Below, one piece after another: positions 1-64,000 of a stretch of DNA of 64,000 bases (within the stretch, counting starts at the first letter, position 1; each line of letters opens with the position of its first letter). This DNA comes from Escherichia phage WG01: the sequence record NC_031928.1; one strand, given 5' to 3'. The notes under the pieces were generated by a model. That model was not told the DNA's origin. It saw nothing but the letters and a program-made list of their open reading frames with translations, and searched no databases. Position numbers and translations under genes: made by a program.

Positions 1-30
1 AGAGGAGGTCAAACACTTAATATTGTACAT
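1..30 (-). CDS. rIIB: rIIB N-terminus (partial; gene continues beyond window start)
   Basis: ATG at 30-28 (minus) preceded by AAGGAAA RBS; encoded MYNIKCLTSS matches recalled T4 rIIB N-terminus; lies immediately downstream of rIIA as in T4. Confidence 0.6.
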   Translation of the reverse strand, partial: MYNIKCLTSS

Positions 31-44
31 AATATTTCCTTAGA

Positions 45-2255
45 TTAAGCCGCTTCCACGGCTTTCATGAATTTAACAATTTGAGCTACAGAAGCCTCGG
101 TAATGGATGTTCCACGACGATACATGTAGTCCGAAACTAAATGGTAATCAGATTCAAACTGTACAGTCATTTTATCATTGTTGCTTGAAGCATTATCAGT
201 CAACTTAAAAAAAGTATTGTTACAAATTTTCTTGATAACGGAAAGCTTATCATCAGTGATATAACCATGGAAATTCATATAACGGAATATATCATAGAAA
301 TTACTCAGACGAGTATATGCTTCAGTTACCGGCTTATCACTGAAATACTTGGTCATGAAATTAAGCTGAGGGAACTTAGCAATGATTTCAAGGTAATACC
401 GAGCTCGAGTATTGCTACCAAGGTAGTCATCAACATCTACCGCGTCTAAGGCTTCAGCATAGGCTTCTAATGTAGCTTCCATCAAGCATTCGCACTGGCC
501 TAACTTTTTAATCTTTTTGGCAATCTGAGGGCGAATGATATGGAATTCGGTAGCACCAATCAAATTAGCCATACGACACATGGTAGTGGTATTGATGTCA
601 AAGATACCATAAGCTTCATCCATTCCCATGATATCAGAACGGCTACCAAACAGAACATAACCTGTAATTTCTTCTGCTTCGGCAGCGGTTAAGTACAGGG
701 TTTCATTAGCCCAGCGCCCGTCTTTAATGAACCAACGATAAGCACTTGGTGTTTTAGGACGCGGTTCTGATGAACGGACAGTAACCGGAATCCATGGCTT
801 AACAATTTTATTCAGTTCAGAGACTTTATAAAAATGAATTGTGTCACCTTTAAAAAGTTCTTTAACCTTTTCAAGTTGTTGCATTTGCAACATTGAATTT
901 GGGTCGACAAAAATAAGGTCAGTTCCGTATTTAGGAATATTGTTCTCTTTAACAATTTTCTTAGCCGAAGCACTGTTGTCCATTGCCAGAGCCCAAAGAC
1001 CTCGAACTAATGGCACACGACCTTTTTCATCATCATAAACAACATGGATTTCTTTCTTATTAATGCCTAATAAATTACTAAGTCCTGCTACCGAAGAAGT
1101 ATTACCACTTGACTTAATTCGTTTCAAACGTGGGTCTGAAACGACTTCGTAAACCACACCTAAATTAATAAGGTCGTTTTGAAGGGTATAACGCTGGTAT
1201 AATTTCTCATATGTCAATTTTTCTGTAGTAAACAGGCTAGTTCCACCTTTTTTGGTAAGATAGTCACGAGCACTGTAACCAAGGTTAGAAAGGTCACGAT
1301 AAACATGGCGTGGATTATCAGATTCAACCCATTCCTGTGTATCGTTTTTAAAGACCACTGCATCCAGTGCTTCGATACGGGTTGCAATATTTTCCATCGT
1401 ACGTTTATCAAGAGACAACACTTCACGAGACGGAGCAATATCCAGTGAACCCATAGGGAACTTAATATAAACTACATCATGGCGAGTACGCATCCATGTG
1501 CCTTTATTATAGGCAGAATCCAATGGATAAACAATACCACCATAAACTGCATAAAGTCCTGAACGTTCGAAGCTGCCATAATTTGTAGTGGTTACAGGAT
1601 GGTAATCGTCAAATTCAGGGAAATAATCAACTTCAACACCGTCTACATCACCAAGACCAATGAAAGGCCGCATGATATAACGAACTTCAGTTTCAAACTT
1701 ACGGAAATCTTCTTCATCAACAGGAACCGTGATTTCGATACCTGTTTTATCACCTGGCTGCATAGGTTCTACGAAAGTAGGTTTAATCTGCGGGCCATCA
1801 CCATCCATATATGCTACATAACCGCGAACTTCGCCATTGTGCCATGAGGTGATATTAAACGTTTCGGTATAACTGAACGGAGATTTTGAACCAAGGCCAA
1901 AGCCACCGATGAAATCGTTAGAAGCCGTTTTGGATGATGCGAAATAAGAGTTGTACAAACCTGTTTCGTTTTCATCACCACGAATTTGGAAATCACTCAT
2001 ACCCGGACCGAAATCACGACATACAAAGCGAGGGTCTAGTTTACCAGGAACCTGTACTTTCCAACGTTCTTTATTACCATTTAGAATATGGGCATCAATC
2101 ATGTTGGTAATTAGTTCACGAACTACGGCACGTACTTTATTACTATAAAGGTCTGATGACAAAATTTTAAAGACCTTAGGCGATGCCTGAATAGTAAAGC
2201 CTGTGGACTTAGCACCATTACCAATGATTTGTTCTTTTTCGGTTTCAATAATCAT
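45..2255 (-). CDS. rIIA: rIIA protein (GHKL/HATPase-like; protector from prophage-mediated exclusion)
   Basis: 736-aa ORF; N-terminus MIIETEKE...PKVFKILSSDLYSNKVRAVVRELITNMIDAH matches recalled T4 rIIA; ATG start confirmed. Confidence 0.9.
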   Translation of the reverse strand: MIIETEKEQIIGNGAKSTGFTIQASPKVFKILSSDLYSNKVRAVVRELITNMIDAHILNGNKERWKVQVPGKLDPRFVCRDFGPGMSDFQIRGDENETGLYNSYFASSKTASNDFIGGFGLGSKSPFSYTETFNITSWHNGEVRGYVAYMDGDGPQIKPTFVEPMQPGDKTGIEITVPVDEEDFRKFETEVRYIMRPFIGLGDVDGVEVDYFPEFDDYHPVTTTNYGSFERSGLYAVYGGIVYPLDSAYNKGTWMRTRHDVVYIKFPMGSLDIAPSREVLSLDKRTMENIATRIEALDAVVFKNDTQEWVESDNPRHVYRDLSNLGYSARDYLTKKGGTSLFTTEKLTYEKLYQRYTLQNDLINLGVVYEVVSDPRLKRIKSSGNTSSVAGLSNLLGINKKEIHVVYDDEKGRVPLVRGLWALAMDNSASAKKIVKENNIPKYGTDLIFVDPNSMLQMQQLEKVKELFKGDTIHFYKVSELNKIVKPWIPVTVRSSEPRPKTPSAYRWFIKDGRWANETLYLTAAEAEEITGYVLFGSRSDIMGMDEAYGIFDINTTTMCRMANLIGATEFHIIRPQIAKKIKKLGQCECLMEATLEAYAEALDAVDVDDYLGSNTRARYYLEIIAKFPQLNFMTKYFSDKPVTEAYTRLSNFYDIFRYMNFHGYITDDKLSVIKKICNNTFFKLTDNASSNNDKMTVQFESDYHLVSDYMYRRGTSITEASVAQIVKFMKAVEAA

Positions 2256-2262
2256 ATTTTTC

Positions 2263-2466
2263 TCAATTCAGGTTACGTTTAAAAATGTCTGCCACTTCAA
2301 GGAGCTCGTCCTTAGTAGCGATGTCGTTGAGTATTTTATATCTGATTTCTTTAAAGCGTTCTTTAAAATCCTCAGCCGCATTGATATCAAAAAATCGTTG
2401 GATTAACCGGAATTCTTTATGGACGGCTTTATCGAACAAATCAATATTCACTTTAAAGTTTGTCAT
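2263..2466 (-). CDS. hypothetical small protein (rIIA.1 position)
   Basis: 67-aa ORF directly upstream of rIIA, co-directional; no recognised motif. Confidence 0.5.
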   Translation of the reverse strand: MTNFKVNIDLFDKAVHKEFRLIQRFFDINAAEDFKERFKEIRYKILNDIATKDELLEVADIFKRNLN

Positions 2467-2776
2467 TTTTAACTACCTCATGTTGAACATATTCTCTGGT
2501 AGAACCTAGTTCAGCCAGAATTCTTCTCATAGAACCCATTGTACTTTTGTGCTCTCTGTGGCGATACATTATCTCTAAAACCTTTTCCTGGACCACAGGA
2601 GAGAGCGCCTGGTTATCTTTAATCTTTAAGGCAATAGATTTTACAGCCTTAAGGTATTCAAGTCCCTTACCGCTTGTAGTCACTACTCCTTCATCTTTAC
2701 AGTTACGAATGGCCGTTTCCATAAAGGATAAAGCTAGATTGTCAGTGTTCACTATACTGTTATCTTGCATAATCAT
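2453..2776 (-). CDS. hypothetical protein
   Basis: ORF-track ORF 2453..2809 trimmed to ATG at 2776 which has a GAGGTGA RBS; no recognised motif. Confidence 0.45.
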   Translation of the reverse strand: MIMQDNSIVNTDNLALSFMETAIRNCKDEGVVTTSGKGLEYLKAVKSIALKIKDNQALSPVVQEKVLEIMYRHREHKSTMGSMRRILAELGSTREYVQHEVVKNDKL

Positions 2777-2823
2777 ATTCTCACCTCTAGATAATCCTAT
2801 CATAACCACAGGTCTTTGTAAAC

Positions 2824-2848
2824 CCCGAAAAGGGCCCGAAGGCCCTTA
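2824..2848 (-). terminator. stem-loop terminator (GNRA-like CGAA loop)
   Basis: AAGGGCC CGAA GGCCCTT hairpin after small ORF 2854..3015. Confidence 0.5.
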
Positions 2849-2853
2849 TTAGT

Positions 2854-3015
2854 TTAGTTACTTGAATCGACCTTATAGACTTGTCCGCGGGTTTGGTAAA
2901 CTTCGCCGTCCCATGTCTCGACTGTAATAGTCACGTATTCTGCAAACTGAGGTCTAGTATCAGTCCAGATATAACCGTATTCACCGGTGACGAGCGTAAC
3001 CCAGTACTTTCTCAT
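2854..3015 (-). CDS. hypothetical small protein (53 aa)
   Basis: Hand-translated minus ORF MRKYWVTLVTGEYGYIW... with AAGGAG RBS 6 nt upstream; below the track length cutoff; followed by terminator hairpin. Confidence 0.35.
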   Translation of the reverse strand: MRKYWVTLVTGEYGYIWTDTRPQFAEYVTITVETWDGEVYQTRGQVYKVDSSN

Positions 3016-3059
3016 AAAGTCTCCTTTTGTATGGCACCAATTAGTACCATACGTATTTA

Positions 3060-4877
3060 TTACGACATCCAGGCCTTACGGAGTTGTGGGTCATTACCAA
3101 GGAGCATTTCGAACTGTTCTTTCCAATCTTCAGGTAATTGAACCACATCAAATTTAGGGTCTTGAATCATTCGACGGTATTCAGCTTTCTCAAGAGAACC
3201 TAGTCCTTTGATATACCGAATAGAATGTTTTGGTAGAGAGTCCTTAGCTTTGGTATAACTAGGAACATCATAGAACCATTCTTGTTCTTTACCAACCTGG
3301 GCAATAATTACAGGTGTTTTACAGAAACGTACTCGGCCTTGTTCGAACAATTCAGGCCATTGACTAAAGAAGGCTAGCAATGATGGATAAATCGAGCCAG
3401 TACCATCCACATCGGCATCAGTCATAATAGCAATATTACGATAGTTAGTTTTCTCTGCAGGTTCACCAATAACCAATCCAGTGATTGCACAGATATCAAA
3501 TAGTTCTTTGTTCTTCATGATATCTGTTGCTGTCATTCCCCAGGTATTCATAACCTTACCACGTAATGGGTAACCGCCTTGAAGGTCTTTATTACGGACT
3601 TCAATGAAAGGACCCATAGCGGAATCACCTTCGGTTAGGAACAGGGTTGTATCAGCATCTTTGCCGTATAAGTTAGCTTTAATATGCTTATGGACCTTGG
3701 CTTTAGAAGCTTTCTTAGCGGCTTTAGTTTCAGCGGCCTTTTCAGCTGCTAATTTACGTGCTAAAGCAGCTTCAACGATAGGCATAATCAACCCATCGAC
3801 TTTAAGAATAGCTGTGGCAATTTTCTTAGCATCAATTTGGATATGATTACGAATCTCGCCAAAAGGAGATGTTAAGCGCTCTTTAGTCTGGGAATCAAAA
3901 CGCATGTTGCTCATATCACGAATGAACATCACCATCGTAAGGCATTCTTTAACACGAGCTTTAGTTACTTCAATTCCACGGTATTTCTTTTTAATACCTG
4001 GCAGAAGGTGCTCACAGATATCATCGAATACGCATTCAACGTGGTGACCGCCATTCTTGGTGTGGATATTGTTTACATAAGTCAGTTGACGAAATCCATC
4101 CGGAGAAGGAGTGAATGCCATCGAAACATTATCAGTTTCCTGGATTACAAAGTCTTCACCAAATTGCTTAGCATACTTTTTAAAGTTGCCATCTACTTTT
4201 TTACCATTAAAAGTAAATTGAATATCAGGATAAACTACGGCCAGAGTTTGCAATCGGTCTAATGTAATATCCAGATAAATTTGTGACAGGCTATTTTCTT
4301 CGAAATGATTAAAGTCTGGGGTGAATATAACCGAAGTACCCTTACCTTTAGATTTCTTAGTAGACCAACCTTTGTTTTCCATTCCGTTTGAACAGTTAAC
4401 AGTAATCTCATTCTCACCATCAGAGGTGATGCCTGTGAACAAAACAGAGAAGATATTAGTTAAACTACTACCGACACCATTCATGCCGCCTGTCTTACGC
4501 TCAGCGTCATCTCCAAAGTTACCACCTGCCTTTGGAATAGTCCATGCAGCTACAGGACCTGGAATCTGTTCACCATTTTGGTCGGTGACCATTGCTTGTG
4601 GAATACCACGACCATTATCAGAAACTGAAACCTGGTTATTCTTAATTTGAACATCAATTTTATTTGCGAATTTAAAATTGGTACGAATAGCTTCATCGAC
4701 AGAGTTATCAATGATTTCATCAATTAATTTAACCAGTCCAGGAACATAGTTTACCTGTGTAAAATTACCAAACAGGAATCGACCGTGAGCTTCATTAGCA
4801 CTTGAGCCAATATACATCCCACTACGTTTTTTGATATGTTCAATGTCGGACAGTACTTTAATTTCATTCTTAATCAT
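3060..4877 (-). CDS. 39: DNA topoisomerase II large subunit (fused gp39/gp60-type, GyrB-like ATPase)
   Basis: 605-aa ORF with GHKL ATPase N-terminus (LVKLIDEIIDNSVDEA, SDNGRGIP) and TOPRIM-like region; length fits the uninterrupted 39+60 fusion seen in T4 relatives. Confidence 0.9.
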   Translation of the reverse strand: MIKNEIKVLSDIEHIKKRSGMYIGSSANEAHGRFLFGNFTQVNYVPGLVKLIDEIIDNSVDEAIRTNFKFANKIDVQIKNNQVSVSDNGRGIPQAMVTDQNGEQIPGPVAAWTIPKAGGNFGDDAERKTGGMNGVGSSLTNIFSVLFTGITSDGENEITVNCSNGMENKGWSTKKSKGKGTSVIFTPDFNHFEENSLSQIYLDITLDRLQTLAVVYPDIQFTFNGKKVDGNFKKYAKQFGEDFVIQETDNVSMAFTPSPDGFRQLTYVNNIHTKNGGHHVECVFDDICEHLLPGIKKKYRGIEVTKARVKECLTMVMFIRDMSNMRFDSQTKERLTSPFGEIRNHIQIDAKKIATAILKVDGLIMPIVEAALARKLAAEKAAETKAAKKASKAKVHKHIKANLYGKDADTTLFLTEGDSAMGPFIEVRNKDLQGGYPLRGKVMNTWGMTATDIMKNKELFDICAITGLVIGEPAEKTNYRNIAIMTDADVDGTGSIYPSLLAFFSQWPELFEQGRVRFCKTPVIIAQVGKEQEWFYDVPSYTKAKDSLPKHSIRYIKGLGSLEKAEYRRMIQDPKFDVVQLPEDWKEQFEMLLGNDPQLRKAWMS

Positions 4878-4927
4878 GTTATTTCCTCATGTAGTAGGAG
4901 AATATTATCCCATTTCACTTAAAGCAT

Positions 4928-4946
4928 AAAAGGGCCGAAGCCCTTA
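4928..4946 (-). terminator. stem-loop terminator
   Basis: AAGGGC CGAA GCCCTT hairpin at stop of lipoprotein gene. Confidence 0.5.
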
Positions 4947-5204
4947 ATCAAATCGAATGGTCGACTTTTTAAAGAATAATCCAGAACAAACAGTTCCTTC
5001 AACCCTTTTACCTGTCGGACCCACAGCAATAAAGCCTGTACGTTGGAAATCATCTTCAGAACAGCCGAATAGGTTGTATCCTGTGATTTGGATTTGTTCG
5101 TAGCCATTTGCATCCAATACACGGGTAGCATTATCGGCATCAGTACATCCAACCAAAGAAACTGCTAATACGAGAGCTGCAATAGAACGATTAATATATT
5201 TCAT
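4944..5204 (-). CDS. putative lipoprotein
   Basis: 86 aa; N-terminal signal peptide with lipobox-like LVGC (MKYINRSIAALVLAVSLVGC). Confidence 0.55.
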   Translation of the reverse strand: MKYINRSIAALVLAVSLVGCTDADNATRVLDANGYEQIQITGYNLFGCSEDDFQRTGFIAVGPTGKRVEGTVCSGLFFKKSTIRFD

Positions 5205-5210
5205 AATTTC

Positions 5211-5387
5211 TCACTTAGTCAGCAGGTCGTAAAAACCGCCATTAACATGTTTAGGAGCCGAGACTAACCGAACAGCCAGCCGATGGCAATCAGGACAAAC
5301 ATCATTATCTCTTTCAGAGATTTTCTTGATTTTTTCGTATTCTTTTGCACAGTCTTCAGATTGGCATTTGTAATCATAAAGTGGCAT
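5211..5387 (-). CDS. small zinc-ribbon protein (FmdB-like CxxC...CPxC)
   Basis: Hand-translated 58-aa ORF MPLYDYKCQSEDCAKEYEKIKKISERDNDVCPDCHRL...; start is 1 nt after the upstream stop; below track cutoff. Confidence 0.45.
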   Translation of the reverse strand: MPLYDYKCQSEDCAKEYEKIKKISERDNDVCPDCHRLAVRLVSAPKHVNGGFYDLLTK

Positions 5388-5388
5388 A

Positions 5389-5826
5389 TTATTCCTTAAA
5401 GTGAGCTTTCAACATCTGGAAAACTGACCAGGCTTCAGAATTATTAGAGATAGTGATTTTAGTTAAAGGAAAATCACTCGGTTCGAATGGAGCTGCATCT
5501 TCAGACCGGTCTTCGTCTTCAGAGAAACCATCTTCAGCCCATTCGTCTTCACTGTCAACTACAACCATTTCTGTAAAGAATTTACGCTCGCTTGGATATA
5601 AAACCATATCAGTGTTATCACCATAAGCCAAGTCCACGTTCATCACATAACCTGCCGCTAATCTAACAGGGCAAAAACCTTCAGAATTGACAATAATATC
5701 TGCTATAGAAGAATTATCAAGACTCCTAATATTACTGGAATTCAGGTTACGGAATTCAGCTTCTGCCGCATCATCTTTAAAATAATACCACTTACCTTTT
5801 TCAAATTCAAGTTCTTGATTAAGCAT
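5389..5826 (-). CDS. hypothetical acidic protein
   Basis: ORF-track ORF trimmed to first ATG (5826) with GGAAGGA RBS; acidic C-terminus; no recognised motif. Confidence 0.5.
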   Translation of the reverse strand: MLNQELEFEKGKWYYFKDDAAEAEFRNLNSSNIRSLDNSSIADIIVNSEGFCPVRLAAGYVMNVDLAYGDNTDMVLYPSERKFFTEMVVVDSEDEWAEDGFSEDEDRSEDAAPFEPSDFPLTKITISNNSEAWSVFQMLKAHFKE

Positions 5827-6037
5827 TGTAAGTTTCCTTCCAGAAGTCGGTGCCTTCAGCAGTGATTTCACGGAACACTGCATAGATAGGATTTTTATCG
5901 CCTTGATTTTCGTATACATAAACTGACGATAAATGAGAAAACGTATCAGAATGTTCCTTTTGAACCACGATTAAATCAGGGTTGAACAGAACATCTTCAA
6001 ATTCTTCACGAGTAGAGTTCACAGTAACTTTAGCCAT
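5819..6037 (-). CDS. hypothetical protein
   Basis: 72-aa ORF preceded by early-promoter cassette at 6056-6097. Confidence 0.5.
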   Translation of the reverse strand: MAKVTVNSTREEFEDVLFNPDLIVVQKEHSDTFSHLSSVYVYENQGDKNPIYAVFREITAEGTDFWKETYNA

Positions 6038-6055
6038 TTTATTTTCCTCTCATTT

Positions 6056-6097
6056 GTTGATAGGGTAATAGTATCACACTACTACCCTGTTGTATAC
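6056..6097 (-). promoter_or_regulatory. early promoter cassette (variant -35 GTATAC)
   Basis: Conserved motif GTTGATAGG-TA-ATAGTATCA...-35 upstream of 5819..6037. Confidence 0.5.
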
Positions 6098-6109
6098 TGT
6101 TTTTAAACT

Positions 6110-6661
6110 TTATGCAAAATGAATATCAGCATACTCAACAATAAAACTTTCAGGAACTACTTTAAAGGTGCCAAGGAACACGATGTTATACAGCTTAACA
6201 CCTTCTTCAACCCATTGGTCTGTGATGTAACCGGACATACTAGTGGTTTCATAAGTCGGACCGTACTTGCACTTGTATTCAAACGGTTTAGGTGAAACGA
6301 AAAAGACACCTTTACCTAATTTCCATTTGAAATCAACACCAACATGAGATTGGTCAATAGTTTCAACGTCTTGAGCTACTACGCCACGGATATCATTGCT
6401 TTCACACACATACCCATCATGGGATTCAACTTCTTCAACTACAGGAGCGATGTATCCGGTAAATTCAGTCGATTCCAAGAATTTAGGATGCACATAGGCA
6501 AATTCGGTTTCGGTATGGCCATTTTTAGGAATGATACGCACTTTAACTTCTTTAATTCCACCTACTAAATTAGTACGAATACCTGCAACTTCAACAAAAC
6601 GACCCGCGGCTTTTGAGCGAGATTCTTTGGATACACGAACAATTTCACCGATAGTAATCAT
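6110..6661 (-). CDS. hypothetical protein, paralog A of tandem pair
   Basis: 183 aa; C-terminal block ITDQWVEEGVKLYNIVFLGTFKVVPESF shared with the adjacent ORF. Confidence 0.6.
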   Translation of the reverse strand: MITIGEIVRVSKESRSKAAGRFVEVAGIRTNLVGGIKEVKVRIIPKNGHTETEFAYVHPKFLESTEFTGYIAPVVEEVESHDGYVCESNDIRGVVAQDVETIDQSHVGVDFKWKLGKGVFFVSPKPFEYKCKYGPTYETTSMSGYITDQWVEEGVKLYNIVFLGTFKVVPESFIVEYADIHFA

Positions 6662-6692
6662 AATTTTTCTCTCTTGGTTAAAGGTTTATTCT

Positions 6693-6731
6693 CCATGAGA
6701 GCCATTATAACATGGCCCTCGATAAAGTAAA
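6693..6731 (-). promoter_or_regulatory. early promoter (GTTTAC -35, TTATAAT -10) with inverted repeat
   Basis: gtaaac at 6726-6731 and attataa -10 region; flanking ccatgagag/ctccatgag repeat upstream of 6110..6661. Confidence 0.45.
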
Positions 6732-6734
6732 CTA

Positions 6735-7283
6735 TTAATTCAATACATTAACCACTGCACTACGAGGTACTACACTAAAATCACCAGCATGTACAACGTT
6801 CAACAGCTCAACCCCATCTTCAACCCATTGGTCTGTTACCCATCCACAGATAGGATTATCAAAAGGACGACGGATAGACACAGCACGAGTTAGAAGGTCG
6901 GTAGGGCCTTGTTCTTCAACTTCTTGGAACAGGATGAACTCTGCTTCATAAACCAGGGTTTGCTCAATTTTGTTATTGTCTAAACGACGGCCGTGGAGAA
7001 TATAGGCTTTAGAGAACCACTCACTTTTGGCAAATTCTTCAACAATAAATTCGCCTTCGCCAAAAACATCAGTCAGGGTTTTATGGCCGGAAATCAAGGC
7101 CTTAGTTTTAATTTCAGGTTCAACCAGTTTGTAGGTTTTGCCGATTTCGATAGTCTGAGTAGTCATAGTAGGTTCCTTAATTTCCAGTGGTTTAACAGGG
7201 CATACATAAGTGCTTAAAACATCAAAATCAATCAGTTTAGCTGCAGGATTTGGTGTATATTCAGGGTTATAATTAAATTTCAT
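6735..7283 (-). CDS. hypothetical protein, paralog B of tandem pair
   Basis: 182 aa; C-terminal block VTDQWVEDGVELLNVVHAGDFSVVPRSAV shared with 6110..6661. Confidence 0.6.
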   Translation of the reverse strand: MKFNYNPEYTPNPAAKLIDFDVLSTYVCPVKPLEIKEPTMTTQTIEIGKTYKLVEPEIKTKALISGHKTLTDVFGEGEFIVEEFAKSEWFSKAYILHGRRLDNNKIEQTLVYEAEFILFQEVEEQGPTDLLTRAVSIRRPFDNPICGWVTDQWVEDGVELLNVVHAGDFSVVPRSAVVNVLN

Positions 7284-7789
7284 AATTTTCTCATTTCAAT
7301 AAAATCTACGAGTTCGGCATAGGATTTGCGGAACATTAATTGTCGGCCACCGATGACAACCTCATCTTCTGGTATTTCGTAAACAGCAAGATAGAATCCT
7401 TTAGAAGATAATTCTTCACGCTCTTCACGAGTGAACCAGCGCATCATATCATACTCGCTGGCAAAAGCAAAATGGTAAAGATTAACAAACCAACCTGGAA
7501 TATAATCATCACAGCCTTCATAATCAGGCTGGTTCCACTTAGTTCGAATGGTTTTATTAGAATTTTCCACCAACAACTTGTCTTGACTTGGTAGTGGAAT
7601 ATTTTTATTATTGGTATGATGGTGTCTAAAATTAGGTCTGTCGAAACCTACTTCCAATAACCAACCTTCACTCCATTCGTCAAATGAGCCTCTATACGGG
7701 GTTAATTGGCGGCATTGTTGTCGAGTGATTGCGATAACATCGCTGTTGTCTAGGATACTGAACGATGACTCCACTCGATAAATTTTCAT
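7280..7789 (-). CDS. hypothetical protein
   Basis: 169-aa ORF with own early-promoter cassette; no recognised motif. Confidence 0.5.
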   Translation of the reverse strand: MKIYRVESSFSILDNSDVIAITRQQCRQLTPYRGSFDEWSEGWLLEVGFDRPNFRHHHTNNKNIPLPSQDKLLVENSNKTIRTKWNQPDYEGCDDYIPGWFVNLYHFAFASEYDMMRWFTREEREELSSKGFYLAVYEIPEDEVVIGGRQLMFRKSYAELVDFIEMRKL

Positions 7790-7803
7790 TTTGTTCTCCT
7801 CAT

Positions 7804-7845
7804 GTTGATAGGGTAGATAATATCATGTCATGAGGAGAAGTAAAC
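7804..7845 (-). promoter_or_regulatory. early promoter cassette with perfect inverted repeat CTCCTCATG/CATGAGGAG
   Basis: GTTGATAGGGTAGATAATATCA core, gtaaac 7840-7845. Confidence 0.55.
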
Positions 7846-7849
7846 ACTT

Positions 7850-8524
7850 TTATCGATTTTTTACACTTAACGGGTCAGGATTCTCAGGGACATCTTCCAG
7901 GCCTAAGGCATAACGTTGGGCATATTTCAGCATCAAGATATCCTTAGCACAGTCATGGATGGAGTCATGGGCAACAAAGCCATTCAATGTTCCGTTAGGC
8001 AGAGGACACATGCTCAATCCACGAGTTAGTGAATATGCTTCAATAGCCGTACGGATGTCACGTTGGTTCCAGAATTTAACCGGTTCTAATTTACTGGTAT
8101 CGATTTCATTCTCAGGAACACCTTCAGAACGATAAGCATCACGAATTAAGTCGACTAAGATAGGAAAGTCAAAGGACATTCCACGGCACCACATCTGTGA
8201 TTTCCACTGGTCTACTTCGTTTTTACGGCAGTATTCCAAGAAATTACCAAGGCCGATAGAAGTGGACACATCAATTTCGGATGGCGCCAGGTTTTTACGT
8301 GCTTCAGGCCCTTGCTCTTTCCACCACTGTAACGTGCTTTTAGAAAACAGACGTCTATCACGCTGAGAAGCGAGGTCAAATTTAATACGAAGGCCTCGTT
8401 GAGTAAGCTCTTCAAACGTTTCTACAACCTCTGGATTAGGGTCGTAAGCAATTACGGCTAGGTCGATAACCGCTGCATTTTGAGTAGTGGCAAAGGTTTC
8501 AAAGTCAATAATTATATCTTTCAT
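7850..8524 (-). CDS. dexA: exonuclease A (DnaQ-like 3'-5' DEDD exonuclease)
   Basis: 224 aa; N-terminal IIDFETFATT Exo I motif; position upstream of dda as in T4. Confidence 0.75.
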   Translation of the reverse strand: MKDIIIDFETFATTQNAAVIDLAVIAYDPNPEVVETFEELTQRGLRIKFDLASQRDRRLFSKSTLQWWKEQGPEARKNLAPSEIDVSTSIGLGNFLEYCRKNEVDQWKSQMWCRGMSFDFPILVDLIRDAYRSEGVPENEIDTSKLEPVKFWNQRDIRTAIEAYSLTRGLSMCPLPNGTLNGFVAHDSIHDCAKDILMLKYAQRYALGLEDVPENPDPLSVKNR

Positions 8525-8760
8525 TTAACGTACCTCATAAGGTCTCGGATTTGGCCAACGGTGTAGTCTTCAATATAAACCGAAGAGATATTGTCGTCCA
8601 TCAGATTTTGTACTGCAATAAAATCACTTTCAATCTCTTTAAGAGAGTTCAGGACAGTATGGGCCTTTTGCCTAATGCTGATATTATTTTGGTTGACTTT
8701 AATAATATGTTCGGTTTCGAATTTCAACTTATAAAATTGGTCTTTAGTTACTTTAATCAT
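8521..8760 (-). CDS. hypothetical small protein
   Basis: ORF-track ORF trimmed to ATG at 8760 with GAGGAAA RBS; sits between dda and dexA. Confidence 0.4.
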   Translation of the reverse strand: MIKVTKDQFYKLKFETEHIIKVNQNNISIRQKAHTVLNSLKEIESDFIAVQNLMDDNISSVYIEDYTVGQIRDLMRYVK

Positions 8761-8767
8761 ATTTTCC

Positions 8768-10099
8768 TCAAACGTAGTAGGCGTCAGTACGAGCACGAGT
8801 AATACTAACATAAGCCAGCTGTGAAGCTAAATTCGCATCAGCCATATGCATGCATGGAGTATAGATGAAACTGTTTTGGACTGTAAGTCCTTGGGATTTA
8901 TGAACAGTGCTCACAGGAAGAGCTCGAACCTTACTGAACATTCGCTTGGCTTTCCAGAAATCAGCCCACTTAGGTTTCTTACCACTACCACGCATGGCTT
9001 TGTACTCTGTAGCAACCTTAGCCAAGAAATAATGGAACTTCTCAACTGAAGCCTCATCGATAACCTTTAAATGCTCTACATAGTACTCGTCGTCTTCATC
9101 AACAGATTCTACTTGCAAGTCCCAGTAATTAATCATTTGACGAGTGCCTACATCCTTAGCAGACAAAAACAACGAGGTATGGTTCACATCCAGAATACGA
9201 ACCATTTGTCCATTATTAAAAATGGTTTCAGAGAATTTCTTACCATCGTATTCAAGTTCCTTCATAAAAGGCTCTTGCATCACTAGGATTTCGCCCTTGA
9301 TATAAGGTGCATCGGTTTCATAAAGCTTTTTACGAATAATGCTATTCAGCTTTTCAACCGATTTATTGGTATAAGCAAACATCCTATTCTCAAACAGGGC
9401 ATCAGCATCTTTTACAATGGAAAAATAATTCATCATAAAATCTTTTAATGCTGTTTGGGATTTAAAACCATGGACACCATGTCCTTCGAATACACAATCT
9501 CTAAACCACCCACCATTACGGATTTCAGTAGCCACCTCAATGATAGGAGCATTACTACGCATCACTTCAGTCAAATGTAATTGTTTGATTTTTGGATGTG
9601 TAAAGAATGGAGACAACTGAGGGCTACCATCACTTCCAGGTTCCACTGGCTGTAGCTGAGCTCTGTCGCCAATCCCTAATACAGTACACCATGGTGGCAC
9701 GGAGGATTCAATAATCTTAAACAGCTTACCGTCAATCATCGAGCCTTCGTCAACAACTAGAACATTACATTTGCTCAAGTCAGGAGCTTCGCGTTGTTCA
9801 AAGATGTCCTGGTCTTCGTACGTAGTAGGGTTAATTTTTAGAATTCTATGAATTGTTGATGCTTCTTGACCTGCGAGTTTCGACAGCACCTTTTTGGCCG
9901 CATGGGTAGGTGCAGTCAAAATAACTCCGAGTTCACCATTCTTGACTAGATGGTCAAGAATAAATTTGGTAAGGGTTGTTTTACCCGTACCAGCAGGGCC
10001 GTTCAATGTAATCCATTCGCCCTTACGTCGTTTAATAGCTTCAATGATTTCTTTAAAGGCCGTCCTCTGGCCGATGTTCAAGTCTTCAAATGTAATCAT
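8768..10099 (-). CDS. dda: Dda DNA helicase (SF1)
   Basis: 443 aa; Walker A GPAGTGKTT; length and position as T4 Dda. Confidence 0.9.
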   Translation of the reverse strand: MITFEDLNIGQRTAFKEIIEAIKRRKGEWITLNGPAGTGKTTLTKFILDHLVKNGELGVILTAPTHAAKKVLSKLAGQEASTIHRILKINPTTYEDQDIFEQREAPDLSKCNVLVVDEGSMIDGKLFKIIESSVPPWCTVLGIGDRAQLQPVEPGSDGSPQLSPFFTHPKIKQLHLTEVMRSNAPIIEVATEIRNGGWFRDCVFEGHGVHGFKSQTALKDFMMNYFSIVKDADALFENRMFAYTNKSVEKLNSIIRKKLYETDAPYIKGEILVMQEPFMKELEYDGKKFSETIFNNGQMVRILDVNHTSLFLSAKDVGTRQMINYWDLQVESVDEDDEYYVEHLKVIDEASVEKFHYFLAKVATEYKAMRGSGKKPKWADFWKAKRMFSKVRALPVSTVHKSQGLTVQNSFIYTPCMHMADANLASQLAYVSITRARTDAYYV

Positions 10100-10395
10100 G
10101 CCAATTTTACTCGCTTAACATATAAAGTGTCTAAAACTAATTTAAGTTCTCGGGCTCGTTCTTCGGTAGGATATACTGTTTTAGTTTCCCACTTATCAAA
10201 CCACCATTTTCTAGGTGTGCACACCGTTTCAAGGCGTCCAAGCCGAAGATATCTTTTTGTTGACATTTCATAAACGGATAGAGCGGTATCGGCTCCAATC
10301 TTTGTCGAATACAAAGTCACTTCACCGGCCTCTTCTAATGGAATTTCGTACCCGTCTTTGTCCTTGTGAACTAATACGTATGCATAGTACATCAC
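10096..10395 (-). CDS. hypothetical protein (dda.1 position)
   Basis: 99-aa ORF overlapping dda start by 4 nt. Confidence 0.5.
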   Translation of the reverse strand: MMYYAYVLVHKDKDGYEIPLEEAGEVTLYSTKIGADTALSVYEMSTKRYLRLGRLETVCTPRKWWFDKWETKTVYPTEERARELKLVLDTLYVKRVKLA

Positions 10396-10396
10396 G

Positions 10397-11146
10397 TTAA
10401 CCTCTAATCAGTGAAAAAATTGAAGCATTCAGCGGAAGACCTTTTTTCAACTTCATTTTGTCAATAAAAGAAAGGTGTTCTAAACGCTCCAGACCTTGAA
10501 TAATTTTATCATACATATCGTAACGCGTTTCTGCTTCAGACAATTTAAACTTGACACGCCAATCAGGCCCACCAATTAAAGATTTAAGACCCTTTTCCAT
10601 AGTACCTATTGAAGCGTTAGAACCATGGATACGGGCCTTAACCGCGATGACAGAAGGGGTATTATCAGTGGCTCCCGATTTAATAAGGTCCTTAAGACGT
10701 TTTTCACGCTTTTTAAGACCTCTTTGGGTATCTTTAATATTTTTAACTATTTTACGAATTTTATAATAATTATCTGGGGTAACTTTAAAACTATTAGGCA
10801 TTTTAGAACCACCTGAAATACGGGACGCTAAACGAGTCTGTGCACGTTTCAATTCATCTAAAGACAAATCAGCTCGCAACCCGTTGTACTTAACTTTAAC
10901 CGGGATTACATTACCTTCGATATAACCTATATCGTTGTTAAAGCGTTCAAACGAAATCTTATCTTTATCTGAATTCTCATCAAAGCGCTCGCCTGAATAT
11001 GCACACACTTTTTGTTCAAGAAGTCTACGAACGTACTTACTAGACAGGTTAAAGTCCTTACCACGTTTTTTGGCAGAGGCTTTAGTGTGTTCGCGACGTT
11101 TGTAAACCTTTAACTCAAATTCATCGTTAGTTTTAATAGTAGGCAT
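10397..11146 (-). CDS. Srd-like protein (assigned by position and length only)
   Basis: 249-aa basic protein between dda.1 and modA, the T4 srd position; no motif verified. Confidence 0.45.
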   Translation of the reverse strand: MPTIKTNDEFELKVYKRREHTKASAKKRGKDFNLSSKYVRRLLEQKVCAYSGERFDENSDKDKISFERFNNDIGYIEGNVIPVKVKYNGLRADLSLDELKRAQTRLASRISGGSKMPNSFKVTPDNYYKIRKIVKNIKDTQRGLKKREKRLKDLIKSGATDNTPSVIAVKARIHGSNASIGTMEKGLKSLIGGPDWRVKFKLSEAETRYDMYDKIIQGLERLEHLSFIDKMKLKKGLPLNASIFSLIRG

Positions 11147-11175
11147 AATATTTTTCTCATCTTACGGACGATTAG

Positions 11176-11215
11176 CTGATAGGTCTATAGTATCATGTTG
11201 CTCGGTAAAGTAAAC
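11176..11215 (-). promoter_or_regulatory. early promoter cassette (srd-like gene)
   Basis: CTGATAGGTCTATAGTATCA core, gtaaac 11210-11215. Confidence 0.55.
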
Positions 11216-11284
11216 ACTTTTTTGCTTTAAATTTTCGACGGTATAATGAATCAAGGACTTTGCCTTTCAATTAAACCGGGTGGT

Positions 11285-11899
11285 TCAGTAAGAAAGAACG
11301 GAAAGATTCCAAATGGTGTAATTATTCCATTTAGGATTTCTCTCAATAGAGTCTACGCGCAGCGTAGTTCCCGCAGGGAACATCATCTCATCTTCATCAT
11401 TGATTAATTGTAAGTTTGCTACACGGGTAGATTCAGGAAATGCTCCTGGGAACTCTTCAGGGGGCGCAGCACATAACATTTTAAAGATTTCTTCCTGATA
11501 ATTGTACACAAATGGTGCATCATTAATACAAAAGATATTAAATGTGCCGTAGAAGTTATAAGATGCGAAATTCCTTGCCACGTTGAAGTCTTTAGAGAAG
11601 CTCATCACGCGGTCGAATTCAATTACCGCACCTACACACATTGTGGACTCTAGATACTTCATAGTCTTTTTAGATATGCCGCGATAGAGCTTATCAGGCA
11701 CTACAGAAGTCAGGTTCTTACGGATGATTTTGTTCAGAGTTTCCTGGATACAATCTGGTTTATTTTCCATGCACTGCCAGAGGGTACTCTGTTCTAAATC
11801 AGAATACACTTCATCAATTTCTATCTGAGTATTCTCACGGAAATCATCGCATTTGGCATTGTTGATAAATTCTGCTAATTTATGGCTCGGATATAACAT
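11285..11899 (-). CDS. modA: ADP-ribosyltransferase ModA-like
   Basis: 204 aa; R-S-E ART signature (LYRGI, MSFSKD, acidic DEDEMMF) and position next to srd. Confidence 0.7.
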   Translation of the reverse strand: MLYPSHKLAEFINNAKCDDFRENTQIEIDEVYSDLEQSTLWQCMENKPDCIQETLNKIIRKNLTSVVPDKLYRGISKKTMKYLESTMCVGAVIEFDRVMSFSKDFNVARNFASYNFYGTFNIFCINDAPFVYNYQEEIFKMLCAAPPEEFPGAFPESTRVANLQLINDEDEMMFPAGTTLRVDSIERNPKWNNYTIWNLSVLSY

Positions 11900-11912
11900 A
11901 TTATTCTCCTCA

Positions 11913-11954
11913 GTTGATAGAAAGATAGTACCACAAGCTTCCTTGCCTGTAAAC
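11913..11954 (-). promoter_or_regulatory. early promoter cassette (modA)
   Basis: GTTGATAGAAAGATAGTACCA core, gtaaac 11949-11954. Confidence 0.5.
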
Positions 11955-12523
11955 TAAAAATCCAACATTTTTAAATGAATTGTTTTATACTCGATTTCGT
12001 ACGGGTCTCTTTTGACGGTTTCGATTGCAACAATCTCAAACCGAGATAGGCTGGAGACCATGAACTCACATTCAGTTTCGACCATATCATAGAGGTCAAT
12101 ACGAGTTTCATCTATTTCAAGCTCATCCACATTCCCTGCAAGAACAAGGTCGATAGCATGATTGTAGTAGTCGAAAATGAACGGTGCATTCCTGAGACTT
12201 AAAATGGTTTTGGTTCCATATTCCCATGCCCCTGCGAACTGACGAGCCTGAGAGTATTGTGTACTAAAAGAAGTAACGCGACCAGGAGACCATTGACATC
12301 CTACTGAAAGGAGCTCTAATTGCTCAAGTTCTCTGGTAGTAATCCCGCGATATAACTCTACTGGAACCGCTGAAGTAACATGCTTGCGAACCAGTTTGTC
12401 GAGGTCGTAATGGAAGTTAGGGTCCTTTTTAGCATCCAGACATTTTTCTAAAAGATTCTGTTCGTGTTTTGAGAATTTGGAATTGATTCGGTCTTGATAA
12501 AGACATTTTTGTTCGATGTTCAT
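11954..12523 (-). CDS. modB: ADP-ribosyltransferase ModB-like
   Basis: 189 aa; R-S-E ART signature (LYRGIT, TSFSTQ, DELEIDE); paralog of neighbouring modA. Confidence 0.7.
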   Translation of the reverse strand: MNIEQKCLYQDRINSKFSKHEQNLLEKCLDAKKDPNFHYDLDKLVRKHVTSAVPVELYRGITTRELEQLELLSVGCQWSPGRVTSFSTQYSQARQFAGAWEYGTKTILSLRNAPFIFDYYNHAIDLVLAGNVDELEIDETRIDLYDMVETECEFMVSSLSRFEIVAIETVKRDPYEIEYKTIHLKMLDF

Positions 12524-12526
12524 ATG

Positions 12527-12576
12527 ACCTCCAGTGATTTAGAGGTCATTATAACATGAAGGGAGGAGGTGTAAAC
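12527..12576 (-). promoter_or_regulatory. early promoter (modB) with inverted repeat
   Basis: gtaaac 12571-12576, TTATAAT -10, tgacctc/gaggtca repeat. Confidence 0.5.
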
Positions 12577-12809
12577 TACTTAAACACACCAAGTGGGACG
12601 CCAAACACTGCAATGTCAGCAGCCATGCCTAATGAGGATTGGGTATATGAAGTATAGGAGCTTTTTGATTCATACGAGCTTTTTGTTTCTGACTTCTCGA
12701 CTTCAATCTTAGGAGCTTTCGCCTGAATATTTTTTTGCTCGATTTCCTTACGAGCCTGTTTACGGTCGATATCCAACGCCGATGTAGGTATATTAGTCAG
12801 CCAATTCAT
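12576..12809 (-). CDS. hypothetical protein
   Basis: ORF-track ORF trimmed to ATG 12809 (TAATG overlap with upstream stop). Confidence 0.45.
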   Translation of the reverse strand: MNWLTNIPTSALDIDRKQARKEIEQKNIQAKAPKIEVEKSETKSSYESKSSYTSYTQSSLGMAADIAVFGVPLGVFK

Positions 12810-12997
12810 TATTTTACCCAAGGAGCCCAAGGTGGAGGGTCTAAGTAATAAGAAGCAAGGTCACTAAGGACCTCTTTAGGCAACTTAAACCCATGCTTCT
12901 GTATAATCATATCAAGTTCGTTGACAAGGTCAACAGGCGGCTCCTGAGTTGTTTCAGGCTCAGGGTCCGGAATGACAAACATATCAAATAAGTCCAT
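12809..12997 (-). CDS. hypothetical acidic/proline-rich protein
   Basis: 62-aa ORF, TAATG-coupled to upstream gene. Confidence 0.45.
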   Translation of the reverse strand: MDLFDMFVIPDPEPETTQEPPVDLVNELDMIIQKHGFKLPKEVLSDLASYYLDPPPWAPWVK

Positions 12998-13488
12998 TAG
13001 TAACCACCGATAGGGCCGTAACCGTACATACGAGCTCGTAACTTAGCATCACGAATAGCTTCTTCGGTCGGGGTAAAACGCAATCCAATATCAAAGTGTT
13101 TCCAAATCTGACGTTCTACTTCCATCAGGTCTTCGACGGCAGAAATCAGATAAGTACGACCTTTAAGACGTTCGTTGGACATTCTATCGGTATCTTTATA
13201 GAAAATGTCCATTGTTCCTTCAGCATACGGGTCAGCCGGATAACGATAGCCTTTGATATGCAAGGCTTGAGCCACACTAAAAGGACAACCCTCAGCAACA
13301 TCAACGTTTTGATTATGGCGTACTTTCATCATAACATTTTCTGGAAGCTTAATATCTTTTAAGTGCGTTTCTAACTGGGTGATAGAATTCATACCGTTGT
13401 CAACAAGGATAAGACTTACCGTAGCATCATAAGGACGCGTTTGTCCGGCAGAATCACGAACAAAGAATTCTAGTTCATAAACTTTCAT
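12997..13488 (-). CDS. hypothetical protein
   Basis: 163-aa ORF with AGAGGAAAT RBS. Confidence 0.5.
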
Positions 13489-13642
13489 TATGATTTCCTC
13501 TTCTTAGTTTACCTACTAAAGGACCATCCGGAATTTTATTTTCTTGGATGTATTTCTCGTTTTCTTCCATCATTTTACTACCGATTTTAAGAAGCAAATC
13601 CAATGCCTCTTTAGCATGTTTTTCAGCCTCTTCAGTAGTCAT
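13475..13642 (-). CDS. hypothetical small protein (55 aa)
   Basis: Hand-translated [31 protein letters not shown]...; ATGA-coupled to upstream ORF; below track cutoff. Confidence 0.3.
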
Positions 13643-13839
13643 GATTTATCCCCATAGATGTCACGCATAATTCTAAGAGCTTCGCGTTCTAATTTCTTTT
13701 CGCGTTCTTCACGAATACCTTTAAGAATCCATTCTTCGGAGTCACGTTTCATTTCTGCATTGGCTTGGTCCAACCATCCGTCATCAAGATAATCGCCTGG
13801 ACGGTCTAGCCAATCTTTAAGCCATGATAAAGGTTTCAT
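13639..13839 (-). CDS. hypothetical protein
   Basis: 66-aa ORF in operon frame. Confidence 0.45.
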
Positions 13840-14174
13840 TAATCACACGAGCCGGACGACGAGTCACAGCTTCCTGAGTCATAAGACGAATAAGAAGAAT
13901 CACCAGTCCAAGAACTGACAGCAGCCGCAACCATAATAGGAGTGGTATCAATATGGCTTGTGCGACGAGCTTCTAAATGTTCTTTTAACTTTTCAGAATT
14001 CAATGGTGTGGCGCATAGACCGACATTACCAGCTTTTTCAGGTTGCCTGATAACTTCTTCCATCGTACCATCACCCATGTAAACATATTCCCTTAACTTA
14101 ACGTCTGATGGACTAATAGGAACCGGCCCTTCGCCAGGGGTAATCTTGAAAAAATTCTTAAGCCAACGAATCAT
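13839..14174 (-). CDS. hypothetical protein with Ser/Cys-rich C-terminus
   Basis: 111-aa ORF; low-complexity C-terminal tail SSYSSYDSGSCDSSSGSCD. Confidence 0.45.
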   Translation of the reverse strand: MIRWLKNFFKITPGEGPVPISPSDVKLREYVYMGDGTMEEVIRQPEKAGNVGLCATPLNSEKLKEHLEARRTSHIDTTPIMVAAAVSSWTGDSSYSSYDSGSCDSSSGSCD

Positions 14175-14380
14175 AGGAAACCTCGTTTAAATTCAACTTT
14201 ATCAATATCATCAGTCTCGTGACGGATTTCGGCATTAAATTCGATAGAACCGTCTTCGTGCATCATAAATGAATGGACAATAACTTCGGTATACCAAGGA
14301 GTATAAAAGTACTTTTTCAATACGTGGTTAGCGATAATTTCATCCAAAGTTTTATTAGGTTTAATCCAACGATTTAACAT
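14171..14380 (-). CDS. hypothetical protein
   Basis: ORF-track ORF trimmed to ATG 14380 with GGAGAA RBS, downstream of promoter cassette. Confidence 0.45.
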   Translation of the reverse strand: MLNRWIKPNKTLDEIIANHVLKKYFYTPWYTEVIVHSFMMHEDGSIEFNAEIRHETDDIDKVEFKRGFL

Positions 14381-14394
14381 AGTGTTCTCCTCTA

Positions 14395-14436
14395 TAAGGT
14401 AAGACCATCTTAACACAACCTTCCTAGAAAGTAAAC
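14395..14436 (-). promoter_or_regulatory. early promoter following soc terminator
   Basis: gtaaac 14431-14436 then -10-like region and GGAGAA RBS. Confidence 0.45.
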
Positions 14437-14440
14437 CCTT

Positions 14441-14470
14441 AAAACGAAAAAAGGAACCCGAAGGTTCCTT
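14441..14470 (-). terminator. rho-independent terminator after soc
   Basis: AAGGAACC CGAA GGTTCCTT hairpin followed by T-run on minus strand. Confidence 0.65.
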
Positions 14471-14474
14471 ATAA

Positions 14475-14708
14475 TTAAACTACTGGGGTCGGCGTGAACA
14501 TTGCTGCGTTCTTAGTTCGCCAATCGGCTGCATCAGTCACTACGGTTGAGTAGGCCGCAACGGCTGAAGGGAAAGTCTGATAATGAGAGTCTGCAATACG
14601 GTGCTCGTTTGAATAAATCTCAAACGGGACCGAAACCTCAGTACCTTTAACTTCTTTGCCTTCGCCAGCTGGATGCGTGAAGGTTTTAATATTAACGAAA
14701 CCACCCAT
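14475..14708 (-). CDS. soc: small outer capsid protein Soc
   Basis: 77 aa; GFVNIKTF...AHYQTFPSAVAAYSTV matches recalled T4 Soc; late-promoter TATAAATA upstream; terminator downstream. Confidence 0.8.
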   Translation of the reverse strand: MGGFVNIKTFTHPAGEGKEVKGTEVSVPFEIYSNEHRIADSHYQTFPSAVAAYSTVVTDAADWRTKNAAMFTPTPVV

Positions 14709-14739
14709 AATTAACTCCTTTGTTGTTTAATTACAGGTG

Positions 14740-14747
14740 TATTTATA
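14740..14747 (-). promoter_or_regulatory. late promoter TATAAATA (soc)
   Basis: Minus-strand TATAAATA between gene 56 stop and soc start. Confidence 0.6.
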
Positions 14748-14749
14748 AC

Positions 14750-15271
14750 TTAATAACCTCGGTCTTGGCGAGCGAAGTTTTCAGCATTTTTCAGATAATA
14801 CAGTTTAAAGATTTCTTCAGCAGTCAGTCCAAGACCTTGGAACATATTCAGAACAAAGTGCAGAATATCAATCATTTCGAATTTAATTTCGAGCTGGTCT
14901 TCAGGAGACAAATCGTTAATCAGGGTTTCACGACGTTCAGCATGTTGAGCTTTCCAAGGCTTCCATACAGCGCTCGCATCTTTTTCGCCATTGCTCATGC
15001 CACCAAGAGAAGTCAGAAGTTCGCGGAATTCATCATCAATATAATCTTTCTGATTGCGCAACCAATCAACAACTTCACCTGCAGTAGCCAAGTCATCAGG
15101 ATGACGGTTATATTCAGGTTTATCTTTAGCCAAACGGACCTGTAATGATTTCTGCATATCAAGCATAACCTGCAGAGGGTCTTTATCTTCGTGAATCAGA
15201 GCATTAAAATAAGCTTCCTCAGCTTTATCAACACCAGCAATAAGTTGTGAGCATTCGTTAAAGTGTGCCAT
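14750..15271 (-). CDS. 56: dCTP pyrophosphatase (MazG-like dCTPase)
   Basis: 173 aa, length and position between soc and 61 as T4 gp56. Confidence 0.8.
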   Translation of the reverse strand: MAHFNECSQLIAGVDKAEEAYFNALIHEDKDPLQVMLDMQKSLQVRLAKDKPEYNRHPDDLATAGEVVDWLRNQKDYIDDEFRELLTSLGGMSNGEKDASAVWKPWKAQHAERRETLINDLSPEDQLEIKFEMIDILHFVLNMFQGLGLTAEEIFKLYYLKNAENFARQDRGY

Positions 15272-15362
15272 TATATTTTTTCCTTTTCAATTCATTAGTA
15301 AGTTAGATAATTATAAACTGTTAGATTAAAGCGAATAAATATTATTTTAACAGGAGGATAAC

Positions 15363-15563
15363 ATGGGCAGTATTTTTTACCAAATCTGGAAATTGGCCGA
15401 AAAGAAAGACAAGAAAATGATGTTAGGTTTTCTTGCGCTAGACGTATTCCTTTGGAATCTTCTAGTAGTCCCTGTAGCCGCTAGCCAAGGGATAATTTTA
15501 CCAGCGGTTACAATGGAACACGTATTAAGCATAATTGGATTCTTTAGCGGAGTTCCTGCCTAA
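15363..15563 (+). CDS. small hydrophobic protein (only plus-strand gene called)
   Basis: 66-aa ORF with strong AGGAGG RBS 5 nt before ATG; predicted TM segments; convergent with gene 61. Confidence 0.5.
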   Translation: MGSIFYQIWKLAEKKDKKMMLGFLALDVFLWNLLVVPVAASQGIILPAVTMEHVLSIIGFFSGVPA

Positions 15564-16588
15564 ATTTTAGAATATTTTGAAAGTCTCATTTTTGCCATTA
15601 AACCTTGGGCTATATTAGCTTTCATATATGCCAGTACATCATTTATATCAGCTTTATCTTTCATAATCATATCATTTATATCTTTAGAAGGCCATGGAGC
15701 CTTGTCCCAGAATAGAACCCTTTCGCCAGCATCAACTAATCGTTGCATACGCTTAATTGTGTCAGGATGGCGGGGTTCATTGTCCATTACCCAGGCACGA
15801 GTTTCTTTACATGGAACCATAGCCAAGTCCAACGACCCGCCAGTAATTGCTATTGCATTCGGAACAAACAAAGAGTCAATAGGGCCTTCCATTACCCACA
15901 CCAACTGACGTTCGTCAACTGTATCCATTCCATATATTTTTGTAGCTTGGTCATGAGCTTTTATTGTAATATATTTTTGTGGAGCATCTTTACGTAAGGC
16001 TCGACCCTGAAAACTTTCAATTTGTTTATTCTTATTGAAAATTGGAATAACCAAACGAGGCTCAGGCATTTCTTTAGAATAGGTCCCTGGATTGACAGAG
16101 TTCACCAATGCCGGCCATTCTTTAGTAAACCATAAGCGATTCCATTTGTTTTCAGGAATGCAACGTAGTGTTACATATTTGATAATAGGATGGTCCTTTG
16201 GCATTCTATCCAGACGTTCACAGAAATTAAGCTTTTCGATGACAGGCATCTTGGCTTTAATCTTTTCTGATATCTCCACCTTAGGTGCAGCTTGTCTCCC
16301 GAACGATTGCTCTTTATGTTTCTCAAGAATATATTCTCGATATAAATCAGGCTCATATTCGTATAGATACTTCTTAATTCCTGCTGAATAGTCACAGTTA
16401 AAACAGTGCAGCATTACGGAGCCGTCATTGGCCGGATAGGCCCAAAAACGAGCTTTGTTCTCATCTTTTAGGGAGTCGCCACATACACGACAACGACAGT
16501 TTAATTTAAAATCACTACCGGTTACTTGTCTGAATTTAGGTTGGTAATTCAAGGCACGTACAGCAAATTCTCTATCGACATATGACAT
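15560..16588 (-). CDS. 61: DNA primase
   Basis: 342 aa; zinc-binding CRCRVCGD...CFNC N-terminus plus TOPRIM-like core; length as T4 gp61. Confidence 0.9.
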   Translation of the reverse strand: MSYVDREFAVRALNYQPKFRQVTGSDFKLNCRCRVCGDSLKDENKARFWAYPANDGSVMLHCFNCDYSAGIKKYLYEYEPDLYREYILEKHKEQSFGRQAAPKVEISEKIKAKMPVIEKLNFCERLDRMPKDHPIIKYVTLRCIPENKWNRLWFTKEWPALVNSVNPGTYSKEMPEPRLVIPIFNKNKQIESFQGRALRKDAPQKYITIKAHDQATKIYGMDTVDERQLVWVMEGPIDSLFVPNAIAITGGSLDLAMVPCKETRAWVMDNEPRHPDTIKRMQRLVDAGERVLFWDKAPWPSKDINDMIMKDKADINDVLAYMKANIAQGLMAKMRLSKYSKI

Positions 16589-16626
16589 TATTTTTCCTTG
16601 GGCTCTAAATTAATAGAGCCATTATA

Positions 16627-16788
16627 TCATTCGTTTTCGGATTTTTCTTTACGCTTTTTAGATGGGATTTGTTCAGGCCCTTTGTTGACGACCGCGCCTG
16701 AGGTAGTTCCGGAGGCAATATTAGATGGGTTACCACCTGCATCGCCTGCGACCATATCTTCGTTCATAACTTCTTTAAAAGATTTCAT
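16627..16788 (-). CDS. hypothetical small hydrophilic protein (53 aa)
   Basis: Hand-translated ORF MKSFKEVMNEDMVAGDAGGNPSNIASG...; AGGAG RBS; below track cutoff. Confidence 0.3.
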   Translation of the reverse strand: MKSFKEVMNEDMVAGDAGGNPSNIASGTTSGAVVNKGPEQIPSKKRKEKSENE

Positions 16789-16801
16789 AGGCTCCTGGCC
16801 T

Positions 16802-16809
16802 TATTTATA
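16802..16809 (-). promoter_or_regulatory. late promoter-like TATAAATA
   Basis: Minus-strand TATAAATA upstream of small ORF 16627..16788 and gene 61. Confidence 0.35.
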
Positions 16810-16996
16810 TTACGAAAATAGCTTTATCACCATTCGCATCAGTGACTTCATAGGTATCTTCATGATACAGTGGGATAATCCAAGTCACACCATCACCGGC
16901 AATAATATGGATAGCTTCTTGGTCCTTTGATACGATTTCATACTCTTCGAATAATTCGAATACAGAAATCTTAGAGCCCGTACACATTGCACTCAT
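16805..16996 (-). CDS. hypothetical protein
   Basis: ORF-track ORF trimmed to first ATG with GAGAAGGGA RBS. Confidence 0.4.
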   Translation of the reverse strand: MSAMCTGSKISVFELFEEYEIVSKDQEAIHIIAGDGVTWIIPLYHEDTYEVTDANGDKAIFVI

Positions 16997-17192
16997 ATTG
17001 TTCCCTTCTCTCAATCAGTTGGCGATGGGCCTTTTTAAGTTTACGAAGCTGGCGCTTAGTTGGCCGTGCAACATAAGCTTGAGTAGTTACTCGACCAAAA
17101 ACACCGTACTTAGGTGAAGGAGAATCGATAAAGACTTCCCACTGACAAGAGTAACTATACACCGCTTTAGAGAATTGAGTTAAGACAAACAT
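16971..17192 (-). CDS. hypothetical basic protein
   Basis: 73-aa ORF in operon frame. Confidence 0.45.
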   Translation of the reverse strand: MFVLTQFSKAVYSYSCQWEVFIDSPSPKYGVFGRVTTQAYVARPTKRQLRKLKKAHRQLIERREQYECNVYGL

Positions 17193-17193
17193 A

Positions 17194-17634
17194 TTAACCT
17201 CGATTCATAAAGGCATTAAAAATCTGGTCATCTATTGAATAAACCGGAGCTTCCAGAATTTTCAACAGACTGTTTTTGATATACTTGCTAGGGATGTCCA
17301 TATTAACGCGGTCGTTCAATTCGTTGTCTGGGAGGATGTCTTTAAATTCGAATCCATCAAACTCAACCTTGTCAGGAATACCTTCAGCGAAAAAATAAAC
17401 CAATTGGTGCATTGTATTGCACGAAAATAATTTAGACCTCACCGCGATAAGTTCTTGCCAATGGTTTAATTCTCTGTTAAGAAGTTTATGAGCCATTGTA
17501 ATTCGATCATCGCTATCAACAAGAAAATAACCCAGGTATTGGTGGTCGTCGCTCCAAAACATCCTGTATGCTTGTGCATTTGGATTTTTACAACGAAGTT
17601 TTTTGATAACTAAATTTCTGTTAATCTTATTCAC
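17194..17634 (-). CDS. hypothetical protein
   Basis: 146-aa ORF in operon frame. Confidence 0.5.
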   Translation of the reverse strand: MNKINRNLVIKKLRCKNPNAQAYRMFWSDDHQYLGYFLVDSDDRITMAHKLLNRELNHWQELIAVRSKLFSCNTMHQLVYFFAEGIPDKVEFDGFEFKDILPDNELNDRVNMDIPSKYIKNSLLKILEAPVYSIDDQIFNAFMNRG

Positions 17635-17920
17635 CTGTCACCTCTTTAACGATATTTTTGTTATCGAAATTGGCATCACAATACAAATTCCAGTTATATT
17701 GCATAACACCACCTGAAGCTAATTGGTCTGACACTTCTTTAGCCATGTCAGGACGGTCGCGTTTAGTGATGTTCATGATATCAGCATAAATCTGATGCTC
17801 AACCGCTTCTTGATCGGCAGTCATAGACCATTCACAAAGGTCTTTATCCAATCCAGCCGTAACTGGAGCCGTGCCACATGACGCTACTGTAAGGATTGCT
17901 GCGATTAATAACTTTTTCAT
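17627..17920 (-). CDS. sp: Spackle periplasmic protein (superinfection exclusion / lysozyme-domain inhibitor)
   Basis: 97 aa from ATG 17920; signal peptide MKKLLIAAILTVASC; DKDLCEWSMTADQ...MQYNWNLYCDANFDNKNI matches recalled T4 Sp. Confidence 0.75.
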   Translation of the reverse strand: MKKLLIAAILTVASCGTAPVTAGLDKDLCEWSMTADQEAVEHQIYADIMNITKRDRPDMAKEVSDQLASGGVMQYNWNLYCDANFDNKNIVKEVTGE

Positions 17921-17935
17921 AATGTTCTCCTCGGT

Positions 17936-17978
17936 AGTTGATAGGTCCATAGTATCACTACCATAGACCGTTGTAAAC
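17936..17978 (-). promoter_or_regulatory. early promoter cassette (sp)
   Basis: GTTGATAGGTCCATAGTATCA core, gtaaac 17973-17978. Confidence 0.55.
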
Positions 17979-17979
17979 T

Positions 17980-18219
17980 TTATTTTAATGAATCTTCCAA
18001 ATAAATTTTACGGAATTTACGTTTTGTCTGACGAATCTGACGCTTAGTAGGCTTCACAGGAAAATCGAAGAACTCTACGTATTCTTGTTCATAATCATTG
18101 TGACCGACTGAAAGAACTAGTTCCCAGTTGTTTACGGTACGTTGGATAAACATGTTATGCTTACCAAAAGATTTATTCCAAAAAGAGCTAGGAGTCGGTT
18201 TCATTAGTACGATATTCAT
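17980..18219 (-). CDS. hypothetical protein
   Basis: 79-aa ORF in operon frame. Confidence 0.5.
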   Translation of the reverse strand: MNIVLMKPTPSSFWNKSFGKHNMFIQRTVNNWELVLSVGHNDYEQEYVEFFDFPVKPTKRQIRQTKRKFRKIYLEDSLK

Positions 18220-18360
18220 TTATTCCTCACCTTCATGTTTATGAGCAATTTCTTCGAATTCGCTGTCACAGTCTAAACAGGTTGCGTTATCCCAAGCATC
18301 AAATACCGCTTGGTCTTCATAGACTGAACAACCACATACTACACATTCAAATTCTTCCAT
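18220..18360 (-). CDS. small zinc-finger protein (46 aa, CxxC...CxxC)
   Basis: Hand-translated ORF MEEFECVVCGCSVYEDQAVFDAWDNATCLDCDSEF...; fills the gap between dmd and next gene exactly. Confidence 0.4.
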   Translation of the reverse strand: MEEFECVVCGCSVYEDQAVFDAWDNATCLDCDSEFEEIAHKHEGEE

Positions 18361-18555
18361 TTAGATTTCCTCAATGCGAGCATCATGTTCATAAACTTCT
18401 ACGTCGTCGACATAGGCCTTGACTAGAATACTATTGACTTCAGCGAATTGGGTAGCCACCCACACAATATCGTTTTCACGCACTGAAGCTTCTTTGGTAG
18501 CGGTATCACCGTTGGCGAAATGGCCGACAAATTTTACTTTAATTGATTCAGACAT
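18361..18555 (-). CDS. dmd: Dmd antitoxin-like (discriminator of mRNA degradation)
   Basis: 64 aa; WVATQFAEVNSILVKAYVDD resembles recalled T4 Dmd core; position near 41/61. Confidence 0.65.
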   Translation of the reverse strand: MSESIKVKFVGHFANGDTATKEASVRENDIVWVATQFAEVNSILVKAYVDDVEVYEHDARIEEI

Positions 18556-18885
18556 TTAGATTTCCTCGCAGAAGGCCCATTCAGCATGATAAACCGTAGC
18601 GCCTTTAGTATCATTTAAACAAACCACATCCACCGGAGCAATTACACGATAAAGACGGGGTTCTCCTCCCACTGAACGAGCTGCACGTCCAGCATAAATC
18701 TTAGCCAAACCGATATCTTCAGTAAAGAACACACGATTTAGGTTTTTCTTACGACCGGTTTCAGACAGAACTCCTGTTTCCTCAGGAGGACAAAGCATAT
18801 TACCGATATTAGCGACACTACAACTTCCATGGTAATACACTTTATATTCTGCTTTACAGTCGATGGTTTTCATTTTGTTCTCCAA
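18556..18885 (-). CDS. hypothetical protein
   Basis: 109-aa ORF downstream of promoter cassette 18886-18926. Confidence 0.5.
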   Translation of the reverse strand: MENKMKTIDCKAEYKVYYHGSCSVANIGNMLCPPEETGVLSETGRKKNLNRVFFTEDIGLAKIYAGRAARSVGGEPRLYRVIAPVDVVCLNDTKGATVYHAEWAFCEEI

Positions 18886-18926
18886 GTTGATAGGTCTATA
18901 GTATCATGCCTATAGGAGATGTAAAC
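18886..18926 (-). promoter_or_regulatory. early promoter cassette
   Basis: GTTGATAGGTCTATAGTATCA core, gtaaac 18921-18926. Confidence 0.55.
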
Positions 18927-18930
18927 CCTT

Positions 18931-18957
18931 AAAACAAAAAAGGAGCCGAAGCTCCTT
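18931..18957 (-). terminator. rho-independent terminator after gene 41
   Basis: AAGGAGC CGAA GCTCCTT hairpin followed by T-run on minus strand. Confidence 0.65.
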
Positions 18958-20395
18958 AAAATTTGATAGATGCTGCTAAATCGTCTAAATCACTTCTATT
19001 AACACGCGTCTGTCGATTGACCTCGGCTTGGCGATTCATCTCACCTGTAGCCTCACGTACCGTGTTCACTGGACCTGGGTTGGAATCGTCTTCAACTTCA
19101 TACCAACGTTGATTTCCTTTCTTAACACCAATCTTAAATTTGTTGTAGTAGCTCTTATCACCATAACGAGATTTAAGCTGCTTAACCATCTGCATACCCA
19201 TCTGAGCGAACTCTTCTGTCTCGACCACACCCAACATGAAGTCTGCAGTATGTGCAATACCAAAGGATTCAGCAATATCGGCCATATCGATTTCGGCTGC
19301 AACGTTCGCACCACGAGTAGTCTGGGCTGCAGTCCACAACAGTAATTTCTTCTCTACTGCAAGTCCACGTAGTTCTTCAGCAACCATCTTAATCAATCCG
19401 TAACTGTTTTCAGAGAAAACTTTCGTACGAGACGATGCACAGATAGCCAAGTAGTCAACGATAACGACCTGTGGGACAAAGTTTTGTTTGAGCTTGTATT
19501 CGTTTAATAATGCACGGAATGTATCGGCATTAGCACCGCCAGTAGGATACTGTTTAATCTTTAAACGACCTAAAGTAGCAGTTGAACGCCATTTATCCAT
19601 CTTAGCTTTATATTCAGGCCACGAGACGTGACCATCATCGATATCATCCAGCGACACGTCCAGAAGGTTGGCATCGATACGCTTAGCACATACTTCCTCT
19701 GCCATCTCCATGGAGATATAAAGAACATCGTAACCAGATTGAAGGTAATCAGCAGCCAATGAACAAAGACCAAGAGACTTACCTACGTTTGTTCCTGCCA
19801 ACAATACGTTTTCAGTACCAAACTCAGCACCACCTTTGGTAATCTTATTCAGAATATTAAGACGGAACGGAACCTTACGTGCTTTATCAGAATAACTTTT
19901 GAAACGTTCTTCATAGTCATCCATCCAGTCATGACCTAATTCAGAATCGAAACAAATCGATAATGCATCACGCATGATATCCGGAATAGCACCAATACCT
20001 GGAAGTTTTCTATTTTGTTGCTCAACCGGAAGGTCGGCATTAGTTTGGATTTCAATGATTTTTGAAGTTGCATTATACATCGCTGCTTTCTGAACGTATT
20101 TCTCCGTCTCTTTAACCAACCATTCTTGGTCTTCAGGCCCGGCGTTCAGCGAACTTAAAAGCTCTTTAGCGCCTTGATGTTCAACTTCTGAAAGCGTACT
20201 GTTATCTAATGCAATGCTCAATGCGTTCTTAGAAGGCACTGCATTATATTCATTGACGTGTTTTTTAATTTCTTTGAAAAGGGTCTTTGCAGGACCCTGG
20301 TCAAAATAAGAATCATTCATATAAGGCCAGACCTTAGTGAAATAATCACTATTGCCTAGCAGTTGAGCCAAAATAGTTTCTACCACTTCCACCAC
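18956..20395 (-). CDS. 41: replicative DNA helicase (DnaB-like)
   Basis: 479 aa; Walker A LLAGTNVGKSLGL; the first codon at 20395 is GTG; followed by terminator hairpin. Confidence 0.9.
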   Translation of the reverse strand: MVEVVETILAQLLGNSDYFTKVWPYMNDSYFDQGPAKTLFKEIKKHVNEYNAVPSKNALSIALDNSTLSEVEHQGAKELLSSLNAGPEDQEWLVKETEKYVQKAAMYNATSKIIEIQTNADLPVEQQNRKLPGIGAIPDIMRDALSICFDSELGHDWMDDYEERFKSYSDKARKVPFRLNILNKITKGGAEFGTENVLLAGTNVGKSLGLCSLAADYLQSGYDVLYISMEMAEEVCAKRIDANLLDVSLDDIDDGHVSWPEYKAKMDKWRSTATLGRLKIKQYPTGGANADTFRALLNEYKLKQNFVPQVVIVDYLAICASSRTKVFSENSYGLIKMVAEELRGLAVEKKLLLWTAAQTTRGANVAAEIDMADIAESFGIAHTADFMLGVVETEEFAQMGMQMVKQLKSRYGDKSYYNKFKIGVKKGNQRWYEVEDDSNPGPVNTVREATGEMNRQAEVNRQTRVNRSDLDDLAASIKF

Positions 20396-20709
20396 CTCTT
20401 AGATTTAATTTTATCCAGTTCTTCTTGTATTTGCATTGTAACACATTTTTCTACATGAAGCGCTAGCTCTTCTTTTCGGTCTTCGGAAGGTGTTCCGAAA
20501 TCAACCGACACTTTTCCATCTTTCTCAATAACAATATTCATCACATAAACGATGTGAGCAGTGCCATCGGGTAAAGTAAGCATAATTTCCTGCTTAACAG
20601 AACCCATTGACTTACGGATTATATCTAATGATTTCTCATAATACCGAGGGTCACTAGGACCCTCTTCGGTATCTTTAACAAAATTATCTAAATCAGATAA
20701 ATCAGTCAT
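20380..20709 (-). CDS. hypothetical protein (gene 40 position)
   Basis: 109-aa ORF between uvsX and 41; assignment by position only. Confidence 0.45.
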   Translation of the reverse strand: MTDLSDLDNFVKDTEEGPSDPRYYEKSLDIIRKSMGSVKQEIMLTLPDGTAHIVYVMNIVIEKDGKVSVDFGTPSEDRKEELALHVEKCVTMQIQEELDKIKSKRWWKW

Positions 20710-21874
20710 CTAAATCCATCTCTTCTAAATCGCTTTCGATGTCAGCGGCGCTTTGGGTATTTCCGCCTAATTTAACAGCAACGTTCTTAGAGACACGAGA
20801 GTTAATAAGGTCATTTACCGCATCGTCAACTTCTTTAATAGAATTAATTGCACCAAGCTTATACTTATTCTCGATTGCTTCACGGAACGGAGCATGTTTA
20901 AACAGTGGTCCCCAGAACTCAACACAATCGGTAGCTTTAGCACGCCATGCTTTTTCTTCTTGAACCATTTCACCTGTGGTTTCGTCAAGGAATGCACGAT
21001 TATACCAACCAGCTTTAGGTTTCACGACAAAGCCGATATCAGTAGCCATTTCAAGCAATCCACTGAATGGGTCGATACCACCTTCGAAGTTCACTGTAAT
21101 CGGGAACGTTGATTTCTCTTTAACCGTACGAGATTTCTCGGCCTTCAGTGTGAAGTCATAACCAGTGAGCTCAGTACCATCTTTAACCTGACGTTTAGAG
21201 ATAAAGAACACGGTAGAAGCAGAGTACAGAATACCAGTACCACCACCCATAATCTCTTTAGGGTACATTCCACCAATTTCCATAGCCGTGTGGTTAATTG
21301 CTACACAAGGGATATCTTTGATAGTCAGATAAGGTGTTACGATACGGAACAGAGATTTCAGTGACTTAGCACGGGTCATATCACCTACAACTTTCTCGTT
21401 CAAAGCATCTTCGGTTTCTTTCTTAGAAGCAGTGTTACCAATGGAGTCGATAAAGATAATAACCTTTTCGCCACGAGTAATTTCTTCTAACTGGTTGGTC
21501 ATATCAACTTTAAGCTGTTCGACTGACTGGATTGGTGTATGAACCACACGTTCCAAATCAACACCCATCGAACGGAAATAAGATTCTGAAGCACCAAACT
21601 CAGAGTCATAGAACAAACAAATTGCGTCTGGATATTTCTTCATATATGCCGCAACCATGGTAAGTCCAAACAACGTTTTAAAGTGTTTAGATGGAGCAGC
21701 AAAGATTGTCAAACCTGATTGTAAGCCTGCATTCAACGCACCGCCTAATGCAATATTCAGCATAGGGATACGAGTAGGAACTTCGTCACGACCATTAAAC
21801 AATTTAGATTTGGTCAGGTCGGCGGTCATTTTAGAAGTAGAAGCTTTAATCAAACGGGATTTTAAATCAGACAT
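20702..21874 (-). CDS. uvsX: UvsX recombinase (RecA-like)
   Basis: 390 aa; RecA-fold Walker A region around GLQSGLTIFAAPSKHFKT; length as T4 UvsX. Confidence 0.9.
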   Translation of the reverse strand: MSDLKSRLIKASTSKMTADLTKSKLFNGRDEVPTRIPMLNIALGGALNAGLQSGLTIFAAPSKHFKTLFGLTMVAAYMKKYPDAICLFYDSEFGASESYFRSMGVDLERVVHTPIQSVEQLKVDMTNQLEEITRGEKVIIFIDSIGNTASKKETEDALNEKVVGDMTRAKSLKSLFRIVTPYLTIKDIPCVAINHTAMEIGGMYPKEIMGGGTGILYSASTVFFISKRQVKDGTELTGYDFTLKAEKSRTVKEKSTFPITVNFEGGIDPFSGLLEMATDIGFVVKPKAGWYNRAFLDETTGEMVQEEKAWRAKATDCVEFWGPLFKHAPFREAIENKYKLGAINSIKEVDDAVNDLINSRVSKNVAVKLGGNTQSAADIESDLEEMDLDD

Positions 21875-21951
21875 TATATTTTTCCATAGGCATCATTATA
21901 TTTTACTCACGTTTTAAGATAGGGTAATTATATCACTTCACATTTACAGCG

Positions 21952-22845
21952 TTAAAGGACCACGTCCTCATAACTTGGCATTTCGTGCTCAGAATGGATG
22001 TGGGCACCGAAATAAATGAATTCAGCCAGACCAGGATGGAATACTAAACTGGGATTCTCATGATAAATGATATGAGGTCTTGATTTCAGAATCTGATAAT
22101 ATTCAACCTTACTCGGTTTGAATTTAATAATCTCTACATCAGGACGATGGTCTTCACGCTTAAATGAATCATTCGGATCGGTGATATAAAGGCGAGAACC
22201 TTCAGCCGCAGCTTGGTCTACAACTCTTTCGAATTGATAGCATTTATCTGAGATACGGAATGGATGGAAAATACCATCAATTTTAATAGGCGCTAGACCT
22301 TCAGAGTAACGCTCAATTACTGCGGGATTAATTACCTTTTGGTCTACAAAAATCTTATCAGAGGACGCACCTCGTGACACCAGGACGTCTTTCTGACATT
22401 GATTCAAGACTGTAGTATAAATCGAACGTTCAACTGAACCCACGTCGGTATCAATAAACTCATCGATGTAATAACGAGGAACTTCAGGGTCCATTGTAAT
22501 GTTAAAGTTGAATTGTACAGTCTGAGTGCCATCATAACCTGTGATATCGGTTACCAATCCTGAGCAGTCATAGTATTCGATTAACGAATCAACAACGAAC
22601 TCATTTTCAGACCAAAAATGTTTACGAGTTTCATAAGCATTTTCTTTATACCAAAGCGGTACAAAATTCAGTTCAGGAAATAATTCAATGCATTCTTTGA
22701 TATCGCTCGAATTTCTAGGATAAGCCAGATAATCACCTGGGCAAGCACGGTTTAAATGGAGTTGAAAATTACCGTCCTTAAGGACGGCATATTCACCTGT
22801 TTCGTAACTACGCATACTGAAAATAGGAACGATAAACAAACTCAT
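21952..22845 (-). CDS. orphan protein at the beta-glucosyltransferase locus; candidate hmC glycosyl(arabinosyl)transferase
   Basis: 297-aa ORF, ATGA-coupled to gene 42; occupies the position of beta-gt but does not resemble recalled T4 beta-gt; function inferred from context only. Confidence 0.6.
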   Translation of the reverse strand: MSLFIVPIFSMRSYETGEYAVLKDGNFQLHLNRACPGDYLAYPRNSSDIKECIELFPELNFVPLWYKENAYETRKHFWSENEFVVDSLIEYYDCSGLVTDITGYDGTQTVQFNFNITMDPEVPRYYIDEFIDTDVGSVERSIYTTVLNQCQKDVLVSRGASSDKIFVDQKVINPAVIERYSEGLAPIKIDGIFHPFRISDKCYQFERVVDQAAAEGSRLYITDPNDSFKREDHRPDVEIIKFKPSKVEYYQILKSRPHIIYHENPSLVFHPGLAEFIYFGAHIHSEHEMPSYEDVVL

Positions 22846-23540
22846 TTCAGGAATCCTCGAACGTAGTCAAAATCACGTTCAAATACGTGTGCACTAACCA
22901 TAGTATGGGAATACGTACCCAGACCAACACCACACTGTTCAGCAATAAAGGCCATCAGTTTACCCTGCAGATAGAAATCCAGCTGCATAACAATAGCACA
23001 GTTCTGTGAACGCATATGGGTATGTGCATAAAGACGTCCATCACGAATATAATATGTCACTGAATCAGTACATGGATATTCTAAGGATTCGTCAGAATCA
23101 AGGAGGGCTTGGTCTTGTTCTTGGAGAATTTGGAACACAACTCGTCTTGAGTTAGGCTTCTCTTTAAGCTCTTTAAGTAAGGCTGGGAGTTGGGCCACAA
23201 TTCTAGGTCCATAGAAAGTGTTGAAGTTTGCAGGCAATACGTCACTTTTCGGCTTATCAATGAACTTAGCAACATTAGGGTATTCCTTAAATGCTTCGGC
23301 GGCGTCAGTACCACCAGAAATCATAAACTTCCAGAAAGATTCGGCATAATCATAGTTGATACGATTAATACGAGGGTCGGTGAATTTATAGGTGCTTGCA
23401 TCCAGTACTTCTACCGAAGCAGAACCAATTTCATAACAACGGCCGATACGAGAATCAACTGCAAACTGTGGAGCTTCCAGGATTTCTTCGTTCATTTGCT
23501 TAAACGCGTTTTCAAAACTAACAGCGGTAATGTGTTTCAT
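22842..23540 (-). CDS. 42: dCMP hydroxymethylase (thymidylate synthase family)
   Basis: 232 aa; TS-family blocks PNSRRVVFQI, YPCTDSVTYYIRDGRL, MRSQNCAIVMQLDFY align with recalled T4 gp42 (PDSRR, CTNTVQYLIRD, MRSND). Confidence 0.75.
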   Translation of the reverse strand: MKHITAVSFENAFKQMNEEILEAPQFAVDSRIGRCYEIGSASVEVLDASTYKFTDPRINRINYDYAESFWKFMISGGTDAAEAFKEYPNVAKFIDKPKSDVLPANFNTFYGPRIVAQLPALLKELKEKPNSRRVVFQILQEQDQALLDSDESLEYPCTDSVTYYIRDGRLYAHTHMRSQNCAIVMQLDFYLQGKLMAFIAEQCGVGLGTYSHTMVSAHVFERDFDYVRGFLK

Positions 23541-24073
23541 TTATTCACCTTATTTTCAATATATTCATTCAGACGTTTTAATTCTACCATATCGACGTTA
23601 AGCAAGTTATTATGGCCGTCGTGATTTAAGATTTTAAACACGTTTTCAAAACATGTTTCATATTGCCGGATAGTTAGGTTGAACTCATCTTTGGTTAATT
23701 TAATAAGGTCATCTTCAAAGTCTTTATCCAGTGGATTACGGGTTAAAATAACCTCAATAATATTGAATTCAGATTTAAACCCTTTCCAATCTTCCAGTTC
23801 TACATAAGGGTCCATTTCACCACGAAGGAATCCAGAGTAAACAATATTACTAGGATACCCACGGTCTAAGATGTAGACAAAATTAGGGTCTAAAAACTTA
23901 TACAACGTCTCGACTAAAGCCTTGTCATTATCAGTCCCTAATGAAATGCATTTGCCATTAATCTTTTTAGGGAAATCAATAAGACGATATTTCTTATCAG
24001 ATAAAAGTGATTCAATTAAAGTAGACTTCCCGGAATTATCCGGGCCGTCGATAACAATGATTTTTGGTTTCAC
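23537..24073 (-). CDS. P-loop kinase (dNMP/thymidylate kinase-like fold)
   Basis: 178 aa; Walker A IVIDGPDNSGKST at N-terminus; first codon is GTG overlapping the upstream stop. Confidence 0.6.
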   Translation of the reverse strand: MKPKIIVIDGPDNSGKSTLIESLLSDKKYRLIDFPKKINGKCISLGTDNDKALVETLYKFLDPNFVYILDRGYPSNIVYSGFLRGEMDPYVELEDWKGFKSEFNIIEVILTRNPLDKDFEDDLIKLTKDEFNLTIRQYETCFENVFKILNHDGHNNLLNVDMVELKRLNEYIENKVNK

Positions 24074-24444
24074 GGATGATATGCCTTATAGGTTTCAAGA
24101 GTTCCTTCACGAACCATTTCTTTAAAGTGGTCAGGACGGATTGCTCGGTCATCGATGATAAAAGTATAACTCGGCTTATGTGTAAGCAGATTGTGATATT
24201 TCAATCCAATCTTTTCAAGGTTCTTAACTAATGCAGGAACTACTTCAACCAAGATTCGACCCGGGCCGCATGAAGTCATACCACGGGCAGTGAACAAGGT
24301 AATCTCGTACCCTTCATCATAAAGCTTATTAATCATGGACACCATTTCGGTGTCCGGTTTAAAGTTTTCGTAATCACGGTCATCTTGCCAGTGAGTAATG
24401 GTATTATCGATATCAAAACACAGATGCATTAAATTTTCTTCCAT
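24070..24444 (-). CDS. HAD-superfamily phosphatase
   Basis: 124 aa; HAD motif I FDIDNTIT near N-terminus; alternative start at 24429. Confidence 0.6.
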   Translation of the reverse strand: MEENLMHLCFDIDNTITHWQDDRDYENFKPDTEMVSMINKLYDEGYEITLFTARGMTSCGPGRILVEVVPALVKNLEKIGLKYHNLLTHKPSYTFIIDDRAIRPDHFKEMVREGTLETYKAYHP

Positions 24445-26102
24445 TGTTTGTGGAGTTCGGTAGAACCTGTAGGTTTATATTTTACACCAGTTTCCTGGTC
24501 AAGCAAAACCCACTTATCAGGACAACGAGTGATAATTTGAGCCGTGATAGGGTCGCGAACTTCATCAACGAATTCACCTGTGATAAGCTTACGCTTACGA
24601 GGATGCCGCTTCAGCAGCACACTCAGTTGATATAGCCCATTGTAATAAGCGCCCAGAGCTTTCAGAGGGTTATTTTTAAAGTAACCTGCCAATGCCATCC
24701 AAATAACGGCAATCCAGAGCTTGTGCTTAAATGTACACATCGGAATATCATCTAAAGGCATAACCTTTTCAATATCAACGAATACACGAGTTCCGTTACG
24801 AGTTAATCCGCCCCATAGAGGGTCAGAGTTAAATTTGTCATAACCATCGATAGAATAAAGCACCTTAGCTTCATCATAAATCGCAGGGCCTTTAGAACTA
24901 TTACCAAAATAACCACGTGGGTCGATGATTTTAATATTACCTTCGTCCGACAACATAATATTACTGTAGTGCGGGTCGCCATGAATAAGTTGGTACGGTT
25001 CTTTATGTTCAGACAGAATTTCTAAGGCGTGACGAAGAAGTTTTTCTGGGTCGCCTACCTTGAAGTCGTTAACATGGGTAATACCCTGTGGAGCAAAGCC
25101 TTCAATCAATCCGGCAATAGAAGCATTACGAATAAGGACCTTGTCCAATACTTCTTTCTTAACATCAGAATACCATTGCTCATCGGACGGATTATCGATA
25201 GTTCCACCGAACGAACGTAATGCACTAATAACCTTATAAACCATTAGGACTTTAGTTTCTTTAGACATAAACCGGTAGGCATCTGCCATGGTTCGACCAA
25301 AGATACGTTCCATTTTAATGAATTCGCCTGGAGCAAAGTCTACAATGCTAGGAACGAATTCGGAATCAATAGAATTATACCAATTGATTTCTTTAGATTG
25401 GATTTCTTTACCCAATTCGTTAGTTGGTACTTTAATAGCTAGATTCTCGGTGAACTCTAATTTATTAAATTCACGGTTAATTTCAGAATCTTCATGCGCC
25501 TTAGCCAGTTTCAGTTTGTCACCAACATCAACTACAAAGTCTAACTTACGTTCAGTCAAATGGACCATTGAATCCAGGTTGTCAGCAAGGTCTTCACCAT
25601 AATTAGAACGGTCGAAACCTGTCCAATTAGCCACCTGATACAAGCCAACTACGCCACCACCGGTACCAATTTCACGCAAGTACGGTTCTTCAAATGTAAA
25701 ACGACAGTCAGTCCCATAGGTATAACAGTAGTCGTTATCCCACTCAACTTTATGACCTTCAGGAATAATATCACACCAGTTAAACAAGACATTGTGCCCA
25801 ATGATATCTTCGGCAATGCAATCGATAGCATGAGCCGAACCATTGGCAACATCAACGTTACGAATAGTGAATTTAGGCTTATCACTATTAATCATGTTAA
25901 TGGATTTAATATAGCCTTTAACGAGGTCGTTAAATTTGCTGTGAATAACCAGAATAATTTCATCTGATTGATTACTATACAAATCATACAAATGTTTTAA
26001 TACAGTATGTTGTTTGTAGTTAACCAGTACCTTCGGGATTTCGTTGGTAATTGGATACAACCGTGAGCCAAGACCCGCGCCTAAAATAACAACCTTTTTC
26101 AT
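24429..26102 (-). CDS. bifunctional sugar-1-phosphate nucleotidyltransferase / APH-fold sugar kinase
   Basis: 557 aa from ATG 26102 (GAGGAA RBS); N-terminal NTase motif ILGAGLGSRLYPIT; C-terminal kinase motifs LIHGDPHYSNIM and IIDPRGYFG. Confidence 0.75.
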   Translation of the reverse strand: MKKVVILGAGLGSRLYPITNEIPKVLVNYKQHTVLKHLYDLYSNQSDEIILVIHSKFNDLVKGYIKSINMINSDKPKFTIRNVDVANGSAHAIDCIAEDIIGHNVLFNWCDIIPEGHKVEWDNDYCYTYGTDCRFTFEEPYLREIGTGGGVVGLYQVANWTGFDRSNYGEDLADNLDSMVHLTERKLDFVVDVGDKLKLAKAHEDSEINREFNKLEFTENLAIKVPTNELGKEIQSKEINWYNSIDSEFVPSIVDFAPGEFIKMERIFGRTMADAYRFMSKETKVLMVYKVISALRSFGGTIDNPSDEQWYSDVKKEVLDKVLIRNASIAGLIEGFAPQGITHVNDFKVGDPEKLLRHALEILSEHKEPYQLIHGDPHYSNIMLSDEGNIKIIDPRGYFGNSSKGPAIYDEAKVLYSIDGYDKFNSDPLWGGLTRNGTRVFVDIEKVMPLDDIPMCTFKHKLWIAVIWMALAGYFKNNPLKALGAYYNGLYQLSVLLKRHPRKRKLITGEFVDEVRDPITAQIITRCPDKWVLLDQETGVKYKPTGSTELHKQWKKI

Positions 26103-26162
26103 TATCTGTTCCTCAAGTGAATGTAGGTACATTATACACTATTTTTAATAAATTGGTATTGC

Positions 26163-26663
26163 TTAAATCTTATCTTTACCGATTTCAATACACTGTTCTA
26201 TTGCCGCCGGTGCTTTGGTCTTGAGCTTATCGATTTGTTTCTTATAATCACGAGCTTTACCGAAGCTCTCGGTTTCGAGCATTTCGTAATAACGAGCCTC
26301 GTGGATGGAAATCTGTAGATTGATATGGTTTACGCACATCGCATACAGTTTCTGCTTTTTGTACAAATCATCTTGACGCTTCATTTCTGCCTGGTGTTTG
26401 GCTAGTACCGCTTCACGCTTGGACTCTTGTTCACGTTGGAATTCGATTTCCCTTTGAGCATATTTTGCACAGTTATTACCACATTGATTATTGGCTCGGG
26501 TGTACACAAGTCCAGAACCTGCACGGAATTTCATTTCGCCATCGAATTGTTTCTGTTCAGCTGCGATACGAGCTTTACCAACTTCATCAGCCGAAACTGC
26601 ATCACCATATTGGACCGCGCAACCTGATAGGAGCATACTCATTGCGATAATTAACTTTTTCAT
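26163..26663 (-). CDS. putative lipoprotein with coiled-coil region
   Basis: 166 aa; signal peptide with lipobox LLSGC; GAGGA RBS. Confidence 0.55.
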   Translation of the reverse strand: MKKLIIAMSMLLSGCAVQYGDAVSADEVGKARIAAEQKQFDGEMKFRAGSGLVYTRANNQCGNNCAKYAQREIEFQREQESKREAVLAKHQAEMKRQDDLYKKQKLYAMCVNHINLQISIHEARYYEMLETESFGKARDYKKQIDKLKTKAPAAIEQCIEIGKDKI

Positions 26664-26670
26664 AATATCC

Positions 26671-26808
26671 TCAATTAAAACAGTTATACTTAATTTGTGC
26701 TATAAGAATAATCCATCCGATGATTAGTGTCGGAATCATTGGCGGAATTGCCACTGCCCAATAAATGGTAAAGGCAGTCATTATAAGAAATAAAATAATT
26801 ATTTTCAT
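26671..26808 (-). CDS. small membrane protein (45 aa)
   Basis: Hand-translated hydrophobic ORF MKIIILFLIMTAFTIYWAVAIPPMIPTLIIGWIIL...; ATGA-coupled to imm; below track cutoff. Confidence 0.35.
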   Translation of the reverse strand: MKIIILFLIMTAFTIYWAVAIPPMIPTLIIGWIILIAQIKYNCFN

Positions 26809-27041
26809 TGCTTAACAATAATGATTTGTGCGTTTGATTTACGTTCAGCGACGATAGCCCAGATTAAAGCCACTACCCAACCAATCATAGTCCATCCTAA
26901 CAGAAGGTTTAGGAAGAAAATTCCGACATTACTACGAGTGCCTCGCAGAAGAGCCAGAATCCATGGTAAAAAGTAACCGATGAACATAATAACCAGAGAA
27001 CCGAATCCTAAAACACCAGCACTAACGATTAAAGCTTCCAT
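26805..27041 (-). CDS. imm: superinfection immunity membrane protein
   Basis: 78 aa, two TM helices, LNLLLGWTMIGWVVALIWA block typical of Imm family; position next to 43. Confidence 0.6.
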   Translation of the reverse strand: MEALIVSAGVLGFGSLVIMFIGYFLPWILALLRGTRSNVGIFFLNLLLGWTMIGWVVALIWAIVAERKSNAQIIIVKQ

Positions 27042-27056
27042 TGTAATTTCCTCATG

Positions 27057-27101
27057 TAGTTGATAGGAAGGATACTACCACGTTCCTTGTGGTATGTAAA
27101 C
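27057..27101 (-). promoter_or_regulatory. early promoter cassette (imm)
   Basis: GTTGATAGGAAGGATACTACCA core, gtaaac 27096-27101. Confidence 0.5.
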
Positions 27102-27103
27102 AC

Positions 27104-29815
27104 TTAAAAGTCGAACATATCAAATAATGTTGCTTTTTTCTCGTAGTCGATTTTAGCAGACTCAGTAAAACCGGTCAGAGGCTTGATAAAGGTCTTTTGG
27201 AACAGTACGTTGTAGTCCATCCAACGGAGGACCTGGTCGCGAATCTGAACCGGGAGTTCAATACCTGACGGCCATGCCATACAAGCTTCACCGAACGGGT
27301 TGCCTTCTTTAAGTGGCAGTACATATACCTTTTCACCATCAACGATACGAGGCATAGTCAAATCACCTGCAGAAGCACGCATGTAAGCTAAGCAACCTTT
27401 GATGTGGTATGGACATTTAGAACCCGGGAATCCACCTTCATTATATTTCTCGATGTTGTTAGCACTGGATACTGCTGCAATGCTTACATAGTTGAGTTCG
27501 TTAAATTCCTTATTAAACTGTTTGAAATATTCTTGCAAAGATGCCTCGCCTTCCTGAAGCATACGACGGATACATTCCTTCAGAGCTTTCTGAACTGCTT
27601 TAGGTGTACTTGATTTCTGAGTTTCAAGGCCCATGATTTTCAAGTGCGGTTCGGCATAACGAGTACCTTCCATGTCCCAAACGTTCAGTGCATAACGTTT
27701 CTTGCCTGTCCAGAATCCACCAAGACCTTTAGAACCAAGTGGAGGACCTGCGATAGCTTCTCGGTCCATGAACATCAAGTGTTGTTTGTTGTTCATGTAT
27801 TCGCACATCTCACGGAAGCCTGCATCAATAGCTGGTTCCATACGTTCACGTGCAAATTTATCTAAGAAGTCGACCCAGTGGTTAGTATCACGGAATTTAT
27901 CTTCGCCTACTTTATTGATGATTGCATCTGCCTTAACATAAATGGAGTCAGTATCACCGTAGAGCACGAACTTCTGGTTTTCAGTCTTACACACGCTATT
28001 CAGATATTCGTTAACCTTACGTTCAATCCATTGGAGGGCCATTTGACCAAACAATGTGATTGCAGTTGCGTTCCTGAGGTCATAGTAACGGAACCATACG
28101 TTACCAAGTGCACCATAAAGGGAGTTGATAAGCAACTTACGGTTAATCTGAGCAGTGTTACCTGCAACTTCAGTGAGCTCGGCTTTCTTCAACATTTCTC
28201 TTAAAGAAGGCGCTGACAGTGCTTTAATCTGGGCTTTGATTTCGTCAGAGAAGTCAAAACGATAATCGATATCCAGTGGACTATCAACTGAGAGATTAGG
28301 ATTTTCCAATGCTTCTTTAATTAACTCGCCATTACGTTGAGCTGCAAGCATGTAACCTTTATGTTCTTTACGCTGCAAGAATACCTTTGTGATTTCTGTC
28401 GGAATCACACCTTCACGGTCTTTATAATACATCATGCCGTTAGGAGAGCAACTGTAGGTGTCGCTAGGACGCGGAGCTGTTCCGGCAATATATTCATGTA
28501 TCGGTGCGTTAGCGAATGTCCCTGCGATGGTCTCTGGGCTTATATTCACTTGTCTAATGATACTCGGGTACAGAGATGTAAGGTCGAAACTCATTACATA
28601 TTTGTAAGCGTTAGGAATCGGTTCCTTAACGAAAGCACCAGGATAAGGTTGGACCACGTGCGAACGAGCTTGTGGAATTACCTTGCCTTGTTCTTTAAGG
28701 CTATTAAAGATAATAGCGTCCCAAGTCTTAATTGGACTAAACACCGACTGAATCTGCATCTTGGCATAATAACCCATGTCCAAACTCAGAAGAATGAACT
28801 GACGCTTCATATCAATCTGCACTACACGATATACGTCGATAATGTTATAGGAAATATATCGTTGGTGGTTCGTCTCACGTAACTTGGAGATTGGGCCATC
28901 ATATTTCAACTTACCTACTTTCAATTCATATTCAGAAACATAATCCAGAGAATAAGAAGGCTGGTTGGTAAAGCTGAATTTTTTATACAGGTCGATATAA
29001 TCCAGAACAGAGATACCGAACAATGTAATGATTTCACGAGCACCGTACATGTTCTCGATAACTTTAACACGAGTTTTACGATGTGGGCTTAATCGCTTAG
29101 CAGTGTTCTCACCGAACAGATTTTTCAGACGGTTATAAACGTACGGTACGTCAAACGACTCAACGTTCCATCCAGTCAAAATCACAGGAGTTTTCTGTTG
29201 CCAGAAATTCAAGTACTCAAGCATCATTTCTTCTTCAGAATTAAACGGAAGATAAACGATTTTGTCAATGATTTCTTGTGGAACTTCGTCACCGCCTTCG
29301 TCTTGGAGTTTCTCAGCGATTTTAATCGACCACTCTTCGACAGTACCATAAGGCGAAACTAAAAGGTCGAATACATAGAATTTATCGTCAATCGAGTCGT
29401 AGTGGGTAATGGCATCGATAGGATGTTTAGCCTGAGCTGGTTCAGGGAATCCATCAGGAGATGTTACCTCGATGTCGAAGTTAGCAATACGAATCTTAGA
29501 AGAATCATATCTGATTTCTTTACGATAGGTATCAGACAAATAGGCTAATTTATAGTCGTCCATACCCAGGGCTTCGAGACCCATATCGTCCATACGTTTC
29601 ATCCATTGGGATGCATCACGCATAGAGTCGAATTCTTTCTTAACACAACCCTTACCATAGATATCAATGTATTTTACGGCTTGCTCTGGATTAGCATGCA
29701 TAAACATTGTAGGCTTGTAAGGAACTTCACGACTACGTTCGTTACCATTTTTATCGATGTAACGTTCGAGAATATTATCACCGATTTGTTCGACTGTCAA
29801 ATAGAATTCTTGCAT
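27104..29815 (-). CDS. 43: DNA polymerase (family B)
   Basis: 903 aa from ATG 29815 (AAGGAAATGAA RBS); exonuclease FDIEV and polymerase YGDTDS motifs; near-identical blocks to recalled RB69/T4 gp43. Confidence 0.95.
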   Translation of the reverse strand: MQEFYLTVEQIGDNILERYIDKNGNERSREVPYKPTMFMHANPEQAVKYIDIYGKGCVKKEFDSMRDASQWMKRMDDMGLEALGMDDYKLAYLSDTYRKEIRYDSSKIRIANFDIEVTSPDGFPEPAQAKHPIDAITHYDSIDDKFYVFDLLVSPYGTVEEWSIKIAEKLQDEGGDEVPQEIIDKIVYLPFNSEEEMMLEYLNFWQQKTPVILTGWNVESFDVPYVYNRLKNLFGENTAKRLSPHRKTRVKVIENMYGAREIITLFGISVLDYIDLYKKFSFTNQPSYSLDYVSEYELKVGKLKYDGPISKLRETNHQRYISYNIIDVYRVVQIDMKRQFILLSLDMGYYAKMQIQSVFSPIKTWDAIIFNSLKEQGKVIPQARSHVVQPYPGAFVKEPIPNAYKYVMSFDLTSLYPSIIRQVNISPETIAGTFANAPIHEYIAGTAPRPSDTYSCSPNGMMYYKDREGVIPTEITKVFLQRKEHKGYMLAAQRNGELIKEALENPNLSVDSPLDIDYRFDFSDEIKAQIKALSAPSLREMLKKAELTEVAGNTAQINRKLLINSLYGALGNVWFRYYDLRNATAITLFGQMALQWIERKVNEYLNSVCKTENQKFVLYGDTDSIYVKADAIINKVGEDKFRDTNHWVDFLDKFARERMEPAIDAGFREMCEYMNNKQHLMFMDREAIAGPPLGSKGLGGFWTGKKRYALNVWDMEGTRYAEPHLKIMGLETQKSSTPKAVQKALKECIRRMLQEGEASLQEYFKQFNKEFNELNYVSIAAVSSANNIEKYNEGGFPGSKCPYHIKGCLAYMRASAGDLTMPRIVDGEKVYVLPLKEGNPFGEACMAWPSGIELPVQIRDQVLRWMDYNVLFQKTFIKPLTGFTESAKIDYEKKATLFDMFDF

Positions 29816-29869
29816 TTCATTTCCTTTATAGACGAGTGATTGTCTTTTGTTTGTTGATGAATCATTATA

Positions 29870-29894
29870 CTCCAAAAGGGACCGAAGTCCCTTT
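29870..29894 (-). terminator. stem-loop terminator upstream of gene 43
   Basis: AAAGGGAC CGAA GTCCCTTT hairpin followed by TTGGAGTATAATG. Confidence 0.55.
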
Positions 29895-29896
29895 GC

Positions 29897-30112
29897 TTAA
29901 ATTTCTATTGTAAAACGTTTAATGGATGGATTGCCATATTCGTCTTTAGTTCTAATCATAGCCTGGAAGACTTGCTGTCCGGGATGTAATAACTTATGGA
30001 GGTCCTTTTGAAATTCTATTTGGAGCTCTTCGGAAAGGTCAAAAACAGTTTGAGTTGGAGAAAGTCCGTATACCTCTTTAAGACGTTCACACGTTTCAAT
30101 TTCAAGAATCAT
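29897..30112 (-). CDS. hypothetical small protein between regA and 43
   Basis: 71-aa ORF from first ATG, 1 nt after regA stop. Confidence 0.3.
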   Translation of the reverse strand: MILEIETCERLKEVYGLSPTQTVFDLSEELQIEFQKDLHKLLHPGQQVFQAMIRTKDEYGNPSIKRFTIEI

Positions 30113-30113
30113 A

Positions 30114-30476
30114 TTAATTACCAATGGTGTACTTAGACAGTAGTTCCCAGTCATTTTTCTGCTTAAAGGAAATGACACGGAAGTTATTGGTGATTTCGAA
30201 CAGTTCAGAGTCGTCTACGATATCAATCAGTCCCCACTCCTTAAGAAGCTGGGCAATTGAATCACGACGTTGGTAGTCTTCACCATCGATATCAACTTGG
30301 CGGCCATCCATACGCAACATCTCTTTAAAGTGGACGATATAGTATAGCCCTTGCTTTTGCAGAATGTGGCAGGATTGATATAGTTTCTTTTCTTTATTAT
30401 TAGCGATACCCATACGAGTTAGGGTCTCTTTCACTTTCAAGAAGTCTTCAGGTTGTTTCAGAGTAATTTCAATCAT
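30114..30476 (-). CDS. regA: translational repressor RegA
   Basis: 120 aa; MIEITLKQPEDFLKVKETLTRMGIANNKEKKLYQSCHILQKQGLYYIVHFKEMLRMDGRQV nearly identical to recalled T4 RegA. Confidence 0.92.
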   Translation of the reverse strand: MIEITLKQPEDFLKVKETLTRMGIANNKEKKLYQSCHILQKQGLYYIVHFKEMLRMDGRQVDIDGEDYQRRDSIAQLLKEWGLIDIVDDSELFEITNNFRVISFKQKNDWELLSKYTIGN

Positions 30477-30482
30477 TTTAAT

Positions 30483-31055
30483 TTACCATTCCAATGCTTT
30501 CTTTTTCAAGTCTTTTTGTTCTTTAACATTTTTAGTTACGGATTTCAGGAATTCGTCCGTAACCAACCCTTTCATCTTCTTAAGCACTGCCGGAAGATGG
30601 CCTTTAATTTTATAAGTCTCGAGATAACGATAAGCGTCATCATTATTAATTGAATGGTATTTCATCAATAAACGAGTAATAAAAACTACACTAACTTCAT
30701 CATCATGGGCCTTAGCCCATTTACCAAACCTCTTACCCTTAGGAACAGCGTGTAAAAGATAGTTGAAATGACTTTGGTCATCAAGTTTCAGACAGTTAAC
30801 CATTGCAGCCTGCATAATACAATCCACATGTTGGCTCAAACTATTATCGAGCCAAAATTGATTGTAGTTTTCCGACTGAGCCAAGTTACGTTGGTTCTTA
30901 CCATATGTGATATCGTTCATAATGGCAAACAATTCGTTTTCAGCCTTTTCTTTAAATGAATCGGCCAAGGCTTGAATAGCGGCATCGTTACGTTGTTTCC
31001 AAGCAACTTCATGTTCGTTCAGTTCAACGTCATCATCAAAAAGACTTATAGCCAT
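30483..31055 (-). CDS. 62: clamp loader small subunit
   Basis: 190 aa; ADSFKEKAENE, HFNYL, GKRFGKWAK, GLVTDEFLKSVTKNVKEQKDLKKKALEW match recalled T4 gp62. Confidence 0.85.
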   Translation of the reverse strand: MAISLFDDDVELNEHEVAWKQRNDAAIQALADSFKEKAENELFAIMNDITYGKNQRNLAQSENYNQFWLDNSLSQHVDCIMQAAMVNCLKLDDQSHFNYLLHAVPKGKRFGKWAKAHDDEVSVVFITRLLMKYHSINNDDAYRYLETYKIKGHLPAVLKKMKGLVTDEFLKSVTKNVKEQKDLKKKALEW

Positions 31056-32005
31056 TGGAGCTCCAGAGCAAGTTGGATGAACAGATAAGTCATGTGAATT
31101 TCTGGGTTAGCCGCAATACCGTGGTATTGGTTATTTTCACCGACAATTTCATACATTCTAACAATGCTTGGCCCAGGCAATTTACCATAGAGTTCGTTAG
31201 CCAGCGCCATAATAAAGTTGGAATAGTCATTGACATGGCGTGGAGCTAATGCACGGAGTTCTTTAAAGTTTTTATCTTTAAGTGCAGCCACTACTTCATC
31301 AATAGGCGAATTGGTATTCATTACAATACTCAAAATGCCTGAATCGATTTTACCACCGGACGAGTAACGGTCTAGTTGGTTAACTGTTTTACGGAAGTCA
31401 GGAAAGTTTTGTTTAACTAAGGCAGCAATAACTTTAAGGTCTTCGACTTCGATATTTTCGTTTTTACAGATTGCTACAGCACGATGAATCATTTCTTTCA
31501 TCATGGATGTTTGGTCGGCCGGGGTGGCTTCACCAAATTTAATAACACGACAACGGGATTGAAGTGGACCGATAATACCATCAATATTGTTTGCTGTAAT
31601 AATTACAGAACAGTTTGAGGAATAGGCTTCTAAGAACGAACGAAGGTGACGTTGAGCTTCAGCAACACCGGCGCGGTCGAATTCGTCGATAACAATTACC
31701 TTACGCTTACCTTCGATAGATTTGGAAGATGCAAAACGAGTAAGTTCATTACGAACGAAATCAATACGGCAGTCAGAACCGTTAACAAACAACATGTCTG
31801 AATTTGTATCAGCACACAATGCTTTAGCTACGGTAGTTTTACCTGTGCCTGGTGAAGCAGAGACTAGGATAATGTTAGGGATTAGGCCCTTATTAACAAT
31901 GGCTTGGAGGGTTTCTTTATCATGCGCAGGCAGAATACACTCAGATAAAGTACCTGGACGATATTTCTGTTCCCACATGAATTCATTATTGTTTACTGTA
32001 AGCAT
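31046..32005 (-). CDS. 44: clamp loader large subunit (AAA+)
   Basis: 319 aa; Walker A SPGTGKTTVAKAL, Walker B VIVIDEFD. Confidence 0.9.
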   Translation of the reverse strand: MLTVNNNEFMWEQKYRPGTLSECILPAHDKETLQAIVNKGLIPNIILVSASPGTGKTTVAKALCADTNSDMLFVNGSDCRIDFVRNELTRFASSKSIEGKRKVIVIDEFDRAGVAEAQRHLRSFLEAYSSNCSVIITANNIDGIIGPLQSRCRVIKFGEATPADQTSMMKEMIHRAVAICKNENIEVEDLKVIAALVKQNFPDFRKTVNQLDRYSSGGKIDSGILSIVMNTNSPIDEVVAALKDKNFKELRALAPRHVNDYSNFIMALANELYGKLPGPSIVRMYEIVGENNQYHGIAANPEIHMTYLFIQLALELQWL

Positions 32006-32043
32006 ATTAATTTCCTCAGGTTTGTTTTTACATTATACTCCAA

Positions 32044-32060
32044 GGGAGGAAATTCCTCCC
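32044..32060 (-). promoter_or_regulatory. intergenic hairpin between 45 and 44 followed by TATAAT
   Basis: GGGAGGAA-ATT-CCTCCC palindrome followed on minus strand by TTGGAGTATAATG. Confidence 0.4.
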
Positions 32061-32066
32061 TATGCT

Positions 32067-32765
32067 TTAGAACGAGTGGCTTGAGCCTGCTTCCATAGCC
32101 AATACATAAGAAGCTTGTGAACCTTCAAACTTGGCTGCGAAACGAGCGTCCTGGCCTTCACCACGGGCCCATAACAATACATGGTAATCGGCAGGCATCA
32201 TTTTCATATTAGTTTTGTTGATAATGAATTTGAATTCAGGGCCATCATGATCTGCAACCACTAAGGAATACAATGGACGGGCCAGGTCCTTATCATCAAC
32301 TTGTTTGTAGCCATTGATTACAATTTTACCATTGTCTACAGTAATAGCAAATGTATCAATACTCAGTCCAGAGGACACACGCATCAACTGCTGGTAATCT
32401 TCGGCTTTAAGGTCAAAAATAACTTCAGCCACCGGGAACGGAATAGCTTTGCTTGGGAATGCAATTGTGCTTGGGTCGGCAATAGGCCACTTAATAGTTG
32501 AACGTTGGTCTTTAATAATTAAAGTGGTTTGGTCTTCACTTACCGAAACTTCAGCACTTTCAGATACCAATGACAGAATACTTAAGAAGCCGTTCAGGTC
32601 GTAGATTGCGGCTTCGATATCAAAGGTGTCATTTACAGTAGCTTCACCATAACTTGCACCCGTTACTGAACGAGTTAGAATAGTGTTACCAGGTTTAAGC
32701 ATGATACCTGGGTTAATACCGGAGAAGTTTTTCAGAATGTTCAGAGTTTCTTTAGAGAATTTCAT
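32067..32765 (-). CDS. 45: sliding clamp
   Basis: 232 aa; aligns along length with recalled T4 gp45 (LKNFSGINPGIMLK..., AIYDLNGFL..., C-terminal block). Confidence 0.9.
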   Translation of the reverse strand: MKFSKETLNILKNFSGINPGIMLKPGNTILTRSVTGASYGEATVNDTFDIEAAIYDLNGFLSILSLVSESAEVSVSEDQTTLIIKDQRSTIKWPIADPSTIAFPSKAIPFPVAEVIFDLKAEDYQQLMRVSSGLSIDTFAITVDNGKIVINGYKQVDDKDLARPLYSLVVADHDGPEFKFIINKTNMKMMPADYHVLLWARGEGQDARFAAKFEGSQASYVLAMEAGSSHSF

Positions 32766-32793
32766 AATGTTTCCTTATCAAGTCAAAAATTAA

Positions 32794-33207
32794 TTAAGCA
32801 ATAACGATCATTTGTTTACGAATGGATTCAGGCAGAGATTCAATATACTCTGGAATCTGGGAAGCAACAATAGCACCAGCTTCAAGCAGTTGTTCGTCAA
32901 AATCTACACAATAATCATCTTCGAGACGTTCAGAACCATCACGGTCGATAACCAGTTTAGCACCTGCGGCCAGTGAATCATTATAGTGGCGACGCATAAT
33001 TTCTACCCACTTATCGGATACGTCGTTATCAATGATACCGTAGAGCATGAACTTAGTTTCTTGTGGAAGAGACTGCAGACGACGTGCAGAGTCGGTATCA
33101 ATATTCAGTACCCATGATTTACGGATACGGTTTTGATTATGTGGGTTGGAATCAGTACGAATGGTTTTAACTTGGATATCTTTAACAGTAATAGCGTTAG
33201 CAAACAT
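32794..33207 (-). CDS. RpbA-like RNA polymerase-binding protein (by position)
   Basis: ORF between 45 and 46 as T4 rpbA; start moved to internal ATG; no motif verified. Confidence 0.45.
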   Translation of the reverse strand: MFANAITVKDIQVKTIRTDSNPHNQNRIRKSWVLNIDTDSARRLQSLPQETKFMLYGIIDNDVSDKWVEIMRRHYNDSLAAGAKLVIDRDGSERLEDDYCVDFDEQLLEAGAIVASQIPEYIESLPESIRKQMIVIA

Positions 33208-33267
33208 AATATTTTCTCTCATTTGGTTGGTAGATGTATTATAAATCAATATTTTAAAGCACTTAAT

Positions 33268-33459
33268 TTAATCAAAGTATTCATAAACGAACCAGGCAGG
33301 ATTCCTGTTCGACATGATTCTATCATACTCTGACTTAAAAGCATTTCGGAGATAATCTTCAGTAACAAGATGTTCGTCTCCAGAGAAGTTATTAACTAAA
33401 ACATACCGCTTTAGTTCAGGAACGGCCAACAAATGCTGGCCTGTTATAAAATCACTCAT
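33268..33459 (-). CDS. hypothetical protein (45.2 position)
   Basis: 63-aa ORF overlapping start of 46 region. Confidence 0.45.
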   Translation of the reverse strand: MSDFITGQHLLAVPELKRYVLVNNFSGDEHLVTEDYLRNAFKSEYDRIMSNRNPAWFVYEYFD

Positions 33460-35138
33460 TCCATCACCGTGAATCGTCCAACTTTCTTCATTTGAAGATG
33501 TTGGCCATAAGCTTGTGGGTCATGGTCTCGGTGAGAGATAATGAACACGTTCGTATCCTCAAGGCTATTCAAGATGGTTGCAATGGTCTTAACGCCTTCA
33601 GCGTCAGTAGCACTGTCAAATACCTCATCAAGAATTAACGTGCTGATATTAACACCTGATACCTTAGAAGCAATATCGCGCCATGTAAAAAGTAGTGCGA
33701 TATCAATACGTGCTTTCTCACCCTGTGAAAATGAAGCATAACTAAAGTCTTCACGTCCACGTGATTTAATCGTCTCATTGAACTCTTCGTCTAGTGTAAA
33801 GACGTAGTCCGCTTCCATAATCTTCAAATAAGAATTTATCTGCTTATTAAAGATAGGAATGTATTTCTTAATAATGGAACCTTTAATACCAGTATCCTTC
33901 AACATTTCTGTCAGAATTCCACGATGGTATTTTTCCATTACCAAGGACGATTTGGTAGAGACGATTTTATCAAGCTCTGCTTGAAGCGCGGCAATCTCTT
34001 CGGCATTACTTACGAACTCAGCAGCTGCTTGGTCGATTAATACTTTAACTTTTTTAGCTTTCTCTACGGCAGTAATGGCTTGTTGCTTATGAGTAGCTAT
34101 CTGAGATTTAATAGCCAGAGCTTTATTACGTTGTTCGGTTACTTGGTCCTTAATGAGCTTGAGTTCTTGGTACTGTTCGTTAATCTTATCCAAAGATTTT
34201 TGAAGCTCAAAGTTCTTATCCTTAATTTTAGTAAGGATATTTCCATGCTCTTCCAGTCCTTGCATACATGTAGGACAACTACCACCGGTTTCGTATAATT
34301 TCACGACCTTAGTAAAGGTTGCCATATCATTCTTGATTGCAAATCCTTTATTGCTCAGGTCACTCATAGAGTTGCTAGGGTCATCATCGACGATGACATT
34401 GAGTAATTCATCAGTCAGTTTTTCTATATTGCCCTTCGCAGTCCTGGCTTCTTTAACGAGCTCATCGTACATTGTTTGTAGACGTGCTGCGTTCTCACCT
34501 GATAATTTACGCTGACGTTCTTCGTTGTCATTATAAATTTTAATTTGCTGGATAATAGAATCCTGTTTAACGTCGATTACTTGGATTTGGCTATTAGTCT
34601 CACGAATCAAAGATTTGTTCAACTTGTCCATATCCGCTAATACAGAAACCTCTAAGAGGTCTTCCACAAGCTTTCGGCGCGCAGGGGTCGACAAACCCAT
34701 GAAAGGGGTATACCCTGCTGTACCAAGTACGACAATCTGTTTGAAACTGGTATATGACATTCCGATAAGCTGTTCAAATTCTGCTTGGAAGTCTTTACTG
34801 CTGGCAGATTCATCAAGACGTTCACCGCCACAAGAGATTTCAAAAATATTGGGTTTTTGCCCGCGCTTGATATAGTATTCTTTGCCATCATATTCCATCC
34901 ACAGTTCGACCAAAAGGTCTTTCTTATTACTTGAGTTAATCAACTGCCCTTTCTTAACATCACGAAAAGGCTTACCGAACAGAGCAAATGTAACGGCTTC
35001 AAGGAACGTAGATTTACCAGCGCCGTTTTTACCGGTGACTAAGGTCTTTTGGACCTTATCAAGTTGGATTGTAATAGGTTGCTGGCCTACCGACATAATA
35101 TTTTTATACGTTACTTTCTTTAACTTAAACGTTTTCAT
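33456..35138 (-). CDS. 46: recombination endonuclease subunit (Rad50/SbcC-like ATPase)
   Basis: 560 aa; Walker A GKNGAGKST, central coiled coil with CPTC zinc hook, C-terminal signature and Walker B LILDEVFD. Confidence 0.9.
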   Translation of the reverse strand: MKTFKLKKVTYKNIMSVGQQPITIQLDKVQKTLVTGKNGAGKSTFLEAVTFALFGKPFRDVKKGQLINSSNKKDLLVELWMEYDGKEYYIKRGQKPNIFEISCGGERLDESASSKDFQAEFEQLIGMSYTSFKQIVVLGTAGYTPFMGLSTPARRKLVEDLLEVSVLADMDKLNKSLIRETNSQIQVIDVKQDSIIQQIKIYNDNEERQRKLSGENAARLQTMYDELVKEARTAKGNIEKLTDELLNVIVDDDPSNSMSDLSNKGFAIKNDMATFTKVVKLYETGGSCPTCMQGLEEHGNILTKIKDKNFELQKSLDKINEQYQELKLIKDQVTEQRNKALAIKSQIATHKQQAITAVEKAKKVKVLIDQAAAEFVSNAEEIAALQAELDKIVSTKSSLVMEKYHRGILTEMLKDTGIKGSIIKKYIPIFNKQINSYLKIMEADYVFTLDEEFNETIKSRGREDFSYASFSQGEKARIDIALLFTWRDIASKVSGVNISTLILDEVFDSATDAEGVKTIATILNSLEDTNVFIISHRDHDPQAYGQHLQMKKVGRFTVME

Positions 35139-35359
35139 GTATTGTTCTCACGAATTGTTTGTTCAGCATATTCTAGCATTTCTTCGGAAGAAGCAAACAC
35201 GTCGTCAAGTTCCATGGCCCATGAAACACCTTCAGAATATTCAGAAGTGACATACATAGTTCCGGTATACCAAGAACCATCCACGTCCCATTCTACATTA
35301 CCGAACCAGCCATCGCCAATATGAAAATCATGTTTATACATTTTCATCATTATAAGCAT
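35135..35359 (-). CDS. hypothetical protein (46.1 position)
   Basis: 74-aa ORF between 46 and 47. Confidence 0.5.
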   Translation of the reverse strand: MLIMMKMYKHDFHIGDGWFGNVEWDVDGSWYTGTMYVTSEYSEGVSWAMELDDVFASSEEMLEYAEQTIRENNT

Positions 35360-35597
35360 CCTTGATGCATGATTCAGCCATATGAATTAATGTTTCTGGA
35401 GTATCATCTACCATTACATTAAAGCTAAATTCCACAGCCCAATCAGTAGCAACATAAACTTTAATAAGCTCGTTGGTATCGCGAGTGCTCACGGCTTCAA
35501 ACCAGAACTTAATGATATTCGTTTGGTTATCGTCATCAATAACGATGCAGTCGTGTTCTAGTTCAAGGCCTGATTTTTTGAATTCATCTAAAGTCAT
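35334..35597 (-). CDS. hypothetical protein (46.2 position)
   Basis: 87-aa ORF between 46 and 47. Confidence 0.5.
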   Translation of the reverse strand: MTLDEFKKSGLELEHDCIVIDDDNQTNIIKFWFEAVSTRDTNELIKVYVATDWAVEFSFNVMVDDTPETLIHMAESCIKDAYNDENV

Positions 35598-36616
35598 CGT
35601 GTAACCTCATTATAAAGTTGTGCGGCCATAGTCTTAAGGGCTTTAACATCGTCTTCAGTGTGGCCATCAGGAAGGGCATCGATATAATCATACATCATAT
35701 CCAAGAGGGACTTAACTTCATCTTCCTCTTCAGAATCATCGATATCAACACTGTTATCTACCTTAGACACAATACGTAAAGAGTGAACAACCTTTTCAAG
35801 TTCAGATTCGAACTTGGTAAGCCCGTCATCAATTTTATCGACTATAACACGAACCGCAATATTTGTAAAATCTTTGTAATCGATAGTCGCATTCGGATAA
35901 TGAATCTTACGATGCCAACAAGTTTCATTGATGATGAAATCCATTTTATGGGTTTCTGTATCGAAAATCCAGAAGCCACGAGGGTCGTTCTCATCACCTG
36001 CAGTCAGGGTCCATGGCGTACCAATATACTTGACGTTTGCTGCATCAGAAATGGTGTGGAAGTGACCAGACCATACTTGCTTATACTTCTTAAGGAAATC
36101 AGGTTCTAAACCATGTGATTTCATTCCTTTATAGAAATAGAAACCATTTAATTCCCAGTGGCCAATACAGAAATCGGCAGTAGTATTTTTGATATGGTCC
36201 ATGATATCGGTCGTGTTTTCTTCACACATCCATGGAATCAAATCAATTTCTGTACCATCAAAATTAACCGTAGTAGGTTTCTCAATAACCTTGATATGGT
36301 CGTATTTACCCAGAACTTCAGAAGCAGCGTTCGGAGTCAATGTGTTTTTGTAGTGCATATCATGGTTACCAACGACCGTATACATGGTAATGCCGTTGGC
36401 TTTAAGCAAATCGGAGATTTCGCGAGCGAATTCCATACACTTATGGGTAATTGCTTTACGAACGTCAAAGATATCACCGTATTGAATCCATACAGTAATG
36501 CCATTTGCTTTAGAATAATTAATAGCGTCTTGGATACCTTGACGTTGGATATTTTGTACCCACACATCATCGGCCTTCACTCCAAGGTGCCAGTCACCTG
36601 TGTTTAATATTTTCAT
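35594..36616 (-). CDS. 47: recombination nuclease subunit (Mre11/SbcD-like phosphoesterase)
   Basis: 340 aa from ATG 36616; MKILNTGDWHLG phosphoesterase motif I, GNHD motif. Confidence 0.9.
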   Translation of the reverse strand: MKILNTGDWHLGVKADDVWVQNIQRQGIQDAINYSKANGITVWIQYGDIFDVRKAITHKCMEFAREISDLLKANGITMYTVVGNHDMHYKNTLTPNAASEVLGKYDHIKVIEKPTTVNFDGTEIDLIPWMCEENTTDIMDHIKNTTADFCIGHWELNGFYFYKGMKSHGLEPDFLKKYKQVWSGHFHTISDAANVKYIGTPWTLTAGDENDPRGFWIFDTETHKMDFIINETCWHRKIHYPNATIDYKDFTNIAVRVIVDKIDDGLTKFESELEKVVHSLRIVSKVDNSVDIDDSEEEDEVKSLLDMMYDYIDALPDGHTEDDVKALKTMAAQLYNEVTR

Positions 36617-36756
36617 AAGCCAAGCGCCGTTATTGCAATGCAAAATAAAATTATTGAAATGAACCCGTCAGGAGTGGAAAAGAATCCTATCCAACAAGCT
36701 CGTGTGAATGTGTAGAATGCCATGAATAACACGACATATCCTAAAAGTAGTTCCAT
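36613..36756 (-). CDS. small membrane protein (47 aa)
   Basis: Hand-translated ORF MELLLGYVVLFMAFYTFTRACWIGFF...; GAGGAGAACA RBS; ATGA-coupled to gene 47; below track cutoff. Confidence 0.4.
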   Translation of the reverse strand: MELLLGYVVLFMAFYTFTRACWIGFFSTPDGFISIILFCIAITALGL

Positions 36757-36799
36757 ATGTTCTCCTCAGTTGGTTCATTTTATCATCCAAATATAAAGC

Positions 36800-36822
36800 A
36801 AAAAAGGAGCCTAAGCTCCTTT
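36800..36822 (-). terminator. stem-loop terminator
   Basis: AAGGAGC CTAA GCTCCTT hairpin with flanking A/T runs. Confidence 0.5.
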
Positions 36823-36984
36823 ACCAACTAATACACCGTACAGAGGTTCGTGATTAGACCTGAACTTGATAGGCTTATAGGTAATAGTACCTTCATTTTC
36901 TGCTTTAATACGAGCGGCTTCAAATTGAAGTATCATCTCATTTTTGTCAGATTTAATCTTATCAAAATCCATCGAATTCGTCAT
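36811..36984 (-). CDS. hypothetical small protein (57 aa)
   Basis: Hand-translated ORF MTNSMDFDKIKSDKNEMILQFEAARIK...; AAGAGG RBS; 3' end overlaps terminator hairpin. Confidence 0.3.
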   Translation of the reverse strand: MTNSMDFDKIKSDKNEMILQFEAARIKAENEGTITYKPIKFRSNHEPLYGVLVGKGA

Positions 36985-37226
36985 TCATACAACCTCTTAA
37001 ACTTTTTCGTATTCGTCTTTCATTAGCCGCCTGTCCACGTTATCATCGTTGCCACCATTTCTTAAGTTGATGAGAATCTACCCAAACCTTGGCTACGGGC
37101 TCAATCCGAAAAATTCCATCGGAATACTGGCCGACCATTTTATATTCGGTTTCGGACTGCTTAATACAGATATTACCGTATGAGCGAAGTCTAAAGGCGG
37201 CTCCAATAAGAAGCCGTTTAAAGGGT

Positions 37227-37538
37227 TTATTTACTAGGGCCATTGACGATTTCCCAAATTTGTTTGCGGGTAGATTCCCACATCAATTGAACAAGTTCAT
37301 CAGTAACAGGTTGACGGTAAATACCACGTAATTTAATTAAAGCGTACTTATATGCTTCAAAGTTGTTTTCAAGTACAGCGCCTTGGGCATGGAGATTTAA
37401 ACGACGGATTTCACGAGCATTCTTCTTAAGAATCTTAGCCGCTTGAGAATTAGCTTCTTTAATATTGTGCTCTTCTAAACGTTGCTGGGCTTCTTCAATT
37501 TGCTCATCAGTCAATTGAGAAATGTCATGGCTTTGCAT
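37227..37538 (-). CDS. hypothetical protein
   Basis: 103-aa ORF with AAGGA RBS. Confidence 0.5.
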   Translation of the reverse strand: MQSHDISQLTDEQIEEAQQRLEEHNIKEANSQAAKILKKNAREIRRLNLHAQGAVLENNFEAYKYALIKLRGIYRQPVTDELVQLMWESTRKQIWEIVNGPSK

Positions 37539-37539
37539 A

Positions 37540-37770
37540 TTAATCCTTTGGAGTCAATTCAATAGTGAAGTAGAAATTAGCGTTCTCAACATGATAACGG
37601 TAATCTACGTTATTGTCAGGAGAAGTGAATTCAATATTCCTGACGTTAAGTGGGTCAATATCAATAGGAAGACCTTTAACATCCCGTAATATCAATTTAA
37701 TAAAATAAGGGAGTGCTTCGAAGTCTTCCATTCCATCTAAAAGTGGAGTGATATTAATCTGATGTTCCAT
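37540..37770 (-). CDS. hypothetical protein
   Basis: ORF-track ORF trimmed to first ATG; upstream of gene 55. Confidence 0.4.
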
Positions 37771-38311
37771 ATAAAAAATCCAGTTCACCAACTTTAGGTT
37801 GGGCACTCTTATCAGACCCTGGTGCTTTAGTTAAAGAGGTTTCATACTGAGTCATTTTGTCGTAGATATCTTGGATAAAGGTTTCATCTGCAATACCTAC
37901 CATGTCGTCATCATTACTGTCATAGACATTATGGACGAAGTAGCTATATTTCTTTGCCATTTCTTTACGTTCTTTTTTGATACGCTGAACGAAGGCATTA
38001 AAACAAGCCATAGTGATATATGCATGTGGGTTGTCGTATTTTGTTTCGTCGAAGTTGTGAAGACCTTTAATCGAAGCTTCGATTCCATCAGCAATCATTT
38101 CTTGCTTCCAAGATTGGGTATATCCTGAGAAGTTGAAACGTTTACTTAGTCCTTCAGCAATGAGCATAATAGCCAAGCCGATAACGTCGTTCTGGCGAAC
38201 TATTTTATTAGGATCGGTATTTTCTCTGAGTTCTGTTTTCCATTGGGTGATAGCTTTCAGAAGCTCCTTATTATTTACATAGTTATTTTTAGTCAGTTTA
38301 ATTTCGGTCAT
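37754..38311 (-). CDS. 55: late-transcription sigma factor
   Basis: 185 aa; length and N-terminal region consistent with T4 gp55; position between 47 and nrd-region genes. Confidence 0.85.
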
Positions 38312-38377
38312 TGTTACCTCAGATAACTCAAATCATAGGTCTATTATATCATAGTATTTGAAGACCCTTTTAAAGCA

Positions 38378-38641
38378 TCAACGGAGTAAGCAATAAGCCT
38401 GAAATACGGTTTCAAGGATTTGTGTGAACTCGGAATAAGAAATTGTATCAGTACATCCATGTTCAGACATATATCCACAAAATTCTTTAAAAAGACCTGG
38501 ATATTCGCGATGGTTGTATTTGGAAATATGAGACTTCCATACTAAAGAAGTCTCACCACAAACAAACTCAACATCCATACGGTTATCTATTAAGAAAAAT
38601 CCGAGACCTTCGTAGGCGAGGGTGGTGGATATGGGTTTCAT
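38378..38641 (-). CDS. hypothetical protein
   Basis: 87-aa ORF in operon frame. Confidence 0.45.
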   Translation of the reverse strand: MKPISTTLAYEGLGFFLIDNRMDVEFVCGETSLVWKSHISKYNHREYPGLFKEFCGYMSEHGCTDTISYSEFTQILETVFQAYCLLR

Positions 38642-38904
38642 TGTAGGAATCGAGCTCCTTCTAGTGCGTCATCAAGATTATCAAACTCGTCGACATAATC
38701 AACACCGCCAACTTCGTCCTTCGCATAAAGCCAGTACTGTTTAAATTCGTATTCGATGATGAAGTGGTCACCCTCAATCTGGAGAGCCCCATCACCATTA
38801 AATTGAACTGCATAACCTGTAAAGCGGACATCATTCAAGAGTTCTTCTTTCATAGCAATCATTTCCAAGTTTTTATCGTAATTAGAGAGTTTTATTTTAA
38901 TCAT
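38638..38904 (-). CDS. hypothetical acidic protein
   Basis: 88-aa ORF, ATGA-coupled. Confidence 0.45.
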   Translation of the reverse strand: MIKIKLSNYDKNLEMIAMKEELLNDVRFTGYAVQFNGDGALQIEGDHFIIEYEFKQYWLYAKDEVGGVDYVDEFDNLDDALEGARFLQ

Positions 38905-39230
38905 TTCGCTGCCTTAACAATTTTCAGGTCAACGAATTTTTTCTTACGTTGGTTTTTCATACGACGGATGGTTTTATCCGTGATTTCACCAGGGGCCCAA
39001 GCTTTAGATTCTACACCAAAGGCAGCGACATCGAATTCATCGAGGATATATTGAACCAGGATTTCACGAATACCGTTCTTACCAATTTTCTGGTCTTTAG
39101 AGTGCATGATAGGTAACAGTTCAGCAACCCATTGGTCAAGAACCTGAGGAGTTACAAAACCTGTTTTCATCAGTTCGTTTACTTTATCGAAAGCGAAAGA
39201 GTTCAGTACGTTTTTAATAGCTTGTGACAT
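38901..39230 (-). CDS. hypothetical protein
   Basis: ORF-track ORF trimmed to ATG 39230 with GAGGAAATTAT RBS. Confidence 0.5.
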   Translation of the reverse strand: MSQAIKNVLNSFAFDKVNELMKTGFVTPQVLDQWVAELLPIMHSKDQKIGKNGIREILVQYILDEFDVAAFGVESKAWAPGEITDKTIRRMKNQRKKKFVDLKIVKAAK

Positions 39231-39298
39231 AATAATTTCCTCAGTTTTAAAGTTATAATCCGTAGGACCATTATACTCTGGTCCCAAGAGTTTGTAAA

Positions 39299-39499
39299 CT
39301 ATTTTTGACTCATTGCACCTTTCCAGCCTTCGTACATAGATGCAGCTGAAATTAATAAAGCGCCTGAACAACTTGAATATTTGTGGTTCCAAAACCAGTT
39401 CAGAAAAACTTCGTCATCAATACCTTGGGCTATCATATTTTCAAAGAACTGACGACGAGCTTCAGCAATTCGCTGTGATAATTTAGATTCAGGATTCAT
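39299..39499 (-). CDS. hypothetical protein
   Basis: 66-aa ORF. Confidence 0.4.
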   Translation of the reverse strand: MNPESKLSQRIAEARRQFFENMIAQGIDDEVFLNWFWNHKYSSCSGALLISAASMYEGWKGAMSQK

Positions 39500-39631
39500 T
39501 TAAATTTTCCAGTTTCCGTGTTTATCAATGAATTTAATCCAGTCATTTACTGACCACGTGGTTGTATCGCCCTTTGGACTAACATTTAAAGTGTATAGTC
39601 CTTGCTTAAAAAGCATTCGTTTGATATTCAT
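39500..39631 (-). CDS. hypothetical small protein (43 aa)
   Basis: ORF-track ORF trimmed to first ATG with GAGGAAAAT RBS. Confidence 0.35.
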   Translation of the reverse strand: MNIKRMLFKQGLYTLNVSPKGDTTTWSVNDWIKFIDKHGNWKI

Positions 39632-39638
39632 ATTTTCC

Positions 39639-39932
39639 TCAGCTATAACGATAACATTCGTTTGATTTACGTTTTGCAACTCGATGAGAAGTATTGTAAT
39701 CAGGTTCATCGTCATTGTAAACATCTTTTTTCAGCTTTCTCACTTCTTTACGAAGCTGGCGGTTCATTTCGTTCTTAACTTCAGAATCAACACCGCGCAT
39801 ACGTTTCCACTTGTCGGAACGGAAGATATTTTCTTCAACCAGTTCCTGACTTACGCCGTCCGGTGCTTTACGACGTCCGGAATAATAAAAATCTTTTACA
39901 GACAATTCTTTACGACGAATAGTTTTACCCAT
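39639..39932 (-). CDS. hypothetical basic protein
   Basis: 97-aa ORF. Confidence 0.45.
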   Translation of the reverse strand: MGKTIRRKELSVKDFYYSGRRKAPDGVSQELVEENIFRSDKWKRMRGVDSEVKNEMNRQLRKEVRKLKKDVYNDDEPDYNTSHRVAKRKSNECYRYS

Positions 39933-39934
39933 AG

Positions 39935-40189
39935 TTACCTCAGCAGTTTGTATCCAATAAGATTTTTAATGTATTGGACATCTTTGACATCCAAATCTAA
40001 CTTAATATCTTTCAGACGGTCGCACAGGGTCAAAAAGGTTACATGTTTCCAATTCTTCACTGGGCAACAATAAGTCTTAGGACCATTTGCAATTTCAATA
40101 TTCTTATCAGTGACGGTGAGAAAAATCAGGCGCTCATCATCCAGATTAAGGGTAATGATATTTTTCATTGAATGTAATTTCAGACTCAT
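39935..40189 (-). CDS. hypothetical protein
   Basis: 84-aa ORF. Confidence 0.45.
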   Translation of the reverse strand: MSLKLHSMKNIITLNLDDERLIFLTVTDKNIEIANGPKTYCCPVKNWKHVTFLTLCDRLKDIKLDLDVKDVQYIKNLIGYKLLR

Positions 40190-40368
40190 GATTTAATTTC
40201 CTTAGCTACTGAACAAAATAAAGAACGGTCGCACACCATCAATGGAGCATCAGGGTGAGTCAAAGGTTGATACCATACATCGAGATTTGTTACCTTTGTT
40301 ACTTGAACAGGGTAGCCATTTACTGAATAATACTGGTCGGCTTTAATTTCTTTATCTTGGATAGTCAT
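40186..40368 (-). CDS. hypothetical protein
   Basis: 60-aa ORF downstream of promoter cassette 40385-40426. Confidence 0.45.
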   Translation of the reverse strand: MTIQDKEIKADQYYSVNGYPVQVTKVTNLDVWYQPLTHPDAPLMVCDRSLFCSVAKEIKS

Positions 40369-40384
40369 AATGTTCTCCTCATGT

Positions 40385-40426
40385 GTTGATAGGATAGACT
40401 ATAACACGTGAGGAGAGGAAGTAAAT
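40385..40426 (-). promoter_or_regulatory. early promoter cassette with inverted repeat CTCCTCATGTG/CACGTGAGGAG
   Basis: GTTGATAGGATAGACTATAACA core; -35 variant gtaaat. Confidence 0.5.
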
Positions 40427-40427
40427 A

Positions 40428-40745
40428 CTAATCTTCAATTAAATCTTGGTCATAACCAAGTTCAATCAAAAGCGATTTGAAGGCAGGAATATTTTCTATT
40501 TTCTTATTATCGACAAATATGACAGGATAGCGTATCGCTAAGCTCTTGAAGCCTGCACGTTTGGCCAATGATACTATAAGAGGCTTGTCGTATACTGCGC
40601 CTGACGGCGTCTGGTTAATCACAGGATAGAAAGTATGTGGGATAGAAAGGGAATTTAGGAGCGATAGAACAGCAATGCACCCTGGACAGCGCATGACTGT
40701 CTCAGGGATACCGTAAATCTCAATTTTAGTTAACTTTTGGTCCAC
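40428..40745 (-). CDS. glutaredoxin/thioredoxin-fold protein (NrdH-like)
   Basis: 105 aa; CPGC redox motif after first beta-strand. Confidence 0.6.
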   Translation of the reverse strand: MDQKLTKIEIYGIPETVMRCPGCIAVLSLLNSLSIPHTFYPVINQTPSGAVYDKPLIVSLAKRAGFKSLAIRYPVIFVDNKKIENIPAFKSLLIELGYDQDLIED

Positions 40746-41022
40746 AGGAAATAACTCCTTGGTAGTCCCAAGTTTTTAGAACTTCGTCTTCATTAGTTCC
40801 GTATGGGACGTAAATCTGGATAAGGAACCCGGTATCATCAAAAGAGAAATAGACAGTAGGTTTAATACCATGAATCTCTGACAGAGCATAGATGTCCTTG
40901 AGGTCGTCTTCCTTACCTTTAAAGAATTCAGGGTTCAGGTCACAGTCATGGAAGTACCAATCATCACCAAACTTGTCCCAAGCGGTCCAATTCAAAGCTA
41001 CATATTCTTCAAAACGTTTCAT
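40726..41022 (-). CDS. hypothetical protein
   Basis: 98-aa ORF. Confidence 0.45.
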   Translation of the reverse strand: MKRFEEYVALNWTAWDKFGDDWYFHDCDLNPEFFKGKEDDLKDIYALSEIHGIKPTVYFSFDDTGFLIQIYVPYGTNEDEVLKTWDYQGVISCGPKVN

Positions 41023-41234
41023 TCTTTCACCTTCATCATTTTTGCAATAACACTATGAACAGCCTGGATTCGTTTGTCGAACTCGGACCCTTCAAGACCT
41101 TTTTCAGTACTCAGAGCACCAATAATCATGAACAGCAATCCAAACGGAATAGCCAGGATTAAAAGGCATACGATAAACAGAACCAATGTTATATTAGCCA
41201 GGATATCAGAAACAGCATTACGAAATTTATTCAT
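41019..41234 (-). CDS. small membrane protein
   Basis: ORF-track ORF begins with GTG at 41246; trimmed to first ATG 41234, TAATG-coupled to the upstream ORF; one TM helix. Confidence 0.45.
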   Translation of the reverse strand: MNKFRNAVSDILANITLVLFIVCLLILAIPFGLLFMIIGALSTEKGLEGSEFDKRIQAVHSVIAKMMKVKE

Positions 41235-41359
41235 TAAAGAACCCACATGTTAGTTACAACAAATAACCATTGAGCAGGATACTCAACACCCATAATACGC
41301 ACCGCATCATTCAGAGATTCGGCTAAAGCATAAAATGTGTAGCCATAAAAATTAATCAT
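41234..41359 (-). CDS. hypothetical small protein (41 aa)
   Basis: Hand-translated ORF MINFYGYTFYALAESLNDAVRIMGVEYPAQWLF...; ATGA-coupled to gene 49 stop; below track cutoff. Confidence 0.35.
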   Translation of the reverse strand: MINFYGYTFYALAESLNDAVRIMGVEYPAQWLFVVTNMWVL

Positions 41360-41829
41360 TTAAGCGATTTCCTCAGTTGTTTTTTAAATGAATCGACCAT
41401 TTGTTTCTTAGTGTCAGATTCATTATAAGTCATTCCATGTGAAAGCATTTCAGCAATCATTTCTTCCTTACCTAACCTGCTGAACTCTTTGGTTTTATCA
41501 GGAACGAAATTAGGATGGATATTGTTTTCAGTATAATCAGCTTTCAGATAGACCAGCAAATTCTCTAACCATTCGAGGTAGTCAACGTTTTGACCTTTAA
41601 GACCAGAACGGTTGAACTTATGCTTCATTTGTCCTTCTGCAGCATTACACAGATTACATAGTAAACCACGAACCTTACCGGCTTTTGGCCCGTTCAATTC
41701 ATGGTCGTGGTCAAGGTGGTTACTTTGAACATCAGGGTTTAATTCACGTTTACAAATCAAACACTTACCACATTGTGCATCATAAAGTTTTTGTTTTTCT
41801 TCTTTGTATAATTTGCCGGTCAACAACAT
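41356..41829 (-). CDS. 49: endonuclease VII (Holliday junction resolvase)
   Basis: 157 aa; zinc-binding CGKCLIC...HLDHDHELNG...LLCNLCN as T4 gp49. Confidence 0.85.
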   Translation of the reverse strand: MLLTGKLYKEEKQKLYDAQCGKCLICKRELNPDVQSNHLDHDHELNGPKAGKVRGLLCNLCNAAEGQMKHKFNRSGLKGQNVDYLEWLENLLVYLKADYTENNIHPNFVPDKTKEFSRLGKEEMIAEMLSHGMTYNESDTKKQMVDSFKKQLRKSLK

Positions 41830-41864
41830 AATAAACCCTTACCATTATTAGATAAGGGTATTTA

Positions 41865-42062
41865 TTATTTTTCAAATGTACTATAAAACGAGCGATGCAA
41901 CCGTTTAAATTGACGAATCATCTTTTTAGTAGGACGGGTGTATAACCCTACACAAGTGGCCATAAACTGATCAGTAGGACTTCCTTTAATAAGAAGTTTC
42001 CAGACTTTACCGCCATTTAACTTTTCAGTATAAATCAGTTCAGTTTTCATAGTAAAACCCAT
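41865..42062 (-). CDS. hypothetical protein
   Basis: ORF-track ORF begins with TTG; trimmed to first ATG; GTTTAC-N18-TATAAT promoter immediately upstream. Confidence 0.4.
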   Translation of the reverse strand: MGFTMKTELIYTEKLNGGKVWKLLIKGSPTDQFMATCVGLYTRPTKKMIRQFKRLHRSFYSTFEK

Positions 42063-42096
42063 ATTCCATATCAATTAAATCATTGTTTGAAGGTTC

Positions 42097-42126
42097 ATTA
42101 TACTCTATTTCGGAATCGTTGTAAAC
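42097..42126 (-). promoter_or_regulatory. sigma70-type promoter GTTTAC-N18-TATAAT
   Basis: Minus-strand GTTTAC (revcomp of 42121-42126) and TATAAT (revcomp of 42097-42102) upstream of 41865..42062. Confidence 0.45.
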
Positions 42127-42181
42127 GGGTTCCTCTGGCTCGGTAGGTTCTATCGTATCCCACCGAGCGACATACCATGGC

Positions 42182-42490
42182 TTAACGGTCACACCACCAA
42201 CTACTTACTTCAAAATCAGGTTCACCGTGTTCCCAGTACCAAGGACCGACTGGATGCCAATCACCGTGTTCATCTTCTTCAAATTCTTCAGATTCAAGGC
42301 CAACGTATTGCCATTGGACTTCGTAAGCGGTGCCGCCGATTACAACAGTGTTCTCGCCATATGGATGGGCTACAGCAAAGTCTATACCTTCTGCTTTAGC
42401 CAACCAAACCATATATTCGTATAGTTTATATTCCAGGTCATCTTCGGTACCATCACCTAGAAAAATGGTTTGTTCGTTTAATTCAATCAT
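42182..42490 (-). CDS. hypothetical acidic Trp-rich protein
   Basis: ORF-track ORF trimmed to first ATG 42490 (track start is TTG); ATGA-coupled to upstream small ORF. Confidence 0.45.
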   Translation of the reverse strand: MIELNEQTIFLGDGTEDDLEYKLYEYMVWLAKAEGIDFAVAHPYGENTVVIGGTAYEVQWQYVGLESEEFEEDEHGDWHPVGPWYWEHGEPDFEVSSWWCDR

Positions 42491-42648
42491 TTGAAGTTCC
42501 AGAATGAAGCACCAACCAGAAATAAAGGCCAACAAATCATAGACGTCAACCACCAACAAAAGTCACCTGAATCATCTAATTTAGCTAGGGTCTTAGCATA
42601 ACCAATACCGATGATAAGATACAAAACAACCAACATTAATTCAATCAT
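42487..42648 (-). CDS. small membrane protein (53 aa)
   Basis: Hand-translated ORF MIELMLVVLYLIIGIGYAKTLAKLDDSGDFCWWLTSMICWPLFLVGASFWNFK; ATGA-coupled at both ends (nrdC stop and downstream start). Confidence 0.4.
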   Translation of the reverse strand: MIELMLVVLYLIIGIGYAKTLAKLDDSGDFCWWLTSMICWPLFLVGASFWNFK

Positions 42649-42908
42649 TTGAAATACGCTCGCAGTTGGTCAAAGCCACCAATATGACTTCCATCAGGGG
42701 CAAATACTTGCGGCATGGTCAAACCGATTTGAGATTCGCGACCAAGCGCAGCCAGGAGTTGAGCAATCTTCTCATCATCAAATACGCCTTTTTCCGGCAT
42801 CACGTTAATGAATTCGTAAGGTTGTTTCTTAACATCAAGCAGACGTTTGGCATTATCACAGAAAACACAACGGTGAATATTTGAATCATAACCATAAACT
42901 TTAAACAT
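42645..42908 (-). CDS. nrdC: thioredoxin (glutaredoxin-like)
   Basis: 87 aa; MFKVYGYDSNIHRCVFCDNAKRLL...GLTMPQVFAPDGSHIGGFDQL nearly identical to recalled T4 NrdC. Confidence 0.92.
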   Translation of the reverse strand: MFKVYGYDSNIHRCVFCDNAKRLLDVKKQPYEFINVMPEKGVFDDEKIAQLLAALGRESQIGLTMPQVFAPDGSHIGGFDQLRAYFK

Positions 42909-42909
42909 T

Positions 42910-43146
42910 TTAAATTCCTAATATTTGTTTGAATGCTTCAGAACGGTCAAGTTCTGTTCCATATTTTTCCATGTGCTCATATTTTAAATTATACACATCA
43001 GATAGTATATTATTATACGAGCGAGTTAAAGCAGATTTCAATACTGAATAACTGTCCGGAAATTTACCATGCTCTTTATAATAAGCTAAAGTAAGTTCGC
43101 GGACTGCCTTATCGGCAGCCTCTACATATTCTTTACGCTTTGCCAT
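42910..43146 (-). CDS. hypothetical protein
   Basis: ORF-track ORF trimmed to first ATG at 43146. Confidence 0.45.
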
Positions 43147-43444
43147 TTTCTTCTCGCTCAAATTTATGTTTACAATGGCGGCATTTGTAACGAAGATTAC
43201 TAGTCTGCCAATGGACCAATTGAACCTGTTCTGTGCCGCACTTAGGACAGTTAGGAACATTCTTAGAAGCTTGTTCTCGTCGTGCGACCATAGCCATTAC
43301 AGCATCCCAATTAACGGCATCACCATAATCATCACAACCATGAATTTTACCAACCAATTCAACTTCAACATCCGCGGCTTTAATAAATTTCAATAAGCCG
43401 GTATTAGATGCTGAAGCAATATCTTCAGCTAAACGTTGTTTCAT
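43133..43444 (-). CDS. zinc-ribbon protein
   Basis: 103 aa; C-terminal CPKCG...CRHCKHKF four-Cys ribbon; ATGA-coupled. Confidence 0.5.
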
Positions 43445-44451
43445 TTCAGCAGCTCCAGAGCCTGTTCAAGACGGTCTAAACGATTGGTAGACTCTTCCCA
43501 AAGTTTCTTGGCAGCGGTATATTGTCCAGCCAGTTTTTTGTTGATAGCAAGGGCATCTTTATACGCTTTTTCTAAGGCAACGACTTCTGGTAACTTGGAT
43601 TTAGTAATTGGTGTAGGGGCCATGATAGGGCCGTTCAAGTCGTTAATCAAATCTTCTAATGTAGCAGGCTCTTTATCAGTGTTCACAATTTCCTCACATT
43701 TTTCTTGGTAAATTTCAGCGTCAGTTTTTGGAACGGTACATTTGATTTCACGGACTGTTACTAAGACTTCATATCCTTTCCAGCCTAAGTGGTGTTTAAC
43801 TTCTTGGGTCTCATATTTCTCTACGGTATCCATCAGAGCTAAAGCCTGTTCGATAGTATTCAAGGTATCGTAAGCAATATCTTGATACTTTACAACTTCC
43901 GCATCATCTTTAGGTTTCCTATTAGGCGACCAAATAACAGAAATAATAGCTTTTCCTTTATAACTATTTGTTTTAATCATGCAATTAGCCATCGGGTGAA
44001 TAGTACGACAATCACCGGAAACTATAGTTTTAGAGGCCGCTTTGAGAATTAATGCAGAGTTAGCCTTGAATTCGCTAACCCAACGTTGCGGAAATAAACT
44101 ATTAGGGTCCATACCTTTAATTTTGATATAACCTTTTATGGTATCACCAAACCATTTGTAGCTAACAACACGGTTGGAACCTGGATATTTCTCTTTACCG
44201 AACTCAGAAAGGATGTCCTTATTGACCAGGCGCGAAAGCAGTCGAGAACCTTTAAATGTTTTAATGATATCATGAATGCACAAACGGCCTGCAATCTTTT
44301 CGATTTCAGCTTTGAAACAGCGCGATAATGCATCATCAATTTGGTCGACCCATTTATTGATATTAGAAACTATTACCTCGTATGGGGTTAACGGAGGGGT
44401 GTTGGTAGTGATATACGTAGTAAAGGCATTGATGTATTCAGTACGAGTCAT
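43441..44451 (-). CDS. hypothetical protein with C-terminal coiled coil
   Basis: ORF-track ORF trimmed to ATG 44451 with GAGGAGAATAT RBS. Confidence 0.55.
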   Translation of the reverse strand: MTRTEYINAFTTYITTNTPPLTPYEVIVSNINKWVDQIDDALSRCFKAEIEKIAGRLCIHDIIKTFKGSRLLSRLVNKDILSEFGKEKYPGSNRVVSYKWFGDTIKGYIKIKGMDPNSLFPQRWVSEFKANSALILKAASKTIVSGDCRTIHPMANCMIKTNSYKGKAIISVIWSPNRKPKDDAEVVKYQDIAYDTLNTIEQALALMDTVEKYETQEVKHHLGWKGYEVLVTVREIKCTVPKTDAEIYQEKCEEIVNTDKEPATLEDLINDLNGPIMAPTPITKSKLPEVVALEKAYKDALAINKKLAGQYTAAKKLWEESTNRLDRLEQALELLK

Positions 44452-44509
44452 GATATTCTCCTCAGTAGATTTAAAAAGATTATACTCCATCCGTCCTTGG
44501 ATGTAAACA

Positions 44510-45403
44510 TTATTTTAGAGCTAATACTGCCGCGCTAAGCTTGTCACGCTGGATTTCCATGTTCTTGATGCGAATCAATACGTCTTGAATACTCTTTTTC
44601 TCATCTTCGATCTGGCCGTTTAAACGGTGGATTGATTCCTGGAGGTGGTCCTCATGATACTTCTCGATAGGTTTCATCGTAGGGTTAGTAACCACCAAAG
44701 AATTCTCGGGTTTAATTTTCCAATGATACGGTTCGGAATTGAATGGGCTTGGTACAGCAGTGGTTTTGAATTTGTCATAGGCCGCATACTGGCCTACACT
44801 GTCACATGATACTGCAGAGATACGACGTTCCATTTGTGGGTCCTTTTGTTGGGATTGATAAGGGGCATAAGACAAAAGATATTCACGAGTTAGTTTAACA
44901 TTAAAATACACTGCATCAGGCCGTCCGGAACAATCAGCATATTCATCGGTTGTAACTTTATATGATTCTACTGCCTTAATACGAGTCATTGCTTCCCTGA
45001 ATAAGGTTTCGAATGCTTCACGAAGAGCCTTATTGCCTTTTGAGGTGGGACGGAAACGAACTTGAATACCGTCAGGCAGAATATTAATGACTAGGTTACG
45101 AGCCGTAAAATTAATATTCTTGATATTGACAGGAACCGTAGAAATACGTCCTGCGGTAGCCAAGAGGTCTTTGATATTAGCTCGCAGTGTTGCACCAAAT
45201 AAATGAGCAGGGCAACGGCAATAATCGTTCAAAGAACTAATATAAGTCCCTTTACGACCTACACCATAAGTATAATTACCATTACAAATATGGCCAAAGT
45301 CTGCCAGCCGATCGATAGCGATACGACGAGTCGTGTCATGGTCATAGATGGAATATTCTTTACGTGTTTTAATGTTCATATCAGAGTCCAAATAATTTTT
45401 CAT
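44510..45403 (-). CDS. hypothetical protein
   Basis: 297-aa ORF; alternative start at 45379. Confidence 0.5.
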   Translation of the reverse strand: MKNYLDSDMNIKTRKEYSIYDHDTTRRIAIDRLADFGHICNGNYTYGVGRKGTYISSLNDYCRCPAHLFGATLRANIKDLLATAGRISTVPVNIKNINFTARNLVINILPDGIQVRFRPTSKGNKALREAFETLFREAMTRIKAVESYKVTTDEYADCSGRPDAVYFNVKLTREYLLSYAPYQSQQKDPQMERRISAVSCDSVGQYAAYDKFKTTAVPSPFNSEPYHWKIKPENSLVVTNPTMKPIEKYHEDHLQESIHRLNGQIEDEKKSIQDVLIRIKNMEIQRDKLSAAVLALK

Positions 45404-45596
45404 AGAGTTTAGCGATAGGCCACAGAATTAGCATACATAACCAGGCAAAGCAAAATACTGGCCATACAAATGTAATGAATACCGCATCATAGCTTGATTC
45501 AATTTTAACCGGGTTCCACGCGCCTGTTTTATGCGCAATCAAAGCAGTAATAAATCCTATCACAAGATAAGCAAGAATAAAACCAATAATTTCCAT
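45381..45596 (-). CDS. small membrane protein
   Basis: 71-aa ORF with two predicted TM helices. Confidence 0.45.
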   Translation of the reverse strand: MEIIGFILAYLVIGFITALIAHKTGAWNPVKIESSYDAVFITFVWPVFCFAWLCMLILWPIAKLYEKLFGL

Positions 45597-45598
45597 AA

Positions 45599-46441
45599 TT
45601 AATCCTTAAGAAGATTTAGGATATCGATATATTTTTGACGTTCAGCCTTGGCTTTAGCATTCAGACCAGAGAGTCGGAAAATCTCATCATCTTGTTGTTG
45701 AATTGTAACATTCAAGCAAGTAAGCAAATTGCTAAAATACTCAATCTGGGCTTGATGCTTCTCATTGCTGCGCACTGGCACAGGTTCCGGTTTAGGAGCT
45801 TGTTCTGAATGCTCTTCAGCCAGGTCTTTAATTTTATAAAGTTTAATACGCTGACCCACCCCAGTTTCGGCATCACCAAAACTAAGAACACCGTGCTGTT
45901 CTAATTCGGACAAGGCTAATCGGAGATGGAACTTCCAGTTGTCATATTGACAACCACTAAAAGTTGAAATGGTATACTCATTTTCATTTCTGGGGTGGTT
46001 AACAATACTAAAGATAATCCAATCACCTGAACCATTAGTCTTAAAGGTCATTTGTTTATCTTGACCTTTTGCAAGGCGAGCACCTAGTGCTAGTAGACGT
46101 CGTTGGTTGGCATGAAGGTCTTGAACCACTTCGTCAAATGACATCGCCGGGATTAAACGACCATAGAGGTCGTAGCCTTTGTTATAATTTTTAAGAATAA
46201 TTTTGGCATTAGCACGAGACAACATACCTGTTTTACGAAGAGTTTTCATGACCCGGTCTTCTAAGGTAAACGACCTGGTCTTGTCAAAGATTTTAGTGAA
46301 GTCATCTTTAACAGTACAAACGTTGAACTTGTCCCACATCATATATAGAACCTTTTCAACCACTTCTTTAGAACTCGGAATACGACCAAATTTAACAACT
46401 TTTTTAACTTCAGAACGAATTTGATTAATTGCCTGTGACAT
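45599..46441 (-). CDS. hypothetical protein
   Basis: 280-aa ORF with GAGGAAATTAT RBS. Confidence 0.55.
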   Translation of the reverse strand: MSQAINQIRSEVKKVVKFGRIPSSKEVVEKVLYMMWDKFNVCTVKDDFTKIFDKTRSFTLEDRVMKTLRKTGMLSRANAKIILKNYNKGYDLYGRLIPAMSFDEVVQDLHANQRRLLALGARLAKGQDKQMTFKTNGSGDWIIFSIVNHPRNENEYTISTFSGCQYDNWKFHLRLALSELEQHGVLSFGDAETGVGQRIKLYKIKDLAEEHSEQAPKPEPVPVRSNEKHQAQIEYFSNLLTCLNVTIQQQDDEIFRLSGLNAKAKAERQKYIDILNLLKD

Positions 46442-46504
46442 AATAATTTCCTCAGTAAGTAATTAAGAACCTAGAACCATTATACCATCCTTGGTATAAA
46501 GCGT

Positions 46505-47029
46505 TTATGCGAGAACCGTCTTTAAACGCTCTTCAAATTTCTGAAGCAGAGCTTGGCGTTCAGCTCGTTGTGATTTGTACTGCTCGATACGACCTGAAGT
46601 GAGGGCGTACTGTTCGTTTACTGATTCCCGCATGAATTCAGGAATCTCTTTACAAGCTTTGATTTCGTCAAACTTATCAATAACAGCTTGTTGTTCAGCA
46701 ATCAGATTATCGAAATAAGCGATATCAGATTTAACGTTTGCCAGGTCAGATTCGGTAGGCATTAAACGTTTGTTACGTTCAGCTTGATAAGCTTGATTGG
46801 TTTCACGACTCCAGTGAAGAGTACGTTTTTTGTTAGTGTTTTTATAGAGCTCTACAATACCAACTGAATCGATGACAACAATCCAGTTCCAACGGCTTTT
46901 GTAAATCTCTCCTCCAGATACAGTAATCTCATTACCACAAGCAACGTCGTTAAAGAACTTGCTTTGTTTTTCGGATTTGAAATTACCATTGTTATAATTG
47001 ATGAGTGAAAAAATATCTTTAGCGTTCAT
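46505..47029 (-). CDS. hypothetical protein with C-terminal coiled coil
   Basis: 174-aa ORF preceded by promoter cassette 47043-47084. Confidence 0.5.
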   Translation of the reverse strand: MNAKDIFSLINYNNGNFKSEKQSKFFNDVACGNEITVSGGEIYKSRWNWIVVIDSVGIVELYKNTNKKRTLHWSRETNQAYQAERNKRLMPTESDLANVKSDIAYFDNLIAEQQAVIDKFDEIKACKEIPEFMRESVNEQYALTSGRIEQYKSQRAERQALLQKFEERLKTVLA

Positions 47030-47042
47030 GTTAACCTCCAGT

Positions 47043-47084
47043 AGTTGATAGGTCTATAGTATCATTTCTACTGGAGATGTAAAC
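47043..47084 (-). promoter_or_regulatory. early promoter cassette with covarying inverted repeat CTCCAGTAG/CTACTGGAG
   Basis: GTTGATAGGTCTATAGTATCA core, gtaaac 47079-47084. Confidence 0.55.
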
Positions 47085-47086
47085 AA

Positions 47087-47428
47087 CTAATAGAAACTTT
47101 TTTCACCGGCTTGACCACTAAACCAAGCGGATTGGGTGTTCTCTTTCCGTTGGTGTTCAATACGAATGCGATATTCATTCCTGATGGCGCAGAGTTCATC
47201 TCGGAAGTCGCCTGCCAACTTTACCTGCTTATGGTCTAGATTTATTAAGGCCTGGGTCTTCGCGGCCAAGAGCAGTCTCTTGTAGTCTCCTTCTTCACAA
47301 TCGGTTTTATAAACTCTATTAGTATATCCATCGATAAGTTCTTTATCATAGTCCTCGACGGACTGTTTCATAGCTTTGGAAAAAGTCTGACCTGCGTTAT
47401 AAAGATTGTAAATAAATTGTTCAAACAT
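47087..47428 (-). CDS. hypothetical protein
   Basis: 113-aa ORF. Confidence 0.5.
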   Translation of the reverse strand: MFEQFIYNLYNAGQTFSKAMKQSVEDYDKELIDGYTNRVYKTDCEEGDYKRLLLAAKTQALINLDHKQVKLAGDFRDELCAIRNEYRIRIEHQRKENTQSAWFSGQAGEKSFY

Positions 47429-47437
47429 AATTCACCC

Positions 47438-48418
47438 TTATTTCAGAAGTGTAACTTCAGCGATTTCGCTCCAGTCATTTTTATCGGTGGCAATGAAGTC
47501 CGCCAGATAAAGAGCTGTACGTAATGATACGTTACGAAGACGAGATACATTAGCCTTCATCCATGCTAAAGCTTGGTAAGTCTCGGCATCAGTCAGACCA
47601 CGGTTTTGCATCATATCAGTGGACAGGATAACGTCTTCAACACGAACCATAATCTCTTCGTTAGAGTGAACTCCGAGGTCTAAGTAAACTGAACGAGATA
47701 CTAAAGCCTGGAGGTGTGGAGCAAGTTTAGTTCCACGCTCTAATTCACGGTCAATATCAACGTTGGTGATGAACACGATGGTGCCTTCATACTCAAATTC
47801 TTTATCGATATTTTTATCATCAAGATAAGAACTTGAAGTGCTCCAGCACACCTTACGTTTTTCACCAGTATCCAATGCTGCTTTTAACAGGTTCAGGATA
47901 TCCATATCAGAGAATACATCAACATCATCAATAAGAAGAACACTATTAGGGCCGCGGTTATTCCAAAGCTGCTCGTAAAGACCGATTCCACTAATCTTTC
48001 CGTTGATTGATTTATATTCGATAGTTTCATTTTCGTGGGCATTCTGTAATGCTTTATCCAAAGAATATGTTTTACCAATACCTGCGGCACCAGAGATTAT
48101 AAGGGAACGAATTTTACCATCGATGATTCCGTTAGTCATCATGTTCATTACTTTAAAACGTTTGTTGATACGGTGTTTCATTTCTTCAGCGGATTCAGTA
48201 ACCATTGCAGGAGCTGGTGCGCCTTCGGTTTCGATATCACATTTGAATACCCATACACCACGTTCAACACCATCAATCTGTACGAATACCTTGCCATCAC
48301 CGAGGTGAGCTTCGGATTCATGAATTTTGTTAGGGAACCAGGTTTTACCTGAACTCATGAACGTACCAGAGATTTCATTACCGCGATAGATACCTTTGTT
48401 GATTTTGATAGTTAACAT
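47438..48418 (-). CDS. P-loop NTPase (AAA-like)
   Basis: ORF-track ORF trimmed to ATG 48418 (GGAGAA RBS); Walker A ISGAAGIGKTYSL, Walker B VLLIDDVD. Confidence 0.6.
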   Translation of the reverse strand: MLTIKINKGIYRGNEISGTFMSSGKTWFPNKIHESEAHLGDGKVFVQIDGVERGVWVFKCDIETEGAPAPAMVTESAEEMKHRINKRFKVMNMMTNGIIDGKIRSLIISGAAGIGKTYSLDKALQNAHENETIEYKSINGKISGIGLYEQLWNNRGPNSVLLIDDVDVFSDMDILNLLKAALDTGEKRKVCWSTSSSYLDDKNIDKEFEYEGTIVFITNVDIDRELERGTKLAPHLQALVSRSVYLDLGVHSNEEIMVRVEDVILSTDMMQNRGLTDAETYQALAWMKANVSRLRNVSLRTALYLADFIATDKNDWSEIAEVTLLK

Positions 48419-48445
48419 TATATTCTCCATTTCACTCAGTAGATT

Positions 48446-48484
48446 TGATAGGTCTATAATAACATGTTTAAAGCAGATGTACAC
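48446..48484 (-). promoter_or_regulatory. early promoter cassette copy 1 (-35 GTGTAC)
   Basis: TGATAGGTCTATAATAACATGTTTAAAGCAGATGTACAC, near-identical to copy at 48758. Confidence 0.5.
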
Positions 48485-48486
48485 AC

Positions 48487-48717
48487 TTATTTTGCAATAA
48501 TTTCACAGAAGCCATCTTTATAGCGGGCCCATGTTTCACCATTTACTGTATAAAGAGCAGCTTTACGGCCATTAGGCATAACAACTTGTTTACCTTTGTT
48601 TTTAGTTACTGCTTCAATAATTTCGTATTCTTCAGCACGATCAGCTTTAAAGGTATCTTCCAGAGCGATCAAGTTAGTAGTGTAAGAACCGTATTTGTAA
48701 TTTTTGATAGCGTACAT
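48487..48717 (-). CDS. hypothetical protein
   Basis: 76-aa ORF with own promoter cassette copy. Confidence 0.45.
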   Translation of the reverse strand: MYAIKNYKYGSYTTNLIALEDTFKADRAEEYEIIEAVTKNKGKQVVMPNGRKAALYTVNGETWARYKDGFCEIIAK

Positions 48718-48757
48718 TTTTATATCTCCGTTTGGTTTAAGTTTTCAGCTCTTTAGC

Positions 48758-48796
48758 TGATAGGTCTATAATAACATGTTTAAAGCAGATGTACAC
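48758..48796 (-). promoter_or_regulatory. early promoter cassette copy 2 (-35 GTGTAC)
   Basis: Near-identical ~39-bp duplicate of 48446-48484. Confidence 0.5.
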
Positions 48797-48810
48797 TACT
48801 TTTTTGCACT

Positions 48811-48837
48811 AAACCCAAAAAAGGCCCGAAGGCCTTT
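48811..48837 (-). terminator. rho-independent terminator after NTase gene
   Basis: AAGGCC CGAA GGCCTT hairpin followed by T-run on minus strand. Confidence 0.6.
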
Positions 48838-48839
48838 TA

Positions 48840-49850
48840 TCATTTATAATACGAGTTATGGTTTTCTAGGTAAACCTGCTCAACGAACTTGTCCCAGAAC
48901 TTCATGTCTACCTTCTCAGGCATACCGTTCTTGGCCGCCCAGATGGCATTGGTTTCGACTTCATCAACGATAGCTTCAAGTTCGGCCTGTACATCTTTAA
49001 AAGCATGAAGCCCTTGTTTGATTTCAAGGATAAACGGTGCTGTACGTAAAGGATATTGGAGGTCACCTGTTTGATAGATTTCCTTCAACTGGTATCCAGC
49101 ACGATAAGCGTGGCTCAGAGCTTTCCAGTCAATACCTTCGTTAGCTTCAGCTTTACGAGCACGTTCACCATATTCCGCATCAAGCTTATTCAGGGATTGC
49201 TTGAGCTCTGTAATTGATAACGTTGTTTGGTACTTACGTCCGAGAACAGTATAGAACGTTTGCGGACCTGTTTTCTCATGGTTATGGAATACCCATTCAC
49301 AGAACTCATTTTCAGGGAGTCTGTGTTTGATATCTTCTACCTTAGTACGACGAAGTCTATCAGGGATTCCTTCTTGATAATCGACCCACTGTTCAGGAAT
49401 CTGGTTAACAATAGCCAGTACACCACGCAGTGCAGCTAGTCGAGAACCCTTAACACCATATTTAGAAGCTTGCTTACGGACGTACCCTAAATAGGCTTTC
49501 ATGTTAGTCGTATAGAACCGAGAACGATTGTCTTGGATAAATTTCCATACACCAGGTAAATCAGATTTAACCACCAGTTCAGGTGGAGTGTGGAGCATAT
49601 CCAGAGCAACGGTTTCGCCTTCAGCAGCCAGTTTAAAGAAATATTTCAGACTGTAAAGCTCGTGGTCAACATCATCTTTAGTGTTTTTGGAAGCAGTGTT
49701 ATTCGTATTCAGGTTGGTATGGTTCATAGCCGTACCTAACAGAATATCACGCGGATGTGGAACAAAGATTTCTTTAAAATCAACATCAGATTCTGGAGTA
49801 CTTGTTCCATAAAGGTGGCTACCGAAGTAGCCTTTCATAACTGTTCTCAT
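48840..49850 (-). CDS. Pol-beta-type nucleotidyltransferase-fold protein
   Basis: 336 aa; N-terminal GS-x11-DVD motif (FGSHLYGTSTPESDVDF); terminator hairpin downstream. Confidence 0.6.
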   Translation of the reverse strand: MRTVMKGYFGSHLYGTSTPESDVDFKEIFVPHPRDILLGTAMNHTNLNTNNTASKNTKDDVDHELYSLKYFFKLAAEGETVALDMLHTPPELVVKSDLPGVWKFIQDNRSRFYTTNMKAYLGYVRKQASKYGVKGSRLAALRGVLAIVNQIPEQWVDYQEGIPDRLRRTKVEDIKHRLPENEFCEWVFHNHEKTGPQTFYTVLGRKYQTTLSITELKQSLNKLDAEYGERARKAEANEGIDWKALSHAYRAGYQLKEIYQTGDLQYPLRTAPFILEIKQGLHAFKDVQAELEAIVDEVETNAIWAAKNGMPEKVDMKFWDKFVEQVYLENHNSYYK

Positions 49851-50299
49851 TCTTTGTCCTCGAAGTGGATTACCGGACAGACCTTAGATTTACGAGCTTT
49901 AATGTATTGAATAACGATGTTTTCTTTAGTTTCTCGGCCTTCACGCTCAGCTTGAATACGTTGCCATTCCTTTTCTTCTCTACGGGCATCATACCATGCG
50001 TGTAAATTCATCGCACCGAATGCCAAACCAATGGATAGCGCAATAATAAGAGCTATTGCAACCAATCCTAAAACAAACCCTAGACTCAACAGAACAGGGG
50101 TACTTAATACAAAGAAATGCTCTAATACACCAACACCTGCAACAGTTAATCCAAAAAGCGTACTACCTGCAACAACAGCACAAGCAAAACAAGCCCAAAC
50201 CATTTTCCAGAAGTAAGCACACAAAGAGTGTGGTCGAGAATGACGGTCATAAAAACGGTCATGAAGTTTAGCGTGCCAAGAGTTTGCATTGATAATCAT
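49847..50299 (-). CDS. membrane protein
   Basis: 150 aa; 2-3 predicted TM helices; ATGA-coupled to the NTase gene. Confidence 0.5.
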   Translation of the reverse strand: MIINANSWHAKLHDRFYDRHSRPHSLCAYFWKMVWACFACAVVAGSTLFGLTVAGVGVLEHFFVLSTPVLLSLGFVLGLVAIALIIALSIGLAFGAMNLHAWYDARREEKEWQRIQAEREGRETKENIVIQYIKARKSKVCPVIHFEDKE

Positions 50300-50309
50300 A
50301 ATATTTTCC

Positions 50310-50870
50310 TTAAGAGTTCATAGTTGGGATAACAGAGTTCAGATAAGAGACTAAAACTTTTAGTTCGTCTTTAGTAAATACCACTTCACTTTCACCATCG
50401 TGTCTTTGGGTCAAGGATAACAAATCACGGCCCTGATGTTGATACACGGTTAATTCAGTATCATAATTCAGTTCTTCTTCATCACCTTCAAAGGTTTCAC
50501 TAGAACGAATCACGGCATCTTGGCCAGGGACTTTCCATTCAACTTCCGGCTTGCATTCTTCCTGGAACAGTTTGAAAATACAATCAAAGAATTTATCAGA
50601 ATCGCTGATGCTCAGACATTCAATACCATTTTCCAGATTAAACCCGGTTTCATTTTTATAGATATAGGCAAACATATCATCATTGATATCGATAGGAGCA
50701 CTAGCCCGACCGTTAAGATAATCGTGTCTATCTAAAACCATTAAATCATAAAGCGGTTTAATATCAGCGATAGTCAGTACGATTTTATCGTCTTCTTGTG
50801 AAAGCTCAATTGCGTTATTAACTACTTCAGCGGACAGTTCGCCAAACAATTCAGTTGTTTCAATAATCAT
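50310..50870 (-). CDS. hypothetical acidic protein
   Basis: 186-aa ORF. Confidence 0.5.
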   Translation of the reverse strand: MIIETTELFGELSAEVVNNAIELSQEDDKIVLTIADIKPLYDLMVLDRHDYLNGRASAPIDINDDMFAYIYKNETGFNLENGIECLSISDSDKFFDCIFKLFQEECKPEVEWKVPGQDAVIRSSETFEGDEEELNYDTELTVYQHQGRDLLSLTQRHDGESEVVFTKDELKVLVSYLNSVIPTMNS

Positions 50871-50880
50871 TTTCTATTCC

Positions 50881-51078
50881 TCAACGGTTATGTTTTAAAA
50901 TACTATAAAGCTCTTCGACTTGGTCTGCATTCAGACAAATCATATCATTTTCTTGTTGGAGCGTGATTCCACCTTTTTCTTCCCAATCTTTAACAAAGAC
51001 GTCATCGTCAGATTCTTCAACATCTGCTAAAAGGGCAATCACACCATCTTCAGAACAACCATTTGGATCGTATAACAT
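50881..51078 (-). CDS. hypothetical acidic protein
   Basis: 65-aa ORF. Confidence 0.4.
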   Translation of the reverse strand: MLYDPNGCSEDGVIALLADVEESDDDVFVKDWEEKGGITLQQENDMICLNADQVEELYSILKHNR

Positions 51079-51199
51079 TTACAATTTCCTCACTAACCAT
51101 GAAAAGAATAAACCGATTAAAATAGGGCCTATAATCATTGTTGACCAAGCCCAGGGTTCTAAGTAATAAATCATCTTCATGCTCCTATGCCGACAGCCA

Positions 51200-51382
51200 T
51201 TAGGCTTTCAACCCATTCAGATACTCAACCAATGCCGCTTTAGAGTTATCCAAATCTCGTTTACACTGCTCTATTGCGGAATATGAATAGCCTTCGCAAT
51301 GTTCTACTGCACTATCATAAGAATCACGTTCAATAGCAGTAGCTAGTTTAAGGATTTGTTCAATCTGTTCAGTAGTTAACAT
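51200..51382 (-). CDS. hypothetical protein
   Basis: 60-aa ORF. Confidence 0.4.
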   Translation of the reverse strand: MLTTEQIEQILKLATAIERDSYDSAVEHCEGYSYSAIEQCKRDLDNSKAALVEYLNGLKA

Positions 51383-51386
51383 AATA

Positions 51387-51623
51387 TCACCAGTATTTGT
51401 TGATAGTAGAAATTAATTCTTGGGCTTGGGTAGTCTTCAGTTTACATCCACAACCCTTTAATGTGTCTTTAAGGAGCCACGGTTCCTTGAGCTCGTCCTT
51501 TTCTAGACGAATTCTGTATCCTCGATAATCAGCGAAGATACTTCGGTCGTCGAATATCTTAATCTCAAGGATACGACCGTTGATTTCATATTCTAATGAA
51601 ACCGTAGTACTTGTAAGTTTCAT
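51387..51623 (-). CDS. hypothetical protein
   Basis: 78-aa ORF preceded by promoter cassette 51641-51680. Confidence 0.45.
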   Translation of the reverse strand: MKLTSTTVSLEYEINGRILEIKIFDDRSIFADYRGYRIRLEKDELKEPWLLKDTLKGCGCKLKTTQAQELISTINKYW

Positions 51624-51640
51624 ACTGTTCTCCTCATTAG

Positions 51641-51680
51641 TTGATAGGTCTATAGTATCATGTTCCTAGAGGATGTAAAC
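51641..51680 (-). promoter_or_regulatory. early promoter cassette
   Basis: GTTGATAGGTCTATAGTATCA core, gtaaac 51675-51680. Confidence 0.55.
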
Positions 51681-51687
51681 ACCTAAA

Positions 51688-51718
51688 CGAAAAAAGGTCC
51701 CACCGAAGTGAGACCTTT
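51688..51718 (-). terminator. rho-independent terminator
   Basis: AAAGGTCCCAC CGAA GTGAGACCTTT hairpin followed by T-run on minus strand. Confidence 0.55.
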
Positions 51719-51720
51719 GA

Positions 51721-52104
51721 TTATTCTAACGTCAGCAAATACTTAGTCTGGTAAAAGACGCCAGTGATATCGTCCAAAGTCGACTGGATGGCCTTAGGAA
51801 GGGTGTCATAGATTTTATCAGATGCTTTAAGAAGCTCGTCAAGGAAATCTACAGGGTCCTTAGGCAAGTCTGAAGCAGACGGTAATGATGCTTTATATTC
51901 TTTGCCACTGAATCCAAGATATTGCTCACTAAATTGGTCCAGCGGTCCTTGAACTTCTACATAATAGAAGTCATACGCTTTGTGTCTTGCATAGCTTTTG
52001 GTTTCTAAATGGGCTGACTTAAAATAGGCTAAAGAAACCAGTAGCCAACCAATATAAGAATCCACTTCAGACCCTCGACTGGGTACGAAATCATTGAACT
52101 TCAT
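51721..52104 (-). CDS. hypothetical protein (rI.-1 position)
   Basis: 127-aa ORF after terminator hairpin. Confidence 0.45.
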   Translation of the reverse strand: MKFNDFVPSRGSEVDSYIGWLLVSLAYFKSAHLETKSYARHKAYDFYYVEVQGPLDQFSEQYLGFSGKEYKASLPSASDLPKDPVDFLDELLKASDKIYDTLPKAIQSTLDDITGVFYQTKYLLTLE

Positions 52105-52384
52105 CTTCCACCTTCATTAGTTTTACATAACGCTCTCCGATGGCCCGACCTTCAATTGAGCACGCTTCTATAGTCCGACAACTTGAAATCTTCCAGGAAG
52201 CCGTAACATAGGCCCAATAGTCTTCGGAGGCCTTTACGCTGGGTCTACTCATTTGCGCATAAACAGGCATCGCACTACTAGCAAATGCATCCATCAATTT
52301 ATCATTGGCACCATTTGCTAGTGAAACTGTAGGGCTTAAACATCCCGCCATAAGGATACAAGCCGCTGTACGGAAAATATCCAT
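52091..52384 (-). CDS. rI: lysis-inhibition antiholin RI-like
   Basis: 97 aa; N-terminal signal/SAR-like segment; C-terminal SSCRTIEACSIEGRAIGERYVKLM resembles recalled T4 RI; located next to tk. Confidence 0.55.
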   Translation of the reverse strand: MDIFRTAACILMAGCLSPTVSLANGANDKLMDAFASSAMPVYAQMSRPSVKASEDYWAYVTASWKISSCRTIEACSIEGRAIGERYVKLMKVEDEVQ

Positions 52385-52473
52385 ACAAAAGTCCTTTGTT
52401 GTTTTATACTATTTGCCTTTCGGCCTTAACCGATAGCGATTACCAAAAGCTAAAGCTCTACGGTTAGTATTAT

Positions 52474-52481
52474 TATTTATA
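52474..52481 (-). promoter_or_regulatory. late promoter-like TATAAATA (rI region)
   Basis: Minus-strand TATAAATA ~90 nt upstream of rI-like gene. Confidence 0.35.
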
Positions 52482-52755
52482 GCTTTTTAAGCTTACGACA
52501 ATAAGAATAGAACACGTCGTTAAAATTATATTCAACCCAATTCCTCTGTATAGGCGAGGTAATGGAAAGCATATAATGCGCTTTAATTAAATCCATCCCG
52601 TTTTTATTAGGACACTCTTTATTATTAGCATTATACGTCGCTGCTACAACCTCTATCTCTCTTTTGTAAGCCACATCATCCATGATAGGCGAAAGAACAA
52701 TATAAGAAATAGCCACAGCGAACGCTAGAATTAAAATCTTTGAATTTAGGTCCAT
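52477..52755 (-). CDS. small membrane protein (rI.1 position)
   Basis: 92 aa; N-terminal TM helix. Confidence 0.45.
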   Translation of the reverse strand: MDLNSKILILAFAVAISYIVLSPIMDDVAYKREIEVVAATYNANNKECPNKNGMDLIKAHYMLSITSPIQRNWVEYNFNDVFYSYCRKLKKL

Positions 52756-52762
52756 AATACCC

Positions 52763-53335
52763 TCAACTCGTTATTTCTATCCAGTGCTTCCTGCACAATG
52801 ACACGTAAGAATCGTTGCCACCTATAGAAACTTGGGCGCCGTCCTTAATTGCGATACCATCCTGGACCCTAGCAGTCATAGTAGCTTTACGGCCACAATG
52901 GCACACACCTTTGTACTCAACGAGTTTATCTGCCGTAGCGAGTAATTCAGCAGAGCCAGGAAACAGTTTACCCTGAAAATCAGTTCTTAGCCCATAGCAC
53001 ATAACTGGAACATTATAATTGTCTACTATCTTTGCCAGTTGTTTTATCTGTGCAGGTTCTAAGAACTGTGCTTCATCCACAAATACACAGTGGATATCTT
53101 TTTGAGATTCAGCCCAACGATAGAACTCGTATAGGTCCATATCCGGAGTCACGGCATTAGCCTCTTGACTAATCCCTATACGAGACGAAATGCTATGGCT
53201 TGATTCTCTATTGTCTATCGCAGGCTTTAAAAGGAGTACGCCCATACCGCGTTCTTTGTAGTTATGAGCCGCTGTTAGCAATGAAGCGGTCTTCCCAGAA
53301 TTCATCGCCGCATAGTGAAAATAAAGTTGAGCCAT
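52763..53335 (-). CDS. tk: thymidine kinase
   Basis: 190 aa; Walker A AAMNSGKTASLL, zinc-ribbon CHCG...C at C-terminus. Confidence 0.85.
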   Translation of the reverse strand: MAQLYFHYAAMNSGKTASLLTAAHNYKERGMGVLLLKPAIDNRESSHSISSRIGISQEANAVTPDMDLYEFYRWAESQKDIHCVFVDEAQFLEPAQIKQLAKIVDNYNVPVMCYGLRTDFQGKLFPGSAELLATADKLVEYKGVCHCGRKATMTARVQDGIAIKDGAQVSIGGNDSYVSLCRKHWIEITS

Positions 53336-53344
53336 ATTACCTTC

Positions 53345-53551
53345 TTAAAGACTATTTACATAAGCAATTAATTCATTTTCTTTCTCATCAAATCGATTAG
53401 CAAATTCTTCCAGATGGTCGGCATCTATAGGGCCGTATTCATCATAAAAGGCGTTTGCTTCTGTATGCTCGTCCAAAAGCTCATGGATAAGCTCAAACAA
53501 TTTATCTTTCTGTTCTTTACTCAGACTCATAACCATTGCACCTTTAAGCAA
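53345..53551 (-). CDS. hypothetical acidic protein
   Basis: 68-aa ORF. Confidence 0.4.
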   Translation of the reverse strand: MLKGAMVMSLSKEQKDKLFELIHELLDEHTEANAFYDEYGPIDADHLEEFANRFDEKENELIAYVNSL

Positions 53552-53739
53552 TATTCTTCTACATGCTGTTTACGTTTATTTTTATCTATAAAAGTATATT
53601 CAACATATTCACCAATATACCATTTATCGGTGTTGTGTTGACTTTTTATAGGGCATTTAGTTACTCGTGTTTCGGTCCAGCGTCGAATAATTTCCGCTTT
53701 GTTTTTAGGGTCAAACGGATGCGGGTAATGGGCTTTCAT
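53527..53739 (-). CDS. hypothetical protein
   Basis: 70-aa ORF. Confidence 0.4.
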   Translation of the reverse strand: MKAHYPHPFDPKNKAEIIRRWTETRVTKCPIKSQHNTDKWYIGEYVEYTFIDKNKRKQHVEEYCLKVQWL

Positions 53740-54178
53740 AATCTACCACCACTAAATTAATATCAGGAGTAAACAAATTAATCAATTGGTAAACCTTGTC
53801 CCAATCACCACCAGCAATACCACAACCAATGCGAGGAATATAAATTCTTGGTTTAAACAAAAGACCTTTTGCGGTACGGTTTAATTCTATCATACAGTTT
53901 ACTAAAGCACCATAATCAAGATTAGGGCCTGGTTCGTATTGGGTATATAAATTATAGCAAATTTGGCCATTATTACCTGTAGCTTGAGTAAACGTGCCAA
54001 GTTTTGCCAAATTGCCTAAATAAGTAGTTTTATCGATAGCGAGAATAGGCGGATAAGCCTTAGCCAATTGCCCAGCTACACCTGAACCCATTGTGTGGAA
54101 ACAGTTGCACCCGTGTGCAACATTATTACCTTGAAGAAACAGGGCGACGATATCGCCCTTAATATAATCAATAATCAT
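53711..54178 (-). CDS. macro-domain protein (ADP-ribose binding/processing)
   Basis: 155 aa; GNNVAHGCNCFHTMGSGVAGQLAKAYP macro-domain nucleotide-binding motif. Confidence 0.7.
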   Translation of the reverse strand: MIIDYIKGDIVALFLQGNNVAHGCNCFHTMGSGVAGQLAKAYPPILAIDKTTYLGNLAKLGTFTQATGNNGQICYNLYTQYEPGPNLDYGALVNCMIELNRTAKGLLFKPRIYIPRIGCGIAGGDWDKVYQLINLFTPDINLVVVDYESPLPASV

Positions 54179-54531
54179 TTAGAGTTTAATCCTCGATTGT
54201 ATGAGTCAACGAGTCTGTCTACCATAGACGCGCACATTTCTTTGTACTTTTTATCAGATGGAATACATTCAGTAACGTTTAGACGTTGCTCGTATCTTTT
54301 AGAAAGAGTTTTCTCTTTCATTCGGCGATGCTCTACGTCATTCTGGCCATCTTTAAAAGCAGCTGTGATTTTTGAACTGAATTCGATAATGCATTCAGTA
54401 TTGCTCGGATGACAATAATCTTTTGCTGTACGGGTAGCATACTCGACAATTGAATTATTACTATCATCAACTTGTGACGCTAATACTCCCGGAGCAATCA
54501 ACATAAGCGCTATAGTCATCTGCTTAATCAT
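54175..54531 (-). CDS. secreted hypothetical protein
   Basis: 118 aa; N-terminal signal peptide. Confidence 0.45.
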   Translation of the reverse strand: MIKQMTIALMLIAPGVLASQVDDSNNSIVEYATRTAKDYCHPSNTECIIEFSSKITAAFKDGQNDVEHRRMKEKTLSKRYEQRLNVTECIPSDKKYKEMCASMVDRLVDSYNRGLNSK

Positions 54532-55071
54532 TTAATACACCGCCTCAAACATCTTTTTAGATTTTAGGTAATTGGCCTTTTCTAGAACTTCAGAAGCATA
54601 TTTACTGCCTGCTTTGGCGTTCCAGCCCGCATTATAAGAAGCAATCGCTTTTCTCAGGTCACCTTTGTGAACATCAATCCAATAAGACAGTTCAATGTAG
54701 GCCCAAGAGGCACTGTTCTGTCGTTTTTGGACCATACGAATTATTTCTTTGTCTGACATCTTCCAACCTACCTGTTGAACACGACTTCTTAACGTAGGCA
54801 AGTAATTTTGGAACATGCCATAAGCATGGTGCTTATCTTTATTTAAACCCTGATTAATTCCGGCAGATGATTCCTGCCATAGTAATCCGGCCATGATATA
54901 TCCTAATCCTTTTTGATTAGGGTTTTCTTTGAACTTTCCCGACTTTTGGTATTGTTCACCGAAAGCATATGCATAATGCAAATTGTCGAGTTGCTCACTG
55001 TTGAAAGTAGGCTCTACGCTATAGGCAGACATACTAACTGTCAATAGTAAAGTGGCTAATACTTTTTTCAT
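54532..55071 (-). CDS. secreted lytic transglycosylase-like protein
   Basis: 179 aa; signal peptide; SLT-like catalytic region LWQESS and later YNAG. Confidence 0.55.
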   Translation of the reverse strand: MKKVLATLLLTVSMSAYSVEPTFNSEQLDNLHYAYAFGEQYQKSGKFKENPNQKGLGYIMAGLLWQESSAGINQGLNKDKHHAYGMFQNYLPTLRSRVQQVGWKMSDKEIIRMVQKRQNSASWAYIELSYWIDVHKGDLRKAIASYNAGWNAKAGSKYASEVLEKANYLKSKKMFEAVY

Positions 55072-55083
55072 GAGACCTCATTA

Positions 55084-55542
55084 TTAAAGATAGATTACTT
55101 TCGTGCTGGTTTTACCTTCTAAACGTTTAGAGTTAACAAATGCCATACGACATTTAAGGGAATATCCTTTATCAGGATGTTTACGGTCTACAGTCATACC
55201 TAGCCATAAGGTTTTATCGGTAATTTCGAGACGCAATGGGCGATACACTTTACCAGGAATGATTTCGGCTTCTACATCAGGCAGAGGTTCCTGGATTAAA
55301 AATTCATGAATTTCTTTAACATGGTTATGGAGTTGCTTGAATAAAGCAAAAACGTATTTTTCGTCGATTTCACGTTGGATAGCACGGTCCAACAAGTGAT
55401 TAGAGTACTTAATAAAGAAGGCTGGGACTCCGCTCTTAATGGCGGCTTTTTTGATGGACGCATTCAGTTCACGGAATTCGGTTTCGAACTGACGACGTAA
55501 TTTATTGCGGCGGATGAATACTTCTGAATTAATTTCTGACAT
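55084..55542 (-). CDS. regB: RegB site-specific endoribonuclease
   Basis: 152 aa from ATG 55542; EVFIRRNKLRR...KYSNHLLDRAIQREIDE...RLEITD closely matches recalled T4 RegB. Confidence 0.85.
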   Translation of the reverse strand: MSEINSEVFIRRNKLRRQFETEFRELNASIKKAAIKSGVPAFFIKYSNHLLDRAIQREIDEKYVFALFKQLHNHVKEIHEFLIQEPLPDVEAEIIPGKVYRPLRLEITDKTLWLGMTVDRKHPDKGYSLKCRMAFVNSKRLEGKTSTKVIYL

Positions 55543-55557
55543 TTTGTAATCTCCTGT

Positions 55558-55599
55558 AGTTGATAGGTTTATAGTATCATACCTACAGGAGATGTAAAC
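55558..55599 (-). promoter_or_regulatory. early promoter cassette (regB) with inverted repeat CTCCTGTAG/CTACAGGAG
   Basis: GTTGATAGGTTTATAGTATCA core, gtaaac 55594-55599. Confidence 0.55.
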
Positions 55600-55603
55600 T
55601 GCT

Positions 55604-55882
55604 TTAGTACTTTTCTTCCGGTTGGAAAACGGAACGACACGCCCACATACTAGCTTCTTTAAGACGGTCAATTGCATTACGAATCTGGGTAATGCGTTCA
55701 TGAGCCTGGTCTAGTTCTTGTTCAGAAACCTCTTCGGTATCTAAGTTCATATAATAGGTAACATGTTCTTCTTCTAGAGCTTTAAACATCAGCCCTAACC
55801 GAATTTCGGCATCTTTAATAGCATTCACTTTACCGATTTTATCGTCGGTATGTGGTTTGTAACCCTTGATATCTTCAATCAT
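55604..55882 (-). CDS. hypothetical small helical protein (vs.3/vs.4 position)
   Basis: 92-aa ORF immediately upstream of regB. Confidence 0.45.
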   Translation of the reverse strand: MIEDIKGYKPHTDDKIGKVNAIKDAEIRLGLMFKALEEEHVTYYMNLDTEEVSEQELDQAHERITQIRNAIDRLKEASMWACRSVFQPEEKY

Positions 55883-56097
55883 TTCACTTCCTCGCCAGTT
55901 GCGATATCATATTCTACCAAACGAAGGCCTTCAGTCCAACCTTGCACGGAGATATAGGTAGTCGGGTAAATCATTTCTTTACCGTTCCACCGACCGCCAT
56001 CCCAGACTTCCAGAAAGTCTTGTTCACCTGGTCCATTAAGCCATTCAACAAATCTTTTCAGAGCTTCTTCAGAACCTTCAATTGTCAATTTAGACAT
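55879..56097 (-). CDS. hypothetical protein
   Basis: 72-aa ORF, ATGA-coupled. Confidence 0.45.
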   Translation of the reverse strand: MSKLTIEGSEEALKRFVEWLNGPGEQDFLEVWDGGRWNGKEMIYPTTYISVQGWTEGLRLVEYDIATGEEVK

Positions 56098-56383
56098 ATT
56101 TTTTCCAATCAGAAATCATATGAATCTCTTGGTCATAAGTCAAGAGACTACGAGCAATAATACCCTTACAAGGCCCTGAGATGAACTCGAGAGTGAAGTA
56201 AGGAACCTGTTTCATTAATCGGATACTAGGAGCATGACATCTAAAACGAGAGCCCTTAAAGGGCCCTGTCATGAATACATATTCCAATGGGTAGAAATAA
56301 GCATATTCGAAATTTGCAGTAAGGTCCTCTCTTCGAACCTTACGTGAGAAATAACAGAACTCAAAAAGTTCTTCATCAGTCAT
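56090..56383 (-). CDS. hypothetical protein
   Basis: ORF-track ORF trimmed to ATG 56383. Confidence 0.4.
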   Translation of the reverse strand: MTDEELFEFCYFSRKVRREDLTANFEYAYFYPLEYVFMTGPFKGSRFRCHAPSIRLMKQVPYFTLEFISGPCKGIIARSLLTYDQEIHMISDWKKYV

Positions 56384-56910
56384 CATTGCATTCCTATCAC
56401 AAAGAACAGAGGCAAAGGCTTGTCGCCTTGGCACATAAATTTATTAATCATTACCTGGTAAGCTTCATAGAACTTATCCATCGCTGGAAGGCGCATTGGC
56501 TCTTCGATAATAATCAATAATCGAGTAACAGATAGTCCACGATACTTATGGAAATTGTCTTCATCAAGGAAACTGCGCACAGTATCATAGACAACAAAAC
56601 CAGGACCTTCGACTTGGAGATGTGGGTGTGCCTTAGAAACCTGTTTTATTACATTACAAATTTCTCGCGAGCGATGCGAAGAACTCGACATAACAATCAC
56701 ATCATTACCCTTGGAAACCCAATCAGCGGCGAACTGAGCAAGGGCACTTGTTTTACCTGTTTGGCGTCCGCCATCAAGTCGAAGAGTACCAAACTCTTGC
56801 ATTCTTGAAGCAGGTTCATACCAGGTATATTGGTCTGAGTCTAAACGTTCAATGGCGCGTTCAGCGAAGGCGTGCATTAAGGTTAGATAAATGGGAGTTA
56901 AAAATTTCAT
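56383..56910 (-). CDS. P-loop NTPase-like protein
   Basis: 175 aa from ATG 56910 (AAAGGAAATACT RBS); Walker A-like GGRQTGKTSA. Confidence 0.5.
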   Translation of the reverse strand: MKFLTPIYLTLMHAFAERAIERLDSDQYTWYEPASRMQEFGTLRLDGGRQTGKTSALAQFAADWVSKGNDVIVMSSSSHRSREICNVIKQVSKAHPHLQVEGPGFVVYDTVRSFLDEDNFHKYRGLSVTRLLIIIEEPMRLPAMDKFYEAYQVMINKFMCQGDKPLPLFFVIGMQ

Positions 56911-57059
56911 AGTATTTCCTTTGAGGGCCGTTCCTTGGCACATTAATTCGTCCCTTTCTGCATTTACCCATTACCGCACTTGGGCTCGACCTTATTACAG
57001 GTTGGCGGGAGTCCCTCACAGAATTGTGAGGTCCAGGTTGCTCCCATTTAAAATGCTAA

Positions 57060-57317
57060 TTAACGTTCTTCGTGTTTAAAACCTTTCTTAGTAAACAGCT
57101 TAACAACATCTGCTACTTTACGAAGTTGATCTGCATCAGCAACCAGTTGCTTAACCACTTTCTCGTCAGTTTCTTTAGAGCTAAAAGCGTGCTCAAGTTC
57201 GTCATCATTAGGGTCGGCCATAGAAACTTCAGTGCCGGAAGGTTTAACGTTTACAATCATATTCCAACGTTTAGAAACTAAAGTGGATTCTGTAATAAAT
57301 TCTTGGTAAGTTTTCAT
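57060..57317 (-). CDS. internal protein with capsid-targeting leader (85 aa)
   Basis: N-terminus MKTYQEFITES matches the T4 internal-protein capsid targeting sequence. Confidence 0.6.
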   Translation of the reverse strand: MKTYQEFITESTLVSKRWNMIVNVKPSGTEVSMADPNDDELEHAFSSKETDEKVVKQLVADADQLRKVADVVKLFTKKGFKHEER

Positions 57318-57325
57318 ATTAAGCC

Positions 57326-57685
57326 TTAAAGATGGTCTAGTGCCGGGTTATGAGGTTTTTCTGCTTTAGTAGTGTTTTTATGCCAATCTGATTTAGAAAC
57401 ACGGATGGCATCCGCGCCATAAGAACTCTTAAGGAGACCTTTTTTATTGTACACACTTATTGAAGTAAGAGAATCACCATTCCATGTAGCATGAATGAAG
57501 TTAGATTTAGATTTAAGTTCTTTAGCCAAGCTCTGGTTAGTGGCCATGGAAGCAAAGTCTTTACCTGTAACTTTAAAAACTTCAGATGGGTTCAGCCCTT
57601 CTTTGGCCTTAGCCAATTGTTCAGGAGACATAGCTTCGTTAATGCGCTGAGTAGATTCAGTAATAAATTGTTGGTAAGTTTTCAT
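57326..57685 (-). CDS. internal protein with capsid-targeting leader (119 aa)
   Basis: N-terminus MKTYQQFITES capsid-targeting leader. Confidence 0.6.
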   Translation of the reverse strand: MKTYQQFITESTQRINEAMSPEQLAKAKEGLNPSEVFKVTGKDFASMATNQSLAKELKSKSNFIHATWNGDSLTSISVYNKKGLLKSSYGADAIRVSKSDWHKNTTKAEKPHNPALDHL

Positions 57686-57699
57686 ATTATTCCTTAAGT

Positions 57700-57736
57700 T
57701 GATAGAAGTATTCTATCACGGATTTAATTAAGCGTA
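57700..57736 (-). promoter_or_regulatory. early promoter-like cassette (variant)
   Basis: GTTGATAGAAGTATTCTATCA core upstream of internal protein gene; -35 variant gtaaat. Confidence 0.4.
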
Positions 57737-58144
57737 AATAGCCTTGCCGTAATGTTTGTACCAGGTAGAGCGTTGTGCAATTTTTTCGTCCAAACGGGCC
57801 TGAGATATAGCAATAGAAGCTTCGTGTGGAGTATAGTCACCACGGAATTCCTGAGGAATGTCACTAATGTCCTGGACAGTAGTATCCTTGATATTAAAAC
57901 CACGTTTTAAACATTCGGCTATAAGCTCAATTTGTCGCTTACGTAAAAATTCAAGCTTATCGTAAAAGAATGTAACATGGCCTGTGCCAAGGATAAAAGT
58001 AGGACTGATTTTGAAATCACGGACACGTTTACCATTAGCAACATGCTTACGAACTGCACCGAAAACACGTGGTAATTCACGATATTCAGCCATTAAGTGT
58101 TGGTCAGCCAATTCAGATACTAAGGTAAGGTTGATACGAGTCAT
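57728..58144 (-). CDS. denV: endonuclease V (pyrimidine-dimer DNA glycosylase)
   Basis: 138 aa; essentially identical to recalled T4 DenV ([41 protein letters not shown]...). Confidence 0.95.
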
Positions 58145-58150
58145 TTTTAA

Positions 58151-58200
58151 TCTCCTGTAGTTGATAGGTCTATAGTATCATGACTACAGGAGATGTAAAC
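58151..58200 (-). promoter_or_regulatory. early promoter cassette (denV) with inverted repeat CTCCTGTAG/CTACAGGAG
   Basis: GTTGATAGGTCTATAGTATCA core, gtaaac 58195-58200; repeat arms flank the -10. Confidence 0.6.
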
Positions 58201-58224
58201 AACTTTTATCAAGTATAGGCTTTA

Positions 58225-58821
58225 TTAATTACCACGGGCAGCATTAGCAACGGCGTAAGCGTACTGAATATTAGCGTCTTTAAACGTACCTTTAGAGGTA
58301 TCTATTTCTGCCTTAAAGCCGCCTTTAGCCATAACATCGGCAAATTCTTTACGGAAAGTCATTGCATCAAGACCTTTCCATGCGGATTTATGCTTGGCAA
58401 ATTCAAGACCGGCGAAGTTGACCGCCTTAGCCAATTTATTATCAATAGTCCATTTACCTGCTTTAGGTACAAATACAGGACCTTTCTGTTTAGAGAACAG
58501 TTTTAAATTCCAGCGACGAAGGTCGCCGTCAGCTTTAACAAAAGCTGCGTCCAAGTTACTAGCAACAACATCTTGGATATGGGCAAATTTAAGTCCATCA
58601 GCTTCAATATTTAGGTCGTTACGCCAGCGAAGTCCTTCCCAGGCGAAAGCTTTAAAATCAGAAGCTTTTGTAGCCAAGTACCGTTCAATAGGAGCTGTTT
58701 TAGCGTCAAAACCGTTTCCTGGGTTGTCAACGCCGTTTCCTTTGTAAGTCCACTCATCTTTATTAATGCCTTGGACCTTTCCTACAGAAGCTTCGGCGAT
58801 AAATTCTTTATACGTTTTCAT
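58225..58821 (-). CDS. internal protein with capsid-targeting leader (198 aa; IPIII-sized)
   Basis: N-terminus MKTYKEFIAEA capsid-targeting leader; basic Ala/Lys-rich body; early and late promoter motifs upstream. Confidence 0.65.
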   Translation of the reverse strand: MKTYKEFIAEASVGKVQGINKDEWTYKGNGVDNPGNGFDAKTAPIERYLATKASDFKAFAWEGLRWRNDLNIEADGLKFAHIQDVVASNLDAAFVKADGDLRRWNLKLFSKQKGPVFVPKAGKWTIDNKLAKAVNFAGLEFAKHKSAWKGLDAMTFRKEFADVMAKGGFKAEIDTSKGTFKDANIQYAYAVANAARGN

Positions 58822-58866
58822 ACGGGTTCCTTAAAGGAAAATATTTTAATTGGTCTGTTCAAGTAA

Positions 58867-58903
58867 CTGTAGATATACTATCACAATTCTAGGAGATGTA
58901 AAC
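58867..58903 (-). promoter_or_regulatory. early promoter cassette (internal protein gene)
   Basis: ATATACTATCA core, gtaaac 58898-58903. Confidence 0.5.
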
Positions 58904-59302
58904 TTATTTATAGGTCTTCATCCAATTCTTGAACAAAGCCGCGACGTCTTTCTCTTTAACGTTCAGTTTAATGTCCAACATTTTACCACCCGCTGCTCTG
59001 GTTTGGCGAATCTTAGCAGTACCGGTTTCGCCATTCCACTCAACATAATACTGTCCAGTGTTCATTGCAATACCATCACCGTAGTCTTCATTTTTAGAAG
59101 TGGTGAATGCTAGCTTCATAGTCTTAGATACACGAGCCTGCATGCCTGTCTGAAGGGCATTACGAACGCGAATAACCTGAGGAGTGGCCTGGGTCAAGTT
59201 CTCATTCAGTTCTTCAGTGAACTCTTCAGATTCAAACATCGCCAAAAGTTCTTTAGATGCAGGAATTACATTCTCTGCGATAAATTCATTATAAGTTTTC
59301 AT
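58904..59302 (-). CDS. internal protein with capsid-targeting leader (132 aa)
   Basis: N-terminus [11 protein letters not shown] capsid-targeting leader. Confidence 0.6.
58906..58913 (-). promoter_or_regulatory. late promoter TATAAATA (internal protein gene)
   Basis: Minus-strand TATAAATA immediately upstream of early -35 for 58225..58821. Confidence 0.5.
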
Positions 59303-59783
59303 ATGCTTTCCAAGTACCTGTTTTAAATGTTGAAATCACGCGCTTAGCACGATTAGGAGTTTGTTTATACCAACGGGATTGAGCCAGGTTAACTGCCGCA
59401 TCGTTCCAACGTTTCTGTTGGAGCATACGTAAAGAGTTAGTGAACCCTGCTACGCCTGCTTCACCCATTTGGAAGACCATGTTAATTAAAGCACAACGAC
59501 GAACTTCGTCCAGTACATCATAAACAGGTTTCAATTTAGGATTACGCAGAATAGCTCTACGAGCATTTTCAACCGATCGGTTAAAGAGTTGTTCAGCTTC
59601 AGCCATAGTAATACGACCATTACAAACTCGACCCATAAGCTTATCAAGTTCAGCACGAGCAACATCTTTAGAAGGGTTCTTAGTAATCAATTGGCCAATG
59701 CCAATAGTCCAATAACCTTCAGTGTCTTTATAAAGATTTAAATCAAGACCTTCGTCTTGACGTAACATATCAAAAATATCCAT
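59289..59783 (-). CDS. e: lysozyme (endolysin, T4 lysozyme family)
   Basis: 164 aa; catalytic region [11 protein letters not shown] and [32 protein letters not shown] nearly identical to recalled T4 lysozyme. Confidence 0.95.
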
Positions 59784-59787
59784 AATA

Positions 59788-59813
59788 CCTCCTGAGTATA
59801 GGAGGTATTTATA
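59788..59813 (-). promoter_or_regulatory. gene e late promoter TATAAATA embedded in SD-sequestering hairpin
   Basis: Minus-strand TATAAATA CCTCCT ATACTC AGGAGG TATT ATG; same architecture as described for T4 gene e. Confidence 0.7.
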
Positions 59814-60263
59814 TCAAAAGAGTGAATCCAAAACCTTAAACATCGACGGGCCCATGACATATTCCCATTGTGGCCGTTTAATCAAGGCAAAAGCATCGAA
59901 TTCAGGAATAGTACGACCATCAGGGAACGTATGGTAAGCCGTACATTTGCAATCCTTGAACTGCTCGTGTTCCACAGGAACTGTATATAAGAACAGATGT
60001 AGATTCTTATTGCTTGAATATTTGAACTCACCTAGGTCTTTCAGGAACGCAGGATCGTATGCTGTGAATCCAATCTCTTCTTCGGTTTCGCGCATTGCCG
60101 CTTGAATGGGCTCTTCGCCTGGTTCGACATGACCCTTAGGAATGTCCCATTTATGACGCATATTCTCTGGATTACGAGAGCCTGTTACACGGCCCATGAC
60201 CAGTTCTTTATCAACGGTCATGAATAAAATACCGGCAGATAGTTCTTTCACTTTCTTACTCAT
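59814..60263 (-). CDS. nudE: Nudix hydrolase
   Basis: 150 aa from ATG 60263; Nudix box GHVEPGEEPIQAAMRETEEEIG; position next to e. Confidence 0.75.
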   Translation of the reverse strand: MSKKVKELSAGILFMTVDKELVMGRVTGSRNPENMRHKWDIPKGHVEPGEEPIQAAMRETEEEIGFTAYDPAFLKDLGEFKYSSNKNLHLFLYTVPVEHEQFKDCKCTAYHTFPDGRTIPEFDAFALIKRPQWEYVMGPSMFKVLDSLF

Positions 60264-60492
60264 CGTCTCGTTCCCATGATTGTTTAAAAATATCTTGCAT
60301 AATAATTTGAAGTCTATTTTCTGATGATGGACTTTCACTATCAGACACTTGAAGCATATAGTCACCAATAGGACAGAACATATCCATATCGCTTTCTAAG
60401 TCTTCTTTAATTTTCTCTTCTGATGTTCCGGTATCATAGGAATACAGATAAGAATCACATGACTCAGATTTAATATAAATTGCAATGCTCAT
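60256..60492 (-). CDS. hypothetical acidic protein
   Basis: 78-aa ORF. Confidence 0.4.
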   Translation of the reverse strand: MSIAIYIKSESCDSYLYSYDTGTSEEKIKEDLESDMDMFCPIGDYMLQVSDSESPSSENRLQIIMQDIFKQSWERDDE

Positions 60493-61076
60493 TTACGGCA
60501 TTCCTTAATAAAAGAGTTTAATGTATTTTTCTTAGTGATATCGTCATATACCTTTTTAACTTTAGAAATACGAAAAGGTACTTCGATAACAGAGGTCCAT
60601 AAAAATGATGCGATAAGACCTAAGATAGCAGCAGACATCGCTGAAGCGAATACACAAATAGGCAGGTCATTATCTGTTGTCAGGAAAAACCCTAGGAGTG
60701 GGAAAAATAATATACCCATCCAAACATAGAATCTAGAACTCACCAATTTGTCGTATTCATCACTCCAGGCACGGAAGCCGTATTTTTTGCTATAACAAAT
60801 CAATGGGTCTGGAGTCTGTTCTTTATATGGTTCCGCTTGCCAGCCGTTTACAATATAGCCCATTTTATATTCCTCAATTAAAAGCTGTTTCATTTCGGCA
60901 GTACAACCTGACCAATCTATTGTACTGGCTGAAATTCCTTCATCACAGTCATCGATATTTCGCCAGGACTTTTTAATAATCATATTCTCACCACTTGGGA
61001 TAATAATTCCAGCATTTTCCGACCGACGGATGAAGTTTGTATCAATACCCATACAACCAGGTTCATAAAGGGCCAT
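60489..61076 (-). CDS. membrane protein
   Basis: 195 aa; two C-terminal TM helices. Confidence 0.45.
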   Translation of the reverse strand: MALYEPGCMGIDTNFIRRSENAGIIIPSGENMIIKKSWRNIDDCDEGISASTIDWSGCTAEMKQLLIEEYKMGYIVNGWQAEPYKEQTPDPLICYSKKYGFRAWSDEYDKLVSSRFYVWMGILFFPLLGFFLTTDNDLPICVFASAMSAAILGLIASFLWTSVIEVPFRISKVKKVYDDITKKNTLNSFIKECRK

Positions 61077-61762
61077 TACCAGCCCTCCATAGGGAATTCC
61101 AGATATACTTGAGCATTAACGCGGATTTCATTTGTAATCTTTTTAACACGGTCTGTATTACGAGACACACGACCAAACCAGCGCCAACCGTTACTTACTG
61201 CACGAGAACCTGTATGCCATGTCTGCCAATCAAACTGGAGCAACGTGCGGTCAGGAGCATCCCACTTAGTTAATTCATTAGACTCAATTTTTTCCAGAAC
61301 TTCTTTATGCCACTGGCGATAGATAAGTTCGCCTTCAGGAATCTGACTGAACTGGGCAGTTCCGGTTGCAAAATGAGTAGGACACACATCAGCGTTAACA
61401 AGACCAAGAATATGTTCAGAATGGTATCGAGGATTATCATAATCAGGTTGCCCTGCGGTAATAAAGTGTTGACCCACCGGAATATCCGGGCGTGGTACAT
61501 CATCATGGTGGAAGCCTGGAATTGCAGGGTACCAGCCGGGCATTAACATGTGTACACGGGAATCAAATACGCATTCAACGGCTTTCCACTCATCAGGGAG
61601 ATTAGTAATAAAGCTACGAGTAATAGGACCACCATTTTGTGCAGCAAAATTCAAATCACAGTTAAAGAACATAGGCTCGTTTTTAATATCATCATTAGAA
61701 ATATGACCTGCAAAACCACCTACTGCACGAGCTTTAGAATTAAAAGTTTTCGGACCGTTCAT
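61076..61762 (-). CDS. hypothetical protein
   Basis: 228-aa ORF, His/Asp-rich; no assigned fold. Confidence 0.5.
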   Translation of the reverse strand: MNGPKTFNSKARAVGGFAGHISNDDIKNEPMFFNCDLNFAAQNGGPITRSFITNLPDEWKAVECVFDSRVHMLMPGWYPAIPGFHHDDVPRPDIPVGQHFITAGQPDYDNPRYHSEHILGLVNADVCPTHFATGTAQFSQIPEGELIYRQWHKEVLEKIESNELTKWDAPDRTLLQFDWQTWHTGSRAVSNGWRWFGRVSRNTDRVKKITNEIRVNAQVYLEFPMEGW

Positions 61763-61776
61763 AATATTTTCCTCAC

Positions 61777-61989
61777 TTACTTTTTGTTGAAAAAGTACAT
61801 TTTACCTTTAGGAGATAAGGATACACGAAGTGCGTTACCAATACCAACTGAACATTTAACCAGGTCAGCAGATTTCAATTCACCAAATGCTTGACGAAGG
61901 TCACCATCACGAGTGTTAACCATCAGGCATTTAGCACCAGCTGCACGAACTTCGTTTAACATGTTGATTGCTTGGTTAGAAAGTTTCAT
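61777..61989 (-). CDS. hypothetical protein
   Basis: ORF-track ORF trimmed to ATG 61989 with GGAGAA RBS. Confidence 0.45.
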   Translation of the reverse strand: MKLSNQAINMLNEVRAAGAKCLMVNTRDGDLRQAFGELKSADLVKCSVGIGNALRVSLSPKGKMYFFNKK

Positions 61990-62014
61990 TTTATTCTCCA
62001 TTTCACTCTGTTGT

Positions 62015-62055
62015 TTTGATAGGTCTATAGTATCACACCTATAGACCTTGTACAC
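62015..62055 (-). promoter_or_regulatory. early promoter cassette (-35 GTGTAC variant)
   Basis: TTGATAGGTCTATAGTATCA core with aggtctatag/ctatagacc repeat. Confidence 0.5.
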
Positions 62056-62067
62056 TGTTTTGTGCAA

Positions 62068-63027
62068 TTATTTTTCGAAAGGACGAATTAAATGTTGGTT
62101 ACGCTTAAACCGTTCAATGTAGTCGTTTTCACCTAAAGTCTTGTACATATTAACCACAGCTTGGTAGTTTTCCCATGCATAAGTGCGGAACCAACCTGAA
62201 GTGATTGAGGTGCACACTTTCTCAAGGGCCATATAGAAACTTAATGATGGTGAAATATTGAAGTCATTAGGAACCTGTGAACGTTCTAGTGCCAGGACAC
62301 AAGTTTCTTCATACACACCAGCCAGTTTAATAGCTTCAGGCAAAGCCTCGAACTTCTCACGAGAGGTCATGACTTCAGAACCTTCCTTCATATAAAAGGT
62401 ATATGCAGGGCGCCCTGCCAATGCCACTGCTTCATGGATAGAGTCGTGGTCTAGGGTATAAATGGTATCATTAAAGAACGATGATTTGTTTACATCCAAT
62501 TTAGGGTGGGAATAGCTCAACGTTTCTTTTTGACGTTGCAACATAATTTCCTGGAGTTCTTCGTTAAGGGTGATACCTTTATTACGAAGGTATTTGATGT
62601 GGGACATGGTTTTCAAGAAGAACGGATTATTCTTCAAGAAACGATGGGAGGTTTTGATAGCCAGACAGATATCAGGGGTTGCCCAATAGAAACCTGTAAG
62701 ACGGTCCTTTTTAATATGATTTTCAGCATATTTCAGAAGACGATAACTTGAGGTGAAATCTTCATCTTGGAGCTCACCGGTGATTTCTCGTACGTTAGTC
62801 AGAGCACGAACGATATATGCTTCAAAATAGGTTTCTTTACCGTTGTACATGCATTTAAAAGCCTGGACATCAGGATTATCCACAGGAACATGGGCACCAA
62901 ACATCCGAGCTTTAAAGTGATTCCATGAGCCTTGGTCGGCAATGAAATCCCAATCAGAATTTTCGATATGCTTACTTTCAATCAGACCAGCGTGGTGCAG
63001 TGCACGAGAACCAATAACTAACATCAT
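62068..63027 (-). CDS. hypothetical protein with possible nucleotidyltransferase-like N-terminus
   Basis: ORF trimmed to ATG 63027 (GAGGAAAAT RBS); N-terminal GS...DWD spacing loosely resembles Pol-beta NTase motif. Confidence 0.45.
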   Translation of the reverse strand: MMLVIGSRALHHAGLIESKHIENSDWDFIADQGSWNHFKARMFGAHVPVDNPDVQAFKCMYNGKETYFEAYIVRALTNVREITGELQDEDFTSSYRLLKYAENHIKKDRLTGFYWATPDICLAIKTSHRFLKNNPFFLKTMSHIKYLRNKGITLNEELQEIMLQRQKETLSYSHPKLDVNKSSFFNDTIYTLDHDSIHEAVALAGRPAYTFYMKEGSEVMTSREKFEALPEAIKLAGVYEETCVLALERSQVPNDFNISPSLSFYMALEKVCTSITSGWFRTYAWENYQAVVNMYKTLGENDYIERFKRNQHLIRPFEK

Positions 63028-63046
63028 AATATTTTCCTCAGTAAAC

Positions 63047-63286
63047 TTAAATTTCAGCGACGTAATCGTTATGCAATTCCCACATATCATCAGAATTATT
63101 CTTAATGATAGGAATTATCTCATTAGAGATTTCTTCAGCATAAGGGTCATTGATACAGTGGGCATCTTCAAAACGAACACCGTAATCAGACTTCTTATAA
63201 GAGAAGCCATAAATCTTTTTAAACTTGGCGCGAGTAATGCGTACCGGTTCATTAGACTTATCGGACATCGGAGCGTAATACCACAT
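63047..63286 (-). CDS. hypothetical protein
   Basis: 79-aa ORF with GAGGAGAACAT RBS. Confidence 0.45.
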   Translation of the reverse strand: MWYYAPMSDKSNEPVRITRAKFKKIYGFSYKKSDYGVRFEDAHCINDPYAEEISNEIIPIIKNNSDDMWELHNDYVAEI

Positions 63287-63300
63287 ATGTTCTCCTCATG

Positions 63301-63350
63301 TTTGTGTAGGGTAATAGTAACATGATTTTCTAGAGTTGTACATCACTTCT
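63301..63350 (-). promoter_or_regulatory. early promoter-like cassette (variant)
   Basis: TGTGTAGGGTAATAGTAACA core, -35 variant gtacat. Confidence 0.4.
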
Positions 63351-63680
63351 GCAATATTCTAAAAATAATTTATCATTGTCTACTGTATCCCAACGACGCC
63401 AAGACGGGTTCCAGACCAAAGCGTTGTCACCACAATCATTGAGCTTAAAATGGTCGTAGTACATAGCTATGTGTCTAGTCTCGTCACCAGAGAACCCCAG
63501 TATAGGCTCACCGCGGGTGTGATACATATGATGGTGCATTGAGAGGTCGCATTTGTAAAACATCTCACGTTTACCACGAACGAACAAGAAGGCCTGTCCA
63601 TTCATATAGAATTCTTTATTTGTTTTCAAAAGATATTTGAATACTGAATCTTTATGCATAAGTCCTCCTACCACATCCAT
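63330..63680 (-). CDS. hypothetical His-rich protein
   Basis: 116-aa ORF. Confidence 0.45.
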   Translation of the reverse strand: MDVVGGLMHKDSVFKYLLKTNKEFYMNGQAFLFVRGKREMFYKCDLSMHHHMYHTRGEPILGFSGDETRHIAMYYDHFKLNDCGDNALVWNPSWRRWDTVDNDKLFLEYCRSDVQL

Positions 63681-63689
63681 GTGGTTAAA

Positions 63690-63917
63690 TTATTTTCCTA
63701 ACGAAATACGAGTAGGTTTTTTACCGAAATAGTCTTCATAAGAACCATCTAAACGACCTGCTTTAGACCGACAATATGAATCGTACTTTTTGTAATAAGT
63801 CATCTCAGTATTATAACGCGGGTGTCTATCAGCCATAATAATACTTAACGGCCAACCTTTGGCATAATCGCGAAGACCATTTATTTTACGAATGTATCTT
63901 TTCTTTAATTTTAGCAT
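63690..63917 (-). CDS. hypothetical basic protein
   Basis: 75-aa ORF. Confidence 0.45.
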   Translation of the reverse strand: MLKLKKRYIRKINGLRDYAKGWPLSIIMADRHPRYNTEMTYYKKYDSYCRSKAGRLDGSYEDYFGKKPTRISLGK

Positions 63918-64000
63918 GAGCTCGGATACCAGATTTTACCATCGGCCTGAGCAACGAAGGTGCGACCAGCTTCTTCGCCATAACACGAGCTATTCAGCCA

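Follow-up and report, generated by a model that had tools for sequence, protein, structure and literature searches.

In phage T4, the Shine-Dalgarno (SD) sequences of genes e, soc, 49 and I-TevI are sequestered in early or middle read-through RNA and are freed in transcripts from a late promoter that lies inside the hairpin (PMC3014915). The hairpin of T4 gene e lowers lysozyme synthesis 100-fold (PMC3014915). Ribosome-binding site hairpins of homing endonuclease genes, namely Aeh1 mobE and T4 segB, are named as well (PMC3014915). These likewise sequester the SD and limit translation from upstream transcripts in T4-type phages; unlike the cassettes described here, they go with mobile endonuclease genes and with middle or late promoters. 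The name PeSL was given to a reiterated early promoter with SD, ATG and stem-loop that serves as a recombination site; it is the same object as the cassettes of this study (Arbiol 2010, PMC2839356; Comeau 2014, PMC4122927). The PeSL stem-loops were described as terminators or attenuators and, in T4/PST, were drawn upstream of the promoter.

The start of the IS10/Tn10 transposase gene is reportedly shielded from external promoters by fold-back sequestration, as Davis, Simons and Kleckner are said to have found in 1985 (cited in PMC13181058). In IS10, read-through RNA from outside includes a segment, upstream of the start used by the element itself, that pairs with the ribosome-binding site; this segment is missing from RNA of the element's own sigma-70 promoter. 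The IS10 structure is single and element-specific, whereas the arms reported here form a covarying family over many genes, and the IS10 arm is not inside the promoter spacer, unlike that of class A below.

We analysed the window, i.e. the whole stretch of 64,000 nucleotides from Escherichia phage WG01 (NC_031928.1), where three classes of inverted repeat were distinguished in early-promoter cassettes. Classes A and C resemble T4 e, soc, 49 and I-TevI in having a 5' arm upstream of the proximal start and a 3' arm over the SD and AUG, and the class C arm directly follows the -10, as the gene e arm follows the -10-like element of its promoter. The T4 late systems use the gp55 late promoter and delay expression, whereas the window cassettes use a sigma-70 early promoter and their arm would limit expression to the earliest minutes. 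In the window cassettes the arm is also usually located in the -35/-10 spacer, unlike in the T4 late-promoter hairpins.

The early-promoter case is absent from the list in the 2010 T4 review (PMC3014915), and neither PeSL paper describes spacer-SD pairing or a translational role (PMC2839356, PMC4122927). We found no account of an early-promoter spacer that pairs with the SD in the papers on PeSL and RegB or in two T4 reviews of 2010. On hairpins between early promoter and SD in T4, the literature covered yielded the late-promoter cases and PeSL only; the 2003 T4 genome review and older print (Liebig and Rüger 1989; Mosig 1998; Repoila 1994) were outside its scope. The masking logic is known from T4 late promoters and IS10, and the cassettes are known as T4 early promoters and PeSLs, but an SD-masking arm at early promoters does not seem to have been described before.

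Early-promoter cassettes of the window

The window is the rIIA-to-e region of a T4-like Tequatrovirus with its genes on the minus strand, and the closest genome was that of phage QL01 (97.6 % identity across 94 % of a 24-kb query). T4-type early promoters were recognized by a GTTTAC -35, a spacer of 16-18 nt, often TGn, a TAnnnT -10, an SD and a same-strand start codon. When the pattern GTTTAC, 17 nt, TACTAT was searched with up to 2 mismatches, 20 matches were obtained in the window against 7.8 expected, and a scan that also demanded an SD and an ORF start codon gave 25 minus-strand cassettes, all with the T4-type early (sigma-70) layout. The CTATCA(A/G)C box was present in 16 of the 25. An initial annotation of this DNA had counted at least 20 copies of a ~45-bp cassette, a number that is right for the promoter but too high for the full consensus with its box. 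The layout agrees with the published T4 early consensus (GTTTAC at -36 to -31 and -10 at -12 to -7; PMC1524935), from which the transcription start was predicted about 7 nt after the -10. The cassettes also have the features of PeSLs, namely a reiterated early promoter with SD and ATG, plastic regions and an associated stem-loop. Promoter annotation is absent from the T4 records NC_000866 and AF158101, and Rfam 15 at gathering score gave zero matches across the entire window.

The comparative set consisted of 216, later 330, unique cassettes from T4, RB69, IMG/VR and metagenome loci, and the orthologous loci of regB, denV, motB.2 and the gene of the 47084 cassette. The metagenome scan supplied just 32 new cassettes, many of its matches being unrelated.

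Two cassettes at 48768-48796 and 48456-48484, which are 312 bp apart, have identical -35, spacer and -10 sequences (GTGTAC atctgctttaaacatgt TATTAT) and different leaders. SD pairing is absent from both, and the pair looks like a recent promoter duplication or conversion.

Cassettes with an arm complementary to the SD

Class A consists of five cassettes (denV, regB, 47084, 40426 and 7845) in which an SD-complementary arm of 11-14 nt directly follows the -35 hexamer. The class A and class C cassettes and the hairpin of gene e (lysozyme), which served as internal positive control, are as follows.

58142..58200, minus strand: denV class A cassette; -35 GTTTAC at 58195-58200, -10 TACTAT at 58172-58177, ATG at 58142-58144
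58184-58194 and 58150-58160, minus strand: denV 5' arm ATCTCCTGTAG and 3' arm CTACAGGAGAT; predicted start at about 58165
55540..55599, minus strand: regB class A cassette; -10 at 55571-55576, ATG at 55540-55542
55583-55593 and 55549-55559, minus strand: regB 5' arm ATCTCCTGTAG and 3' arm CTACAGGAGAT, identical to the denV arms
47027..47084, minus strand: 47084 class A cassette; 174-aa gene, function not assigned
47068-47078 and 47034-47044, minus strand: 47084 5' arm ATCTCCAGTAG and 3' arm CTACTGGAGGT; one U·G pair
40366..40426, minus strand: 40426 class A cassette; 60-aa gene (T4 55.6 region)
40403-40416 and 40374-40387, minus strand: 40426 5' arm TCTCCTCACGTGTT and 3' arm AACACATGAGGAGA; one C·A mismatch
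7787..7845, minus strand: 7845 class A cassette; motB.2-like gene
7829-7839 and 7794-7804, minus strand: 7845 5' arm TTCTCCTCATG and 3' arm CATGAGGAGAA
12521..12576, minus strand: class C cassette; predicted start at about 12541
12542-12549 and 12524-12531, minus strand: class C 5' arm ATGACCTC (-10 end and discriminator) and 3' arm GAGGTCAT (SD to ATG)
59781..59813, minus strand: gene e late-promoter hairpin; TATAAATA at 59806-59813, ATG at 59781-59783
59801-59808 and 59785-59792, minus strand: gene e 5' arm ATACCTCC and 3' arm GGAGGTAT; -12.2 kcal/mol

The genes below the 58200 and 55599 cassettes are phrog_1183 (endonuclease V, denV) and phrog_1323 (endoribonuclease, RegB). At denV, the minus strand of 58142-58200 reads GTTTAC ATCTCCTGTAG tcatga TACTAT agacctatcaa CTACAGGAGAT taaaa ATG; its duplex (-20.2 kcal/mol; hairpin -19.7) was the best of 25 non-cognate comparisons. 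The duplex energies of the other members are -18.7 (regB, 55599), -18.8 (47084), -18.3 (40426, with a hairpin of -20.1) and -18.9 kcal/mol (7845), and the 47084 arms differ from those of denV and regB by a compensatory T/A to A/T change. The arm pairs cited in the initial annotation for denV, regB, 47084 (CTCCAGTAG with CTACTGGAG) and 7845 are all present. The pair cited at 40385 also exists but had been mis-transcribed; in the real arms, TCTCCTCACGTGT and ACACATGAGGAGA, one internal position is a C·A mismatch.

The 5' arm of the 12576 cassette (class C) precedes the predicted start. This layout is shared with many denV orthologues, where GTCCTCC pairs with GGAGGAC, and its geometry at early promoters is that of the gene e late-promoter hairpin. 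The lysozyme of the window is divergent; the T4 N-terminal peptide found no match and gene e was located through the ORF list.

Among the denV orthologues, the class C layout was seen about 60 nt before position 601 in L166, L172, L175 and L178-L180. A class C pairing that includes one U·G pair (ATGATAGCTTC/GAGGCTATCAT) is also present at the T4 modB promoter (locus L001, ~13130-13186). The behaviour of modB RNA towards RegB resembles that of a structured mutant RNA (Durand 2006, PMC1702504).

Statistical tests of the pairing

When the -35 plus spacer of each window cassette was paired with the 5' leader of each cassette, the five class A cognate pairs each ranked first or second against 24 non-cognate partners (cognate versus permuted pairs, p = 1e-4). 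Strong spacer-to-SD pairing (-18 to -20 kcal/mol) was present in five of the 25 cassettes and moderate pairing in about four, with none in the remainder. The observation is thus real but concerns about 20 % of the window cassettes, and the statement that many copies carry the SD complement was too broad. In the comparative set, with one representative for each gene cluster, pairing of -15 kcal/mol or lower was found in 9 of 105 clusters against 1.1 expected from non-cognate pairs (p < 5e-5). The overall prevalence is about 7-10 % of gene clusters, or about 10-20 % of cassettes.

A conditional test was applied to 43 unique arm pairs, namely those in which the start of the spacer carries CTCC and the SD carries GGAG. 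Their flanks pair at 5.0 of 8 positions, a value attained by none of 2000 shuffles, and seven distinct inner 5-mers are perfectly complementary. Chance or composition, by which a TCTCC spacer consensus and a GGAGA SD would pair by default, was ruled out by the permutation, chimera and conditional tests.

RNAalifold on 16 selected cassettes retrieved the helix, and 8 of its 10 pairs showed compensatory changes; 85 % of the cells were paired, compared with 69.7 % after shuffling (0 of 500 reached the observed value) and 48-57 % in slid registers. As this alignment had been chosen for pairing, the unselected tests carry the weight. Compensatory covariation of the arms, the lack of which had been named as evidence against masking, was significant among paralogues as well as orthologues. 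Cassettes recombine as units according to the PeSL literature, and some shared arms are therefore inherited rather than independently evolved.

SD-complementary sequences (-12 kcal/mol or lower) were located at -36 to -1 in 15 of 142 clusters, at -72 to -37 in three and in the first 36 nt of the coding sequence in one. When the best stems were located with every mismatch type penalised equally, sense-strand G·T exceeded A·C in unique stems (23 versus 6, p = 0.001), although at the level of stem families the counts were just 12 versus 5 (p = 0.07). The G·T bias and the placement of the SD complement fit a sense-RNA structure that is deliberately kept out of the gene's own transcript.

Orthologous promoters in other T4-like phages

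On comparison of the sequences, the orthologous promoters are the strongest evidence for what appears to be a selected pairing. Those of denV and regB retain the pairing through at least seven different arm sequences, and differing arms that still pair were found in regB orthologues of 59-99 % and denV orthologues of about 60-99 % protein identity. At regB, ATCTCCTGTAG/CTACAGGAGAT in the window is replaced by TTTTCCTCTTGACTG/CAGTTAAGAGGAGAA with two G·U pairs in T4, and by TTCTCCTCTAGTTG/CAACTAGAGGAGAA and TTTCTCCTCTTTAT/ATAAAGAGGAGAAA in other phages. At denV there are at least five versions of the spacer arm (ATCTCCTGTAG/CTACAGGAGAT, TTCCTCCAAG/CTTGGAGGAA, ATCTCCGTTTG/CAAACGGAGAT, TTCTCCTGTAGATG/CATCTACAGGAGAA and TCTCCTGTG/CACAGGAGA) and one discriminator version, in which GTCCTCC directly after the -10 pairs with GGAGGAC. 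The T4-type orthologues of the motB.2-like gene (7845) have other arms (TTCCTCGGTTAGT... with ...CTACTGAGGATAA) of the same energy, -17.4. The same arms occur in T4 (regB and denV) and in RB69.

The pairing is not universal. It is absent from denV in L166-L167 and from the 47084 orthologue in L042, where the promoter half was swapped independently of the SD half; promoter halves are exchanged between orthologues. Because some orthologues lack the pairing, and because of an uncompensated arm mutation in L253, the pairing is dispensable.

In L253 (47084 orthologue), the 5' arm (ATCTCCATTAG), which lies about 55 nt before position 601, has a single G replaced by T with no counterpart in the SD flank, and the duplex falls from about -18 to -11.6 kcal/mol. 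This natural variant is a possible test case.

The arms could also be a DNA-level feature or a historical by-product, for example a cruciform, a site of recombination (PeSL shuffling or endonuclease VII targets) or an inheritance from duplicated cassettes. The cassettes are known recombination sites (PMC2839356, PMC4122927), the denV and regB arms are identical in the window, and the promoter half can move apart from the SD half, as in the 47084 orthologue of L042. We nevertheless regard this explanation as highly improbable: the differing arms at orthologous genes are each self-complementary, cognate pairs outdo chimeras, an excess of sense-strand G·T over A·C is not expected of duplex DNA, and the placement is tied to the SD and the start site.

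Proposed masking of the ribosome-binding site

The predicted class A hairpins have 11-14 bp and -17.7 to -20.1 kcal/mol, and so exceed the gene e hairpin of the window (-12.2). In the minimum free energy folds, an inner TGATA/TATCA helix joins the extended -10 to the conserved box and an outer TTTAC/TAAA extension runs up to the AUG, and the class A helix is longer than had been described in the initial annotation. The inner helix has 5 bp in read-through RNA, and its two motifs co-occur as one conserved block.

At 58162-58181 and its equivalents in the TGATACTAT...CCTATCAAC cassettes, the TGATA of the extended -10 complements the TATCA of the CTATCAAC box at the start.

Relative to the predicted start, the 5' arm is located at about -30 to -20 in class A and -8 to -1 in class C. 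The 3' strand covers the SD and AUG and the 5' strand lies upstream of the predicted proximal start, in agreement with the initial annotation, by which a gene's own transcript would lack the upstream arm. Since the class A arm sits between -35 and -10, the prediction of the start site hardly matters there. On folding, with the own-promoter RNA begun 7 nt after the -10, the mean unpaired probability from SD to AUG was 0.16-0.36 in read-through RNA and 0.53-0.79 in own-promoter RNA, as would be required for a hairpin over the SD in read-through transcripts.

We consider it somewhat probable that some of the sigma-70-type early-promoter cassettes also act as translational insulators. This is the masking logic of the initial annotation narrowed to a subset of cassettes, and the masking interpretation is partly supported, with the read-through logic as what seems to be the best explanation. 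The intended extension of the gene e logic to early genes finds the same layout and stronger predicted hairpins, but in a minority of the cassettes rather than in many. The spacer, or in some orthologues and at 12576 the discriminator, would carry an arm that resembles an anti-SD, is made up of TCTCC and 4-9 gene-specific bases, and is complementary to the SD of the gene served by the promoter. The gene's own mRNA would have a free SD because polymerase starts about 30 nt downstream of the arm. RNA arriving from upstream, be it read-through of the delayed-early, middle or late kind or the product of an early promoter further upstream, would contain both arms and fold the helix of 11-14 bp, which, when extended inward by TGATA/TATCA and outward by TTTAC/TAAA, would make the SD inaccessible as far as the AUG. 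Translation of the gene would then be confined to the time when its own early promoter is firing. A likely secondary effect would be Rho-dependent polarity on the untranslated read-through RNA, and masking together with this probable polarity would explain how the device could substitute for a terminator.

We also considered that the helix shields long transcripts from nucleases, either by hiding GGAG from RegB or as a 3' stability barrier, so that polycistronic RNA survives while the monocistronic early RNA is cleaved. The GGAG of early SDs is cut by RegB, which secondary structure inhibits, 16 RegB-resistant GGAG sites of T4 are in stable structures (PMC1702504), the regB mRNA is itself a RegB target (PMC3014915) and the arms centre on GGAG. 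However, the T4 denV SD is resistant to RegB in vivo through sequence 3' of GGAG (PMC1702504) and yet has a full hairpin, by which RegB shielding as the general cause is weakened. The class C and gene e hairpins likewise use GAGG/GGAGG SDs without a link to RegB. Nuclease protection in place of masking is thus very unlikely in our judgement, and it would in any case be compatible with SD masking.

In class A, 1-24 nt separate the end of the upstream ORF from the -35 (24 nt at denV), and none of the five cassettes has an upstream intrinsic terminator. For these two reasons, upstream transcripts should cross the cassettes.

The stop codon of the upstream gene is 1-4 nt before the -35 in four of the five members of class A (7846-7849, 40427, 47085-47086 and 55600-55603). 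The cassette is therefore the entire intergenic region there, and terminating ribosomes would come near the outer helix. Such a position could point to translational coupling, in which ribosomes terminating on the upstream gene open the helix and translation of read-through RNA depends on that of the upstream cistron. Against this, the core 5' arm begins 7-10 nt past the stop, at or beyond the reach of a terminating ribosome as judged from known footprints, which would open just the weak outer TTTAC/TAAA extension; moreover, the SD is about 45 nt downstream and the denV stop is 24 nt away. We give coupling hardly any probability.

Class B repeats and upstream terminators

In class B, an inverted repeat encloses the -10.

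62021..62048, minus strand: class B inverted repeat; AGGTCTATAG at 62039-62048 with CTATAGACCT at 62021-62030
39265-39284, minus strand: class B copy
17944-17969, minus strand: class B copy
6697-6720, minus strand: class B copy
6062-6088, minus strand: class B copy

The mid-spacer pairs with the -10 end and discriminator, the SD is left open, and the repeats match the published PeSL stem-loops. Class B is commoner than the SD-masking class (cognate enrichment in 27 of 105 clusters against 9.9 expected) and covaries as well (AGGGCTAT/ATAGCCCT, GACAAGACTA/TAGTCTTGTC and GGGACC/GGTCCC). It occupies the spacer position of class A and replaces it at orthologous regB and 47084 promoters. As class B swaps with class A and yet leaves the SD open, SD masking cannot be the whole story; it explains classes A and C, not all promoter-embedded repeats.

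True terminators were found directly upstream of five other window cassettes (51680, 48796, 18926, 14436 and 2823). In the comparative set, promoter-embedded hairpins and upstream terminators were anticorrelated (1 of 35 versus 25 of 107 clusters, Fisher p = 0.003), which suggests that they are alternative ways of handling incoming transcripts.

The proposed PeSL function, transcription attenuation or termination of incoming polymerase with an incidental SD overlap, has to be weighed here. The published stem-loops of RB49 and phi1 are, as in class B, located in the -35/-10 interval or across the -10 (Arbiol 2010, PMC2839356), and one of them cut lacZ as strongly as rrnB T1 (PMC2839356), but a drop in lacZ cannot tell termination from a translational or polarity effect. 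The mutual exclusion of hairpins and upstream terminators and the interchange of classes A and B at orthologous promoters would also suit attenuation. In the sequence itself, however, the hairpins of classes A and B are not followed by a U-tract, which makes intrinsic termination unlikely; either arm is followed by ...GGAGATTAAAAATG or ...AGACCTATCAAC. Class A does not have the form of an intrinsic terminator, given its loops of 20-24 nt and the TAAAAATG that comes after the helix. A terminator would also need neither the 3' arm of classes A and C to be always centred on GGAG/GAGG nor the complement to be placed only upstream of the start site. Attenuation as the function of these hairpins is therefore unlikely, and masking of the SD is still preferred for classes A and C.

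Significance of the cassettes

We suggest, tentatively and as the less probable side of the question, that the early cassettes of T4-type phages are self-contained, context-independent expression modules, each with one of three interchangeable devices to neutralise incoming transcripts. These would be an upstream intrinsic terminator, a hairpin enclosing the -10 and an anti-SD arm that ties translation to initiation at the gene's own promoter. If true, such 'promoter-coupled translation' would help to switch off early proteins, RegB and DenV among them, once the early promoters are shut down, and it would explain the free shuffling of cassette-plus-gene units between genomes. In T4, the reference system for phage gene regulation, the shut-off of early protein synthesis is still described as incompletely understood (PMC3014915). 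Besides promoter shut-off and RegB cleavage, the anti-SD arm would be a third level of control, through which early genes could no longer be translated from the long middle and late transcripts running across them. The mobile PeSL cassettes would also acquire a concrete function as insulators, and synthetic operons a compact design rule, namely translation from the proximal promoter only. As T4 regB and denV carry the same arms, the proposal is directly testable in T4.

A different arrangement was observed in the denV relatives of jumbo phages (L184-L186 and L191; contigs of 345-378 kb). Their -35, TTGACT, is inside the stem of a terminator-like hairpin (GGGTTGACTTCGGTCAGCCC, then T5, then GCTATAAT) about 70-30 nt before position 601, and terminator and promoter thus appear to overlap at denV in these phages.
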